Of a DNA stretch of 64,000 nucleotides, positions 1 through 64,000 are shown in pieces. The first letter of the stretch is position 1, and every line of letters starts with the position of its first letter. The notes below the pieces were generated by a model. It was not told where the DNA came from, did not search any database, and worked only from the letters and a program-made list of their open reading frames with translations. This DNA is from an uncultured delta proteobacterium (GTDB lineage Bacteria; Myxococcota_A; Polyangia; Polyangiales; Polyangiaceae), in contig CAWAIF010000003.1 of assembly GCA_963782055.1 (NCBI GenBank), forward strand, positions 384,001-448,000. Reading direction: 5' to 3'. The position numbers and the translations under genes are program-made.

Positions 1-654
1 GTCAGCGTGTCGGAGGCCGAGTCCATCCGCGACTGGCTGTTCTACGCCGACCCCGAGCTCAAGCCCGCCCCGCCGCCGCCCGCCCAGCCGGACATCGAGA
101 TCCTGAATCGCCCGGTGCCCTACGCGGAGATGAAGGAGAAGGTGCTCGGCAAGGTGTGCGTCCACTGCCACATGAACGACTTCGAGAAGGACACCGGTCC
201 CGGCAACGGCGGCGGCTTCGGCTACCACGGCATCGGCCTGGCGATGCGCACCTACGAGGCGCTCGTGCACGGCGCCGTCGGCGCCGACGGCAAGCGCTAT
301 TCCGTGCTCATCCCACGCAAGGGCGAGAAGTACGCCCCCCTCCTCGAGGCGATGCTCCGCCGCCGCGTGGAAGAGCAGCGCGATCACGTCCCCGCCTTCG
401 ACGACTACGAGCGCCCGCACTACCCCGAGCGCCTCGGCATGCCGATGGGCCTCCCCGCGATGAGCGCCGACGCGATGAGCTTGCTGGCGACCTGGATCGT
501 GCAGGGCTGCCAGGGACCGACGAAGGTCATCGGCAAGCCAGGCGTCGGCGACGGCTACCTCGTGCAGGACGGCCCGCTGAAGAAGAACAAGGGCTGCGAG
601 CTGCGAAACCCCGAGCACCCCCGCCCGGCCTGGGCCTACGACCAGAAGAAGTAG
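1..654 (+). CDS. c-type cytochrome domain protein, C-terminal part (probably begins before the window)
   Basis: Frame is open from the window edge; CxxCH heme-binding motif (CVHCH) and a distal MPMG...WIVQG segment typical of cytochrome c domains. Confidence 0.65.
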   Translation, partial: VSVSEAESIRDWLFYADPELKPAPPPPAQPDIEILNRPVPYAEMKEKVLGKVCVHCHMNDFEKDTGPGNGGGFGYHGIGLAMRTYEALVHGAVGADGKRYSVLIPRKGEKYAPLLEAMLRRRVEEQRDHVPAFDDYERPHYPERLGMPMGLPAMSADAMSLLATWIVQGCQGPTKVIGKPGVGDGYLVQDGPLKKNKGCELRNPEHPRPAWAYDQKK

Positions 655-709
655 CCGCGCCGCCCGTCAGCCGCGCCGCCATCGGCCACGTCGCGTCAGC
701 CGGGTCCCG

Positions 710-870
710 TCAGCCGCGCGCGGCGATCTGCGCCACGCTCGGCCCCAGCACCAGCACCGTCCCCGCCGACGTGCCAGACGCGCGCACCGCTCGCCGCGTC
801 CAGTCCGACGATGCCCTTGTGCGACGCGACGACCAGCACCTCCCGCGCCGGCGCCGTGCGATACGTGCAT
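710..870 (-). pseudogene. frameshifted remnant of a small PQQ-like beta-propeller-repeat protein
   Basis: ATG overlaps the OPT stop (TGATG); one frame reads TYRTAPAREVLVVASHKGIVGLDAASGARVWHV, another reads SAGTVLVLGPSVAQIAARG-stop. Confidence 0.4.
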
Positions 871-2825
871 CACTGCAGGTAGCCCGCCGCGCTCAGCAGC
901 GCGACCAGCACCCCGAGCAGGCTCTCCCCCGCGATGATCCCCGACGCCACCGGGATGACGTACCGCTCCGCGTGGTCCTTCTTCATCTTCGTCCAGACCG
1001 CCGCGATCACCGCGCCGATGAACATGCTCAGCGAGTTGAAGAAGGGGATCACCAGCGCCAGCCCGATGCCCATCGCGCTCGGCACGTACTTCTTGTGCTT
1101 CGGGAAGGCGAGCTCCAGGAGCGGCAGGATGAGCCCGATGATGCCGCCGATGATGGCGCCCCACCGCGCCCACGGGTGCAGCGACTCCACGCCGTGCGCC
1201 AGCACCTCCGCCACGCCCTTCCACACCTGCGCGCTCGGCGCGGGGAAGCGGTCGGTGCCCAGCGCGTCCGGCGTCGGCACCAGCTTGTAGAACGCCGGCA
1301 CCACCACGAGCGTCCCCACCACGGTGCCGGAGAGCTGCGCCAGGAACTGCTGCCGCGGGTTGGCGCCGAGCAGGTACCCGCTCTTCAGGTCGGTGAGCAG
1401 GTCGGCGGAGCTCCCCGCCGCTCCCGCCGTGATGCTCGCCGTCATCAGGTTGGTGGTGATGTTGGTGGGGGCGATGACGCCGTAGGTCAGCTGCGTGATC
1501 TTGCCCATCGCGCCGACGGGCGTCGTGTCCGTCTCGCCGGTGGCGCGGCACGCGACGATCGCCAGCACGAACGCCAGGATGACCGCCAGCACCCCCAGCC
1601 ACGGGGCGATGTGGAAGGAGAACCAGCCGACCACCACCAGGCCGATCGTCGCGAAGGCCACGCCGATGACGAACCACGACGATGGCACCTCGATGCGGTC
1701 CATCTCCTCGCGGATCACCTCCATGTCGTCGGTGTCCGCAGCGTCGCGGTACGGCGCCTTCTTCGCCTTGCTCTTGCGGCGCAGCATCTTCCCGAACCCG
1801 CTGAAGGCGCGCAGCACCGTGCGCCACTGCAGGCCGAAGGTGAGCAGCCCGGAGGTCACCATCATCGCAGCGCCCGGCCACAGGCTGAGCGACACGATCG
1901 TCCGGTACCCGAGCTCCGGTGTGCCGTCCGCTCCGGGGTGCGTGGCGATGACCCCGTGCGCCAGCGCCGCCGGCGCGAAGATGCCATAGTTGATGGCCGC
2001 GCCGATCAGCATGCTGATGGTCGTGCGCAGCCCCATCAGCGCGCCCGCCGCGATGAAGATGAGCGAGCCCTCGAAGCTGATCGTGTACTTGATGAGCGCG
2101 AGGCCCTTGAGCTTCAGCCCGCCGAAGGGGATCTGCGAGGGGATCTTGCTCAGCTTCGTGAGCACCCCGAGGATCGGGTGGCCCGCGGCGGCGTGCGCGT
2201 CGCGCAGCCAGGTGACCGCGGCGCCCACGCCCATCGCGATGAACAGCGCGCGCGCCTTGTCCAGCGCCTCCTTGCCCGCGCCGTAGAGCGATCGCAACGT
2301 CTCCGCCGCGGCGATGCCGGAGGGGAAGCGGAGCTGCTCGATGTTGATCATCTGCCGCTTCATGGGGATGGCCATCACCGTCCCGAGCACCGCCAGGAAG
2401 AACGTCCAGCTCATGAGCGTCGGCCACGGAAGGTGGTGCCCCTGCACGAGGAGCAGCGCGCAGATCGCCGATGTCGTCACCCCGCCGGTCGAGTAGCCCG
2501 CCGCCGACGCGGTGGACTGCATCGCGTTGTTCTCCAGCAGCGTCATGTTCGTGCCGAAGACGCTCGGCGCGATCTTCGCGAGCGTGGAGTAGACGGCGAA
2601 GGAGAGGATGCACGCGGTGATGGCGACCCCCAGCCCCCACCCCGTCTTCAACCCGACGTACAGGTTGGACAGCGCCATCAGCGCGCCCAGCAGGCTGCCC
2701 ATCACGAAGGAGCGGAGGGTGAACTGCCGCACGTTGCCGCGGTAGACCGTCCGGAACCAGTCGACCTCCGGGTCCCCCGTCGGCTCGTACGCGGGGCGCT
2801 CGTCCTCGGCGGTGGGCTCGGGCAT
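870..2825 (-). CDS. OPT family oligopeptide transporter
   Basis: Many TM helices; motifs NLYVGLKTG, ENNAMQSTASA, LRFPSG, DLKSGYLLGANPRQQF, SGIIAGES; start taken at MPEPTAE. Confidence 0.92.
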   Translation of the reverse strand: MPEPTAEDERPAYEPTGDPEVDWFRTVYRGNVRQFTLRSFVMGSLLGALMALSNLYVGLKTGWGLGVAITACILSFAVYSTLAKIAPSVFGTNMTLLENNAMQSTASAAGYSTGGVTTSAICALLLVQGHHLPWPTLMSWTFFLAVLGTVMAIPMKRQMINIEQLRFPSGIAAAETLRSLYGAGKEALDKARALFIAMGVGAAVTWLRDAHAAAGHPILGVLTKLSKIPSQIPFGGLKLKGLALIKYTISFEGSLIFIAAGALMGLRTTISMLIGAAINYGIFAPAALAHGVIATHPGADGTPELGYRTIVSLSLWPGAAMMVTSGLLTFGLQWRTVLRAFSGFGKMLRRKSKAKKAPYRDAADTDDMEVIREEMDRIEVPSSWFVIGVAFATIGLVVVGWFSFHIAPWLGVLAVILAFVLAIVACRATGETDTTPVGAMGKITQLTYGVIAPTNITTNLMTASITAGAAGSSADLLTDLKSGYLLGANPRQQFLAQLSGTVVGTLVVVPAFYKLVPTPDALGTDRFPAPSAQVWKGVAEVLAHGVESLHPWARWGAIIGGIIGLILPLLELAFPKHKKYVPSAMGIGLALVIPFFNSLSMFIGAVIAAVWTKMKKDHAERYVIPVASGIIAGESLLGVLVALLSAAGYLQ

Positions 2826-2892
2826 CGGTGGTGTATACACGCGCCGCCGTGCGGCCAAAAGCGGCCGTTTTCGCTCGGCGCGGACGCCGCGG

Positions 2893-5800
2893 CTACTGCT
2901 TGGCGCAGCGCAACACGGTGCGCCCGCGGTTGGTGAAGACCGCGACGTCCATGGCCCTGCCCGTCGACTTGGGGAGGGGCCCCGCCGCCGCGAGGTTGCC
3001 CACGCGCGTGGAGAGCTTCTCGACGCACACCGTCCCCGGACCGAGCCGGTAGCGCGCCACCGGTTGACGGGACGAGAAGGAGGCGACGTACCGGCCGCTG
3101 CGCGCGTCGTGCTGCACGACCGTGGCGCCCCCCGGCCACCGGCTGTCGAGCACCCAGCCACCGTCGGCGGGGCCGCACACGTCCAGGTGCATCCCGGAGA
3201 AGTCGGAGGCTCCCAGCCGCTCCGGCTCGCCGGTGGCGCCCGTCGCCTCGTCGATGGGGAGCGCCCAGAGCTGCGGGGCCCAGCGGTCGGGACGCGTGTC
3301 GCCGTCCATCCGCGGCGGCCCCTGCACGATCGCCCCGAGGCCGGAGCCGTCGGCGCGTCGCGCGACCCGCACCGGCGGCGCCACCTGCGCGTGGTAGCCG
3401 GCGCGGGGCAGGCGCAGAAGCTCGCGCGCCACGCCGCTCTCCACCGCGTAGATCACCTCCTCCGGCGGGTCGGTGGAGGGCACCGCGAGGTACCACTTGC
3501 CGTGTAGCCGCGTGGCCGAGTCGATCATCCCGAGCAGCGACCCGTCGGGTTGCGTGATCTCCACCGGCGCGCGGTCGCTCTCCAGCTCCACCGCGACGGT
3601 GTCGTCCGTGCTCCCGGCGCCGTAGCCGTGCCGCGCCACCATCATCAGCGCGTGGCTGGCATCGTCCCCCGGCACCATGCTCGCCGAGGCGAAGCGGTGC
3701 GGGGGCGCCCCGCCGAGCGAGGCGAAGTTCGTCGCGTCCACCAGGAACCGCGGGATGGGGATCGCCAGCGTGGTGTGCAGGCTCGTCGAGGGCTCGTATG
3801 GAGAGGTCCAGCGCACGACGAACTTGCCCTTCATCGCCCACTCGATGCCCTTCGGTCCCCAGGAGTAGAAGTGCATGAGCGGGCCGACGTCGACGCGCCC
3901 CAGCCCCAGCGAGGTCGCCGCGCGGTCGAAGACGTCGTCGGCACGCTGCCCGAACGGCTGCTCCTCCGTCCCCAGCCTGGGCGCCTCCATCGCGTAGAAG
4001 GACGACCAGTCACTGGCCTGGCCGTAGCCGTAACGGCCGTAGACGCCGTAGCGCCCGTAGCGCGGGTAAGGCCGCGGGCCGACGTACGACGAGACCGCGG
4101 CGTTGGCCGCCGGCGGGGAAGGCTTGCCGACCAGCTCGCAGCGCAGGTCCAGGCGCTCCGGCGACGGGACGTGCGACATGGCGACGGTCGGCACCGCAGC
4201 ATCCGCGGTGCGATCGTCCTCTCCGCCCGTGCCGCCCCAGCCCACCCGCAGCCAGCCGGCGAGCTCGCAACCCACCGGACCGCAGCCGTGGAAGAGGCCC
4301 GGCCTGCGGTGCTGATCGATCGGCTGCGGGAGCGTCACGTTCTGCCAGTGCATGCCGCCGTCGGTCGTCTCGAAGCTCAGCCGCGACGCGGTCCAGCCCA
4401 CGCCGTAGCGACCGGACACCATCACCGTGCCGAGCTCCTTCACGTAGCTGCCGTGCTTCGTCTTGCCGTCGAGGGCGACACGCACGCCGAGGAACGTGCC
4501 GGAGAGCTCCACCCACCCGCTGAGCACGCCAGGCTCGCGCTCCTCGAAGCCCTCCATCCAGGTGCCGCTGCGCAGCACGCCGAGGGCGTGCTGCTCGCTG
4601 GCCGCGGCGTCGTCGTCATCGCCCGGGGCGACCACCGGCTTGACGAAGGTGAGCGGGCGCGTCGTGGCGTGGGCGCCGTCCAGCAGCGTGAGGCGCGCGG
4701 TGGCGAGGTCTCCCGAAGGCGGCGAGAGGATGGCCGTGCGACCGTCGCGCAGCGCGACCACGCGCTCGCCGCCCACCTCGCCGCGCACGTCGAGCTCGCG
4801 CCAGGTGCCGTCCACGCCGCGCACGCAGTAGGTGTGCATGCCGGGCGTGGCGTCGTCGGCGGCGTCCGCGTCGCACGCGCCGTGCACCACGATCGCCCCG
4901 TTCCCCGAGCTCATCGCCGCGCGCGGGTTGTCCCACTGCTTCAGCAGCGCGAGACGCGCTTCGTGCGCGTGCCACGCGTAGATCGCCGTGCGGCCGTGCG
5001 GCTCGCCGCACACGAAGCCGAACGCGCCCGGCTCCGCCGGCCGGGCCAGCGGGATGGGGTGGCACCGCGAGGGGGCGAGCGGGTACGCGTCGGCCACCGC
5101 CTCCACCACGCGCCCGTCGGCGAGCCGCACTCGCGCCAGCGTACCGTCGCGCGCCACCAGCGCCGTCCCGTCGGGGAGCGGCCAGCCGTCCTCCACCGCC
5201 GCCGCCAGCGGGCGCTTGCCGAGCACGCGCGCCGGGCCCTCCGACCGCGCGTCCACCACCGGCGTCGCCGCCCGGGTAGGCGCCTCCGTCAGACGTCCGA
5301 CCGCGCCGTCCCCGTGCAGCTCCATCCACTGCGTCGACTTGCCCGCCTCCGGGCCTGCGATCGCGACGGCGCCGCTGTCCTCGACGAGCTTCGTCGGTTC
5401 GAAGGGCAGCGGCACCTTCTGCCACCGCGCGCCGGCGTCGAACGTCGCCACCAGACCGCGCAGATCGGTGACGGCCACCGCGCGCCATCCGTCGACGGCG
5501 AGGTAGTCGCCCACCTCCGGCCCGCCCGGCCACGGACCGAGGTCGAGCAATCTGCCCGACGCCGGGTCGAACGCCGCGTAGGCATGGTTGTTCAGCCGCA
5601 CGTACGCGCGGTCCAGGCCGACGAACAGCCGCGTCGGCACCATCGGCGCGACGTAGATGCGGCGCAGCGGCGCGAGCCACGTGTCCGCGCGCCAGACCAT
5701 CGAGTTGATGAGGAACAGAAAGCCGCCGCCCATCCGCGCGGGCACCGCGATGGTCGCACTGGGCGGCTGCGGGAGCTGGTCCAGCGCGGACAGCACGCCG

Positions 5801-6069
5801 CCGCCGGGCAGGTTCACCACGCGCACCCCGGATGTGATGGTGCGCAGCCCGCCGCCCGGTTCCACGCCGAAGGTCACGTCGTCGGCGCGCAGCTCCGCGG
5901 GGACGATGCGCGGGGGGTGCACCGTCGGGTCCGCCAGGGGGGCGGCCTCCGCCGTGCGCAGTGCGACGGTGGGTGGAGGCGTCTCCGCGCCGCGGGCGGC
6001 GCACGCGGCGGCGAAGAGGCTGAATGCAGCGAGGGCCCGGGACGTCGTCACGAGGCTTGAACGTAGCAC
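2893..6069 (-). CDS. large secreted/lipoprotein hypothetical protein with beta-propeller/BNR-like motifs
   Basis: 1058-aa ORF with GC3-biased codons, lipobox-like FAAAC, Asp-box-like TFDAGARW and TTDGGMHW. Confidence 0.7.
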   Translation of the reverse strand: MLRSSLVTTSRALAAFSLFAAACAARGAETPPPTVALRTAEAAPLADPTVHPPRIVPAELRADDVTFGVEPGGGLRTITSGVRVVNLPGGGVLSALDQLPQPPSATIAVPARMGGGFLFLINSMVWRADTWLAPLRRIYVAPMVPTRLFVGLDRAYVRLNNHAYAAFDPASGRLLDLGPWPGGPEVGDYLAVDGWRAVAVTDLRGLVATFDAGARWQKVPLPFEPTKLVEDSGAVAIAGPEAGKSTQWMELHGDGAVGRLTEAPTRAATPVVDARSEGPARVLGKRPLAAAVEDGWPLPDGTALVARDGTLARVRLADGRVVEAVADAYPLAPSRCHPIPLARPAEPGAFGFVCGEPHGRTAIYAWHAHEARLALLKQWDNPRAAMSSGNGAIVVHGACDADAADDATPGMHTYCVRGVDGTWRELDVRGEVGGERVVALRDGRTAILSPPSGDLATARLTLLDGAHATTRPLTFVKPVVAPGDDDDAAASEQHALGVLRSGTWMEGFEEREPGVLSGWVELSGTFLGVRVALDGKTKHGSYVKELGTVMVSGRYGVGWTASRLSFETTDGGMHWQNVTLPQPIDQHRRPGLFHGCGPVGCELAGWLRVGWGGTGGEDDRTADAAVPTVAMSHVPSPERLDLRCELVGKPSPPAANAAVSSYVGPRPYPRYGRYGVYGRYGYGQASDWSSFYAMEAPRLGTEEQPFGQRADDVFDRAATSLGLGRVDVGPLMHFYSWGPKGIEWAMKGKFVVRWTSPYEPSTSLHTTLAIPIPRFLVDATNFASLGGAPPHRFASASMVPGDDASHALMMVARHGYGAGSTDDTVAVELESDRAPVEITQPDGSLLGMIDSATRLHGKWYLAVPSTDPPEEVIYAVESGVARELLRLPRAGYHAQVAPPVRVARRADGSGLGAIVQGPPRMDGDTRPDRWAPQLWALPIDEATGATGEPERLGASDFSGMHLDVCGPADGGWVLDSRWPGGATVVQHDARSGRYVASFSSRQPVARYRLGPGTVCVEKLSTRVGNLAAAGPLPKSTGRAMDVAVFTNRGRTVLRCAKQ

Positions 6070-6124
6070 CGGGCGCGGGCCTTGGATTGCCGGCGCGCCC
6101 GCCTTGCTCTACACCGGGACCTGC

Positions 6125-6766
6125 ATGGCGGACCTTTCGGCGCTGCGGCGCGAGTACGAAGCGCGAGGCCTGGACGAGAAGGACGTCGCCTCGGACCCCA
6201 TCGCCCAGTTCGACGCGTGGTTCGGGGAGGCGCACGCCGCCGGCGTGCGCGAGCCCAACGCCATGACGCTCGCCACGCTCCAGCCGGATGGCGCGCCCGG
6301 CGCGCGGGTGGTGCTCCTCAAGGGCTTCGACGAGCGCGGCTTCCTCTTTTACACCAACTACGCGAGCGCCAAGGCGAGCGCGATCGAGCACGACGCCCGG
6401 GTCGCGCTCGTCTTTCTGTGGCTTCCGCTCGAGCGGCAGGTGCGCGTGGCGGGGCGCGCGGAGCGCACGTCGCCGGAGGAGTCCGCCGCCTACTTCCGGA
6501 CGCGGCCGCGCGGGGCGCAGCTCGGCGCGTGGGCGTCGGCGCAGAGCACCGCGGTGCAAAGCCGCGCGGCGCTGGAGGCGAGCCTGGCCGAGCTGGAAGC
6601 CGAGTACGAGGGCGGCCGCGAGGTGCCTCTGCCTCCGTTCTGGGGCGGCTACCGGGTCCTCCCGACGTCGGTGGAGTTCTGGCAGGGTCGGCCCAGCCGC
6701 CTGCACGACCGGATCCGGTACGTGAAAGAGGGTCCTGCCTGGCGGATCGAGCGCCTCGCCCCCTGA
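6125..6766 (+). CDS. pdxH: pyridoxamine 5'-phosphate oxidase
   Basis: LRREY, EPNAMTLAT, RVVLLKG, FYTNY, RPRGAQLGAWAS, EFWQGRPSRLHDR, ERLAP. Confidence 0.96.
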   Translation: MADLSALRREYEARGLDEKDVASDPIAQFDAWFGEAHAAGVREPNAMTLATLQPDGAPGARVVLLKGFDERGFLFYTNYASAKASAIEHDARVALVFLWLPLERQVRVAGRAERTSPEESAAYFRTRPRGAQLGAWASAQSTAVQSRAALEASLAELEAEYEGGREVPLPPFWGGYRVLPTSVEFWQGRPSRLHDRIRYVKEGPAWRIERLAP

Positions 6767-6898
6767 TCGACGCCCGGACGTCGGATCGCGAGCGCAAATA
6801 ATGCGTGCCCAACAGGGCTGAACTGGCGCCGCGGGTTGGCCGTACGCGTACTTGAGTGTTGCGACGATGATCCTCGTGAGCCGAGAATGTGGGGCTTG

Positions 6899-8533
6899 AT
6901 GTCTGACGGGAGTGCAAAGCACGAAACGGCCCGCTCCAGCAGCACCTCCCCGCCGCCCTCTGGCCCCATCTCGCGGGCGCTGCCGGAGGCGGACCTCAAC
7001 GTGGTGCTTCACCACATCGCCGACGGCGTGGCGGTCTGCAAGCTGGACCGCTTCGTCTACGCGAACAAGAGCATGCTCCGCCTGCTGGCGCAGGACGGCG
7101 AGAAGCTGGCCGAGCGCACGGTGAGCGACGTGACCGGGGTGCCGTGGGATGAGTGGACACGGTCGCGTCCTGCCATCACCACCGAGGGCTGGCGCCGCTC
7201 CGACGGCGCCGTGGTCCGCGTCGAGGTCACCGTGTCCCTGGTGAGCATCGCCGGCGGCAAGGCGTGGGTGGTGCTCGCGCGCGACGCGACGACGCTCTGG
7301 CAGTCCCGCGCCCAGCTGGAGCAGGTGGATCGCCTGGCCGCGGTGGGCTCGCTCGCGGCGGGCGTCGCGCACCAGCTGAACAACCCGCTCGCGGCGGTCA
7401 TCACCGACGTCAACTTCCTCGCCGACGAGCTGCACGGCCTCCTTCGCGAGGCGGCGAGCGGGACGCTCTCCGCCGCCGGCGTCGCGCGCGCGGGCGAGCT
7501 GCTCCAGGCGGCGACCGAAGCGCGCGATGGCGCCCAGCGCGTGGCGGCGATCGTGAGGGACCTCCAGACACTCTCCCGCACCGCCGACGAGCGGCGCGTG
7601 CCGATCGACGTGCGGGCGGTCCTCGACTCTGCCGCGGTCGTCATCGGAAGCGAGCTGGAAGGCCGGGCGAAGCTGGTCAAGGAGTACGAGCCGGTGCCGC
7701 TCGTCGTCGCCAACGAGTCGCTGCTGGCGAAGGCGTTCCTCAGCGTCCTGCTCAACGCGGTCCAGGCAGTCCGCAAGGACGGCTCGCCCCACCAGGTCGT
7801 CGTCCGGACGTACATGGAGGTGCCGGGGCCGCACGCGCCGAACGTCAGCGACAGCACGCCCGGCACCGACATGCACGTCGTCGTGGAGATCGTCGACGAC
7901 GGGCAAGGCATGACGTCCGCGGTGCGCGAGCGCATCTTCGACCCCTTCTTCACCGTCAAGCCCGTCGGCATCGGCACGGGCCTCGGGCTCACGACGGCGC
8001 TGGCCACGGTGACGAGCCTCGGCGGCCGGATCGACGTGGAGAGCGAGGAGGGGCGCGGCGCGACCTTCCGCATCGTGCTGCCCGCGCGGTCGAGGGAGCT
8101 CCCGAGGGACAGGCCGGCGGAGACGCCGCTGGCTCCGGCTCCGACGCCACAGGCGCGGCCGCGCATGCTCATCGTCGACGACGAGCAGACCCTCATCAGC
8201 GCCCTGCGCCGCGTCCTGGTGCGCGAGAACGACGTGGAGTCGGCCTCCTCGGCCCGGGCGGCGCTGGCCATCCTGGAGAAAGACGACCGCTTCGACGTCA
8301 TTCTGTGTGACATCATGATGCCGGACATGACAGGTATCGATTTCTTCCAGGAGGTGGAGCGCACGCGTCCACACCTGCGCGACAAGTTCATCTTCATGAC
8401 CGGCGGCGCGTTCACGCCGGTCGCGCGCGCCTTCCTCGACTCCATCGATCTGCCGCGGCTGGAGAAGCCGTTCGACCTCCGCGAGCTACGCCACCTGCTG
8501 CGCCAGCGGCTCAAGCAGGGCGAGGGAGCTTGA
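6899..8533 (+). CDS. hybrid sensor histidine kinase/response regulator (PAS-like, HisKA, HATPase, REC)
   Basis: H-box AHQLNNPL, N-box NAVQA, DDGQG, FDPFFT, GTGLGL; receiver LIVDDE...DIMMP...KPF; start uncertain (6836-6899). Confidence 0.92.
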   Translation: MSDGSAKHETARSSSTSPPPSGPISRALPEADLNVVLHHIADGVAVCKLDRFVYANKSMLRLLAQDGEKLAERTVSDVTGVPWDEWTRSRPAITTEGWRRSDGAVVRVEVTVSLVSIAGGKAWVVLARDATTLWQSRAQLEQVDRLAAVGSLAAGVAHQLNNPLAAVITDVNFLADELHGLLREAASGTLSAAGVARAGELLQAATEARDGAQRVAAIVRDLQTLSRTADERRVPIDVRAVLDSAAVVIGSELEGRAKLVKEYEPVPLVVANESLLAKAFLSVLLNAVQAVRKDGSPHQVVVRTYMEVPGPHAPNVSDSTPGTDMHVVVEIVDDGQGMTSAVRERIFDPFFTVKPVGIGTGLGLTTALATVTSLGGRIDVESEEGRGATFRIVLPARSRELPRDRPAETPLAPAPTPQARPRMLIVDDEQTLISALRRVLVRENDVESASSARAALAILEKDDRFDVILCDIMMPDMTGIDFFQEVERTRPHLRDKFIFMTGGAFTPVARAFLDSIDLPRLEKPFDLRELRHLLRQRLKQGEGA

Positions 8534-9372
8534 ACGAAGAGGCGCTCGCCCGCTTCCTGGAGCTCGTCCGGCGGGAAATGGACACCGCGGAGGTGTCGGT
8601 GGTCCCCGCCGGAGACGTGCCGCCGGGGCCCAACGTGCTCGTCGCGGCGCTCGGGCCGGAGCACGAGATCGTCGTGCGCCTGGAGGAGGCGCCGGACGAC
8701 GTGGAGGCGCGGCAGCGGCGACTGGACATGCTGGTGTCGGCGTTCGCGAGCGCCATCCTGGGCGATCAGCCGCACAAACCGTCGCCCTCCCGGTCGCTGC
8801 GCGAGGAGCTGCGCGCGCTCGCGGTGCGCGCCGGCGCGGTCGACGCCCTGGTGATCGATGCGCACTCGCCGGTGGTGTGGGGCGCCGTCGGCAAGGTGGA
8901 GGTGGAGGCGCCCGGCGCGACCATCGTCCCGCTGCGCCCGCAGGACCGCGAGCGCGTGGAGCGCATCCAGGAGTCGCACCGCGATCTCATCGCCGCCCTC
9001 GCGCTGGAGGACGACGCCGACGAGGGCTCGACGTCGGTGCCGCCTCCCGCGCCGGGCTCGCCCGCGCCGCTGGTGAAGCGCGCCGTCGACGAGGTGCGCG
9101 CGATGCCGGTGACGGGCGCCCTTCACCGCGGCGCCCACCTGGCGCACGCCGTCCGACGGCCGGACTTCGGCTACATCGCGCGGAGCTTCGCCGCCATCTA
9201 CGTGCTCATCGTGGTCTTCGACCGCGCCTACGACGAGATCCGCGCCGAGCGCGCGGTGCGCGATGGCCTCCCCGTCATCGAGCGCCTGGTGCTCGCGCTG
9301 CCGCCCTTCGATCCCGAGCCGGCGCCGATGGCCGGCGTCATCTCGCTACGTGGCCGCCGCCGTAGAAGGTAG
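8530..9372 (+). CDS. hypothetical protein, possible Roadblock/MglB-like fold
   Basis: TTG start overlaps the kinase stop; AGAVDALVID and YVLIVVFDR segments resemble Roadblock/LC7 elements. Confidence 0.6.
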   Translation: MNEEALARFLELVRREMDTAEVSVVPAGDVPPGPNVLVAALGPEHEIVVRLEEAPDDVEARQRRLDMLVSAFASAILGDQPHKPSPSRSLREELRALAVRAGAVDALVIDAHSPVVWGAVGKVEVEAPGATIVPLRPQDRERVERIQESHRDLIAALALEDDADEGSTSVPPPAPGSPAPLVKRAVDEVRAMPVTGALHRGAHLAHAVRRPDFGYIARSFAAIYVLIVVFDRAYDEIRAERAVRDGLPVIERLVLALPPFDPEPAPMAGVISLRGRRRRR

Positions 9373-9726
9373 CCTCGTCGCGGCTCCCGGACGGCGCGTT
9401 CAGCCGCCACGTCCTGGTGGCGTGGCGAACGACCGTCGTCTTGCGAACGCCGTCGCCCGAGACGTCCGCGTCGCTCCAGCGATGGCTGTCGCGTTCCGAG
9501 CGGAAGCGAAGGACGTGGAGGCCTCGCGGCAGGTCCACCACGCAGGGGGTGATGCACACCGGCCTCGTCCGCTCATCGTCCGCTTCGGCCCAGATGCCGC
9601 GCCGGCGACCTCGGCGTGCTCGTGGGCGTCCGGGAGGACGCGGGAAGGCATCGCGGGCGGGGCGATCTCGCGCGTGCACGCGATGGTGGAGAGGGCGAGG
9701 AGGGGAAGGAGCATGGTCGGGCGCAT
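9338..9726 (-). pseudogene. frameshifted small lipoprotein with PEGA-like segment
   Basis: Signal peptide/lipobox (LSTIAC) in one frame; RPVCITPCVVDLPRGLHVLRF in another; frame switch near 9600. Confidence 0.5.
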
Positions 9727-9748
9727 GGCCGCCCAGGTTGCGACCGGG

Positions 9749-12580
9749 TCAGTCGTCGTCGTCGTCGCGGGGCGCCGTCGCCAGCGCGTCGGCGCGCGTG
9801 GTGCAGCCTCGCACGTCGACGAGGCCGCAGTAGAGCGCGGCGTTGAAGGCGGCGGCCGGCAGGCGGTCCTCGTGGCTGAAGTCCATGCCCATCGTCGCGA
9901 GCGCCCAGTCGCGGCCTGTCCCGCGCGGCATCACCAGCTTGCCGCCCTCCTCGGGCCTCGGCCTCGGGAGGGGGAGCTTGGTGGAGCGCAGGACGTCGGG
10001 CACACGCGCCCGGAAGGCGTGCCTGTCCACCTGGTCGGTGAACGCCTCGACGATGGGCGGCGCGGCGGCGTCCGGCTGCGCCAGCGGCGGCAGGCCGAGC
10101 AGCACCTCGATGGTCCTGAGCACGCTGGGCGTGGAGTAGCGCGTGTGGACCACCGCGCCGCGCGCGACGTGGCCGCCGGCGAAGAGCACGAAGCTCCGAT
10201 GGGAGTCGACGTGGTCTGCGCCGTTCTGCGCGTCGTCCTCCACGATCACGACGAGCGTGTCCTCCCAGAACTTGCTCCGCGAGAGCCGCTGCACCAGCAG
10301 GCCGAGGGCGTAGTCGTGGTCCGCCATCTGGGTGTCGGGGGTGTCGACGCCCGCGTCGGCCTTGCCGAAGGCGCCGAAGTGGTCGTGCGGCAGGCGCACC
10401 AGCTCGAGCGCGGGCATGTCCCCCTCGCGCTCGTAGTCGGCCATCTCGCGCATCCACTCCTTCACCCGGTATAGGTCCGGGTAGCGCATCTCGAAGCCGT
10501 AGAAGTACGGGTCGGTGCGGTCGAGGAGGCCGGGTGCGGTGGGGAAGGCGACCTGGTGGTGGCCCGCGAAGGGGTACGCCGGCCGCCCCGGCGAGGCCGG
10601 GTCGCCGTCGGGGAGCCCGTAGCGGTAGTCGTCGACGAAGAAGCCGTAGTTGCGCACGCTCAGCCCGGCGGCGATCGCCTCGTCCCAGAGGAACGGCGCG
10701 GGCCCGGCGGGCGCGGCCATGTCGCCCACGCCGGGCAGCAGGTCGGGGTCGTTGGGCGTGAGCGGGTTGGCGGCGCGGCGCTGGTCGAGCGTGGCGAGCC
10801 CCACGTTGACGTTGCGGTTGCAGCCCTCCCAGTCGTAGGTGTGGCGGCCGCGGCCGGCGTACATGAGGGGGACCTCCTTCTCCGCGGCGTCGGTGGCGCG
10901 TCCCGCCGTGGACCACTGCCAGCCGTCGCCGGAGACGCCGCCGGCGTCGAAGAAGCGGTCCGCCGCCACGAACCGCCGCGCGAGGGCGTGCATGTTGGGG
11001 GTGATGGACTCGCCCCAGTGGACCAGCGCCGGGTCGCCGTCGGTCCCTTCCAGGTCGCCGAAGACCTGGTCGTAGGTGCGGTTCTCGCCGATGACGTAGA
11101 CGACGTGCTTGATCTTGCCGCGCAGCGCGGCGAGGGCCGGGGGCACCGGACGTGGCGCGTCCAGCCCGGCGTTGACCAATGCTTGATGTGTCAACGAATT
11201 GCGGACCGCCGGCGGGGGCACCGGCAGCGCGTGCACGCCGCCGCGGAGGAGCTGCAGGGTGAACTGGTTGCCGCCGTAGGGCTCGAGGGTCCGGGTCGAG
11301 CTGGGCGCGCTCCACGGTCCGCGCGGGTTGGGGCCCTCCGCGCTCTTGCCGAAGGCGACGAAGAGGCGCGCGCCGTCCTTCGAGGTGACGACGTCGGTGG
11401 GATAGAAGCCGGTGGGCACCAGGGCCTCCAGCGCGCCGCCGCGCGCGCCCGCTTCCAGCTTCACCATCGCGACGGCGTCGAGGCCACCCAGCGTCACGTA
11501 GAGGGTTCGCCCGTCGGGGGAGAGGCCTAGGCCGTTCGGGCTGGCGCCCCGCAGCGCGCGCGCCGGCGAGCCCGCCGGACCACCCACCGGAATGGTCGCC
11601 CGCACCTTGAGGGTCGCGCGGTCGATGACGCTCACCGTGTCGTCGTTGGCGTTGGCGACGAAGAGCGTCGCGCCGTCGCGGGAGACCGTCATGCGCGTGG
11701 GCTGCGCGCCCACGTGAGCGCGCCCCTTCACCGCGCGCGCCGTGAGGCTCACGTCGACGACCTCGGCGTCGCGCTGGCAGACGACGTAGGCGTCGCCGCC
11801 CACCACCGCCACGTCGGAGGGGTAGGCGCCGCCGCGCTTGCCCCCGCCCGGGCGCAGGTCGACCTCCGCGACCGCCGCGCGCGTCGCCGTGTCGACCAGC
11901 GAGACCGAGTCGTTGTCGTGGTTGGCGACGACGAGCAGCCTGCCGTCGGCGGTGGTCGCCAGGCCCGCGGCCTCCGGGCCCTGCGCGAGGCCGAGGCCCC
12001 CCAGCCCGGAGGGTTGCTTCAGGTGCCCCAGCGGGATGGGCGGGAGCTTCTCCTCGAAGCCACCCTGTCCGTCCGGACGCAGCTCGTGGATCTGGTCGTC
12101 GGGGCCGCCGCTGGCGTAGAAGCGGTCGCCGAGCGGGGAGTAGGCAAGGCCCCAGAAGGTGTTGGGCAGGCCCACTGTCTGGCGAAGGTGGGGCACGCCG
12201 GAGGCGACGTCGTAGACGAAGACGTACTCGTCGTCGGTGCCGGGGATGGCGTCGCCGCGCGCGTCCTCCAGCCGGTTGTAGCCGGAGGTCATCACCAGCA
12301 GGGTCTTGCCGTCGGGGGAGAGGGCGGCGGCGGTGGCGAAGGCGGCCCGGAAGTCCGGGTGACCCAGCAGGTGGGGGTTCAGGTCCAGCAGCACCGAGCC
12401 AGGAGCGGCGTCGGGCGTGAGCTGGGCACCAGTCGGCAGGGCGATCGCCGCGCTCATCACCCACCCCTTCCCGACCGGGGGGGCGGTCGTCGCCGGTGCG
12501 CGCGCAGGGCCCGTGGCCGCCCCGCCGCATGCGAGGGCGGTCGCCACCCCGAGCACCCAGAGGAACCCGCCGCGCCGCAT
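9749..12580 (-). CDS. YVTN/YncE beta-propeller plus phosphoesterase (alkaline phosphatase superfamily) lipoprotein
   Basis: Lipobox ALAC; repeats LVVANHDNDSVSLVD and LFVANANDDTVSVID; IKHVVYVIGENRTYDQVFGD, LPHDH, EDDAQNGADHVDSHRS. Confidence 0.88.
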   Translation of the reverse strand: MRRGGFLWVLGVATALACGGAATGPARAPATTAPPVGKGWVMSAAIALPTGAQLTPDAAPGSVLLDLNPHLLGHPDFRAAFATAAALSPDGKTLLVMTSGYNRLEDARGDAIPGTDDEYVFVYDVASGVPHLRQTVGLPNTFWGLAYSPLGDRFYASGGPDDQIHELRPDGQGGFEEKLPPIPLGHLKQPSGLGGLGLAQGPEAAGLATTADGRLLVVANHDNDSVSLVDTATRAAVAEVDLRPGGGKRGGAYPSDVAVVGGDAYVVCQRDAEVVDVSLTARAVKGRAHVGAQPTRMTVSRDGATLFVANANDDTVSVIDRATLKVRATIPVGGPAGSPARALRGASPNGLGLSPDGRTLYVTLGGLDAVAMVKLEAGARGGALEALVPTGFYPTDVVTSKDGARLFVAFGKSAEGPNPRGPWSAPSSTRTLEPYGGNQFTLQLLRGGVHALPVPPPAVRNSLTHQALVNAGLDAPRPVPPALAALRGKIKHVVYVIGENRTYDQVFGDLEGTDGDPALVHWGESITPNMHALARRFVAADRFFDAGGVSGDGWQWSTAGRATDAAEKEVPLMYAGRGRHTYDWEGCNRNVNVGLATLDQRRAANPLTPNDPDLLPGVGDMAAPAGPAPFLWDEAIAAGLSVRNYGFFVDDYRYGLPDGDPASPGRPAYPFAGHHQVAFPTAPGLLDRTDPYFYGFEMRYPDLYRVKEWMREMADYEREGDMPALELVRLPHDHFGAFGKADAGVDTPDTQMADHDYALGLLVQRLSRSKFWEDTLVVIVEDDAQNGADHVDSHRSFVLFAGGHVARGAVVHTRYSTPSVLRTIEVLLGLPPLAQPDAAAPPIVEAFTDQVDRHAFRARVPDVLRSTKLPLPRPRPEEGGKLVMPRGTGRDWALATMGMDFSHEDRLPAAAFNAALYCGLVDVRGCTTRADALATAPRDDDDD

Positions 12581-12833
12581 ACTCCAGTCCTAATCCGGCG
12601 GGACCCCTCCCGCCCCGGGAAATCCGCCGCCAGCGCCCGATCGTTCGCCGGCAAACGATCGGCGTGGTGGCCGGATGGCTGAACGGGCGAGCAGGCTTTG
12701 GGGCCGCCGTTTCTTGACCGCCACGAAGAGGGCGTTGTACAGGGGGACAATCCAGGGTCGTTTTCCTGGATCGGGCAGGCCGAGCGTTTCGGCCCTCCTG
12801 CGGTGTGGACGTGGGGGGAGAGGTCGCGAGTGC

Positions 12834-13082
12834 ATGGGTAGTCGGCTGACGTGGCCCCAGATTCGTGAGAGCACCGCGTTCCGAGGACGCTGGGTCGCCC
12901 TGGATGATTGCCGGTATGACGCGCGTACCGCCCAGCCGGTCGAGGGCAGCGTCGTCGACTCCGACGAGGACCTGGTGGAGCTCTGCTCCCGGATGCAGCG
13001 CTCCGACATGCAGCACTGCGCCATCCTGTTCTGCGACGAGGAAGCCCCTCCTTCCAGCCGTCCCCAGCGGCTGACCCACTAA
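12834..13082 (+). CDS. small hypothetical protein
   Basis: 82-aa ORF, FRGRWVALD motif, plausible codon usage. Confidence 0.6.
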   Translation: MGSRLTWPQIRESTAFRGRWVALDDCRYDARTAQPVEGSVVDSDEDLVELCSRMQRSDMQHCAILFCDEEAPPSSRPQRLTH

Positions 13083-13120
13083 GGAGGCGGCGGCGAGGCC
13101 CCCGCCAGGCCCGCCCGCAG

Positions 13121-14137
13121 CTACTTCACGACCGGCTTGAGGACGGTCTTGCCGTCCTTGACGGAGACCTCGAAGTCCACCGCCTTGCCGTGCTTCTCCT
13201 TCAGCCGCGCGCTCGATTCCCGCAGGCTCTTGGCGAGGGCATCGTAGGTGATGGTGGCGGTGGACTCGTTGCGCGAGCGGCGTGTCTGCACGTACTGGGC
13301 GTAGAGCTGCTTGAGGCGGGCGTCGCTCAGGTCCTCCGGACGCGTGGCGGGCCGGCCGGGGGAGCGCGGCGCGGGCCTGGCCGGGGCGCCTGCCGGCGCC
13401 GGAGCCTTCGTCGGGGCCGGCTGGGCCGGGGGCGCGGGCCGCTCCCCCGCCGCCGCCGCAGATGGCGCGTCCTTGCTGACCTTCCGCCACACGGGTCGGC
13501 GCGCGTCGCCCACCGCTGCGCGCGGGACGGCAGTGGCGGCAGGGGGAGGCGGCGCGAGGCGGGGCAGCGGTCCGGACGGCGCTGGCTTCGGCACGGCCGG
13601 GGCGGCACCGGCGGCTCTCTGCCCGGGCGCCGCCCGCTGCGCAGGAACCTGCCGTGGCACCGGCGGCGCGGGCGCCACCACCACCGGCGCCACCGGTCGG
13701 CTGCTGGGCGGCTCGGGCGCCTCCGACGTGTACTCGAAGAGCATGCTGTCCAGATCGGTCAGCTCCTCCGCCGCCGTGACCTCCAGCTCCACCGCCTCCG
13801 CCTCGCGGACCTTCTCCACCGCCTCCTTCTGGGCAAACTTGCGCTTCGCGCGCTGCACGTGGCGCTTGTACGTGCCCTCCTCGATCTGCCGGCAGATGCG
13901 CAGCCAGTGCGACTGGTACGTGTTGTACCGCTGGATGATCATCTGGAAGCGGAAGCGCTGCGCGGTGTTGCGGATCTGTTCGCGACGCAGCGTGTGGATG
14001 CGCCGCTCCACGTCCTTCTGCGGCACCGCCGGCACCGTCTTCTCGATCCCCATGAAGTACTGCTCGTAGAGCGAGCGCAGTCGGTCGACGCGCAGCTCCA
14101 GCTCGTTGATCAGGGTCTCGATCTCCGATGACTCCAA
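13121..14137 (-). CDS. MXAN_5187 C-terminal-domain-like hypothetical protein
   Basis: N-terminal helical LYEQYFMGIEK region, Pro/Ala-rich linker, C-terminal LYAQYV...VDFEVSVKDGKTVLK domain. Confidence 0.7.
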   Translation of the reverse strand: MESSEIETLINELELRVDRLRSLYEQYFMGIEKTVPAVPQKDVERRIHTLRREQIRNTAQRFRFQMIIQRYNTYQSHWLRICRQIEEGTYKRHVQRAKRKFAQKEAVEKVREAEAVELEVTAAEELTDLDSMLFEYTSEAPEPPSSRPVAPVVVAPAPPVPRQVPAQRAAPGQRAAGAAPAVPKPAPSGPLPRLAPPPPAATAVPRAAVGDARRPVWRKVSKDAPSAAAAGERPAPPAQPAPTKAPAPAGAPARPAPRSPGRPATRPEDLSDARLKQLYAQYVQTRRSRNESTATITYDALAKSLRESSARLKEKHGKAVDFEVSVKDGKTVLKPVVK

Positions 14138-14231
14138 GGCCAGCGCAGTATAGCGCGCAAAGCCCCCCTCATCGCGAGGGGGTGGGCATCGCGGCGGAGG
14201 GCGAGGTCGCCCGCCCGGCGCGCGGCGGAGA

Positions 14232-15104
14232 TCACGGGAGCGGCGTGACCTTCACGTTGTCGAAGCACACCTTGACTTCCCAGTCGTTGAAGCCGAAGTG
14301 GTCGTGGCCCATGCCGGCGAGGGGCGCGGGGTCGTCGTAGTCCAGGTACGGCAGGCCGTTGACCGAGAGGTGCACGGTGTGGCCGTCGTTGCGCTCGATG
14401 CGGAAGCGATAGATGTGCCCCATGTGCACCGGCTGCTCCCGCGGGTCGTCGGCGCCGGGCTCGATGACGATCTGCTTGCGGTCGGTGCCGTGCTCGTTCA
14501 ACCGGGCGAGGACGTGGAAGTGGTTCTTCCACCCACCGAGGATGGCGAGGTAGCTGGTGGCGTTGGTGTAGGAGACCATCGTCGCGTGCGACTGGCCGTC
14601 GCCCCACACCTCGGCCTTCAGGTCGCCCTGCGGCGAGTCGCTGATGGCGTCGAACTCGATGCGCGCGTTGACGGGGAGTATGCGCTCCAGCCACACGCCG
14701 TGGTTGTGCGCGTCCTGCGCGCAGAGGCGGCCGTTCTCGATGTGCCAGACGTTGGTCTCCGCCTGCCGCCAGTTGGGGCCGAGCGCGTTGGTCGCCGCGG
14801 GGAGGGGCGAGGTCGCGGCGTGCTCGCTGGAGCCTTCGGGCGCGTGTCGATCGTGGCCGGCCGCGTCGACGTTGACCGCAACGACCGCCGGGGGGGTGGT
14901 GGCGGCGGGACCAGGTGCCGCGTCCCGGTCGAAGTCGTCCTCGAACACCTCGGTCATCACGTTGATGGATGGCCGGTAATTCGGGCTGGGGCGCGGCTGC
15001 GTCTTGGTGGTCGCGCCGGCATCGCCGCCGGTGCTGTTTCCGGGGGGAACGCAGAAGGCAAGCAGCCCGAGCAACGGGAGCCCGATGACCGTCCGGCGGA
15101 GCAT
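14232..15104 (-). CDS. secreted hypothetical protein, ConA-like lectin/glucanase-type beta-sandwich
   Basis: Signal peptide; FEDDFDR, WHIENGRL and terminal FDNVKVTPL typical of this fold. Confidence 0.6.
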   Translation of the reverse strand: MLRRTVIGLPLLGLLAFCVPPGNSTGGDAGATTKTQPRPSPNYRPSINVMTEVFEDDFDRDAAPGPAATTPPAVVAVNVDAAGHDRHAPEGSSEHAATSPLPAATNALGPNWRQAETNVWHIENGRLCAQDAHNHGVWLERILPVNARIEFDAISDSPQGDLKAEVWGDGQSHATMVSYTNATSYLAILGGWKNHFHVLARLNEHGTDRKQIVIEPGADDPREQPVHMGHIYRFRIERNDGHTVHLSVNGLPYLDYDDPAPLAGMGHDHFGFNDWEVKVCFDNVKVTPLP

Positions 15105-15198
15105 GCGGCGTGTACTAACACCGCGATCGCGACCCGCCCAGCTCTTCTGGCTCGCCCCCCTCGCCGAGACCCTCGGGCCCTGGTAAGAACGCGGGGTC

Positions 15199-16776
<1,578 letters not shown>

Positions 16777-16802
16777 GCGCGCGCCGGAGCGAGGAGCCCG
16801 CC

Positions 16803-17414
16803 ATGCATCGCATCGTGCTCGTCCGTCACGGGCGGACCGCCGAGAACGCCCTGGAGATCTTCCAGGGCCAGCGGGGCAGTGGTCTGGACGAGGTGGGGCG
16901 CGCGCAGGCGGAGCGGCTGGCGAATCGCTTGATGGGTCAACGATTCGCGCGGCTGGTCTCCTCCGACCTGCAGCGCGCGGTGGAGACGGCGCGCTTGCTG
17001 GGCGCCGCGGTGTCCCTCGAGGTGGAGCAGGACCCTGCGCTCCGGGAGGTGGACGTGGGCGCCTGGACGGGCCTCCCCTTCGCGGAGGTGGAGCGTCGCT
17101 TCCCGGAGGAGTGGGCCGCGTGGCGCGCCGGGCTGGACCTGCCGCGCGGTGGCGGGGAGACGTACGCCGACCTGGCCGCCCGCATGCACGCGGCGGTCGA
17201 GAGCCTCACCGCGGACATGACGGGTGACCTGCTCGTCGTCTCGCACGGCGCCGCCCTCCGCGCCTTCACCGCGCGGCTCATCGGCCTGCCCCCGCAGGGC
17301 TCGCCCTCGCTCTCCGGCATGGGCAACACCGGCATGAACACGGTGGCGTGCACGCCGCGCGGCCTGCGGCTCGTCTCGTACAACGACACGGCGCACCTGG
17401 AGGGCGCGGCGTAG
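16803..17414 (+). CDS. histidine phosphatase family protein (phosphoglycerate mutase-like)
   Basis: LVRHG, SSDLQRAVET, LREVDVGAWTG, VSHG, NDTAHL. Confidence 0.92.
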   Translation: MHRIVLVRHGRTAENALEIFQGQRGSGLDEVGRAQAERLANRLMGQRFARLVSSDLQRAVETARLLGAAVSLEVEQDPALREVDVGAWTGLPFAEVERRFPEEWAAWRAGLDLPRGGGETYADLAARMHAAVESLTADMTGDLLVVSHGAALRAFTARLIGLPPQGSPSLSGMGNTGMNTVACTPRGLRLVSYNDTAHLEGAA

Positions 17415-17438
17415 CGCGCCGCGCGCTACGGTGTGGCC

Positions 17439-17795
17439 ATGCGCGCGGAGCTGCTGCGGGTGCTGGAGGAGCTGCTCGCGGAGAGCGAGAAGGAGGGCGC
17501 GGGGGACATCACGCTGGACCGCTTCGCCGGAGCGGTGGGCGTGCTCGCGGTCACCCCCGAGGAGATCGACGCGCTGCTCGCCGCGGTGGAGGCGCGCGGG
17601 GTGCGGGTGGTCGCGCCGGAGTCGTGCGGCGTGGGGGATGGGGCCCAGCGGCTCAAGCTCGTGATCGCGGCGGCGCGCCGACTCGGGGTGGAGCTGGGCC
17701 GCAAGCCGCGCCCGGCGGAGATCGCCGCCGCCGCGGGGCTGACGGAGGAGGAGGTCCGCCTCGCGCTGCGTCTCGGCCAGGTGATGGGGCGCTGA
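17439..17795 (+). CDS. small sigma70-related protein (region 1.1-like plus region 3-like)
   Basis: ITLD...VTPEEIDALLAAVEARGVRVV and ARRLGVELGRKPRPAEIAAAAGLTEEEVR. Confidence 0.7.
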   Translation: MRAELLRVLEELLAESEKEGAGDITLDRFAGAVGVLAVTPEEIDALLAAVEARGVRVVAPESCGVGDGAQRLKLVIAAARRLGVELGRKPRPAEIAAAAGLTEEEVRLALRLGQVMGR

Positions 17796-17894
17796 GGGCC
17801 GCCGTGACATTTGACGCGATTGGGCGTAGCCGAATCGAGCACGCTGAATTACAACGCGAGTGACTCGCGGCCGGCGAGAGGACTCTGGGATCCG

Positions 17895-18940
<1,046 letters not shown>

Positions 18941-18941
<1 letters not shown>

Positions 18942-19399
18942 TGCGGCTCTCCACCCGTCGCGAGACCACGCGGCTGGGGCAGCGCATCGCGGCGGTGCTC
19001 GGCCCGGGCGACCTCTGCGTGCTCACCGGCGAGCTGGGCGCCGGCAAGACCTTCCTCGCCCGCGCCCTCGCGCGCGCGCTCGGCGTGCCGGCGGAGGAGC
19101 GCGTCGGCAGCCCCACCTTCGGACTGGTGCACGAGTACGAGACGCCGCGCGGCACCCTGCTGCACGCCGACCTCTACCGGCTCGAGGCGAAGGACGCGGA
19201 GTCGCTGGCGCGGGAGATCGCGCGGCTCGGCCTGCGCGAGCGACGCGCCGAGGGCGCGATCGTGCTGTGCGAGTGGGGCGAGCGCGCGGGCGCGACGCTG
19301 GGCCCGGCGCCCGATCTGCACGTGCGCCTCCGCTTCGCCGCCGGCGGGCGCGGCCGCGAGGCCGAGCTCTCCGGGCGTCTCGCCCCGGGGCTCGTCTGA
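18941..19399 (+). CDS. tsaE: tRNA threonylcarbamoyladenosine biosynthesis ATPase
   Basis: [21 protein letters not shown] motifs. Confidence 0.93.
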
Positions 19400-19400
19400 G

Positions 19401-21734
19401 ATGGCCGGCCCGGGCGATCGCCGGAGGGTCCTCGTCGCCGCGCTGCTGGCGCTGGCGGTCGCCGCGTTGATCGCGCGCTCCGCGCGCCGGTGCGCGAGCG
19501 CGGGCAGCCGGGGCCACCTGGAGCTCGTCACCGCCGTCGCGCGCTTCGACGTCCACGAGGAGGGGAAGCTCGACATCGCCACGACCGACGGCGCGCGCGC
19601 CCTCGCCGCCGAGCTCCACGTGCTGCACGACGGCGACGTGCTGCCGCTCGACCTCGCGCGGCTCGGCCCGCGCCTGGGTGGTGGCCTCTCCGGTCTGGTC
19701 ACCGTGGCGGGGGTCGACGGCAAGCTGGTGATCCGCACGCGCGCCCCCGACGTGCTCGAGCTCTCCATCGACGCGCCGGGCCTGGGCGGCTCTCCGGCGG
19801 AGGCGCGGGGCGAGTGGGTGGGGACGCGGCTCGCCCTGGTGCTGCCCATCGACCGGCGCGCGGTGTTCGTGAGCGGCCGCGGGCTCCTCGCCGACCTCGC
19901 GCGGGAGTCCGGCCCCCACGTGGTGCTCGACGATCCGGCGCACCCCCTCGGCTTCGAGGCGGCCGCGGGCAACGTGGACGTCGCGATCGGGCCGCCGCGG
20001 GACGACGGCGGCATGCGCCTCTCGGTCGCCGCGCCATTGACCGACGGCAAGGCGACGCTGCGCGTGGTGGTGGGCTCCTCCGGCGCCGGCGTGTGGCGCA
20101 CCCTCTTCGAGCTCGCCGGCGAGCACACCGCCCGGGTCGCCGGGTCGGTCACCGGCGTATCTGGCCCCGCGCAGGTGGTGGGCCTCGGGCCGGACGGCGC
20201 GCAGCGAGTCCGCGTCGCCACCGACGCGGGCGGCCACTTCGAGCTCTTCGTCCCGGAGTCGGTGTCCCGCTGGTACGCGAGCGAGAACGCCACGCGCACC
20301 AGCTCGCCGGTGACCTTCAAGCCGGGGACGCCCTTCCCCCTCGATCTCGACGTCTCCGATGGCGGCGAGATCCACGTCCGGGTGCAGGACGCCGACACCC
20401 ACCAGCCGCTCACCGCCCGGCTGCTGGTGCACGGGATCGACGGCACCCTCGACCCCGACTTCGGGCCGGACTACCGCGCCTCCGGCGCCGGCCCCATCAT
20501 CGACGCCCTGCGCGGGGAGGTCACCACGCCGCTGCCGGCGGGCAAGTACCGCGTCGCGGCGACCAAGGGCATCGAGTGGAGCGTCGACGCGCAGGAGATC
20601 ACCGTCGAGCCGGGCAAGTCGGTGGACCTGTCGCTCGCGCCGCGACACGTCGTGCCCACGCCCGGCGAGATCGGGTGCGATCTGCACGTCCACGCGCGGC
20701 CCAGCTTCGACTCGCCGGTCACGGTGGAGGACCGCGTGCTGTCGCTCGTCGCCGCCGGCGTCGACTTCGCCGTCCCGACCGAGCACAACATCGTCGGCGA
20801 CTACGGCCCGCCGCTGAAGCTGCTCGGTCTGTCCGGCGAGATGGCCACGGTGACGGGCGTGGAGGTCACCACCTTCTCCCCGCGCTTCGGCCACTTCGGC
20901 GTCTTCCCGTACCCAAGGAGCCGGCCGGTGCCGCCCTTCCGCCACTCCACCGCGGCGAAGGTCTTCGCCGCCGCGCACGCCGGCGATCCGAACCGCGTGC
21001 TGCAAATCAACCACCCGCGCCTGCCGAAGGGCATCGGCTACTTCAGCGTCTCCGGCTGGGACCGGCGCGGCCCGCTCCCCAAGCACATGCGCACCGACTT
21101 CGACGCGCTGGAGGTCTACAACGGCTACGACCTGCCCAGCCCGCACCGCGTGGACGAGGTGATGGCCGACTGGTTCGCCCTGCTGAACATGGGGCACCGC
21201 TACGTCGCCACCGGCAGCAGCGACTCGCACCGCATCCAGTACCAGTGGGCGGGCTACCCGCGGACGATGGTGCGTTACGCCGACGCCGACGCGCCCGTCG
21301 ACCCGCTGGCGGTCGTCGCCGCCATCAAGAAGGGGCACGCCACGGTCACGAGCGGGCCCATCATCGAGCTCCAGCTCGGCGGTGGCCGTCCGGGCGACGA
21401 GGTCTCCGCCGGCGGACCCACCGTCAGCGGTCACGTGGTGGTGCGCGCCGCGCCGTGGGTGGACGTGACGCAGCTCGCCGTCGTCGCCAACGGCCGCACG
21501 GTGCAGACCCTGTCCATCGAGTCGCGGCCCACCGAGCTGGGGCCGGAGGCGGGCACGCTGGAGGAGGCGCAGGCCCGCACGATCCGCCTGGCGACCGATC
21601 TGCACGTGGACGTGGCGCCCGGTACCACGTGGGTCGTCGTCGTCGCGCGGGGCGAGCGCCGCCTGGACGATGTCCTCCCCTTCATGCCGGTCCAGCCGCT
21701 CGGCTTCACCAACCCGGTGTGGGTCAAGCGCTGA
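19401..21734 (+). CDS. CehA/McbA-family (PHP-domain) metallohydrolase
   Basis: DLHVHA, PTEHN, GVEVT, GHFG, INHPR, EVYNG, SSDSH. Confidence 0.85.
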   Translation: MAGPGDRRRVLVAALLALAVAALIARSARRCASAGSRGHLELVTAVARFDVHEEGKLDIATTDGARALAAELHVLHDGDVLPLDLARLGPRLGGGLSGLVTVAGVDGKLVIRTRAPDVLELSIDAPGLGGSPAEARGEWVGTRLALVLPIDRRAVFVSGRGLLADLARESGPHVVLDDPAHPLGFEAAAGNVDVAIGPPRDDGGMRLSVAAPLTDGKATLRVVVGSSGAGVWRTLFELAGEHTARVAGSVTGVSGPAQVVGLGPDGAQRVRVATDAGGHFELFVPESVSRWYASENATRTSSPVTFKPGTPFPLDLDVSDGGEIHVRVQDADTHQPLTARLLVHGIDGTLDPDFGPDYRASGAGPIIDALRGEVTTPLPAGKYRVAATKGIEWSVDAQEITVEPGKSVDLSLAPRHVVPTPGEIGCDLHVHARPSFDSPVTVEDRVLSLVAAGVDFAVPTEHNIVGDYGPPLKLLGLSGEMATVTGVEVTTFSPRFGHFGVFPYPRSRPVPPFRHSTAAKVFAAAHAGDPNRVLQINHPRLPKGIGYFSVSGWDRRGPLPKHMRTDFDALEVYNGYDLPSPHRVDEVMADWFALLNMGHRYVATGSSDSHRIQYQWAGYPRTMVRYADADAPVDPLAVVAAIKKGHATVTSGPIIELQLGGGRPGDEVSAGGPTVSGHVVVRAAPWVDVTQLAVVANGRTVQTLSIESRPTELGPEAGTLEEAQARTIRLATDLHVDVAPGTTWVVVVARGERRLDDVLPFMPVQPLGFTNPVWVKR

Positions 21735-22020
21735 CCTCCGAGCCCAGCAGCAGGCGCCCTTGCGGCTCGCGGTCTCGTGCTAGAGTGGCAGTAAGGCTGC
21801 AAGAATAGGCTATGGGTGAAATCTGCGGGGGTCCTGGTGACGAGGCGAACGGCGTCCATTGGGTGCTGTCGCATGGTAGCGTCCCGGCCTCTTTCCCACC
21901 GAACGCGCGCTCACGCGCCACCGAGGAAGTCGTGAGGGGGATCGGTCTCTTCACCGCCACCACCTTTGCAGAATGCACCGATCGCGCCGGGGACGCGGCG
22001 CGCGTGCGGAGGTGCACGGC

Positions 22021-25000
22021 GTGAACGTCAACGCCGCCTTCGGTCGGTACCGGCTGCTGGAGCGCCTCGGCCAGGGGGGCATGGCGGAGGTCTTCAAGGC
22101 GAAGAGCTATGGCGTGGAGGGCTTCGAGAAGGTCCTCGTCATCAAGCGCATCCTGCCCGAGCTGGCGCGCAGCCAGGACTTCGTGGACATGTTCATCCAC
22201 GAGGCGAAGCTCGCCGTCCGCCTCTCGCACGCCAACATCGTGCAGGTGTTCGACCTGGGCATCGCGCCGGTCACCGACCCGAAGGGCAACAAGCTCCCCG
22301 ACGCCTACTTCATGGCGATGGAGTACGTGCACGGGCTGGACCTCGCCACGCTCCTCGCGCGGTGCCGCCGCCAGCAGGCCCCCGCGCCGATCGCCATGGC
22401 CGTCTACGTCTGCGCGGAGGTCGCCAAGGGGCTCGACCACGCACACCGCCGCCGCGACGAGCAGCTCCGTCCGCTCGGGATCGTCCACCGCGATGTGTCC
22501 CCGCAGAACGTGCTCCTCTCCTTCGAGGGTGAGGTGAAGGTCACCGACTTCGGCATCGCCAAGGCGCGTGGCGTGCTCGAGCGCGAGGTGGAGGACACCC
22601 GCACCCGTCAGCTCCACGGCAAGTTCGGGTACATGAGCCCGGAGCAGGCGCGCGGCGAGCCGGTGGACGCCCGCAGCGACATCTTCTCCCTCGGCATCGT
22701 GCTCTACGAGTGCCTCGCCGGGGTGAACCCCTTCAGCGCGCCGACGACCTTCGAGACCCTGCGCCGGGTGCAGGCGTGCGAGTACCCGCCCGTCGAGCTG
22801 CTCCGCCCCGACGTGCCGACGGAGCTGGTCAACGTCCTCAAGACGGCGCTGGCCAAGGAGACGAAGGACCGCTACGCCGACGCCGGTCGCCTCTACGAGG
22901 CCATGCTCGCCTTCCTCTACGGCCACGGCAGCCGCTACGGCGCGCACGACCTGAGCGAGTTCTTGAGCGGCTTCGCGCAGGGGGAGGAGGCGCACGGCTC
23001 CAGCGCGCCCTCGCTGGGCGACCCGATGCTCGAGAGCGAGGCGGCGAGCTCTCACGTCAACGAGCGCACCCCCGTGGAGGTGCCGCCCTCGCGCTCGCTC
23101 TCCTCCGGGAACATCTCGCGCGTGGACACCGGCGTGCGCTTCGTCGCGCTGGACCGCGCCGCCGGCGTCGGCGAGCGGCGGGAGGTCACCGCGCTGGTCA
23201 TCGAGTTCCCGCGCGGGGCGGACGCCTCGCTGGTGGACACGGCCGCGCAGATCGTGGAGCGCTACGGCGGGCGCGTGCACCGGAAGGAAGCCGACCAGCT
23301 CGCCGCCCTCTTCGGCCTGGGGGACCCGGACGGCCGCGACACCGAGGTGGCCACCCGCTGCGGTCTGGTCACCCTCCGTTCCATCGGTGGCTCCACCCGG
23401 CCGAGCGCGGGCCTGCACACCGGCCGCATCCACGTCACCGCGGAGGGCGAGCCCACCGAGGACGAGCGCCTGAGCGGGCTGGTCGCGTCGGCGCGCGAGC
23501 TGGCCCGCGCGCGGGAGGGCCGCCTCGCCATCTCCGGCGCGGCGATGCGTCAGGTGAAGGGCCTCTTCGTGTTCGAGGCGCTCGCCACCGGCGACCAGAC
23601 GCCGGTGATGGTGTCCGGCTCGCTGGTCAAGGACGTGCGCGGCCACGCGGAGACGTTCGGCCGCTTCGTCGGCCGCAAGGAGGAGCTGCGCAAGATCGGC
23701 GAGGTGCTCGCCGCCGCCACGCGCCGCAGCGCCCGTGCGCTCACGGTGCGCGGCGGCCACGGCGTCGGCAAGACGCGCCTGCTGGTGGAGGTGGAGCGGC
23801 GCCTGGGCAAGGGCAACTACAACGTGGGCTGGTACATCGCCACCTGCCCCCCGCGCGGCCGCGAGTACCCGCTCTCCGGGATCGTGTGCATGCTGCAGGT
23901 CCTCTGCGGCATCAACGAGGGCGACCCTCCGGACCGCGTGCTCGCCGTGCAGCCGCGCCTGCGCGCCCTGGGCCTGCACGACGAGGAGGTCGGCGCCATC
24001 ATGACCGCCCTCGGCGCCAACGTCCCCACCTACTCTTCGGCGAACGCGAAGACGGCCCTGCGCGGCGCCTTCACGCGCATGGTGGCGAGCCTCTGCGAGG
24101 ACAAGCCGCACACCTTCGCGTGGGACAACGCCCACAACATGGACGAGGACAGCTTCTCCATCCTGGAGGCCGCGTTCGAGCGACTCTCGCACGCGCGCGT
24201 CGTCTTCGCCTTCACCGCGCGGGAGGGCTTCTCCCACCCGGTCCAGCGCTCTCCGCACCACGTCTCCATCGACCTCACCGACCTGAAGACCGAGGACATC
24301 AGCCGCCTGGTCGCGCTGCGCCTCGGGACCGAGTCCGCGCCGGAGGATCTCGTCCGCTTCGTGCGCGAGCGTACGGGCGGGCACCCGCAGTTCATCGAGG
24401 AGGTCATCAAGGCCTTGCTCGACGCCGGGGCGGTGACGATTGCCGACGGCCGCGTCGTCTCGATGCGCCTGCTCGGGCAGGAGCTGGCGCTCCCGAAGAC
24501 CCTGCGCGGCCTGGTGGCCTCCCGCGTCGCGCGCCTCTCCGCGGAGGACCGCGCCACCTTGCAGGCGGCCGCGGTGCTGGGCGATCCGGTCGACTCCGGC
24601 GTGCTCTCGCGCATGCTGGAGCAGCCCCTCGCCGCGCTGGAGCGCTCGCTGTCCACCCTCAAGTCCAGCGAGTTCTTGCTGCACACCGGCCCCTCCGAGC
24701 TGCGCTTCACCTCCCCCATGGTGCGGGAGGTGGTGGTCGACGCCCTGCCGCAGGACGCCGCGCGCGAGATGCACGCGGCCGCCGGCAGCGCTCTCGAGCA
24801 GGAGGAGGGGGACCGCGCCTGGGAGCAGGCCGCGCGCATCGCCATGCACTTCTACGAATCGGGCGACCGCGAGCGCGCGGCCACCTACTTCGCCAGGAGC
24901 GGCGAGCGTCGCGTGGAGGCGCGGCAGCTCGAGGCGGCCGTGCGCGACTACGCGCGCGCCATCGAGCTGTGCAACACCTCCGCGCGCGAACCGGCGGAGC

Positions 25001-25995
25001 TCGCCGACTGGCTGGACGGCCTCGCCGCGGCGGTGCGCATGGTCCGCGCCGCGCCGGAGGCGAGCGAGACGTGCGAGCGCGTCATCGCGCGGATGGACAC
25101 GACGAGCGACGTCGCGCTGCGCGTGCGGTCTCGCGTCGCCGCCACGCGCATCCTGGTGGCGCTCCACAAGTTCGACGCCGCGGTGCCCTACCTGGCCGAG
25201 GCCGAGCGCATCGCCGCCGGGAACGACCCGCTCATGAAGACCGTGCTCGTCGCCTCCGCCGAGCTCGCCGGCCGCCGCGGGGACTTCAACAGCTCGCTGC
25301 AGCTGCTCACCCGCATGCAGAAGCTGGCCACGGTCGAGGGCGACAAGCAGGAGGAGCACAAGATCCTCACCAACCTGACGCAGGCCCACGCCGCGCTGGG
25401 GGATCGCAACGCCGCCACCCAGACCCTCGCCCGCGCCGAGGCCCTGCTGCCGAACGACGCGGCCGCCGCGTGCGAGCGGCAGAAGCTGCGCGGCCTGATG
25501 TACTACTTCCTGCGCGACTACCCGCTCGCCGCGCTGGAGATCGAGAAGGCGGTCGACGTGGCGCGCTCCCTCGGCCTCACCTACGAGATCGCCGTCAACC
25601 TCCACAACCTGGGGGACGTGCTCATCCGCCTCGAGGACTACGCGCGCGCGTACGGCGCGTTGCAGCAGTCGGTGGCGCTCTGCGAGGAGTACGGCTTCGA
25701 CCGGCTCTCCAGCCACAACCGGATGCTGCTGGCGTACCTGGCTGGCTACAAGGGCGATGGCGAGGCGCAGGACCAGCTCGCCGCCGGCATCCGGTACGCG
25801 CAGGCGAACGAGTACATGTGGGACGTCATCAGCGGTCGCTTCCTCAAGGCGAAGCTCCTGCTCCACCAGGGCAAGCGCGACGAGGCCTTCAAGGACTTCA
25901 CCGAGCTGCGGGAGCTGGCGCGGGTGAACGGCCACCGGATGATCGTGGACGACTGCGAAGCCGTCCTCGCGGCGTCCACACCCGCTTCTTCCTGA
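22021..25995 (+). CDS. Ser/Thr protein kinase fused to degenerate cyclase-like, AAA/STAND ATPase and TPR domains
   Basis: LGQGGMAEV, IKRIL, HRDVSPQN, DFG, YMSPE; RFVGRKEEL, Walker A GGHGVGKT, WDNAHNMD, GGHPQF; TPR-like C-terminus. Confidence 0.92.
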   Translation: MNVNAAFGRYRLLERLGQGGMAEVFKAKSYGVEGFEKVLVIKRILPELARSQDFVDMFIHEAKLAVRLSHANIVQVFDLGIAPVTDPKGNKLPDAYFMAMEYVHGLDLATLLARCRRQQAPAPIAMAVYVCAEVAKGLDHAHRRRDEQLRPLGIVHRDVSPQNVLLSFEGEVKVTDFGIAKARGVLEREVEDTRTRQLHGKFGYMSPEQARGEPVDARSDIFSLGIVLYECLAGVNPFSAPTTFETLRRVQACEYPPVELLRPDVPTELVNVLKTALAKETKDRYADAGRLYEAMLAFLYGHGSRYGAHDLSEFLSGFAQGEEAHGSSAPSLGDPMLESEAASSHVNERTPVEVPPSRSLSSGNISRVDTGVRFVALDRAAGVGERREVTALVIEFPRGADASLVDTAAQIVERYGGRVHRKEADQLAALFGLGDPDGRDTEVATRCGLVTLRSIGGSTRPSAGLHTGRIHVTAEGEPTEDERLSGLVASARELARAREGRLAISGAAMRQVKGLFVFEALATGDQTPVMVSGSLVKDVRGHAETFGRFVGRKEELRKIGEVLAAATRRSARALTVRGGHGVGKTRLLVEVERRLGKGNYNVGWYIATCPPRGREYPLSGIVCMLQVLCGINEGDPPDRVLAVQPRLRALGLHDEEVGAIMTALGANVPTYSSANAKTALRGAFTRMVASLCEDKPHTFAWDNAHNMDEDSFSILEAAFERLSHARVVFAFTAREGFSHPVQRSPHHVSIDLTDLKTEDISRLVALRLGTESAPEDLVRFVRERTGGHPQFIEEVIKALLDAGAVTIADGRVVSMRLLGQELALPKTLRGLVASRVARLSAEDRATLQAAAVLGDPVDSGVLSRMLEQPLAALERSLSTLKSSEFLLHTGPSELRFTSPMVREVVVDALPQDAAREMHAAAGSALEQEEGDRAWEQAARIAMHFYESGDRERAATYFARSGERRVEARQLEAAVRDYARAIELCNTSAREPAELADWLDGLAAAVRMVRAAPEASETCERVIARMDTTSDVALRVRSRVAATRILVALHKFDAAVPYLAEAERIAAGNDPLMKTVLVASAELAGRRGDFNSSLQLLTRMQKLATVEGDKQEEHKILTNLTQAHAALGDRNAATQTLARAEALLPNDAAAACERQKLRGLMYYFLRDYPLAALEIEKAVDVARSLGLTYEIAVNLHNLGDVLIRLEDYARAYGALQQSVALCEEYGFDRLSSHNRMLLAYLAGYKGDGEAQDQLAAGIRYAQANEYMWDVISGRFLKAKLLLHQGKRDEAFKDFTELRELARVNGHRMIVDDCEAVLAASTPASS

Positions 25996-26146
25996 CGTTG
26001 GCGGGGCGGGATGCCCGGCAGCCAGACCGATGTCCGGCGTTGCGTCCGATCGTCGGCATGCTAGCGATCTGCGTCGGCGCGCGCAGCTCACGGGCACGGG
26101 TGCGGGATGGAGGAATGGACCGGTGCATGCTTCCGTATCAAAGGAC

Positions 26147-27571
26147 ATGGGCCCGCGGCGTCTCTTCCGGTGGCTTCTGGCCGTGGCGCTGCCGCTCGCG
26201 TGCGGGTGCGAGGCGCCCATCCTCGCCAACGACGGGACGGTCGTCTTTCCTGAGACCGGCGCGCACGGCGCCAACGTCCTGACCGCCAACGGCGTGGAGT
26301 TCCACGACCGCCGGGATGTCCCCAAGCGGCTGATCCACCGCACCGTCGACGAACCGTGGCGCGCGCCTGTCGGGTTCATCCTGCCCCGGGACGGCCGCTT
26401 CACGCAGACCAGTCGCCCCACCGTGGTGGGGACGCCCGGCCTGGCCTTCGCGCTGCGGCCCAGCGACTCGCGTGTGCCTTCCTGGGGCGGCGAGGTGCTG
26501 GTGCGTGTCGACATCCTCGCCCCGGCGGCGCGCGGCATGTCGCGCCCCGCGGAGAACCTGGCCATCGTCCTGGACGGCTCCGGTCCGGACGCGATGACCT
26601 TGCTGGACGACGCCATCGCTCACCTGGGCGCGAGCGATCGGTTGATGGTCGTGGACTCGCGGGGGCCGAAGCTCGTCGTCCCTCTCATCCCGGCGAACCA
26701 TCGCTCCCTCGCCGAGGCCGCCGCCGAGAAGCGCCTGGGTGACGACACCCCGCGCGAGCCTCGTGATCTCGGCGGCGCGATGCGCATCGCCCGCAACATC
26801 ATCGGCATCGGCCCCCAGCGCCGCGTGGTGGTGCTGACCGATGGCGCGGTGGAGCCGGGCCCGGTGGCGGTGGTCCTGGCGCAGCGAATGGGCGCGGGTC
26901 ACGTCCCGGTGAGCGTGATCGCCACCCGCGCCGGCGCCGACCCGGCGCGCCTGGGCAGCCTGGTGGCGGGGGAGGGGACGCTGGCGTACGGCGACGACCC
27001 GGGCGGCCGGGAGATCGCCATGAACGAGGCCGTACCCCCCGCGGGGGCGACGGTCTTCAAGAACGTCGTGCTCACCTTCCGCGGCGACCCGGCGCCGTCG
27101 CACGTGCTGGAGACCTCCGGCGGGTCGGTGCGCTGGCGGCTGGACGCCGGCGAGCTGGTGCTCGGCGACGTCATCGCCGGCGAGGCTCGCACCGAGGTCG
27201 TGCGCGTGACCGTGCCGCCCTACGTGTCCGGTGAGCCCTTCACCTTCGAGGTCACCGCCCACGCGACCGACGCGCAGACGGGCCAGCCGCGCACCTTCGG
27301 CACCGAGCTTCACTGCGTCTACGACGACGACATCGAGCGCATCGCGGAGTCGCGCTACGGCGACGTCATCGCGTACGCCTCCGCGCTCGCCACCCTCAAG
27401 CGCCTGGACGCGGCGTTCGTGGGAGAGGGCGTGGCGCAAGCGGGTGGCATCTACGCCCTCGCCCGCCTGCACGCCCAGTCGATGGCCCTGCTCGCGCGCG
27501 ACACCCACGACCGCGCCATCACCGAGCAGGCGGAGGTCCTCAACGCGCTGCTCGCCGTCGAGCACGACTGA
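26147..27571 (+). CDS. vWA-domain-like lipoprotein
   Basis: Lipobox LACGC; NLAIVLDGSG and VVVLTDG. Confidence 0.7.
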   Translation: MGPRRLFRWLLAVALPLACGCEAPILANDGTVVFPETGAHGANVLTANGVEFHDRRDVPKRLIHRTVDEPWRAPVGFILPRDGRFTQTSRPTVVGTPGLAFALRPSDSRVPSWGGEVLVRVDILAPAARGMSRPAENLAIVLDGSGPDAMTLLDDAIAHLGASDRLMVVDSRGPKLVVPLIPANHRSLAEAAAEKRLGDDTPREPRDLGGAMRIARNIIGIGPQRRVVVLTDGAVEPGPVAVVLAQRMGAGHVPVSVIATRAGADPARLGSLVAGEGTLAYGDDPGGREIAMNEAVPPAGATVFKNVVLTFRGDPAPSHVLETSGGSVRWRLDAGELVLGDVIAGEARTEVVRVTVPPYVSGEPFTFEVTAHATDAQTGQPRTFGTELHCVYDDDIERIAESRYGDVIAYASALATLKRLDAAFVGEGVAQAGGIYALARLHAQSMALLARDTHDRAITEQAEVLNALLAVEHD

Positions 27572-27603
27572 GCGACGCCCTCCTCTCTTCTCCGCTCTCG
27601 AGG

Positions 27604-28431
27604 CTACGCCAGGCCGATGCTCTCCACCTCGCCGCCGCGCACGTCGTAGAGACGCACGCGCGGGCTCGCCTCGTCGTCCACCACCGCCGGCGCCCCGAAG
27701 ATGCGCGCGCGGCCGTGGCCACGCGACGACGCGGCGCGGACGGAGAGGTCGACGATGCGGTCGACGGCGCGGTGCAGATGCCCGTGGAACATGTGCACGT
27801 TGGGGTGGCGGAGCATCATGGCGAACACGCGCGCGTAGCCGATGAGGCCGTCCACCCATTGCCACACCGCGCCGCGGTCGTACGGGGGGTGGTGCTGCAC
27901 GATGAGCACCGGCTTGCGGCCGAGCGCCGGGTCGGCGAGGCGCCGCTCCAGCGCGGTCGCGGTGTCGTCGCGCAGCTCGCCGGCGGACCGGGCGATGCTC
28001 TGGTAGCGGGTGACGTCGACGGGCAGCACGTAGGCGTCGCCCAGGTCGAGCACCCGCCCGGCGCCCTGCGCGGCGTGGCTCGCGAAGGGGCGCAGCGGGC
28101 CGGCGAGGGCGCGGCTCCAGCCGTCCACGGCGGTGTAGGCGTCGTGGTTGCCGGGGACCAGCGTGACCTCGCCAGGGCGGAGCCCCGCGTCGTGCAGGCC
28201 GCCGGCGAACGCCTCGAACTGCGCGGGCGTGCCGACCTCGGTCAGGTCGCCGGACATGACGAAGTGGGTGGCGCCGGCGCGGCGGCCGGTGGCGACCGCG
28301 CGCTGGAGCTTGCGGACGCGATCCTGCGCGTCGAGCGGGCGGCCGAAGCTGACGAAGCGGGTGTCGAAGCCGAAGCTGCGGCTCGGCTCCAGGATGTGGA
28401 TGTCGGAGATGTGTGCGATTCGCGTGCTCAT
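27604..28431 (-). CDS. metallophosphoesterase (Icc/CpdA-like)
   Basis: SDIH, SGDLT, PGNHD, HHPP, HGHLH. Confidence 0.9.
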   Translation of the reverse strand: MSTRIAHISDIHILEPSRSFGFDTRFVSFGRPLDAQDRVRKLQRAVATGRRAGATHFVMSGDLTEVGTPAQFEAFAGGLHDAGLRPGEVTLVPGNHDAYTAVDGWSRALAGPLRPFASHAAQGAGRVLDLGDAYVLPVDVTRYQSIARSAGELRDDTATALERRLADPALGRKPVLIVQHHPPYDRGAVWQWVDGLIGYARVFAMMLRHPNVHMFHGHLHRAVDRIVDLSVRAASSRGHGRARIFGAPAVVDDEASPRVRLYDVRGGEVESIGLA

Positions 28432-28692
28432 GGCATCCTCACCGGACGGGTGTCGCGTGCCCGGGGGCACGCGGATGCGCGCGGCGCCGAGGCGCGCCAC
28501 CCCCGCGTGGCAGAAGTCAGGTCCCTGCCCCGGTACCCTGCGGTCCGGGGGGAGGCGCCTCGGTGCCCGAGCACGACCTGCGCGCTCGGCTGGCCCTCAT
28601 TGTAGCACCCGGCATGTCGCCCGGTGGTCGCCTCTGCAACGTTCCGGAAAACTTGCAGACTACAAGCGAAGCGAGGGGCGCCGGTCGGCCTC

Positions 28693-30140
<1,448 letters not shown>

Positions 30141-30144
<4 letters not shown>

Positions 30145-31037
30145 GCCGACAGCAGCCTCCTGCCCATCGCCTCCCCCGCGTCGCGCGCCTCCGCCTCCGA
30201 CGCCGGCCACGGCGCGCGCGTCTCGTCGCGGCGGAGGCGCGAGCCGTCCGGGTCGGTCACGAAGGCGCGCAGCACCATCGTCTCGCCGTCGCGCCACGCG
30301 TGGGCGCCCAGCGGCGTCTTGCAGTCGCCGCCCAGCGCCCCGAGCACGCCTCGCTCGGCCGCCACGCGCGCCGCGGTCTCGGGGTCGTGCATCGTGGCGA
30401 GGAGGCGGGCCACGTCGGCGTCCGCCGCGCGCGCCTCGATGCCCAGCGCCCCCTGGCCCACCGCGGGCAGGGAGACGTCCACCGCCAGCACCTCCGTCGC
30501 CCGCGCCTCCAGCCCCAGTCGGACGAGGCCCGCTCGCGCCAGCACGATGGCGTCCGCCTCCCCGGCGTCCACCTTGCGCAGCCGCGTGTCCACGTTGCCC
30601 CGCAGCGGGATCACCTGCAGGTCCGGGCGGGCGAGGTGGAGCGCCGCCGCGCGTCGCAGGCTGCTCGTCCCGACGCGCGCCCCGCGGGGAAGCGCGGCGA
30701 GGGTGCCGTGCCGCGGGGCGACCAGCACGTCCCGCGGATCCTCCCGTGCGGGCACGCACACCAGCGCGAGCCCCTCCGGCAGCGCCGCGGGCACGTCCTT
30801 GATGGAGTGCACGGCGAAGTCCGCCTCCCGCGCGAGCAGCGCCTCCTCGATCTCCTTCACGAAGAGGCCCTTGCCGCCGATGTCGGCGAGCGGCCGGTCC
30901 TGGATGCGGTCGCCGCTGGTGACGACCTGCTTCTCCTCGGTCTCCAGCTCCGGGTTTCTGGCGCGGAGCGCGGCGACGAAGGCGCGGCACTGGGCGAGGG
31001 CGAGGGCGGAGCGGCGGGTCGCGTAGACGAGTCGCAC
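30141..31037 (-). CDS. hemC: hydroxymethylbilane synthase (porphobilinogen deaminase)
   Basis: TRRSALALAQ, GKGLFVKEIE, VHSIKDVP, GTSSLRR, RGNVDTRL, GGDC. Confidence 0.97.
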
Positions 31038-31100
31038 GCCCGGAGGCTACTCGACGCAAAAACAGGGCGAAAGGAAGTTGCTCGAGCGCCTCCTGTGACT

Positions 31101-31865
31101 ATGCTCGGGGCCGTGCGTCCCGGCTCTGCTTTTCGCATCACCCTCGCCACGCTCGCCGGTGTGATGATCCTCGTCTTCTTCGGCGGTTCCGCGTGGGCCC
31201 GTGCGGCGCGCAAGGTGCCCGATCCGTCGCGCCTGCAGGTGCATGGCGCGCCGGACGCCTTCTATTACCGCCCCTTCGGCCGCGGTCTGCGGCCGGTGAT
31301 CATGTACCTCCACGGCCGCGGGGCCAACCCGGCGGAAGATTGCCGCAAGTGGGCGCACGTCGCGCGGCGCTTCGGCTGGGTGGTCTGCCCGCAGGGCCCG
31401 GAGGATCGCGGCAACGGCACCCGCGGGTGGAACAACAACGCGGCCGCCGGGGAGGTGATCGTCCAGGCCACGCTCCACGCGCTGCGCGCCAAGTTCCACC
31501 GCCGGGTCCAGCTCTACGGCAACGTCCTCGTGGGCTTCAGCGAGGGCGCCTTCGTGGCGATGCAGGTGGGCATCCACGAGCCGCACACCTGGAACCGCTG
31601 GCTCATCCTCGCCGCCAACGATCAGTACTGGTACGGCCGCGCGCCGCCACTCCTCCACCAGAACCGCCGCAAGATCCACCGGGTCTTCCTCTTCACCGGG
31701 GAGACGGACGAGGTCGCGCCAAACACCAAGAAAGTCGCGGACATCCTCCATCACGAGCATGTCCGCTGCAAGACCAAGATCGCCCCCGGGATGGGCCACG
31801 AGGTCCCCGGCGACCGCATGATCACCAACTACCGCCGCCCGCTGATGTGGCTGCTCGCCGGCTGA
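31101..31865 (+). CDS. secreted alpha/beta-hydrolase (esterase)
   Basis: LHGRG, GFSEG nucleophile elbow, GETD, GMGH. Confidence 0.8.
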   Translation: MLGAVRPGSAFRITLATLAGVMILVFFGGSAWARAARKVPDPSRLQVHGAPDAFYYRPFGRGLRPVIMYLHGRGANPAEDCRKWAHVARRFGWVVCPQGPEDRGNGTRGWNNNAAAGEVIVQATLHALRAKFHRRVQLYGNVLVGFSEGAFVAMQVGIHEPHTWNRWLILAANDQYWYGRAPPLLHQNRRKIHRVFLFTGETDEVAPNTKKVADILHHEHVRCKTKIAPGMGHEVPGDRMITNYRRPLMWLLAG

Positions 31866-31961
31866 CGGCGGCCGCGGGCCGAGGGAAGGTCATGCATTGA
31901 GCGCGAGTGGGAGGCTCGAGCGATGAATCCGGGTGCTCGGGGTGCCGTATCGTTGGGCACC

Positions 31962-33080
31962 ATGCGAGTCGTCGCCTCCGATCGTCATGACCCGTGCACC
32001 CTGCCGGGCCCCGAGCTGCTCGCCCGCGCCCGGACCCTGGTGACCGATTTCGGCCGGGCGGGGCTCCGCAAGACCTCCCTCATGCGCGCGCCCGACCTGG
32101 ACTCGCGCGCCGGCGGCAAGGTGTGGCTCGCCCTGGAGTCGCTCCAGGCAACCGGCAGCTTCAAGGTACGCGGGGCGCTGCTGGCGCTGGCGGTGCTTTC
32201 GGAGACGGGCGTCCCGAAGCGCGTGGTCGCGGCGAGCGCCGGCAACCACGGGGCGGGGGTGGCCCACGCCGCGCGCCTGCTCGGCTGGGACGCGACGGTG
32301 GTCGTCCCGAAGAACACGCCCGCCGCCAAGCGGTCGCGCGTGGAGCGCGCGGGTGCGCGACTGGTGGTGACCCAGGCCGACCACTACGACGCCGCCGAGG
32401 CGCGCGCGCGCGAGCTGGCGAAGCGCGAGGGCGCGACGTTCCTTTCTCCCTACGACAATCTCTCGGTGGCGGCGGGCAACGGGGCCTCGCTCGCCTTCGA
32501 GATCCTGGACCTGCTGGGTCAGGCCCCCGCGCGGGTGCTCGTCCCCTTCGGCGGCGGCGGCCTGGCCACCGGGATGGCGTGCGCCATCGACGACTGGCGC
32601 GCCGCGCGGGGGTTCCCGGCGGCGCGCGTGGTGTGGGGCGCCCAGAGCGAGGCGAGCCCGGCGATGGCCATGTCGCTGGAGCGAGGTGCCGCCGTGGAGA
32701 CGCTGCACACCGGCGCCGAGACGCTGGCCGACGGGCTGGAGGGGGGTATCTCCGCCGCCGCCTTCGCGCGTGCGGCGAGCGTGGTGGCCGGGGTGCTCGT
32801 CGTCAGCGAGGAGGAGATCGGCGCGGCGATGGCCGGCGCCCGCCGCTCGCTGGGCGTCGTCATCGAGGGGAGCGCCGCCGCCGCCCTGGCACCGCTGCTG
32901 GGAGACCTCCCGCCGCCGGTGCGCGTCGGCGGGCCCAGGGTGCCGCGGGCGCAGCCCCGCCCGGGCACCTCCGTCGCCCCGGACGAGGCGGGCGACGTGG
33001 TGGTCGTGCTCACCGGACGCAACGTCGACGACGCGACGATGCAGGCCGTTCTGGACGCCCACGCCGGCGAGCTGTGGTAA
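31962..33080 (+). CDS. PLP-dependent threonine/serine dehydratase family enzyme
   Basis: ESLQATGSFKVRG, SAGNHG, PFGGGGL, TLADGL, TGRN; start 31923 or 31962. Confidence 0.88.
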   Translation: MRVVASDRHDPCTLPGPELLARARTLVTDFGRAGLRKTSLMRAPDLDSRAGGKVWLALESLQATGSFKVRGALLALAVLSETGVPKRVVAASAGNHGAGVAHAARLLGWDATVVVPKNTPAAKRSRVERAGARLVVTQADHYDAAEARARELAKREGATFLSPYDNLSVAAGNGASLAFEILDLLGQAPARVLVPFGGGGLATGMACAIDDWRAARGFPAARVVWGAQSEASPAMAMSLERGAAVETLHTGAETLADGLEGGISAAAFARAASVVAGVLVVSEEEIGAAMAGARRSLGVVIEGSAAAALAPLLGDLPPPVRVGGPRVPRAQPRPGTSVAPDEAGDVVVVLTGRNVDDATMQAVLDAHAGELW

Positions 33081-33089
33081 ACGCCGCCC

Positions 33090-33722
33090 GTGGCCGCTCC
33101 CCTCTTCCTCGGCATCGCGGGCGGCTCCGGCTCCGGCAAGAGCACCATCGCGCGGGCGGTGCTCGAGGCCCTGCCCGCGGGCTCGGGCGTCCTCATCGAG
33201 CAGGACCACTACTACCGTGCGCAGGGTCACCTGCCGCCGGAGCAGCGCGAGAAGGTCAACTACGACCACCCCGACGCGCTGGAGATGGAGCTGCTCTGCC
33301 GGCACCTGGACGACCTGCGCGCGGGCAAGGCGATCGACCGCCCTTCCTACGACTTCGCGCACCACGATCGGGCCGCTGATACGGAGCGGGTGGAGCCGGC
33401 GCCCGTGGTCGTCGTCGAGGGCATCCTGGTGCTCGCCGACGAGCGCCTCCGCCGCCGGCTGGACGTGAAGATCTTCGTCGACACCGACCCGGACATCCGC
33501 GTCATTCGCCGCATCCGCCGGGACCTGGAGCACCGGGGGCGCACCTTCGCCCAGGTGCGCAAGCAGTACTACGAGACGGTGCGTCCCATGCACCTGGCCT
33601 TCGTGGAGCCCTCCAAGCGCTTCGCCGACGTCATCGTCCCGGAGGGGGGGCAAAACCAGGTCGCCATCGGCCTCATCTTGAGCCACGTGCGGGCGATTCT
33701 CCTCGAGCATCGCGCACAGTGA
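33090..33722 (+). CDS. udk: uridine kinase
   Basis: GIAGGSGSGKST, QDHYY, NYDHPDA, EGIL, RRIRRD, FVEPSKRFAD. Confidence 0.96.
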   Translation: MAAPLFLGIAGGSGSGKSTIARAVLEALPAGSGVLIEQDHYYRAQGHLPPEQREKVNYDHPDALEMELLCRHLDDLRAGKAIDRPSYDFAHHDRAADTERVEPAPVVVVEGILVLADERLRRRLDVKIFVDTDPDIRVIRRIRRDLEHRGRTFAQVRKQYYETVRPMHLAFVEPSKRFADVIVPEGGQNQVAIGLILSHVRAILLEHRAQ

Positions 33723-33764
33723 TTTGGTCATGCTATTTGTGAGGTGCTCGCGCACCCGCACAGC

Positions 33765-35732
33765 ATGGCCAAGCAGAACCTCGGCAGCGTCAACGGCAAG
33801 GTAGGGACCGTCCTTCTGGATCAGGGGCTCCTGTCTCCGGAGCAGCTGGAGAAGGCCATGTCCGCGGCGGCCTCGGCGCAGCAGCGCCTCGAGGACGTGG
33901 TGATGGACCTCGGCATGGCGACCGAGGCGGACATGCTCAAGGCGCTCGCCGCGCACCACCGGACGCGCTTCGTCTCCGCCGAGCGCCTCGCCAAGGCGGA
34001 CATCACTCGCGCCACGCTGGAGCTGGTGCCGCGCCAGGTCGCCGAGACCTTCCAGATCTTCCCGGTGATGTTCGACCCGGCGGCCCGCGCGCTCTCGGTG
34101 GTCACCGCCGACCCGGACGACGCCGAGGTGATCCGGCAGATCCAGATCACCAGCGGCGCGAAGGACGTGAAGGCCTTCGTCGCGCGGCCCGCGGCGGTGC
34201 GGGCGGCGATCGCCAAGTGCTACGGCGGCGACATCCACGCCTTCGCCCTGCTCGACCGCGCCGCGCACGCGCAGTTCTCCGCGATGCTCGACGTCTACCA
34301 GCGCAACGTCGTCTCCGAGACGTCGATGGCGACATCGCTCGCGCGGGAGGGCCTCTCCTCCGGCCGCGAGCGCGTGCTCTCCGAGCGGGACATGGCCAGC
34401 GCGCAGAAGCGCGGCGGGTCCACCCTCGGCGGCAAGGTCAGCTACTCCAGCGAGGAGCTGCTCGAGCTGCTCAACGTGCTCGTCAGCCTGCTCGAGAACT
34501 CGCGTCCGGACCTGCGCGGCCACTCCGCGCAGGTCGCGCGGCTCACGCGCCGCATGCTGGAGCGCATCAACGTCGCCGCGCCCACCCTCGCCGCCGTCGT
34601 CGCCGCCGCGTTCCTGCACGACATCGGCAAGCACGGCAGCTACCACCTGACCGCCCTCAACGCGAGCGAGTACGATGGCCACAAGCTCGCCGCGCACAAG
34701 GCGGTGAGCACGCCCGGCCGGGTGATGGAGTCGGTGCACCTGCCGCACGAGACGCTGGAGTCCGTCGAGCACATGTACGAGCGCTACGACGGCGAGGGCT
34801 TCCCCGACGGCGCCTCCGGCAAGGACATTCCGCTCGGCGCGCGCGTGCTCGCCATCACCGACACCTACGCCGACCTCACGCAGAACCCGCGCAACCCCTA
34901 CCGCAAGACGCTGATGCCCGGCGAGGCGTGCGGCGTGCTCGCCAAGTACAAGGAGACGGTCTTCGACCCGCACCTGGTCGACCTCTTCAAGAACATGGTG
35001 ATGGGCGAGGACCTGCGCGCGCGGCTGCTCGCCAACCGCTACTTCGCGCTGCTGGTGGACCCCGACCCGGAGGAGACCACCGTCCTCGAGCTGCGCATGA
35101 TCGAGCAAGGCTTCGAGGTGAAGACCGCACGCACCGCGGAGCAGGCGCTCAAGGTGCTGGCGGCCGGCGACATCGACGTGGTCGTGAGCGAGGTGGAGCT
35201 CCCGCAGGCCGACGGCCTCGCCCTGCTGACCGAGGCGCGCAAGCAGCCGTGGGGCAAGGAGCTGCCGTGGGTCATCCACTCGCGCCGGCAAGGCCGCGTG
35301 GAGGCGCAGAAGGCGTTCGAGCTGGGGGTCGCCGACTATGTCGCGAAGCCCGCGCCGACCGACGTCTTCGTCGCCAAGCTCAAGTCGATGCTCGACCAGC
35401 GCACGGCGCGCACCGGCCCGCGCGGGGTCTCCGGGTCGCTCAAGGAGATGGGTCTACCCGAGCTGGTGCAGGTGCTCTTCCACGGCCGCAAGACGGGTCG
35501 CCTCCGCATCCGGGCCGGGAGCAACGCCGGGGAGATCCACTTCAAGGACGGGCAGATCGTCAACGCCCTCTACGACAAGATCCGCGGCGTGGACGCCTTC
35601 TACATGATGATCAAGCTGGAGGACGGCGAGTTCGGGCTGGACCCGTCCTTCGTGCCGGACGCGCGCGTCATCCAGGAGTCGCCGGAGGCCCTCCTGCTGG
35701 AGGGCATGCGCCGCCTGGACGAGGGCGTCTAG
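33765..35732 (+). CDS. MshEN/T2SSE_N - HD-GYP - REC - DUF4388 signalling protein
   Basis: VGTVLLDQGLLSPEQL; HDIGK...ERYDGEGFPDG...IPLGAR; receiver-like domain; GSLKEMGLPELVQ...LLLEGMRRLDE. Confidence 0.85.
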   Translation: MAKQNLGSVNGKVGTVLLDQGLLSPEQLEKAMSAAASAQQRLEDVVMDLGMATEADMLKALAAHHRTRFVSAERLAKADITRATLELVPRQVAETFQIFPVMFDPAARALSVVTADPDDAEVIRQIQITSGAKDVKAFVARPAAVRAAIAKCYGGDIHAFALLDRAAHAQFSAMLDVYQRNVVSETSMATSLAREGLSSGRERVLSERDMASAQKRGGSTLGGKVSYSSEELLELLNVLVSLLENSRPDLRGHSAQVARLTRRMLERINVAAPTLAAVVAAAFLHDIGKHGSYHLTALNASEYDGHKLAAHKAVSTPGRVMESVHLPHETLESVEHMYERYDGEGFPDGASGKDIPLGARVLAITDTYADLTQNPRNPYRKTLMPGEACGVLAKYKETVFDPHLVDLFKNMVMGEDLRARLLANRYFALLVDPDPEETTVLELRMIEQGFEVKTARTAEQALKVLAAGDIDVVVSEVELPQADGLALLTEARKQPWGKELPWVIHSRRQGRVEAQKAFELGVADYVAKPAPTDVFVAKLKSMLDQRTARTGPRGVSGSLKEMGLPELVQVLFHGRKTGRLRIRAGSNAGEIHFKDGQIVNALYDKIRGVDAFYMMIKLEDGEFGLDPSFVPDARVIQESPEALLLEGMRRLDEGV

Positions 35733-35847
35733 GTCCGCGGTCCAGTGCACGACCGCGCGCTCGTGCGCCTCCGTGCGCGCGACACGTGACGTGCTCATGT
35801 GCGTTCCGGATAGAAGGCGAGGTGGGCAAGCGGGACGCGCGAGGCCC

Positions 35848-36438
35848 TCACGAGCCGGCGGCCAGCAGTGCGTGGCGCAGCTCCTGCTCGCGCCGCTCCC
35901 GGTGCCACCGCGCGCGGCGCCGGCGGTCATGATCCCGTGAAACCCAGACCCCGTACTCGGCACGCCGGTCCAGCGTCGCCTCGTCGCCGAATCCGAGCCG
36001 GATGCGCATGCAGAGCGCCTCGAGGTGTCTGCGCGCGCTGGCGCACCGCCGCGGGTCGGGCCAGCGCCGCTCGCCCGGCGCAAGCGCGCCGTCCAGCGCG
36101 AGCCCCACGTGCCCCACGAGCACGAGCCCGTAGTACGCCCGCCGGATGCGCCGACGCCCCTCGGGCGTGAGCGCGACGATGACCTCGCGCCCGTCACGCC
36201 GCCGGGTGACGAGCCCGATCGTCTCGAGCGACCGCATCATCTCGCTGATGGTGGCCCGCGCCACGCCGAGCCCGCGCCGCAGGTCGCTCTGGAAGTGTGC
36301 GCACCCCGTCCCGAGCCGGTAGAGCGCATCGAGCACGTCGAACCGAGCCGCCGTCAGCCCCATCGCCCGGAGCGCCCGCCGCGTCAGCCGCAGCGTCGCG
36401 TAATACGCCCGCTTGATCGTGAAGAACACAGGATCCAT
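35848..36438 (-). CDS. MarR-family winged-helix regulator
   Basis: GLTAARFDVL, LGVARATISEMMRSLETIGLVTRR, ALTPEGR. Confidence 0.75.
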   Translation of the reverse strand: MDPVFFTIKRAYYATLRLTRRALRAMGLTAARFDVLDALYRLGTGCAHFQSDLRRGLGVARATISEMMRSLETIGLVTRRRDGREVIVALTPEGRRRIRRAYYGLVLVGHVGLALDGALAPGERRWPDPRRCASARRHLEALCMRIRLGFGDEATLDRRAEYGVWVSRDHDRRRRARWHRERREQELRHALLAAGS

Positions 36439-36496
36439 CCCCGCCCCCCAAGCACCCCCCATGCCACCCCCCCTCCCCCACCGATTCCCGCGGAAA

Positions 36497-36528
36497 CGTC
36501 GGAGTGCAAGGACCCTTGCACTTCGACG
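36497..36528. promoter_or_regulatory. 15-bp inverted repeat, candidate operator
   Basis: CGTCGGAGTGCAAGG-AC-CCTTGCACTTCGACG (one mismatch), 59-90 bp upstream of the MarR start. Confidence 0.55.
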
Positions 36529-36610
36529 GTTGGTGTCCGGGGACGGGAGGGGGGACAGGGGGGACAGGAGGCGGGCGAGCGCTTCGGGCGGGGCGCTGCG
36601 GATGACGTCC

Positions 36611-36648
36611 AAAGAGCACGAGGACGCGCACCTGCGCGCCTCGCGCTC
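36611..36648 (-). terminator. putative intrinsic terminator of the OmpA gene
   Basis: GC-rich stem (GAGCACGAGGACGCGCA / TGCGCGCCTCGCGCTC) just after the stop at 36655, followed by TTT on the minus strand. Confidence 0.45.
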
Positions 36649-36654
36649 GGGCGG

Positions 36655-38700
36655 CTACTGCACCGGGTCCGGGTTGACGCCGTGGGCGCGGGCGTTCTGG
36701 CAGCCGAGCTCCACGCCCGTCGGGCCGTCCTTGGTCTTGACGACCTTGAACTCGACGCGACGGTTCGTCTCCCAGGCCTTCGGGTTGTGGCCCGGGTCGG
36801 CCGGGCAGTACTCGCCGTAGCCCTTGCTGCGCAGCCGGTCGCGCGGCACCCCGCGCGAGACGAGCGCGGAGACCACCGAGTCGACGCGGTCCTGCGTCAG
36901 CTTCAGGTTGTAGGAGTCGGAGGCGCGCTCGTCGGCGTGGCCCGCCACCTCGATGAGGGTGAACTGCGGGTTGTGCAGCAGCGTCGTCGCCACCGCGTCG
37001 AGGATGGCGTTGGACTCGGGCAGGATCTCCGCAGAAGCCGTCTTGAACTGGATCTTCTGCAGGATCATGATGTCGTTGCCCTCGATGATGACGCTGCCCT
37101 TGTCCGGGCAGCCGTCATCGTCCTCGAAGTTGTTGAAGGTCTCCTTCGTGTCCTTGTTCGCCTGCACGTCGGCGTCGGTGCCAGGGCACTTGTCCTTGGT
37201 GTCGGGGATGCCGTCGCGGTCGTTGTCCGGGTCGGGGCAGCCGTCGGTGTCCTCGAAGCCGTCCTTGTCCTCCGGATCGTTCGGGCAGAGGTCCTTCTTG
37301 TCCGGGATGCCGTCCTGATCGTTGTCCGGGTCGGGGCAGCCGTCGGTGTCCTGGAAGCCGTCGCGGTCCTCCGGGATGTCCGGGCACTTGTCGCGCGAGT
37401 CGAGGATGCCGTCACCGTCGCGGTCGCCGTCGGTGCTGGAGGGGCAGCCGTCCGTCTCCTTGGGACCCGGGACGTTCGGGCAGCGGTCGTCGACGTCCAG
37501 AACGCCGTCGTTGTCGTTGTCCGGGTCGGGGCAGCCGTCCTCGTCCTTGTAGCCATCGAAGTCCTCCGGCTGGTCCGGACACTGGTCGACGTCGTCCTTG
37601 TAGCCGTCGCCGTCGCGGTCGCCGATCGATGGCTCGAAGATGAAGCCGACGAAGCCGCGCATGTCGGCGCCGTCGTAGCCGGGGGTGTAGCGCGTGCCGC
37701 CGCCGAGCATGAAGTAGCTCGCGCGGTCGACGAAGAGCTTGATGCCGGCGGTCGCCTCGCCGGAGAGGGCGAGGTCGGCGTCGGTCTTGCCGGCGACCTG
37801 GTAGCCACCGTAGGTGTCGAAGACCAGGTCGAGCACGTCGGTCGCGCGGTACGAGACGCCCAGACCGTAGGTGAGCATGTCACCGTCGGTGAGCGTCGAC
37901 TGCTTGCCGGAGTGATCGAACATGCGCGCGTCCATGTCGGTGATCGTCGTCCCGCTCAGCGGGTGCGCGCGGAAGCCCGCGTTGAGCGCGAGCTTGAGCT
38001 TGCCGGTGGCGCCGAAGCGCTTCTCGCCGATGAGGATCGGCCACACGAAGCCGCCGGGATCGGCGCCGGCGTAGCGGGGCGCGTCGGTCACCTGGAAGCC
38101 GCCCTGCAGCGCGAGGGCGAGGCCGAAGCCCTTCTCCACCCGCAGGATGCGCCACTTGGCGTGCAGGCCGATGAACTCCAGGTTCTGCGAGTCGAGGCTG
38201 TTGGTCCCCCACGCCGGCGAGCCGCTGGGGAGCACGATGCTCGGCTGCGGCGGGTTGCCGATGGACTGCCGGTCGCCGGCCATCAGGATGACCGGCAGGT
38301 CCACGCCGACGACGACGTGGTTGAAGAGGCCCAGGTTGGCGGAGAAGGTGCCCTGGAAGGAGTGCGAGATGATGTGGTTGGTGCGGCCCGCCGCCGTGTC
38401 GCCGTCCAGGCGCAGGATGGATCGGCCATAGTCGACGACCAGGCCCAGGCTGAAGTCCAGGTGGCCGAGGATGTCGGAGCCGTTGGTGGCGAAGAAGCCC
38501 TTGGAGTCCAGCGCGGGGCGGAAGAGGTGGGTGTCGAGGCCGACGCCGTTCGCTTCCGGGATGGTGGAGCCGCCGGCCAGGCTGGTGCCTTCGGTCGCGC
38601 ACACCCCCGCGGCGAGCGCGGCGAGCGCGACAGCGTGGCGTTTCCACGCGCCGCGGCGGCGCGGCGACTTCGGGTCGACAGAAGACGAGGACGCTCTCAT
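36655..38700 (-). CDS. OmpA family protein with N-terminal beta-barrel and thrombospondin type-3 repeats
   Basis: Repeated DGCPDPDNDxDG; C-terminal IQFKTASAEI, GHADER, GYGE, NRRVEF. Confidence 0.92.
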   Translation of the reverse strand: MRASSSSVDPKSPRRRGAWKRHAVALAALAAGVCATEGTSLAGGSTIPEANGVGLDTHLFRPALDSKGFFATNGSDILGHLDFSLGLVVDYGRSILRLDGDTAAGRTNHIISHSFQGTFSANLGLFNHVVVGVDLPVILMAGDRQSIGNPPQPSIVLPSGSPAWGTNSLDSQNLEFIGLHAKWRILRVEKGFGLALALQGGFQVTDAPRYAGADPGGFVWPILIGEKRFGATGKLKLALNAGFRAHPLSGTTITDMDARMFDHSGKQSTLTDGDMLTYGLGVSYRATDVLDLVFDTYGGYQVAGKTDADLALSGEATAGIKLFVDRASYFMLGGGTRYTPGYDGADMRGFVGFIFEPSIGDRDGDGYKDDVDQCPDQPEDFDGYKDEDGCPDPDNDNDGVLDVDDRCPNVPGPKETDGCPSSTDGDRDGDGILDSRDKCPDIPEDRDGFQDTDGCPDPDNDQDGIPDKKDLCPNDPEDKDGFEDTDGCPDPDNDRDGIPDTKDKCPGTDADVQANKDTKETFNNFEDDDGCPDKGSVIIEGNDIMILQKIQFKTASAEILPESNAILDAVATTLLHNPQFTLIEVAGHADERASDSYNLKLTQDRVDSVVSALVSRGVPRDRLRSKGYGEYCPADPGHNPKAWETNRRVEFKVVKTKDGPTGVELGCQNARAHGVNPDPVQ

Positions 38701-38942
38701 CACCCCGGTACCTCCCTGAAATTCGAGTCCGAGCCGGTGGCTCGGCCGACGAACGTGACCGACCGAGGCCGTGGGCCGACGGGAAGGTCGTGAAAAGCGG
38801 CGCAACGCTAACACACCAAGCCCAAAATTAGGCAAATGCTGCGAGAACGGGGGCCAGGTCCCACCCGCCTCCGGACCGGCGGGCGCCTCCGTCCCCGCGT
38901 TTCGGTTTCAGCCGCCCCTTCTGCTACCCTCCCCGCGTACTG

Positions 38943-40526
38943 GTGCTCGCGCGTCGACTCGCCTCAGCCATCCTTCTCCTCGCGCTGCTCGTCGTGGCGC
39001 GGGCGGCCCGGGCCGACTCGCCGTACGACGGCAAGTGGAAGCAGGGCCCGCTCAAGGAGAACTTCTCCGTCGTGCAGTGGCTGGCCGGCTGTGGCCCGGC
39101 GCCCGTCACCGGCTCCACCGGCGGCGGGGAGATGGTCACCATCCACAAGGAGGGCGACGAGCTCTCCTTCATCGGGGGCGGACGCGTCTACAAGTCCAAC
39201 CAGTGCTACGACCCGATGCCGACCCTCTCGCGGGAGTCGCACTCGCGTGACCCCTCCGGCAAGCAGTGGCGGACGCGCTGCACCACACCCCCGGGCGACC
39301 CGCGCCGCGCCACGATGAACACGCTGGTCGCGGTGACGACCCCGACCCACATCGACATGCTGGAGACGGGTCGCTACGAGATCACGCTCGCGCAGGGCAA
39401 GTGCATCGCCGACGTGAAGCGCTCGCGCGGCTACGATCTGGTCCAGGCGGACACCCCGGTCGCCACCACGCCGCCGCCGGTGGCGACGCCGACGCAGACC
39501 GCGGTGGCACCGCCCAAGGGCGTGGATTGCAGCCAGCCGGGTGACCCGGCGAGCCTCGCCGTGCGTCCGTCGCGCAAGCTGCTGAAGACGGGGGAGTCCT
39601 TCGCCTTCCGCGCGACCGTCGTCGACGCGAAGGGGTGCGCCACGCGCACGCCCGTCACCTGGAGCAGCGGCGACACCTCCAGGAAGGTCACCGTCGACGA
39701 TCACGGCAACGTCACCGTCGCCGCCGACGCGCCGGAGGGGACGGTGGACGTCACCGCCACCGCCGCCGGCAAGAGCGCGAAGGTCTCGGTCGAGGTGTCG
39801 TCGCCCGCGCACTACGACGACCTGCTCGCGCAGTCCGGCCTCAACGCCGCCGGCGAGAGCGACAGCGCGTCCACCGTGGTGATCGCGTCCGGATCCATCG
39901 GCGGCGGCAGCGCGGAGTCGCACGACGGCTCCATGCGCCGCCGCCTGACCTTCATCGCCATCGTCGCCGTGGCCTCCGCGCTGCTCGCGCTGCTCGCCTT
40001 CTTCGGCTGGCGGCGGAGCAAGAAGGCGGCCGCGCTCGCGCGGGACGCGGAGGAGCGGCACCAGGAGCGCCTGCGCGACTACGAGGACCGCAAGCGCATG
40101 CGGGAGGAAGAGCACGCCGCGCAGACGCGCGCGCACGAGGAGAGCGTGAAGCGCGCGGAGGCGATCAAGGCGCAGCGCGCGGCGGCGCGATCGGGCGACC
40201 CCAACGCGATGGAGTGCCCCTCCTGCCGGCGCGAGTACCCGGCGGGCAGCCAGTTTTGCCCGCACGACGGCAGCAACCTGATCCATCGCGCCAAGGCCGG
40301 CGCGCCGCTCGGCAACGTGTGCCCGGTGTGCCGCCGTGGCTACGACTCGGCCACCAAGACCTGCCCGGCGGATGGCGAGGAGCTGGTGCCCTACGCGATG
40401 TTCGTGGCGACGGCTCAGCCCGCCCAGAAGACGCGGGGCAAGATCTGCCCGACGTGCGGCGGCCGCTTCGATGGCGACGCGGGCTTCTGCGGCAAGGATG
40501 GCACCGCCCTGGTCCTGCTGAACTGA
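38943..40526 (+). CDS. single-pass membrane protein with Ig-like ectodomain and three cytoplasmic zinc-ribbon motifs
   Basis: Signal peptide, Big_2-like VTWSS...VTVDDHG, TM helix, coiled coil, three CxxC-x10-CxxDG units. Confidence 0.75.
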   Translation: MLARRLASAILLLALLVVARAARADSPYDGKWKQGPLKENFSVVQWLAGCGPAPVTGSTGGGEMVTIHKEGDELSFIGGGRVYKSNQCYDPMPTLSRESHSRDPSGKQWRTRCTTPPGDPRRATMNTLVAVTTPTHIDMLETGRYEITLAQGKCIADVKRSRGYDLVQADTPVATTPPPVATPTQTAVAPPKGVDCSQPGDPASLAVRPSRKLLKTGESFAFRATVVDAKGCATRTPVTWSSGDTSRKVTVDDHGNVTVAADAPEGTVDVTATAAGKSAKVSVEVSSPAHYDDLLAQSGLNAAGESDSASTVVIASGSIGGGSAESHDGSMRRRLTFIAIVAVASALLALLAFFGWRRSKKAAALARDAEERHQERLRDYEDRKRMREEEHAAQTRAHEESVKRAEAIKAQRAAARSGDPNAMECPSCRREYPAGSQFCPHDGSNLIHRAKAGAPLGNVCPVCRRGYDSATKTCPADGEELVPYAMFVATAQPAQKTRGKICPTCGGRFDGDAGFCGKDGTALVLLN

Positions 40527-40710
40527 GCCCCGCGGCCGCTGGGATGTCACCGAGATCCAACGGGCGCCCTGGCCGTAATCCATGTACGCTGCACTTTGCC
40601 GGCCACGTCACCCAAGGCAGGGTGGGCCGTGCGGTTCGGAATCGAAGGGCGCTCACGTGGCTTGTTTTGCCTTTCCCCGTGGATGAGCCCGCCCTCCCCT
40701 TGACGCGAGC

Positions 40711-40740
40711 TTGATCGGGTCTGAACCCGGTCGCTATACT
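40711..40740 (+). promoter_or_regulatory. putative sigma70-type promoter
   Basis: TTGATC-N18-TATACT upstream of the 40809 start; GAAGGAA ribosome-binding-like sequence before ATG. Confidence 0.45.
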
Positions 40741-40808
40741 TTCTCAGTTGTCTCCGGGGACTGCCGCGGACCCACCATGCTCCAGAAGGCTCGAAGGAAA
40801 GATACGCG

Positions 40809-42593
40809 ATGAAGATCTCGTGCCAGTCGTGCCAGGCCAAGTACACCATCGCGGACGAGAAGGTCCTCGGGAAGATCGTCAAGATCCGCTGCAAGAAGTG
40901 TGGCGCGACGATCGTCATCAACGGCAACGAGCAAGAGGCCGCCACCGCCGCGTTCGACCCGAACGCCGGCGCCGCCGCGCAGAGCCCGGTGTACGACTAC
41001 GCCGCCCAGGGCGGCGGGGAGCCGTGGACGGTCAACGTCACCGACGGCGATCAGCGCACCATGACCACCGCCGACATCGCGGCGGCCTACCGCTCGGGCG
41101 TCGTCGTCGACGACACCTATTGCTGGAAGGACGGCATGGGGGACTGGCTGCCGCTCCGCGACATCCCGGAGCTGTACACGGCGTGCGCCGCCGGCCCGCA
41201 GCCCACGATGAACCCCGACATGGGCGGCGGTTACGACCAGCAGCAGCCCGCGTACGACCAGCAGCCGCGGCAGCCGGCGTACGACCAGCAGCAGTACGAG
41301 CACGAGGGGGACGATCAGCCCACGCAGGCGGCCTTCAGCTCCCTCTTCGGTAACGGGCAGGAGCAGCAGCAGCCGGACACCAACGGCGCCTCGCTCTTCG
41401 GTGGGGCCGCCGCGGCGGCGGTCGCCTCTCCCGCGCCGGCGGCTGCCCGTCGTTCGGGTGGCCGCGGCGGGGCGGACCTCTTCAGCGGCGCCGCGCAGGC
41501 CGGCAGCGAGGAGGACCAGGTGATGACCAGCGCCTCGGCGTCGCCGCAGATGGCGCCCGGGGGCGATCGCATGACCGGCCAGCGCAACGAGAACAGCGTG
41601 CTCTTCTCGCTCTCCGCGCTCACCGCCAACGCCCCGCAGGAGGAGAAGCTCCCCACCGCGCAGGGCGAGGGCTCCGGCCTCATCGACATCCGCGCCCTCT
41701 CGCAGAGCATGGCGGCGGACGAGGGCGCCGGCGGCAAGCACGTCGACGACATCATGAACCTCGGCGGCGGCGGGGCCTTCAGCGCAGCGCTCGCCGCGCC
41801 CGTGCTCGCACCTCCGCCCGCGGATCTCGGCGACCTCAGCGCCCAGGGCGGCGGCAAGAAGAGCAACACCGGCCTCATCGTCGGCATCATCGGTGGCCTC
41901 GGGCTCCTCGGGATCATCGTCGCCGGCGGCCTCTACCTGGCCCTGCACGGCAGCTCCAGCGCCACGACCGATCCCGCCAGCAGCGTGGCCACGGCGACGG
42001 CCGCGCCCACCGAGACGACGACGGCGACGGCCACCGCCCCCGCGACGAGCGTCGCCGCAGCGGACACCAGCGACCAGGCCAAGCCGCCGGACGTGGGCAC
42101 CACCACCGGCGACGCGAAGGAGCCGACGCACACCACCACCACCCACACCACGACGGCGCACACGGGCGGCGGGACGACGCACACCGGCGGCACCACCACG
42201 ACCACGACCACGCACACGAGCGGCTGCGCGGCGGGCGACTTCCAGTGCGAGATGGCGAAGGCCGCCGGCGCGAAGGGCGGCGGCACCACGCACAGCGGCG
42301 GCGGCGGCGGCGGTGGCGGGACGGCGCCGTTCAACATCGGCGCGGCGGCGGGCTCTCTCGGCGGCATCTCGTCGAGCGTCGGTTCGTGCAAGCGCTCCGG
42401 CGGCCCGACGGGTCCCGGTCGCGTGGAAGTCACCTTCCAGCCGAGCGGCCGCGTGTCCACGGTGTCCTTCATCCAGGGCCCTTACAACGGCACCTCGGTG
42501 GGTGGCTGCATCCTCGGCAAGTTCCGCGGCGCGCACGTCCCGCCGTTCTCCGGCGGCCCCACGCCGGTCAAGAAGAGCTTCGTCGTCAACTGA
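40809..42593 (+). CDS. AgmX/GltJ-like protein (MJ0042-type zinc ribbon, GYF_2, TM, Thr/Gly linker, TonB-C-like domain)
   Basis: MKISCQSCQAKY...IRCKKCG, CWKDGMGDWLPL, single TM, C-terminal VEVTFQPSGRV...VGGCI. Confidence 0.8.
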   Translation: MKISCQSCQAKYTIADEKVLGKIVKIRCKKCGATIVINGNEQEAATAAFDPNAGAAAQSPVYDYAAQGGGEPWTVNVTDGDQRTMTTADIAAAYRSGVVVDDTYCWKDGMGDWLPLRDIPELYTACAAGPQPTMNPDMGGGYDQQQPAYDQQPRQPAYDQQQYEHEGDDQPTQAAFSSLFGNGQEQQQPDTNGASLFGGAAAAAVASPAPAAARRSGGRGGADLFSGAAQAGSEEDQVMTSASASPQMAPGGDRMTGQRNENSVLFSLSALTANAPQEEKLPTAQGEGSGLIDIRALSQSMAADEGAGGKHVDDIMNLGGGGAFSAALAAPVLAPPPADLGDLSAQGGGKKSNTGLIVGIIGGLGLLGIIVAGGLYLALHGSSSATTDPASSVATATAAPTETTTATATAPATSVAAADTSDQAKPPDVGTTTGDAKEPTHTTTTHTTTAHTGGGTTHTGGTTTTTTTHTSGCAAGDFQCEMAKAAGAKGGGTTHSGGGGGGGGTAPFNIGAAAGSLGGISSSVGSCKRSGGPTGPGRVEVTFQPSGRVSTVSFIQGPYNGTSVGGCILGKFRGAHVPPFSGGPTPVKKSFVVN

Positions 42594-42748
42594 GGATGTC
42601 GAGGCGCTGAGTGAGCCCGATAGGCATCGCGCTCGCGCTCTTCGCCGCCTTCTTGCTCGGCGTGCGCGTCGGGTTCTCGCTCGCGCGCGCCTGGGGCGAC
42701 TCCGGCCGCAAAAGTGACCGCCGCCGCTCCTGAGCCTAGACTTCGCGT

Positions 42749-43939
42749 GTGAGGTGTCTCGCCGGTCTGGTGGTCTTCGGGCTCGCCGTGTCGGCGCGCG
42801 GAGACGCGCCGGCGCGTCCGGCCCGGGCGCCGGTGGAGCCGGCGTGGACCTGGGCGTCGGCCAGCGCGTCGCCGGTGCCGGTCGCGGGATCGGCGCTCAC
42901 CGATCAGGAGAACGACCTGCAGGCCCGCTGCGGCGTCTCGGAGGAGGGACTGCATCGGGTGGCGCAGCGCCTGGTGCAGCGCAAGATCCTCGGCCTGCCG
43001 TACCTCGATCTGGACGGGCTCAGCTTCGCGCAGCGCGCGAGCGGCGAGCCGCACGTCTGGCCACGCGCGTGGATCGTCTCCGGCCGAGCGATGGACCACG
43101 AGGAGACGCTGAAGAAGCTGGAGGCGTGGCGCGCGAGCTTCCACGACATGGGGCAGCGCCGGTGTGGTGTGGCGAGCGGCTACGCACCCGATGGCACGCA
43201 CGTGGTGGCGGCCATCGCCCTCGACGCGCTCGCCGACCTCACCGCGCCCATCCCGACGCGCTCGCACGCCGGCTCGTGGCTCACCGTCGACGCGCGCATG
43301 CTGGTGCCGGCGACGGCCGCGCACGTGGTGATCGTGGGGCCCGGCGGCGAGCCGCACACGGTGCCCACCTCCCTGGACGCGGGGCACGTGCGCGCGCGCT
43401 TCGCGCCCAGCCGGCCTGGCGCCTTCACGGTGCAGGTGGTGGCCGACGTCGCCACCGGCCCGCGCCCGGTGCTCGAGGCGCAGGTCTACGCCGACGCCCA
43501 GCCCCCCGCCGCGATGCCCAGCCTCGCCGCGCCCGGCGAGGCCGCCGCCGCAGGCGCTCCGAGTGAACCGGACGGTCTGCTGCGCATGGTCCAGGCGCTG
43601 CGCGCCGAGGAGCAGCTCCCCCCGCTGCGTCACGACCCGCGCCTCGACGCGGTGGCGTTGGCGCACGCGCGCCGCATGCTCGCCGCGCACACCATCGGCC
43701 ACGACGTCGGCGACGGCGACCCGGCCGAGCGCCTGCAGAACGCCGGGCTCCCGTCGCGCGAGGCGGGCGAGAACGTGGCGCACGCGCAGTCCGTCGTGCT
43801 GGCGCACCGCGCGCTGTGGCAGAGCCCGTCGCACCGGCAGAACCTGGAGCGCGCCCGGTTCGACACCGTGGGCGTGGCGGTGCTCGACGACACCGACGGC
43901 AGCGTGTGGGTGGCCGAGGTGTTCGCCCGCGAGAGGTGA
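42749..43939 (+). CDS. CAP (SCP) domain-containing secreted protein
   Basis: LDAVALAHARRM, GHD, GENVA, LWQSPSHRQNL, VGVAV. Confidence 0.85.
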   Translation: MRCLAGLVVFGLAVSARGDAPARPARAPVEPAWTWASASASPVPVAGSALTDQENDLQARCGVSEEGLHRVAQRLVQRKILGLPYLDLDGLSFAQRASGEPHVWPRAWIVSGRAMDHEETLKKLEAWRASFHDMGQRRCGVASGYAPDGTHVVAAIALDALADLTAPIPTRSHAGSWLTVDARMLVPATAAHVVIVGPGGEPHTVPTSLDAGHVRARFAPSRPGAFTVQVVADVATGPRPVLEAQVYADAQPPAAMPSLAAPGEAAAAGAPSEPDGLLRMVQALRAEEQLPPLRHDPRLDAVALAHARRMLAAHTIGHDVGDGDPAERLQNAGLPSREAGENVAHAQSVVLAHRALWQSPSHRQNLERARFDTVGVAVLDDTDGSVWVAEVFARER

Positions 43940-43940
43940 G

Positions 43941-45752
43941 CTAGTTCTTCTGGACCTGGTTGGTGTCGGTCTGCTTGAGGATCTTGAACTCGACGCGGCG
44001 GTTCGCCTGGCGTCCGGCGGCCGTCGAGTTGGTGGCGATGGGCCGGTCGGGCCCGTAGCCATGCGCCTCCAGCCTGCCGGCGGCGATGCCGTGCTGCGCC
44101 AGCCACCGCACCACCGACTCGGCGCGCGCCTGCGAGAGGCGCCGGTTCATCGCGGCGGCGCCGCGGTTGTCGGTGTGACCCTCCACCGCCATGCGCTGGA
44201 TGTTGGTGTTGACCTTCAGCACGTTGGCGATCTCCTGCAGCATCGGGAAGCTGTCGGGGAGGATCTTGGAGGAGCCGGTCGCGAAGTGGACCTGCTGGGT
44301 GATCTTGATCACCCCGCCCTCCATCGAGATGAACTGCGGGCAGCCGTTCTTCTTCGGGTCGGCGGAGCGCTGACCTGGCTGCTTCGGGCAGGCGTCCTGG
44401 GTGTCGGGGATGCCGTCGTTGTCGGCGTCCACCTCCGGGCAGCCGTCGCCGTCGTCGACGCCGTCCTTGTCCTCCGGCTGGTCGGGGCACTTGTCGTACT
44501 GGTCGGGCACGCCGTCGTTGTCGCGATCCGGCGGCGCGGGGCAGCCGTCGTCCGGCTCGCTGCCCTTGTGGTCCTCGGCCTCCGTCGGGCAGCCGTCGAT
44601 GTCGTCGGGGATGCCGTCGCCGTCGGTGTCCTTACCCTCTTCGTCGCGCCAGCGCTCGCGCAGCGCCATGCGCTTGTCGACCTCGGGGGACCGGGCGCTC
44701 GAGCCCGGGAGGATCACGTAGGTGCCGATGCTCGCCACCGCGCGGAAGTCCGGCGCGCCGTAGCCGGGGACGATCAGCGTGCCGGCCGACACGCCCGTCC
44801 ACCAGTGCTCGCTCGGGCCGAACTTCATGCGGCCCTCCGCGCTCCACTCGAGGGGGGTGTTGCCGAGCCGGAAGAAGGTGTCGCCCACGATCTGGTCGCT
44901 GCGGATGCCCGTCTGCCCCCAGATGTTGAGGCCGATGCGGTACTTGCCGTTCTTGAGCGGCACGAAGGCGCCGACCGCCCAGCGCCACTCGTCGGAGACG
45001 CCGATGCCGTCGTTGATCGCGGCGTCGTTGAGCGAGTTCTCCGGCCGGAGCTGGATGCCCATCTGGCCGGCGATCACCAGCCACTTGAGGTCGTACTCCG
45101 CCGAGGCCTGAAAGAGCGCGGAGAGGCTGCCGTCGCCGCCGAACCTGTCTGTGCTGCCCGTCGGCACGAAGAGGGAGATTTGCCCGCCGACGGAGAAGCG
45201 CCGGTTGGGCGTGCGGTAGGCGACGGCGCGCGCGTCGAAGCGCATGTCGTTGGCGACGGGGCCGGCCGGGTGGATGAAGGACTGCGACACGCCCGACTGC
45301 AGGAGGGAGCCCTGGTAGTTGGGGTTCTGGCCTTGCTGCCAGGGGGAGAAGGGGAGCCCCAGCGAGAGAGTGAAGCGGTTGAGGAACTGCACGCCGACGA
45401 CCGGATAGAGCGTGAGCTGGTCCTCGATCACGCTGTGCGCCGAAGCCTTGAGCGTGGGCGTCTCGTTGACCAGCGTGCTCATTCGCAGCGGGTCGTACGA
45501 GTAGCCCATCGCGAGCTGGCCGAAGAAGATGGCCTGCGGCTGGGTGACCGGACGGAACAGGACCATCCCGTCATCGGGCGCGCCGGGGATCTGCAGGCGG
45601 TCGAGGTAGAACGTCCGCGCCTGGGCGTGGGCCAGGGCGGGGGCTGCGAGGAGCGCACCGCCGCTGAGCGCGGCCATGAGCCAGCGGCCGATGCGACGGC
45701 CGAGGTGCTGTGCAGCCCGGCCCTTCGGGGGCCTCATGTCTTCTTGTGCCAT
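43941..45752 (-). CDS. OmpA family protein with beta-barrel and TSP3 repeats
   Basis: DTDGDGIPDDIDGCP-type repeats; HFATGSSKI, EGHTDNRG, LSQARA, NRRVEF. Confidence 0.92.
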   Translation of the reverse strand: MAQEDMRPPKGRAAQHLGRRIGRWLMAALSGGALLAAPALAHAQARTFYLDRLQIPGAPDDGMVLFRPVTQPQAIFFGQLAMGYSYDPLRMSTLVNETPTLKASAHSVIEDQLTLYPVVGVQFLNRFTLSLGLPFSPWQQGQNPNYQGSLLQSGVSQSFIHPAGPVANDMRFDARAVAYRTPNRRFSVGGQISLFVPTGSTDRFGGDGSLSALFQASAEYDLKWLVIAGQMGIQLRPENSLNDAAINDGIGVSDEWRWAVGAFVPLKNGKYRIGLNIWGQTGIRSDQIVGDTFFRLGNTPLEWSAEGRMKFGPSEHWWTGVSAGTLIVPGYGAPDFRAVASIGTYVILPGSSARSPEVDKRMALRERWRDEEGKDTDGDGIPDDIDGCPTEAEDHKGSEPDDGCPAPPDRDNDGVPDQYDKCPDQPEDKDGVDDGDGCPEVDADNDGIPDTQDACPKQPGQRSADPKKNGCPQFISMEGGVIKITQQVHFATGSSKILPDSFPMLQEIANVLKVNTNIQRMAVEGHTDNRGAAAMNRRLSQARAESVVRWLAQHGIAAGRLEAHGYGPDRPIATNSTAAGRQANRRVEFKILKQTDTNQVQKN

Positions 45753-45995
45753 GCGATTATCCCGTCGCGGCTAGAAGGTACACTGACCAGCTGCTGTCGA
45801 TCCGAAAATTCGCCCCGAGAGATCGGGCACCTACAGCCCCGCCGACCGCCGCCGCGCCTGCCCTCCTGCCCCATTGATCCGGCCGCCAGCACCCTTCCGA
45901 TCGGTCCGGCTCGCGCCGCTGCTTGACGGTCACGCCGTTCGGTGCTTTTGTTCGCGCCCCTCGCGGGCCAGAAGTCCGCGTCAGCCGAGACTGCC

Positions 45996-46145
45996 ATGAA
46001 ACGCACCTACCAGCCGCACAACCTCCGCCGCCTGCGTACGCACGGCTTCCGCGCCCGCATGGCCACCGCAGGGGGCCGCAAGGTGCTCTCCAACCGCCGC
46101 CGCAAGGGCCGCCACCGGCTGACGGTCGGCATCTACAAGAAGTAG
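45996..46145 (+). CDS. rpmH: 50S ribosomal protein L34
   Basis: MKRTYQP...[25 protein letters not shown]. Confidence 0.98.
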
Positions 46146-46171
46146 CGCCCCGGCTGGCGCCGAGCCGCGCC

Positions 46172-46609
46172 ATGACCGCGCGTGTCTTCTCCTTCGGTGC
46201 CGATCGGCGCATCCGCAAGCGCCGCGAGTTCCTGCGCGTGCAGCGCACGGGCCGTCCTGTGCGCACCGCGCACTTCGTTCTGCTCGTGGCCCCGCGCGAG
46301 CAGGACGGGCCCTCGCGCCTCGGCGTGGTCACCACACGCAAACTCGGCGGCGCCGTGGTGCGAAACCGCATCAAGCGCCTGTGCCGGGAGAGCTTCCGTC
46401 TCCAGCCGGCGCTGGTGCCCGCGGGCGTCGATCTGGTCGTCATCGCCCGCTCCGGGGCGGAGAAGCTCGGCCTCGAGCAGGTGCAGCGCGAGTGGGCGGG
46501 TGTTCAGGGCCCCCTTCGCAAGAGGTGCGAAGAAGCGCTGCGAGACGCAAAGAATCGGCCTCCGCCCGTTGTCAGCCCGGCCTCGAAGGGCCATCTTTCG
46601 AGCCGCTGA
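46172..46609 (+). CDS. rnpA: ribonuclease P protein component
   Basis: RIRKRREF, RLGVVTTRKLGGAVVRNRIKR; follows rpmH. Confidence 0.96.
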   Translation: MTARVFSFGADRRIRKRREFLRVQRTGRPVRTAHFVLLVAPREQDGPSRLGVVTTRKLGGAVVRNRIKRLCRESFRLQPALVPAGVDLVVIARSGAEKLGLEQVQREWAGVQGPLRKRCEEALRDAKNRPPPVVSPASKGHLSSR

Positions 46610-46869
46610 TGCTCGCGAAGCTGCTCATTTCGTTGATCCGCGTCTACCAGATGACGCTCTCGCGCCTGCTCGGCAACGTCTGCCGTTTCGAGCCGTCCTG
46701 CTCTCGTTACGCGGTGGGCTGCCTCGAGGCGCACGGCGCGTGGCGTGGCAGCTTGCTTTCGGTGGTGCGGCTGTGTAAGTGCCATCCGTTTCACCCGGGC
46801 GGCGTGGACCTGCCCCCGCCGAAGGGCACCCCCCTCAAAGAGGCCCTGTTGTCGCGCAAGAGCACCTGA
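46609..46869 (+). CDS. yidD: membrane protein insertion efficiency factor
   Basis: CRFEPSCSRYA, RLCKCHPFHPGG. Confidence 0.95.
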   Translation: MLAKLLISLIRVYQMTLSRLLGNVCRFEPSCSRYAVGCLEAHGAWRGSLLSVVRLCKCHPFHPGGVDLPPPKGTPLKEALLSRKST

Positions 46870-48702
46870 TGGATCGCAACTCGATAATTCGCACGGTGCT
46901 CATCTTCGGCGTGATCCTCGTCCTGTGGAAGGTCGTGTGGCCGAAGATCCACGGCGAGGAGTCGGAGAAGCCGCAGAGCGATTACCTCTCGGCGGAGACG
47001 TACGTCGACGCCCCCGACTTCCCGCCCGATCCGGTCGTGCAGAAGCCCGCGCCGCCGAACGCGCCCCCGCCTGCGCCGGTGGAGACGTGCCACATCAAGG
47101 GCAAGCGCTTCGACGCCGAGATGTCGACGCGCGGCGCGGCGCTCACCCACTTCTGGCTCCTGGACAAGCAGTACGCCAGCGACCCCTCGTCCCGCTTCGA
47201 CATGGTGACGAGCAACTGGGACTCGGCCAAGTGGAAGGGGCTGGAGCGGTGGCGTCCCCTGCGCACGGTGTTCCGCGCGAAGGGCGCGGACGATCAGGTC
47301 AAGTACGACCGCTTCAACTGGAAGCTCCAGCAGCAGGGCGACACCGGCTGCGTCTTCACCTACACCGACGCGGACGTCTCCATCACCAAGACGGTCACCG
47401 CCGGCGATCGCCCCTTCGAGCTGAAGGTGGACACCAAGGTGAAGAACCTGGCGGACACCCCACGCAAGCACCAGCTCGCCGTGCAGATGTACGCCTTCCA
47501 TCTCAACGAGGAGATGAAGAGCCACCTCGGGCGCGTCTCGCCCTTCGTGACCGACCTGGACTGCGGCGTGGGCCACAAGGTCACGCGCAAGACCACCAAC
47601 GACTTCAAGAAGGGGTGGTTCGACCAGGACGGTGCCGACCGCTTCGCCGCCATCTCCAACTATTACTTCGCGCAGGCGATCATCCCGGAGAACGGCGCGG
47701 GCCAGTGCCGCCTCCTCGCGGAGGAGTGGTACACCGCGGGCCAGAAGCCCGACGCCGACGACGCGGGCATCGTCTTCCACGCCGATTCTCGTCTACCCCC
47801 AGCGCACGCTCCAGAAAGGCCAGGAGGCGGACTACCAGGACACCGCCTTCCTCGGGCCGAAGGAGCGCGACATCCTCAAGACCGCCGGCGGTCCGGGCAA
47901 GGACCTGGGGGACCTCATCAACCTCGGCTTCTTCTCGCCCGTCGCCAAGGTGCTCGTCGGCGCGCTGGTGTGGCTCAAGACCAAGATCACCGGGAACTGG
48001 GGCCTCTCCATCGTGCTGCTCACGGTGGTGCTTCGGCTGATCCTCTTCCCGCTGACGTGGAAGTCCATCAAGACCACCGTCAACATGCGCCGGCTCAAGC
48101 CGGAGCTCGACGCCCTCAACAAGAAGTTCGCGGGCGACGCCCAGGCCAAGAACCTGGCGATGATGGAGCTGTACAAGAAACGGGGCGTGAACCCGCTGGG
48201 CGGCTGCCTCCCGCAGCTCATCCAGATGCCCGTCTGGTTCGCGATGTACACGACCCTCCAGACGGCCGTGGAGATGTACCACACGCGCTTCTTGTGGTTC
48301 CACGACCTGTCCGCCCCCGATCAGCTCTTCGGGGCGCTCCACCTTCCCTTCATCGGCCACCTGCCGGCGTTCGGCCCGCTGCCCTTCGTGCTCGGCGCGC
48401 TGATGGTCCTGCAGCAGAAGATCGTGCCCACGCAGATCGCCGACCCGATGCAGCAGAAGCTCATGATGTACGTCATGCCCGGCGTCTTCATGGTGATGAT
48501 GCTCTTCTTGCCCGCCGCGCTCGGCGTCTACATGCTGACCAACAGCGTGCTGGGCATCAGCCAGCAGCTTCTGGTGGAGAAGTTCGCGCCGCACGACGGC
48601 GGGACTGGCGGCGGCAAGGACACCTCGTCGAAGGGGACGAAGGGCAAGGACGACGGGTCGCTCAAGGCGGCCGTGCTCGGAAAGGGTAAGGCTCGTGTCT
48701 GA
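46869..48702 (+). CDS. yidC: membrane protein insertase YidC, with an apparent one-base frameshift at about 47786
   Basis: N-terminal TM and periplasmic domain in one frame (AISNYYFA); GPKE, GNWGLSIV, NPLGGCLP, WFHDLSAPD in the next frame; operon position. Confidence 0.92.
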
Positions 48703-49264
48703 CAACAACGTGACGGGGGAAGCGCAGTCGGAAACTTCATCACTCTCGGGGCCCGCCGTGGACGAGGCGTCGCTCGACGGGCAGACGCAGCGTGCGCTCG
48801 GCTTCGTGCGCAAGCTGCTCGTGCAGATGGGCATGAACGCCGAGGTGACCGTGGCTCCGGACGACGGCGAGAGCGAGAACGCCGACGAGATCCGGCTGGA
48901 GATCGAGGGGCCCGACGCCGGGCGCGTCATCGGCAAGCGCGGCAGCGTGCTGGAGGCCATCCAGTACCTGACGACGCGCATCGTGCACAAGAAGCAGGGC
49001 GATGCCCGGCGCCACGTCGGCGTCGACGCCGAGGGCTACCGCGCCCGCCACGAGGACCAGCTCGCCGACATGGCGCGTCGCCTGGGCGAGCGCGTCGCCA
49101 AGGAGGGCAAGATCATCACCTTCGACCCGATGAGCGCGCGCGACCGCCGCGTGGTGCACCGCGCCCTGCAGGACTTCGGCGGCGTGAGGACGGAGTCGAG
49201 CGGCGAGGGCCCCGACCGTCGTGTGCAGATCATCCCGGTCAAGCAGCCCCCGCCGGAGGGGTGA
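48695..49264 (+). CDS. jag: Jag/KhpB RNA-binding protein (KH plus R3H)
   Basis: IGKRGSVLEAIQYL, DAEGYR, MSARDRRVVH, SSGEGPDR. Confidence 0.92.
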   Translation: MSDNNVTGEAQSETSSLSGPAVDEASLDGQTQRALGFVRKLLVQMGMNAEVTVAPDDGESENADEIRLEIEGPDAGRVIGKRGSVLEAIQYLTTRIVHKKQGDARRHVGVDAEGYRARHEDQLADMARRLGERVAKEGKIITFDPMSARDRRVVHRALQDFGGVRTESSGEGPDRRVQIIPVKQPPPEG

Positions 49265-49276
49265 GGCTCGCGGTGG

Positions 49277-50206
<930 letters not shown>

Positions 50207-50238
50207 CGAGAGCGCGCCAGACGCGCTAAGCTCCGCCC

Positions 50239-50607
50239 GTGCGCCTCGCTACCCCGCTCGTCCTTGCCGCCGCCGCGAGCCTCGCGCTCGCCGCCTTCGC
50301 CGCGTGCTCGTCCAACACCCCGTCGGACACCTCCGACGCCGGAGAGGACGCCGCGTCCGACGCGCCCGACTTCTGCGGCCAGTTCACCAAGGTGGGCGAC
50401 CCGTGCCCGCAGGCGTCACCCGTCGTCTGCTTCGCCGACTGCGATGGCGGGTGCAGGTGCGTGCCCGGTGCGGGCGGGCCGACGTGGACCTGCACCACCG
50501 ACACCTCGTGCCATCCGGACGCGGCGCCGGTGGACCTGGACGCAGCCGACTTCCCCGACACGTCGGGCGATTCCGACGCCGGCGCCTCCGACGCCGCATC
50601 GGAGTGA
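50239..50607 (+). CDS. small cysteine-rich lipoprotein
   Basis: Lipobox FAAC; eight further Cys in about 46 aa; acidic DAG-rich flanks. Confidence 0.7.
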   Translation: MRLATPLVLAAAASLALAAFAACSSNTPSDTSDAGEDAASDAPDFCGQFTKVGDPCPQASPVVCFADCDGGCRCVPGAGGPTWTCTTDTSCHPDAAPVDLDAADFPDTSGDSDAGASDAASE

Positions 50608-50654
50608 TCGCGCGGGCGTGGTGATCCCGTCCGCGCGGTGATCGCGTGGCCTGA

Positions 50655-51677
50655 TCAGCCGTGGCGCAGGTCGACCGGGCCGTCCAGCGGTGGGCGCTGC
50701 ATCGCGCCCAGGGCGGAGAGGCGCGCGCCGGCGGGGACGAGAGCGCGCGTGCGCTCCGGGTCGGTCGCCCCCGCGGCGGCGATGAAATGTGCAAACTGCA
50801 CCCATCTCGCGGGCGCGTCCTCCAGGCGTCGCACCGGGACGACCACCACGTGGCGGCCGGGCGGCGGGAGGTGCACCTCGGCCGCGACACCGACGGCGTG
50901 CGCCTCGCCGGCGAGCAGGCGGCCGGCGAACGCCATGGTGTCCAGCCAGCGGCGGGCCCCGGCGCGCTCGTCGGGGGCGAGCTCCCCGCGCGGCACGCGA
51001 CGCCCGGCCGCGCCCAGCGCCGCGTCGAGCGCGGCCGCGAAGGCGTCGGCGTCGCCCTCCACGAAGGCCACGCGCGGGCTGAGGCACCCGCGCTGGTCGA
51101 AGGGGACGACGTCCTCGGCGAGCAACGTGGCAGCGCGCTCCGGCGGCATGGACGCCTCGACGAGGGCGACGCCCAGCCCCGCGCCGTGGCCGCGCACGGT
51201 GACGCGGCGGCGCGCCCGCGCGCGAACGTCGGCGACGGTCGCGTCGCGGCCGTAGACGTGGATCTCGCCTGCGGTCACGTCCTCCACCACGCGCTCCGGC
51301 GCGAGGCGCACCCTGGGATCGGCGAGCGCCGCCACGAGCGCAGCCGTGAAGGCGGGCTCGCGGCGGGAAGGGCGGACGGTGACGTCCTCGCTGGCGGCGA
51401 GGGCGAGCGCGACGGCGCGCAGGGCGCCGACGAAGACGTTGGCGGAGAGAACCACGTGGACCGACGATGCCTCCGCGGTCCTCGCGACCAGGCGCGCCAG
51501 CTCCTCGGGGGAGGGGTCGGTCTCCAGGTGGTGCTCCAGCGCCAGGTGCACCCCCTCCGGCGAGAGGCCCGTGGCCGCCTGGAGGTCTCGCGCGAGCACG
51601 GCGTCACCCACGAGGGCGCGCGCGGCGTCCGCGACGCGCTTGGCGTCCAGCGCCCGGCTGGCGGGGTCGCGCCTCAT
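50655..51677 (-). CDS. LuxC-like acyl-CoA/acyl-protein reductase
   Basis: HVVLSANVF, RPSRRE, VYGRDATV, GHGAG, FDQRGCLSP (putative catalytic Cys). Confidence 0.82.
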   Translation of the reverse strand: MRRDPASRALDAKRVADAARALVGDAVLARDLQAATGLSPEGVHLALEHHLETDPSPEELARLVARTAEASSVHVVLSANVFVGALRAVALALAASEDVTVRPSRREPAFTAALVAALADPRVRLAPERVVEDVTAGEIHVYGRDATVADVRARARRRVTVRGHGAGLGVALVEASMPPERAATLLAEDVVPFDQRGCLSPRVAFVEGDADAFAAALDAALGAAGRRVPRGELAPDERAGARRWLDTMAFAGRLLAGEAHAVGVAAEVHLPPPGRHVVVVPVRRLEDAPARWVQFAHFIAAAGATDPERTRALVPAGARLSALGAMQRPPLDGPVDLRHG

Positions 51678-52831
51678 CCGGACGGCCGACCGTCCGCATG
51701 CTCGCGATCGGCGCCGGAGAGCAGCTCCTCGGTGGCGAGGGAGCAGCCACGCGGTGGCGACCCCTCCACGCGGCCCAGCAGCTCGAACCCCTCGTCGGCG
51801 CGCCGCACGCGGTCGGCGGTCACGACCGCGAAGGCGCTGTCCACGTTGCAGAGGTCCTCGATGCGCGCGATGCCCGCCTCGCCCAGGGGGACGGGCGCGA
51901 GGGTCTCCGGATCCACCGCCACGACGCGCATCCACGGCGGCTCGACGTACAGGCCGGGCGCGCCGCCGAGGAGGGTGCCCTCGTACGCCTGGCTGGAGAG
52001 CTCGGTCATTCCGTACTCGCTCACCACCGCGCGCTCGTCGATGCAGAAGGCCTGGGCCAGCCGGCGTCGCAGCTCGGGCGCGTCCACCTCGACGCTCTTG
52101 CCCTTGAACCCGCCGGTCTGCATGACACGCGTGGCCGGCGGCATGCGGAAGCGCTCCTCGCCGAGCCCCTCGACGAGGTGTGCGAAGGCGAGGGACGTGC
52201 CGAGCACCAGCGTGCCCATCGCGCCCTCGTAGAGGAGGCGCGCGACGCGCTCGTCGAGTGCGGCGAGATCCAGGATGCCGTCGCGGAGGAAGTACGTCTC
52301 CTCGCTCGTCGCGGGCGTGCCCCAGCTCCTCGCGAAGAAATCCATCATGTGCACCAGCGAGGAGTCGGGCATCTCGGCGGGCGGGGGACCGAGCACCAGC
52401 ACGGGCACCGGGGAGCCACCGAGGTCAAGACCTGCCCGCAGCGCGTGGCGGCCGAAGGCGAGGGCCGCCATGTCGTAGGTGGTGGTGGTGCGGAAGGGGT
52501 GCTCGCCGCGCTGGCCGACGGTGGTGCCGCTGGTGCGGAAGACGACGGGGGTCTGCGTCTGGGGGAAGGCCGAGACGCGGGCGAGCTTGAAGGCCTCGGC
52601 GGGGACCGCCGGGGCGTCAGCGGCGCGACGGATCCCGGCGGGCTCCACGCCCCGCGCGGCGCAGAGGCGCGCGTAGCCGGGGACGTGCCGCGCCTGGTAG
52701 CGAGCGAGGTCCGCCGCCAGCGCGTCGAACGTCTCCGGCATGGGCGCGTGGGCCTCGAAGGCGCGGACGAAGGCGCGAGCACGCGCGTGCAGGGCGTCGC
52801 TCTCCCCCACGTGGATGCAGGCCGCGGCCAT
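51674..52831 (-). CDS. LuxE-like acyl-protein synthetase
   Basis: FRTSGTT, SSL, TGGFKG, EYGMTELSSQ, DLCN, LLGR and C-terminal RGCS. Confidence 0.87.
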   Translation of the reverse strand: MAAACIHVGESDALHARARAFVRAFEAHAPMPETFDALAADLARYQARHVPGYARLCAARGVEPAGIRRAADAPAVPAEAFKLARVSAFPQTQTPVVFRTSGTTVGQRGEHPFRTTTTYDMAALAFGRHALRAGLDLGGSPVPVLVLGPPPAEMPDSSLVHMMDFFARSWGTPATSEETYFLRDGILDLAALDERVARLLYEGAMGTLVLGTSLAFAHLVEGLGEERFRMPPATRVMQTGGFKGKSVEVDAPELRRRLAQAFCIDERAVVSEYGMTELSSQAYEGTLLGGAPGLYVEPPWMRVVAVDPETLAPVPLGEAGIARIEDLCNVDSAFAVVTADRVRRADEGFELLGRVEGSPPRGCSLATEELLSGADREHADGRPSG

Positions 52832-52858
52832 GGGAGTGGTGGTAGCACGCGTCCGCGG

Positions 52859-54157
52859 TCACGTCGTCTCGGCCGCGGCGAGCTGGAGCGCGGGGACGAA
52901 GGCGTCGAGCAGCGCCTCGTCGATGGTGAGGGCAGGGGTGAGGGTGAGCACGTCGCCGCGCTCCCCGCCGGTCAGGACGAGCCAGCCGCGGCGCAGCAGG
53001 GCGCGTGTCGTCGCGAGGGCGTGCCGCGCGTCGCGCATGGGGACGCCGACCATGAGGGCGCGGCCGCGCGCGGCGAAGCCGGCGCCGCGCAGCCTCTCCT
53101 GGAAGCGCGCGCCCACCTCCCGCGACCGGGCGAGCAGGCCGAGCTCCTCCACGGCGCGCAGGCACTCGAGCGCGGCGGCGCACGCCGTGGGCCAGCCGAA
53201 GTGTGTGGCGGTGTGGAGCGCGGTGCCGCCGCGTGCGCCCCAGGAGGCCATCACGCGGTCGCGCCCGATGCACGCCGAGACGGGCAGGCCGGCGCCCAGC
53301 GCCTTGCCCACGCAGACCAGGTCCGGCGTCACGCCCGCGTCGGTGCTCGCGAGCCATGCGCCCGCGCGGCCCAGGCCGGTCCAGATCTCGTCGCACACGA
53401 GCAGTGCGCGGTGCTCGTCGCACGCGCGGCGCAGGGCGGCGAGGAAGCCGGGCGGCGGGACGACGCACCCGCCGCGGCCGAGCAGCGGCTCGACGAGCAC
53501 CGCGCCGGAGCCGGCGTCGAGCGCGGCGCTCACCTGCGCGATGCACGCATCGACATCGGTCTCGGGGTACGGCACGAAGGTGACGAAGTCGCCGAGCTGT
53601 CCGGCGAAGGGCGCGCGAAATCCCTCCGAGAGCCCGCACGCGGCGAGCGGCCCGTGGCTGAGCCCGTGGTAGCCGCCGGTGAAGGCCACGACGCGCGATT
53701 TCCCGGTGGCGAGGGCGGCCGTCTTGAGCGCCGCCGTCACCGCGTCCGCGCCGGAGAGGCCGAGCATCACGCGGGCGCCTGGCTCGGGGAGGAGCGCGGC
53801 GAGGCGCTCGCACAGCGCGAGCTTCACGTCGGAGCCATAGACGTCGCCCAGGGCGAGGCCGAGTCTGCGCGCCTGCGCCTCCGCGGCGTCGAGGACGCGG
53901 GTGGGCGCGTGCCCCAGGGCGAGCGCGCCGAACCCGGCGACCAGATCGACGTAGCGGTTACCGTCGGCGTCCCAGACGTTGGAGCCCTCACCGCGCGCGT
54001 AGACGACCGGTGTCTGCTCCGCGCCGGCCACGGCCTCGCGCGCCGCGCGCCGCGCCTCGAACGCGGGGGACTCCACGCGCGCCAGCCGCGCCCCGAGCTC
54101 GCGCGTGCGAGGGCCCGGCGGCGGGACGAGGACCTCCGGCAGCTCCTGCCCGCTCAC
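52859..54157 (-). CDS. class III PLP-dependent aminotransferase
   Basis: WDADGNRYVD, GYHG, VEP, DEIWTGLGRAG, GKALGAG. Confidence 0.92.
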   Translation of the reverse strand: MSGQELPEVLVPPPGPRTRELGARLARVESPAFEARRAAREAVAGAEQTPVVYARGEGSNVWDADGNRYVDLVAGFGALALGHAPTRVLDAAEAQARRLGLALGDVYGSDVKLALCERLAALLPEPGARVMLGLSGADAVTAALKTAALATGKSRVVAFTGGYHGLSHGPLAACGLSEGFRAPFAGQLGDFVTFVPYPETDVDACIAQVSAALDAGSGAVLVEPLLGRGGCVVPPPGFLAALRRACDEHRALLVCDEIWTGLGRAGAWLASTDAGVTPDLVCVGKALGAGLPVSACIGRDRVMASWGARGGTALHTATHFGWPTACAAALECLRAVEELGLLARSREVGARFQERLRGAGFAARGRALMVGVPMRDARHALATTRALLRRGWLVLTGGERGDVLTLTPALTIDEALLDAFVPALQLAAAETT

Positions 54158-55059
54158 GCCACGACGCGATTGCGGCCGCCGCGCTTGGCGTCGTACAGCC
54201 GCTCGTCCGCGCGCTTGATGAGGTCCATGCTCGTCTTGTCGGAGTCCGCCAGCATGGCCACGCCGATGGAGATGGTCACCTTGATGAGCTCGTTCTGGAA
54301 GACGAAGCGGGAGGTCTCCACCTTGTCGCGCAGGCCCTCGGCCAGGGCGCGGGCGCCCTCCAGGTTCGTCTCCGGCAGGACGATGGCGAACTCCTCGCCG
54401 CCGTAGCGGGCGAAGACCTCGTCGCGGCGGATGCGCCCCTGCACGATGCGCGCGAGCTCCTTGAGCACGAAATCGCCTGCCAGGTGGCCGTGGTAGTCGT
54501 TGATCTTCTTGAAGTGATCGATGTCGAACATCAAAAAGGACAGATCGCGCACGTGGCGGCGCGCGCGGACGATCTCCTTCTCCAGCGACTCGAGCAGGTA
54601 GCGCTTCACGTGCGCCTGCGTCAGGCCGTCGATGATCGTCATCCGGTAGATCTCTTCGTGGTACTGGGCCTCCACGTCCTGACCGGACAGGTACTTGAAG
54701 ATCGTCGGGCCGACCTTGATGCGGTCGCCGTTGGACAGCGGCTGCTCGCGGACGATCTGGTCGTCGTTGACGTAGGTGCCGTTGGTGGAGTTGTCGTCCA
54801 CGGCCCACCAGGTGGTGTTGCGCTGCTCGAAGTGGCAGTGCTTCCGGGAGACCGAGTCGCCCTCCAGCACGACGTGGTTCTCCGCCCCGCGGCCGACGCG
54901 CATGGGGCTGTTGTCGAGGACGAAGCGCTTGCCCAGGAGCGTGGGCTCCTTGGTGTAGATCACGACCAGACAGTCACCCCCCGGGGGACGGCCATCGCCC
55001 TCGCCCAGAGGCTTCTGTACGATGGTGGTGACGCGTGTCTTCTCGTCGGTTTCCGTCAC
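54154..55059 (-). CDS. FHA-domain diguanylate cyclase
   Basis: FHA motifs VGR, SRKH, STNGT; DGLT, DIDHFKKIND, GHLAGD, RYGGEEF. Confidence 0.95.
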   Translation of the reverse strand: MTETDEKTRVTTIVQKPLGEGDGRPPGGDCLVVIYTKEPTLLGKRFVLDNSPMRVGRGAENHVVLEGDSVSRKHCHFEQRNTTWWAVDDNSTNGTYVNDDQIVREQPLSNGDRIKVGPTIFKYLSGQDVEAQYHEEIYRMTIIDGLTQAHVKRYLLESLEKEIVRARRHVRDLSFLMFDIDHFKKINDYHGHLAGDFVLKELARIVQGRIRRDEVFARYGGEEFAIVLPETNLEGARALAEGLRDKVETSRFVFQNELIKVTISIGVAMLADSDKTSMDLIKRADERLYDAKRGGRNRVVA

Positions 55060-55210
55060 GGACCCGCCTCCGAAGCGCGCCCCACCCACGTCTCGGGCCT
55101 AGTCGTGTCGTACACGCGGATGGGGATCACCATGATGGGACGGAGAAATGGCTCGCGGTCTCCCCGGAAGGTAACAGAATCGGCCCATCACCGCGAGCCT
55201 GGCGGGTCGC

Positions 55211-56227
55211 TCAGCCTGCCAGCCGGGCGAGCAGATCACCCGGCAGGTCCAGGCGGTAGTCGATGACGCCCAGGGGGGCTCCGGCCCCGCCGATGGGGGG
55301 GGTGCTGACGATCGGCTGGCGGTGCAGGCTGCACTTGTGGGTCGCCAGCCAGAGCTCCACGTCCAGGGCGGATGACGGCGGCCGCGGCAGCGGACCGTGG
55401 TCGGGCCCGCGCAGGTGGACGGCGGGCCGCACGCCGTGGGCGGCGAGGGCCGCCAGGACGCGCTCGGGGTGTGCCAGCGCCGTCAGGAGGCCGACGCGCC
55501 TGCCCGCCAGCCGGTCGAGCGGCAGCACCTCGCCGTTCACCCGGACTCCGCCCACCCGGGCCGAGGCACGGAAGACCGGCTTCCCGTCGAAGGCGGTGGC
55601 GTCCGGCGGACCGCCAGCGTCAGTCGAGCCGCCGACGACCACCACCGCGTCGCACGCCGCGAGCAGGTCCGGGCTGGGTGCTCGCAGGTCCCCGCGCGGA
55701 GGGCACGCGCCGGAGCCCCACGGGGCGTGCGGGTCGACCGCGAGGAGGGACAGCGCCGCCCGCCGGGGAGCGAGCTGAAGCGGCCCGTCGAGCACCAGCG
55801 TGTCGGCGAGCCCCGCGGCGAGCTCCACGGCGGACTGGCGCGTGGGACCGACGACGACCACGGCGGAGCTGTCCGCCAGCCGCTGCGCGCACTCGAGCGC
55901 CTCGTCGCCATGGACGGTCACGCTGCCGTCGGGCGGCACGACCTGGGCGAAGGCGGGCGCGGCGCGGTGCGCGTGGCCCACCAGCGCGACTCTGGTGCTG
56001 CCGGACGCGAGGGCGGCGGCGCACGCGACGGCGAGCGGGGTCTTGCCCGAACCGCCGAGGGTTGCCCCGCCGATGCACACGACGCGCACGCCCGGCGGGA
56101 CGCGCAGCGGGCGAACGGGCCGGGAGGCCCGGGCCCAGCCCTGCTCGAGCAGGCGCCAGACGACACCGTCGGGCGGCGGGCCCTCCACGCGCTGCTGGAG
56201 CCACGAACGAAGGGTGTCGGTCACCAT
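55211..56227 (-). CDS. lpxK: tetraacyldisaccharide 4'-kinase (divergent)
   Basis: VVCIGGATLGGSGKTP, GDEA, PRGDLR, LTALAHPE, PDH. Confidence 0.8.
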   Translation of the reverse strand: MVTDTLRSWLQQRVEGPPPDGVVWRLLEQGWARASRPVRPLRVPPGVRVVCIGGATLGGSGKTPLAVACAAALASGSTRVALVGHAHRAAPAFAQVVPPDGSVTVHGDEALECAQRLADSSAVVVVGPTRQSAVELAAGLADTLVLDGPLQLAPRRAALSLLAVDPHAPWGSGACPPRGDLRAPSPDLLAACDAVVVVGGSTDAGGPPDATAFDGKPVFRASARVGGVRVNGEVLPLDRLAGRRVGLLTALAHPERVLAALAAHGVRPAVHLRGPDHGPLPRPPSSALDVELWLATHKCSLHRQPIVSTPPIGGAGAPLGVIDYRLDLPGDLLARLAG

Positions 56228-56379
56228 GGTCCCGGACGCCCGATCGTTAGCATGCTTGCGTTCGGGGGTGCGCGGCCCGCGCAGGGGCGCCGGTTCAGGG
56301 GGCGTCGCGCCGATCGTTGGCATGCTCACGATCGGGTATCCTCCTGCCCCCGGGCCTGCACGACCCGCCCCGTCGCCCC

Positions 56380-57567
56380 ATGCAACTCGACGCCATCTGG
56401 CTCACGCGCCGGCAGATCGAGCGCGACCGCCAGCGCACCACCCGGCTCCCCGGCCTGTTCGCCCACAAGATGAACAGGATGTGCGCCTCGCCGCTCGCCT
56501 TCCTGCGCGGGGCGGCGCCGCTCTTCTACGAGGCGCTGGAGGCCGCGCCGGAGCTCGCCGAGGGCCCGGAAGGGGAGGGGTGGATCGTCGGCGACCTCCA
56601 CATGGAGAACTTCGGGGCCTTCCGCGCCACCGGCTCCCGCGAGCGCGAGGACGAGGCGGAGGTGGTCTTCGACCTGAACGACTTCGACGACTGCCTCGTC
56701 GGCCCGTGGCGCCTGGACCTGCTGCGCCTCACCACCAGCCTGGTCCTCGCCGGCCGCGACCTGGGCTCCGACGGCCGGACCACCCTCGCGCTCTGCGACG
56801 AGCTCCTCGGCTCGTACGCGTCGCACGTGTGGCGGCCGCGCGCGCTGCCGCCTCCGCCGGGCTGCGTGGAGTCGCTCGTGGAGAGCGTGTCCGGGCGGAC
56901 GCGCAAGGAGCTGCTGGAGGCGCGCACGCGCGTCGTCAGCGGGGACCGGAAGCTGGCGCGCGGCCCGCGCTACGCGGACCTCCCGGGGGACCTGGCGCGC
57001 GCGGTGCCCGCCGCGTTCGAGGAGTACGTGCGCCTCATCGACCCGAAGGGAGATCCGTCGCACTACGTCATCGAGGACATGGCGTACCGGGTGGCGGGTA
57101 CCGGCAGCCTGGGCTGCCTGCGCGTGGCGGTGCTCACGCGCGGCAAGGGGGGGCCGAGCGGACACTGGATCTTCGACATGAAGGAGCAGGGCGCCCCCTC
57201 CGCGGCCAGGCTGGTGCCCATCCCCCGGATGAACGGCGCGGAGCGCGCGGTGACGGGGATGCGGGCGTGCATCCCTCGCGTCCCGCAGAAGCTCGGCACG
57301 ACCAGCCTCGCGGGCCTCCCGATGATGGTGAGGCGCCTGGCGCCGCAGGAGGACAAGCTGGACCTCCGGCGGATCGAGGCGGCGCAGCTCCCCGACCTCG
57401 CGCGCTACCTGGGTGCGATCGTCGGGTGCGCCCACGCGCGGGGCGCGAGCAAACCCCTCACGATGGCGTGGTCCGACGGCGATCGCCGTCACCTGGTGGA
57501 TCGCGCGACGCGGCTCGCGGGGCTTCACGAGGCGGCCTACCTCGCGCTCTGCCAGCTCACCCGGTGA
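56380..57567 (+). CDS. DUF2252 family protein
   Basis: MCASPLAFLRG, GDLHMENFG, FDLNDFDD, RVAGTGSLG. Confidence 0.88.
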   Translation: MQLDAIWLTRRQIERDRQRTTRLPGLFAHKMNRMCASPLAFLRGAAPLFYEALEAAPELAEGPEGEGWIVGDLHMENFGAFRATGSREREDEAEVVFDLNDFDDCLVGPWRLDLLRLTTSLVLAGRDLGSDGRTTLALCDELLGSYASHVWRPRALPPPPGCVESLVESVSGRTRKELLEARTRVVSGDRKLARGPRYADLPGDLARAVPAAFEEYVRLIDPKGDPSHYVIEDMAYRVAGTGSLGCLRVAVLTRGKGGPSGHWIFDMKEQGAPSAARLVPIPRMNGAERAVTGMRACIPRVPQKLGTTSLAGLPMMVRRLAPQEDKLDLRRIEAAQLPDLARYLGAIVGCAHARGASKPLTMAWSDGDRRHLVDRATRLAGLHEAAYLALCQLTR

Positions 57568-57571
57568 GCGC

Positions 57572-58240
57572 GTGGCCACCCGGGAAGAGAGCCGCCGCTT
57601 CTTCGACGCGATCGCGCGGCGCTACGATCGCGTCTACGGGCTGGAGCGCGACGCCTCGCGCGCGCGGATGGGGCGCATCCTGGAGCTGCTGGGCCCCGAG
57701 CCGCGCGAGGTGCTCGACCTGGGCATCGGTCCGGGGCGTGAGCTACCCGCGCTGCTCGACGCCGGTCATGGCGTGGTCGGTCTGGACCTGTCGCCGGAGA
57801 TGGTCGCGCTCTGCCATCGTCGCGCGCGGACCGTTCCCATCACCCTCGGCGACATGTACGCCCCGCTGCCCTTCGACGCCGGCGCGTTCGACGCGGTGCT
57901 GGCGCTGCACGGCACGCTCTCCCACCCGCCCGGCGAGGACGCGCTCGGGCGGCTGGCGGCGGAGCTGCGGCGCGTGCTGCGGCCGGGCGGGCTCCTCGTC
58001 GCCGAGGTGCCCTCGCCCGGGTGGGTGGCTTCCCTGGGCGAGGGCGACGCAGCCGGAGACCGGGCGCTGCGCCGCGTCGGGCCGGGCGCGGCCTGGTACG
58101 AGGACCGCGTGGTGTCCGCCGGCATCACCGTCCAGGTGCTCGAGGAGCCGGCGTGGCGCGCCGCGCTGGGCGATCACCTCGACGTCGCCTTCGAGCGCGT
58201 CGACCAGGACGAGGTACGCATCGTGGCGCGGCGGCGCTAA
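57572..58240 (+). CDS. class I SAM-dependent methyltransferase
   Basis: FDAIARRYD, VLDLGIGPG, GLDLSPEM, LPFDAGAFD, RVLRPGG. Confidence 0.9.
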   Translation: MATREESRRFFDAIARRYDRVYGLERDASRARMGRILELLGPEPREVLDLGIGPGRELPALLDAGHGVVGLDLSPEMVALCHRRARTVPITLGDMYAPLPFDAGAFDAVLALHGTLSHPPGEDALGRLAAELRRVLRPGGLLVAEVPSPGWVASLGEGDAAGDRALRRVGPGAAWYEDRVVSAGITVQVLEEPAWRAALGDHLDVAFERVDQDEVRIVARRR

Positions 58241-58249
58241 GGTGTCGTC

Positions 58250-59578
58250 GTGAAGTCGTCCCGCGCTCGCCTCGTGCTCGCGGCCCTCGCTGCGGCAACC
58301 CTCCTCGCCGCGCCCGCCGCGCGGGCGAACGGCCGGATCCCCGAGGCCAACCAGCTCGTCTTCTCTCCCGACGACGCCAACCTGATGGTCCTGCGCGTCA
58401 CCTTCGGGCTGCTCGTCACCCACGACGCGGGCAAGACCTGGGACTGGGTGTGCGAGTCGGCGGCCGGGTACGGCAGAAACCAGAACGAGGATCCCGCGGT
58501 GGCGCTCCTGGCGAAGGGCAACCTCGCCCTCGCCACGGTGGAGGGACTGCTCGGCTCGCCCGACACCGGGTGCTCGTGGACGAGCTTCGACGAGCGCATC
58601 TTCATCGACGACGCCACGTCGCCGGATGATCCCAGCGTCGCCGTCGCCCTGACGAACAGCTACAAGTCGACCGACGACGCCGGCGTCCCCAGCTACGACT
58701 CGGTCGTCATGCGGACCCAGAACGCGGGCGGCTCGTGGGCGCCCTCGGGCGTGGCGCTCGATCCGACGCTCGTGCTCGACACGATCGACCTGGCCAGGGG
58801 CGATCCGCAGCGCATCTACGTCAGCGGCAAGACCTTCGGCGCGCCGACGCAGGCGTTTTTGCTGGTGTCGACGGACGGCGGCCAGTCCTACACGCCGCGG
58901 ACCATCCCGCTCGCCGCGGGGGAGCACGGCGCGTACATCGCGGCGGTCGACCCGAACGTCGAGGATTGCGTCTACGTCCGCACGCTCGGCGACGGCGACG
59001 CCGGCCCCACCTCCAGCGTCAGCCGCCTGCTCGTCACCGACGACGCCGGCAAGACGTGGAACGAGCGGTGGAGCGGCGGCAAGATGCTCGGCTTCGCCCT
59101 CTCCCCCGACGGCTCGCGTGTCTGGCTGGGCGGGCCGTCGGACGGCCTGCAGTCGGCGAGCACGTCCGACTTCGCCTTCACCAAGCGCGCGGACTTCGCG
59201 GTGCAGTGCCTGACCGCGAGCGCCACCACCCTGTACGCCTGCTCCAACGAGGCGTCGGCGGGGTTCGTGCTGGGCGCCTCCACCGACGGGGGCGACACCT
59301 TCACGCCGATGCTCACGCTCGCCGGCATCCACGGGCCCATCGCCTGCTCCGACGGTACTCCCGGCGCCCAGTGCGCGAAGGAGTGGCCCGCGCAGGCTGC
59401 GTCGCTGGGCATCACCATCGACGCGGGAGCCAGCCAGGACGGCGGCACCGTGCCTCCCCCGCCCTCCGACAGCGGGTGCGGGTGCAGCGTGGGGGACCGG
59501 CGCACCTCCGCGCTCTCCCTCGGGGCCGGCCTCCTCGTCGTCCTGGGCCTCTGGTGGCGGCGGCGCGTCGCTCGCTGA
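58250..59578 (+). CDS. BNR/Asp-box beta-propeller protein with MYXO-CTERM-type sorting signal
   Basis: THDAGKTW, STDGGQSY, TDDAGKTW, STDGGDTF; C-terminal SGCGCSV, TM helix and RRR. Confidence 0.82.
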   Translation: MKSSRARLVLAALAAATLLAAPAARANGRIPEANQLVFSPDDANLMVLRVTFGLLVTHDAGKTWDWVCESAAGYGRNQNEDPAVALLAKGNLALATVEGLLGSPDTGCSWTSFDERIFIDDATSPDDPSVAVALTNSYKSTDDAGVPSYDSVVMRTQNAGGSWAPSGVALDPTLVLDTIDLARGDPQRIYVSGKTFGAPTQAFLLVSTDGGQSYTPRTIPLAAGEHGAYIAAVDPNVEDCVYVRTLGDGDAGPTSSVSRLLVTDDAGKTWNERWSGGKMLGFALSPDGSRVWLGGPSDGLQSASTSDFAFTKRADFAVQCLTASATTLYACSNEASAGFVLGASTDGGDTFTPMLTLAGIHGPIACSDGTPGAQCAKEWPAQAASLGITIDAGASQDGGTVPPPPSDSGCGCSVGDRRTSALSLGAGLLVVLGLWWRRRVAR

Positions 59579-59587
59579 GCAGCCCTC

Positions 59588-60898
59588 TCAGACCTCGAAG
59601 TCCGCCTTCTCCAGGATCTCCCCCACCCGCCACAGGAAGGCGTTCGCCTGGACGCCGTCCACCACGCGGTGGTCGTAGGAGAGCGCCATGTACATGACCG
59701 GGTGGATCGCCATCTGGTCCTCGCCCTCGGGCGACTCGACGACGACGACGCGCTTCTGGATCTCGCCCATCCGCAGGATGCCGACGTTCGGCTGGTTGAT
59801 GATGGCGCCGCCGAAGAGGTTGCCCTTGAGGCCGGGGTTGGACACGCTGAAGGTCGCGCCGCTCAGGTCGTCGATGGTGATCTTGCCGCTCTTGGCGCGC
59901 TTGGCGAGATCGTCGATGGCCCGGACGATGCCGCGCACGCCGAGCTCGTCGGCGCGCCGGACGACCGGCACCACCAGCCCGTCCGGGGAGTCCACCGCCA
60001 CGCCGATGTTGATGTCGCCGAAGATGACGTACGAGTCGTCCAGCACGCGGGCGTTGAGGGCCGAGTTCTCGCGGAGGGCGCGCGCGGCGGCGACGACGAC
60101 GAAGGCGAGCATGGTCAGCGGGTGGCCCTCCTTCTTGTAGTGCTCCTTGTGCGCTTCCCGGAGGCGCGAGGCCTTGTGCAGGTCCACCTCCGCCACCGTC
60201 ACGACGTGCGGCGAGGCGAACTTGGAGTACGTCATGTGGTCCGCGGTGAGGCGGCGCCGGCGGGTGAAGGGGATGACCTTGTCGCCCTCGCTCGGGCGGT
60301 AGGCGGGGACCTTGAACGCGCCGTAGCCCTGGCCGGGGATGGGGGGCACGAAGCCGCCGCCGGCGTTCACGAGCTGCGCGATCTGGGCCGCGGGGCGCGC
60401 GGCCGCCGGGGCGGGCGCGGGGGGAGGCGCGGCGGGCGCGCGGGCCGCCAGGACGTCGTTGCGGGTGATGCGCCCGCGATCTCCGGTGCCCTGGACGCCG
60501 GCGAGGTCGACGCCTCGCTCGAGCGCCTCCTTGCGAACGGACGGCGCCGCGATGGGCCGCCCGCCGGATACCTGCCCTGCGTTGCCGCCGGCCGGTCGAT
60601 CGTTGGCTTGCTCACGATCGCGCTCCGGGGCCGGCGCGGGGGCGGCGGCACTGGCCGAGGCCCCCTCCTCGATCTGCGCCACCACCGTCTTGACCGCGAC
60701 GACGTCCCCTTCCTTGGCCAGGAGCCTCGCCACCCGCCCCGCGGAGGGCGCGAACACGTCGGCGTCGGCCTTGTCGGTGGACACGGTGAGCAGTGGCTGG
60801 TCCTTCTTGACCACGTCGCCTTCGCGAACGAGCCACTTGCTGATGGTGCCCTCCGTCACGCTCTCGCCGAGCTGCGGAAGGCTGACGTCGATGATCAT
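59588..60898 (-). CDS. 2-oxo-acid dehydrogenase E2 (dihydrolipoamide acyltransferase)
   Basis: Lipoyl domain LGESVTEG...TDKAD; E3-binding GTGDRGRITRND; catalytic SYDHRVVDG. Confidence 0.93.
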   Translation of the reverse strand: MIIDVSLPQLGESVTEGTISKWLVREGDVVKKDQPLLTVSTDKADADVFAPSAGRVARLLAKEGDVVAVKTVVAQIEEGASASAAAPAPAPERDREQANDRPAGGNAGQVSGGRPIAAPSVRKEALERGVDLAGVQGTGDRGRITRNDVLAARAPAAPPPAPAPAAARPAAQIAQLVNAGGGFVPPIPGQGYGAFKVPAYRPSEGDKVIPFTRRRRLTADHMTYSKFASPHVVTVAEVDLHKASRLREAHKEHYKKEGHPLTMLAFVVVAAARALRENSALNARVLDDSYVIFGDINIGVAVDSPDGLVVPVVRRADELGVRGIVRAIDDLAKRAKSGKITIDDLSGATFSVSNPGLKGNLFGGAIINQPNVGILRMGEIQKRVVVVESPEGEDQMAIHPVMYMALSYDHRVVDGVQANAFLWRVGEILEKADFEV

Positions 60899-60975
60899 GG
60901 CCGATCTTCTCCGGATCCTTGGGGAAAAGGCGGCACTTTCATACGCTCCCCGGCGCGGGTTCGCAACGGGCGCGC

Positions 60976-62310
60976 TCATGCCGGGCGCCGGAAGCCCGCG
61001 AGAAAATAGCCGTTGGTGCCGTGAACGTAGGGCAGAAGGCGCAGGGTGACACCCCCCGCGGCGATCCCGTCGACGGCGGCGCCGGCGAAGGGGGCGGCGA
61101 TCATCTCCGGCGTGGCGGCCAGGAAGGCCTGAACCACGTCCTCCGCCTCCTCGCGCAGGACGCTGCACACGGCGTAGACCAGCCGCCCCCCCGGGCGCAC
61201 GCGAGAGGCTGCCGCGCCGAGGATGGCGAGCTGCGTCCTCGCGAGGGCGGCGAGGCCGGCGTCCTCCCGCCGCAGCAGCAGGTCGGGGCGGCGGCGGATG
61301 GTGCCCACTCCGGAGCACGGCGCGTCGACGAGCACGGCGTCGTAGGCGCCGGTGACGTCGCCGCAGCCGACGGTCCAGTCGACGGCGAAGGTGGCGCGCG
61401 GGGCCACGCCCAGCCGCGACGCCTCCTCCTTCAGGCGCCGGAGCTTGGATTCGTGGAGGTCGCACGCGTCAACGGTGGCGCCGGCGTCGAGCAGCGCGAG
61501 GGTCTTGTTGCCGCGGCCCGCGCAGGCGTCGAGCACGGTCTCGCCCGGGCGCGCCCCCACCGACGCGGCGACGAGCTGCGAGCCTTCTTCCTGGATGACC
61601 AGCGCCCCCGCGGCCACTCCCGGGAGCCCCTGCGGCCCCTCGCCGCCGATCGTTGGCATGCCAACGTTCGCCTTTCCGGTGCCCCTCGCCAGGATGGCCG
61701 CCGGCCCGGCCCGGCCGGCCTCCACCTCCGCCCCCGCCGTCCGGAGCGCCGCCACCCATTCTTCCCGCGTGCCGCGCCGCACTCGCAGTCCGAGCGGCGG
61801 TGGCTCGTGCTCCGCGAGAAACCGCGCGGCCCCCTCCGCGCCGAGCGCCCGCTCCAGCCCCGCCCGCAGCCACTCCGGACACGACGCGGCGACCGCCTCG
61901 GCGTAGGAGGGCTCGCCCTTCTCCCGGACGAGCCGCCGCAGCACCGCGTTGGCGAAGCCCGCCACCTGCGCGCCGGCGATCGCCCGCACCGCCCCCACGC
62001 AGGCGTCCACCGCCGCGAAGGGCGGCACGCGCAGGAAGTAGACCTGGTAGGCGGCGAGGACCATGTGCGCGCGCACCCGGGGGTGAAGCTTCGCCACGGG
62101 CTTCTTCGCGCGCTCGTCCAGGCGCGCCTCCAGCCACGGCAGCGCCCGCAGCGCCCCGTACACCAGCTCCGTCGCGAAGCCGCGGTCGCGCGCGTCGAGC
62201 TGCGGCGAGCGGGCGATCTCCGCGTCCAGCGCCGCCGCGGCGAAGGCGCCGCCGGTGAGCACCCGCACGAGCGTCTGCGCGGCCACCCCGCGCGCCGTCG
62301 GACCGGTCAC
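60976..62310 (-). CDS. rsmB: 16S rRNA m5C967 methyltransferase (NusB-like plus RsmB/NOP domain)
   Basis: ELVYGALR, FANAVLR, QEEGSQ, LDACAGRGNKT, DAPCSG, YAVCS. Confidence 0.88.
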   Translation of the reverse strand: MTGPTARGVAAQTLVRVLTGGAFAAAALDAEIARSPQLDARDRGFATELVYGALRALPWLEARLDERAKKPVAKLHPRVRAHMVLAAYQVYFLRVPPFAAVDACVGAVRAIAGAQVAGFANAVLRRLVREKGEPSYAEAVAASCPEWLRAGLERALGAEGAARFLAEHEPPPLGLRVRRGTREEWVAALRTAGAEVEAGRAGPAAILARGTGKANVGMPTIGGEGPQGLPGVAAGALVIQEEGSQLVAASVGARPGETVLDACAGRGNKTLALLDAGATVDACDLHESKLRRLKEEASRLGVAPRATFAVDWTVGCGDVTGAYDAVLVDAPCSGVGTIRRRPDLLLRREDAGLAALARTQLAILGAAASRVRPGGRLVYAVCSVLREEAEDVVQAFLAATPEMIAAPFAGAAVDGIAAGGVTLRLLPYVHGTNGYFLAGFRRPA

Positions 62311-64000
62311 GTGAAGAGGTCTTTCACCTGGGCGATGATGTCGGTCCACCGCCGCTCCACGTCGTTCTTGAAGGCGATGGCCATGAGCACCACCAGCACG
62401 CTCATGCCGAGCAGGCTGGCGATCTCGCGCGTGCGCCGCGTGACCGGCCGCCGCCGCACGCCCTCCACCAGGAAGAAGGCCAGGTGCCCGCCGTCCAGCA
62501 CCGGCACGGGCAGCAGGTTCACCAGCCCCAGGTTGACGGAGATGAGCGCCATCGCCCACACGAAGTAGGTGGTGCCCTTCGCCCCCGCCTGCCCCGCGAT
62601 GTCGTAGAGGGTGATGGGCCCGCTCACCTCCCGCAGGCTCACCCGGCCCTGCAGCAGCCGCAGGAAGCCCACGCTCACGTACTCGATGGCGCGCCCCGTC
62701 TCCTCCAGGCCGCGCGAGAGCGCGTAGGAGAAGCGCCGGTCGTTGGGCACCAGCTTGTCTGGCGCGTCGGGCACCCAGTGCGTAGTGCGGAAGACGTAGC
62801 GCTGGTAGTGCTGGCCGAACTCGTCGTTCCACGACTCGTTCTTGAGCTGGAAGCTGCCCGCCATCGCCTCGCCGTCGCGCGTCCACTCCAGCTTGCGCGT
62901 GCGGCTCGCGCCGCGGACCAGGTCGTTCTCCAGCGTCTGCCACTGCCGCTCGGGCGCGCCATCGAGCGCGGTGATGCGGTCGCCCACCCGCAGGCCCGCC
63001 ATGCTCTCGCTCGACCCGTCGGGGACGAAGGCCACGTACATCTCGCTCGTCTCGATGCCGCTGCGCGCGAGCACGTCGGCCGCGCGGCCCTCGTAGTCGA
63101 GTCCCTTCGCCAGGCCGCGCGCCAGCGGCGTGAGGGTGGCCACCTGCGGCTCCAGCACCGCCACGTCGCACAGCCCGCCCGTCGCGTTGGGGACGGGGAC
63201 CGGACGCATGTACGCCACCACCAGCGTGTCGCCCTTGTTGCGCGAGAGCACGTCCACCAGGTCCACGAACCGGTCCACCCGCCGCCCGTTGATCGCCGTG
63301 ATGCGGTCGAAGGTGCGCAGCCCCGCGCGGTACGCCGGCGAGTCGGTGCGCGGCACGCCGATGACCGGCAGCGGGAAGCTCGGCTGGATGCCCACCCGCC
63401 CGACGTGCTCCACGATGTCCAGCTCGTGCTCGATCTGCTGGTCCTCCGGCGTCAGCGTCACGTCCAGGGACCGCCCGTCGCGCTGCACGGTGAAGCGCAA
63501 CGGCTTGCCCGCGCGCTTGGCCACGTAGCGCTGCACCTCGGGGAAGGTGGTGACGTCCTTGCCGTCCAGCGCGAGGATCCGGTCGCCGGGCAGCAGCTTT
63601 CCGTCCGCCGGCTTTCCGGCGAGCACCACCCCGACCGTGGGCGGCAGGAGCTGCGTGTCCTCGAAGAAGACCGACCCGTAGAGCGCGATGGGAAAGAGCA
63701 CGTTCATCGCCGGACCCGCCAGCACGATGACGATCCGCTTCCAGAGCGCCTGCGACTCGAAGGTCCGGTGCTTGTCCTCCGGCTGGATGGGCCCCGTCCC
63801 CTTGCTCTCCTCCAGCATCGTCACGAAGCCGCCGAGCGGCAGGATCCCGATGCAGTACTCCGTCTCCTTCCCGCGGATGCGGATGATCTTCGGCCCGAAG
63901 CCGAGGGAGAAGGTGAGCACCTTCACCCCGAAGATCTTCGCGCAGGCGAAGTGCCCGAGCTCGTGCACGAACACGAGCACGCTCACCAGCAGGATGAAGT
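62307..64000 (-). CDS. rseP: RIP metalloprotease with PDZ domains (start lies beyond the window)
   Basis: HELGH, PLGGFV, AGPAMN, three PDZ-like units, NLLPVPVLDGG. Confidence 0.94.
   Translation of the reverse strand, partial: FILLVSVLVFVHELGHFACAKIFGVKVLTFSLGFGPKIIRIRGKETEYCIGILPLGGFVTMLEESKGTGPIQPEDKHRTFESQALWKRIVIVLAGPAMNVLFPIALYGSVFFEDTQLLPPTVGVVLAGKPADGKLLPGDRILALDGKDVTTFPEVQRYVAKRAGKPLRFTVQRDGRSLDVTLTPEDQQIEHELDIVEHVGRVGIQPSFPLPVIGVPRTDSPAYRAGLRTFDRITAINGRRVDRFVDLVDVLSRNKGDTLVVAYMRPVPVPNATGGLCDVAVLEPQVATLTPLARGLAKGLDYEGRAADVLARSGIETSEMYVAFVPDGSSESMAGLRVGDRITALDGAPERQWQTLENDLVRGASRTRKLEWTRDGEAMAGSFQLKNESWNDEFGQHYQRYVFRTTHWVPDAPDKLVPNDRRFSYALSRGLEETGRAIEYVSVGFLRLLQGRVSLREVSGPITLYDIAGQAGAKGTTYFVWAMALISVNLGLVNLLPVPVLDGGHLAFFLVEGVRRRPVTRRTREIASLLGMSVLVVLMAIAFKNDVERRWTDIIAQVKDLFT

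What the first reader, a model, noticed from the sequence alone, without database searches (positions are those of the whole stretch)
17439..17795. Mini-sigma: sigma70 region 1.1 fused directly to region 3, lacking regions 2 and 4
Seen: 118 aa. The N-half (ITLDRF...VTPEEIDALLAAVEARGVRVV) matches the pattern of primary-sigma region 1.1, and the C-half (ARRLGVELGRKPRPAEIAAAAGLTEEEVR) matches the region 3 HTH. Established: region 2 (core binding, -10 melting) and region 4 (-35 recognition) are required for sigma function, and region 1.1 is an autoinhibitory DNA mimic. Inference: this cannot be a sigma factor but could be an RNA polymerase modulator, sigma antagonist or anti-sigma decoy. The ORF is intact and has its own TACGGT-6nt-ATG signal, so it does not look like decay.
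Basis: partly seen in the sequence, partly recalled or inferred. Interest (0 to 1): 0.7.

Follow-up and report, generated by a model that had tools for sequence, protein, structure and literature searches.

The report
Sigma-factor fragment missing both promoter readers
Many Polyangiaceae-type myxobacteria keep a conserved small gene whose protein matches only two parts of the housekeeping sigma factor (region 1.1 and domain 3) and has neither promoter-reading part, so it likely acts as an undescribed modulator that binds RNA polymerase rather than as a sigma factor.

Summary
Window 17439-17795 (+) encodes 118 aa. The C-half is sigma-70 domain 3 (Pfam E 4.9e-8) and stops before the 3.2 finger. 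The N-half misses Pfam region 1.1 on its own. As a family profile it matches RpoD region 1.1 (hhalign 95%, far above shuffles), and the model's top Foldseek hit is B. subtilis sigma1.1. Regions 1.2, 2, 3.2 and 4 are absent.

It is not a decay remnant. Relatives occur in 72 of 151 genomes of the host family, one copy each and no internal stops. The family has at least 268 clusters, dN/dS is 0.15-0.21, and a leaderless-type -10 box recurs. Region 3.0 DNA-reading residues are lost, exposed R468/R476 equivalents are kept, and the 1.1 domain stays acidic.

Best reading (inferred, 0.45): an RNA-polymerase-binding sigma antagonist that docks at the domain-3 site with a tethered acidic DNA mimic. It holds exactly the two domains that ECF sigmas lack. 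Binding is untested: the complex predictor was unavailable. No paper and no earlier scan finding describes it.

The parts
17439..17795 (+). Mini-sigma gene, 118 aa (P0001), member of a conserved family of about 110-120 aa
17439..17618 (+). Residues 1-60: sigma region 1.1-like domain (predicted three helices and two short strands), net charge -6
17619..17639 (+). Residues 61-67: Gly-rich low-confidence linker; E51-to-L72 spacing is 18-19 columns in 170 of 186 members
17640..17792 (+). Residues 68-118: sigma domain 3 (3.0 helix plus helix-turn-helix), net charge +5, ending in a family-specific VMxR tail where the 3.2 finger would start
17676..17678 (+). R80, equivalent of sigma70 R468; Arg in 182 of 186 members
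17427..17432 (+). TACGGT, a TANNNT -10-type box 6 nt before the ATG; predicted own leaderless promoter
   Evidence: PMC3160421 passages

Best explanation
The gene encodes a two-domain remnant-shaped but selected derivative of a group-1 sigma-70 that likely works as a small RNA-polymerase-binding sigma antagonist: its domain-3 part would dock where sigma domain 3 docks on the beta subunit, and its acidic region-1.1 part would act as a tethered DNA mimic. SHOWN: homology of both halves; loss of regions 1.2, 2, 3.2 and 4; conservation as a short single-copy gene; purifying selection; acidic N-domain and basic C-domain; loss of the 3.0 DNA-reading residues; retention of exposed R468/R476 equivalents. 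PREDICTED: two independently folding domains on a flexible linker, and an own leaderless transcript. INFERRED: origin by an internal deletion plus C-terminal truncation of an rpoD copy. INFERRED, UNTESTED: binding to core RNAP at the beta1-lobe (that domain 3 sits there is recalled). With a linker of about 10 residues the two domains probably cannot both reach their canonical sites. The likely effect is damped initiation by sigmas that need the domain-3 site (RpoD and the three other domain-3 sigmas of the host), which would shift core toward the roughly 37 ECF-type sigmas that have no domain 3.
For: Both halves match the two sigma domains in the right order: the top four PDB sequence hits of the family profile are SigA/RpoD chains, each with an N-terminal (1.1) and a domain-3 stretch. 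hhalign 95% to region 1.1. Structure matches: SigB domain 3 Z 9.1 rmsd 1.9, SigF domain 3 Z 8.7, sigma1.1 Z 6.6. One copy in each of 72 positive genomes of 151, no stops, which suits a single conserved target. V454/H455/E458/R465 are 100% conserved in 45 RpoD-like rows but occur in 3/3/22/7% of 186 family rows, while R468 stays at 98%, G475 82%, R476 80%, P478 85%. Bae 2015 (PMC4593229, passages) assigns V454, H455, E458 and the Taq equivalent of R465 to promoter DNA contacts and calls the role of the R468 equivalent tentative. R468 and R476 are solvent-exposed in sigma70 (149 and 153 A^2; PMC11217687 Table 2), so their retention points to a kept binding surface rather than to the fold. N-domain net charge median -6, in the range of RpoD 1.1 (-2 to -10). 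Sigma1.1 occupies the RNAP channel (PMC5511352 passages). ECF sigmas lack exactly 1.1 and 3 (PMC4598750 passage). The host has 41 region-2 matches, only 4 with domain 3.
Against: Q472 (98% in sigma, 7% in the family), E477 (96% to 1%), K499 and E503-P504-I505 are lost, so the domain-3 surface is much changed. The main sigma-core interface is region 2 (recalled), so affinity could be low. The position of sigma1.1 I53 (numbering recalled) is Arg in 69% of rows, and several conserved acidic residues may be helix caps. The N-domain profile did not retrieve the host's RpoD 1.1. PMC11217687 lists R468 and R476 among DNA-interacting residues, so they could serve nucleic-acid binding instead. The gene was not found in 79 of 151 family genomes, including 5 of 5 re-searched in depth that carry 44-53 region-2 matches. 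The link to sigma-rich genomes is weak and confounded by size and kinship.
Confidence: 0.45

Rival explanations
1. Trans-complement of ECF sigmas: it joins ECF holoenzymes (domains 2+4), supplies the missing domains 1.1 and 3, and so tunes their stability or promoter selectivity, a split sigma with unlinked halves.
For: Exact domain complement of ECFs. About 37 ECF-type sigmas in the host. Region-2 matches per Mb: median 6.1 in 14 carriers against 4.6 in 17 non-carriers, and all 6 genomes with under 20 matches lack the gene (hand-computed; genomes hand-picked). An ECF gene is within 1.5 kb in 2 related loci (L021, L025).
Against: The extended -10 residues are gone, so it would add no promoter reading. 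Only 2 of 106 scanned neighbour ORFs matched sigma domains. ECF-rich genomes lack it.
Confidence: 0.15
2. Decoy (sigma mimicry): it titrates a protein that binds domain 3 or 1.1 of a real sigma, such as an anti-sigma, a proteolysis adaptor or a phage inhibitor.
For: PhyR is a precedent for sigma mimicry (listing). The SpoIIAB complex 1L0O contains just the 57-residue SigF domain 3 that the model matches (Z 8.7). The host has short HATPase_c_2 frames of 146 and 162 aa. Patchy presence suits an accessory role.
Against: No SigB/F/G-type sigma over the cut-off in the host. A decoy should track the host sigma surface, yet many exposed residues differ from RpoD. No anti-sigma gene among the 106 neighbours scanned.
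Confidence: 0.15
3. Anti-sigma by domain complementation: it binds domains 2 and 4 of free RpoD or ECF sigmas, mimicking the compact auto-inhibited state.
For: Region 1.1 auto-inhibits free sigma70 (PMC5511352 passages) and apo-sigma70 is compact (PMC11217687 passages). The acidic domain suits the basic region 4 (inference).
Against: ECFs are diverse while this gene is single-copy. The 3.0 residues buried in the compact model (H455, E458, R465) are the ones lost.
Confidence: 0.1
4. DNA- or RNA-binding helix-turn-helix regulator with an acidic auto-inhibitory or protein-binding domain.
For: C-domain net charge median +4 against +1 for RpoD domain 3. TetR-type HTH domains score Z 6-7. Terminal Arg/Lys in 176 of 186 rows.
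Against: Exposed positions of the would-be recognition helix (103-105, 108) are variable (3.0-3.3 bits) and often acidic. No shared upstream 7-mer beyond GC-rich words in 34 loci. No constant neighbour.
Confidence: 0.1
5. Non-functional deletion remnant of rpoD.
For: Residues 46-60 also align with the region 2.4/3.0 hinge, as a single deletion would give. The gene is dispensable in about half of the family's genomes.
Against: 268 clusters at 50% identity with E<=1e-10. No stops in 72 of 72 matches. dN/dS 0.15-0.21 in the four closest of 741 pairs. Fixed linker length. Conserved -10 box.
Confidence: 0.03

Closest known systems
Group 1 sigma-70 factors (RpoD/SigA)
   Same: Region 1.1 fold and acidity; domain-3 fold and the R468-x-L-xx-E-L-G-R-x-P pattern; same domain order.
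   Different: 118 aa against about 600. No 1.2, NCR, 2, 3.2 or 4. Extended -10 residues lost. Not universal. The host keeps a full RpoD.
ECF (group 4) sigma factors
   Same: Reduced two-domain sigma-70 derivative.
   Different: The exact opposite domain set: ECFs keep 2+4 and lack 1.1 and 3 (PMC4598750 passage).
PhyR sigma-like domain (sigma mimicry)
   Same: A sigma-derived protein that is not a sigma factor (listing and abstract start).
   Different: PhyR mimics ECF domains 2+4 behind a receiver domain and binds NepR (domain make-up recalled). Here there is no receiver and no linked partner.
Split sigma SigO-RsoA (YvrI-YvrHa) of B. subtilis (recalled, no call)
   Same: Sigma function divided among small proteins.
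   Different: Those halves carry regions 2 and 4 and are neighbours. Here neither region is present and no complementary half is linked.
RNAP delta subunit (RpoE) of Bacillota
   Same: Small two-part protein with an RNAP-docking domain and an acidic part that competes with nucleic acid (bioRxiv 10.1101/2021.06.06.447298 passages): a functional analogy to the best explanation.
   Different: No delta match in the sequence or fold lists. The acidic part here is a folded 1.1 domain, not a disordered tail.
Uncharacterised Bacillota cluster in the ESM Atlas (149 aa, 102 members, PF03979 99% + PF04539 100%)
   Same: Same two Pfam domains in a short protein.
   Different: Other phylum, feature score 0.89 (a lead only). 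Sequences not obtained, so kinship or convergence is open.

Membership tests
Sigma-70 factor (any group) | Region 2 (core binding, -10 melting) | tested here: not met
   No room in 118 aa and no PF04542 match for P0001; not among the families listed for 141 members; the gene is not among the host's 41 PF04542 matches
Sigma-70 factor (any group) | Region 4 (-35 recognition) | tested here: not met
   The protein ends at the position of sigma70 S506; only 3 of 141 weak HTH cross-hits
Group 1 sigma-70 | Region 1.1 domain, acidic | tested here: met
   hhalign 95.3%, E 2.4e-8, with controls; Foldseek rank 1 5MWW; met at family level, below the Pfam cut-off for this protein
Group 1-3 sigma-70 | Domain 3 fold | tested here: met
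   PF04539 over cut-off; 131 of 141 members; Z 9.1
Group 1-3 sigma-70 | Region 3.0 extended -10 residues and 3.2 finger | tested here: not met
   H455 3%, E458 22%, R465 7%; the chain ends before the finger
PhyR-type sigma mimic | Sigma-like 2+4 domain fused to a receiver domain | tested here: not met
   best 150 relatives are 80-163 aa
PhyR-type sigma mimic | Binds an anti-sigma factor | not testable with these tools
   needs a pull-down
Split (two-gene) sigma | Complementary half encoded next door | tested here: not met
   2 of 106 neighbour ORFs carry sigma domains, both ECF-type, in one genus; window neighbours are a histidine phosphatase, a hypothetical protein and TsaE
Small RNAP-binding modulators (delta-like) | Physical binding to core RNAP | not tested
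Sequence-specific HTH regulators | Conserved recognition-helix residues and operator | tested here: inconclusive
   Variable, often acidic positions; no shared upstream word in a simple 7-mer count

The most novel reading that the evidence does not exclude
A free-standing 'other half' of sigma-70: domains 1.1 and 3 expressed as a separate subunit that docks on the site ECF sigmas leave empty. It would shut out RpoD-type sigmas and equip or gate dozens of ECF holoenzymes in trans, a new layer of sigma competition. The same architecture may have arisen a second time in Bacillota.
Probability: 0.2. Interest if true: 0.9.

Novelty: new variant of a known kind. Interest (0 to 1): 0.7.

Why it matters
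All characterised reduced sigma-70 derivatives that I know (recalled) keep domains 2 and/or 4. This family keeps the two domains that ECFs discard and drops the two thought indispensable, and selection has held it across dozens of genera. If it binds RNAP it is a natural, 13-kDa probe of what regions 1.1 and 3 do on their own. It would also suggest how bacteria with 40-75 sigma factors steer competition for core. It is small, predicted to be well folded and easy to test in vitro.

Tried and rejected
No RNA holder was listed for the stretch.
No match in 72,556 plasmid or 50,697 phage records; IMG/VR was not scanned.
No fused or longer form among 7,995 scored candidates of 227-2000 aa (weak, since even full sigmas did not pass E 1e-6).
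The GTDB pattern scan returned 2 loci of 84 candidates, one real (L122) and one spurious (L123).
Inter-domain packing: pTM 0.52 with 36 rows and 0.49 with 141 rows, so no confident packing.
Pairwise hhalign of the family with the host's single RpoD N-terminus was not significant (Prob 1.7), though aligned in the same register.
Conserved synteny was rejected family-wide.
The family tree is poorly resolved (7 of 36 inner branches supported). Genus labels cluster more than shuffles (25 changes against 32.6), but the two g1 members do not group, so transfer is not excluded.
The sigma70 consensus scan found no -35/-10 pair.
The Bacillota 1.1+3 cluster could not be fetched.
Bae 2013 and the 5MWW paper were not held; the search for domain-3/beta contact residues gave no usable paper. 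Supplements were not read.

Full report
1. Observation. The + strand ORF 17439-17795 encodes 118 aa as quoted, with codon bias like its neighbours. It lies 24 nt after a histidine-phosphatase gene and 99 nt before a hypothetical gene that is followed by tsaE. Pfam finds Sigma70_r3 at residues 72-114 (E 4.9e-8, profile 3-45 of 78), so the match ends before the 3.2 finger; Pfam does not find region 1.1 in this protein. phmmer against PDB sequences ranks SigA/RpoD chains first and shows sub-threshold N-terminal alignments to their region 1.1.

2. The N-half is region 1.1. With a 36-row family profile, the top four PDB hits are SigA/RpoD chains, each with a 1.1 stretch (independent E 0.08-4.7) and a domain-3 stretch. 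26 of 141 members hit PF03979 at E<=0.01 and 131 of 141 hit PF04539. Profile-profile alignment of the N-domain with 29 RpoD region-1.1 rows gives Prob 95.3, E 2.4e-8, score 39.1; 100 column shuffles give 9.0 +/- 1.8 (max 13.8) and the reversed profile 8.3. 83 of 183 members exceed 10 bits forward and none reversed. The AlphaFold2 model (pLDDT 90.6, pTM 0.52) has two domains. Foldseek ranks B. subtilis sigma1.1 first (5MWW, prob 1.00, rmsd 1.6, E 0.2; no hit reached E 0.001). The wide VIA search ranks domain 3 of SigB (Z 9.1) and SigF (Z 8.7) first and 5MWW at Z 6.6 for residues 2-63, with TetR-type HTHs close behind at 6-6.8; one search repeats this with the deeper model. Against: the N-domain HMM did not retrieve the host's own RpoD 1.1 from the six-frame genome, and the pairwise comparison with it was not significant. 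The domain has diverged far but is homologous.

3. It is a selected family, not debris. A single-protein search found matches in 64 of 301 genomes of the order. Three of these (G007, G028, G209) are domain-3-only or stop-containing matches and are dropped, leaving 61, mainly in five families. The profile finds one intact copy in 72 of 151 genomes of the host family; one genome elsewhere in the order has a divergent second copy. In 401 genomes of the phylum, 15 have a full-length match: 12 in the host family and 3 in one genus of another class (only 11 candidates scored per genome). Source names on relatives read Polyangiaceae, 'sigma-70 domain-containing protein' or hypothetical. HMMER over 1.84 billion representatives gives 268 clusters at E<=1e-10; the best 150 are all 80-163 aa. 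Median length is 114, and the E51-L72 spacing is 18-19 in 170 of 186 rows. dN/dS is 0.15, 0.17, 0.21 and 0.21 for the four closest of 741 pairs among 39 genes; more distant pairs, near saturation, give 0.3-0.7. A TANNNT box 4-10 nt before the start occurs in 11 of 30 and 10 of 34 loci, against shuffle means near 1; genome-wide the same motif peaks 6 nt before ATG in 14.7% of 1,129 long ORFs. Zheng 2011 (PMC3160421, passages) reads such boxes as leaderless promoters. So the gene likely has its own transcript, which fits its changing neighbourhood. It is dispensable: five large, 95-98% complete genomes re-searched with 150 candidates each show only full-length sigmas.

4. What was kept and what was lost. 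Register: L72 = sigma70 I460 (HMMER alignments; structure match 65-118 to 453-504; numbering as). Against 45 RpoD-like rows, the family has lost V454, H455, E458 and R465, also Q472, E477, K499 and everything from E503 on. It keeps R468 (98%), G475, R476, P478, E482 and the hydrophobic core. Bae 2015 (passages) gives V454, H455, E458 and the R465 equivalent as promoter contacts and the R468 equivalent as tentative. R468 and R476 are highly exposed in sigma70 (PMC11217687 Table 2; that table lists them among DNA-interacting residues). The N-domain is acidic (median -6) and the C-domain basic (+4, against +1 for RpoD). Would-be recognition-helix positions are variable. Residues 46-60 can also be aligned to the region 2.4/3.0 hinge, which suggests one in-frame deletion from the end of 1.1 to the end of region 2; one subfamily (L151-L157) looks more 1.1-like there, so the junction is uncertain. 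A 141-row model still shows no confident packing between the domains (pTM 0.49).

5. Mechanism. The protein cannot melt or read promoters. A single-copy gene with a kept exposed basic face on domain 3 and a kept acidic 1.1 domain is most simply read as binding the machine both domains normally touch, core RNAP. Region 1.1 sits in the channel on a 37-residue linker in E. coli (PMC5511352 passages); here the linker is about 10 residues, so I infer that domain 3 anchors and the acidic domain hinders nearby DNA or an incoming sigma. ECF sigmas lack both domains (PMC4598750 passage), so such a protein would compete with RpoD-type sigmas but could coexist with ECFs. The host has 41 region-2 matches, four with domain 3, and no SigB/F/G over cut-off. 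Carriers tend to be richer in sigmas (median 6.1 against 4.6 per Mb; 14 against 17 hand-picked genomes), but ranges overlap, kin are not independent, and absence was checked in depth for only 5 of the 17. None of the binding steps was tested; the complex predictor was not available. Confidence: RNAP antagonist 0.45, ECF trans-complement 0.15, decoy 0.15, anti-sigma 0.10, HTH regulator 0.10, remnant 0.03.

6. Known or new. It fails membership of every sigma group, of PhyR-type mimics and of linked split sigmas. Automatic names in the ESM Atlas already note the 1.1+3 architecture for Myxococcota clusters and for a 149-aa Bacillota cluster, so the architecture is in databases but uncharacterised. 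Full-text searches of the open library found no description (listings only; subscription journals and supplements not covered). The scan's earlier findings held no look-alike by sequence, and none of the 8 shown of 9 word matches was this protein. Verdict: real, conserved, undescribed sigma-70 derivative with an unprecedented domain set as far as these searches reach; mechanism inferred. Interest 0.7.

Noticed in passing
L152:2383-3429, L155:2331-3456, L156:2096-3150, L154 (G702, G736, G290, G735): In 4 of 10 fetched loci (two genera) the mini-sigma gene lies directly upstream of, and in line with, hpf; in L152, L155 and L156 ptsN follows, with hprK- and rapZ-like genes seen in part of the loci. 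In the window's genome that slot is held by a gene ending in an RpoN-type C-terminus (motif recalled). In G702, G736 and G735 rpoN lies far away. G713 has hpf 3.4 kb away and G204 35 kb away. Probably clade-level rearrangement, but it places a sigma fragment where sigma-54 usually sits.
   Followed up: partly
L151-L157, L040: A subfamily with a more 1.1-like LESEGLRV segment, an acidic linker and a different, variable C-terminus in place of VMxR.
   Followed up: partly
G000 genome-wide: TANNNT peaks 6-9 nt before ATG in 166 of 1,129 long ORFs (14.7%), suggesting frequent leaderless mRNAs in this Polyangiaceae-type genome.
   Followed up: partly
ESM Atlas: A 102-member, 149-aa Bacillota cluster with region 1.1 (99%) and region 3 (100%), and a 233-member, 56-aa cluster with region 1.1 alone; the latter may be fragments.
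   Followed up: no
window 13121-14137 (-): Protein with the MXAN_5187 C-terminal domain over cut-off.
   Followed up: no
window 15199-16776 (+): Lgt homologue of 525 aa with an extra N-terminal membrane segment and a long charged C-terminal tail.
   Followed up: no
window 12801-13082 (+): Small ORF with only a weak DUF5678 hint (E 0.26), convergent with the MXAN_5187-domain gene.
   Followed up: no
window 21973-25995 (+): 1,340-aa Ser/Thr kinase plus AAA_16 ATPase protein, ordinary for myxobacteria.
   Followed up: no
L161 (G055:C264): Divergent second copy of the mini-sigma with a C-terminal extension, the only paralogue seen.
   Followed up: partly
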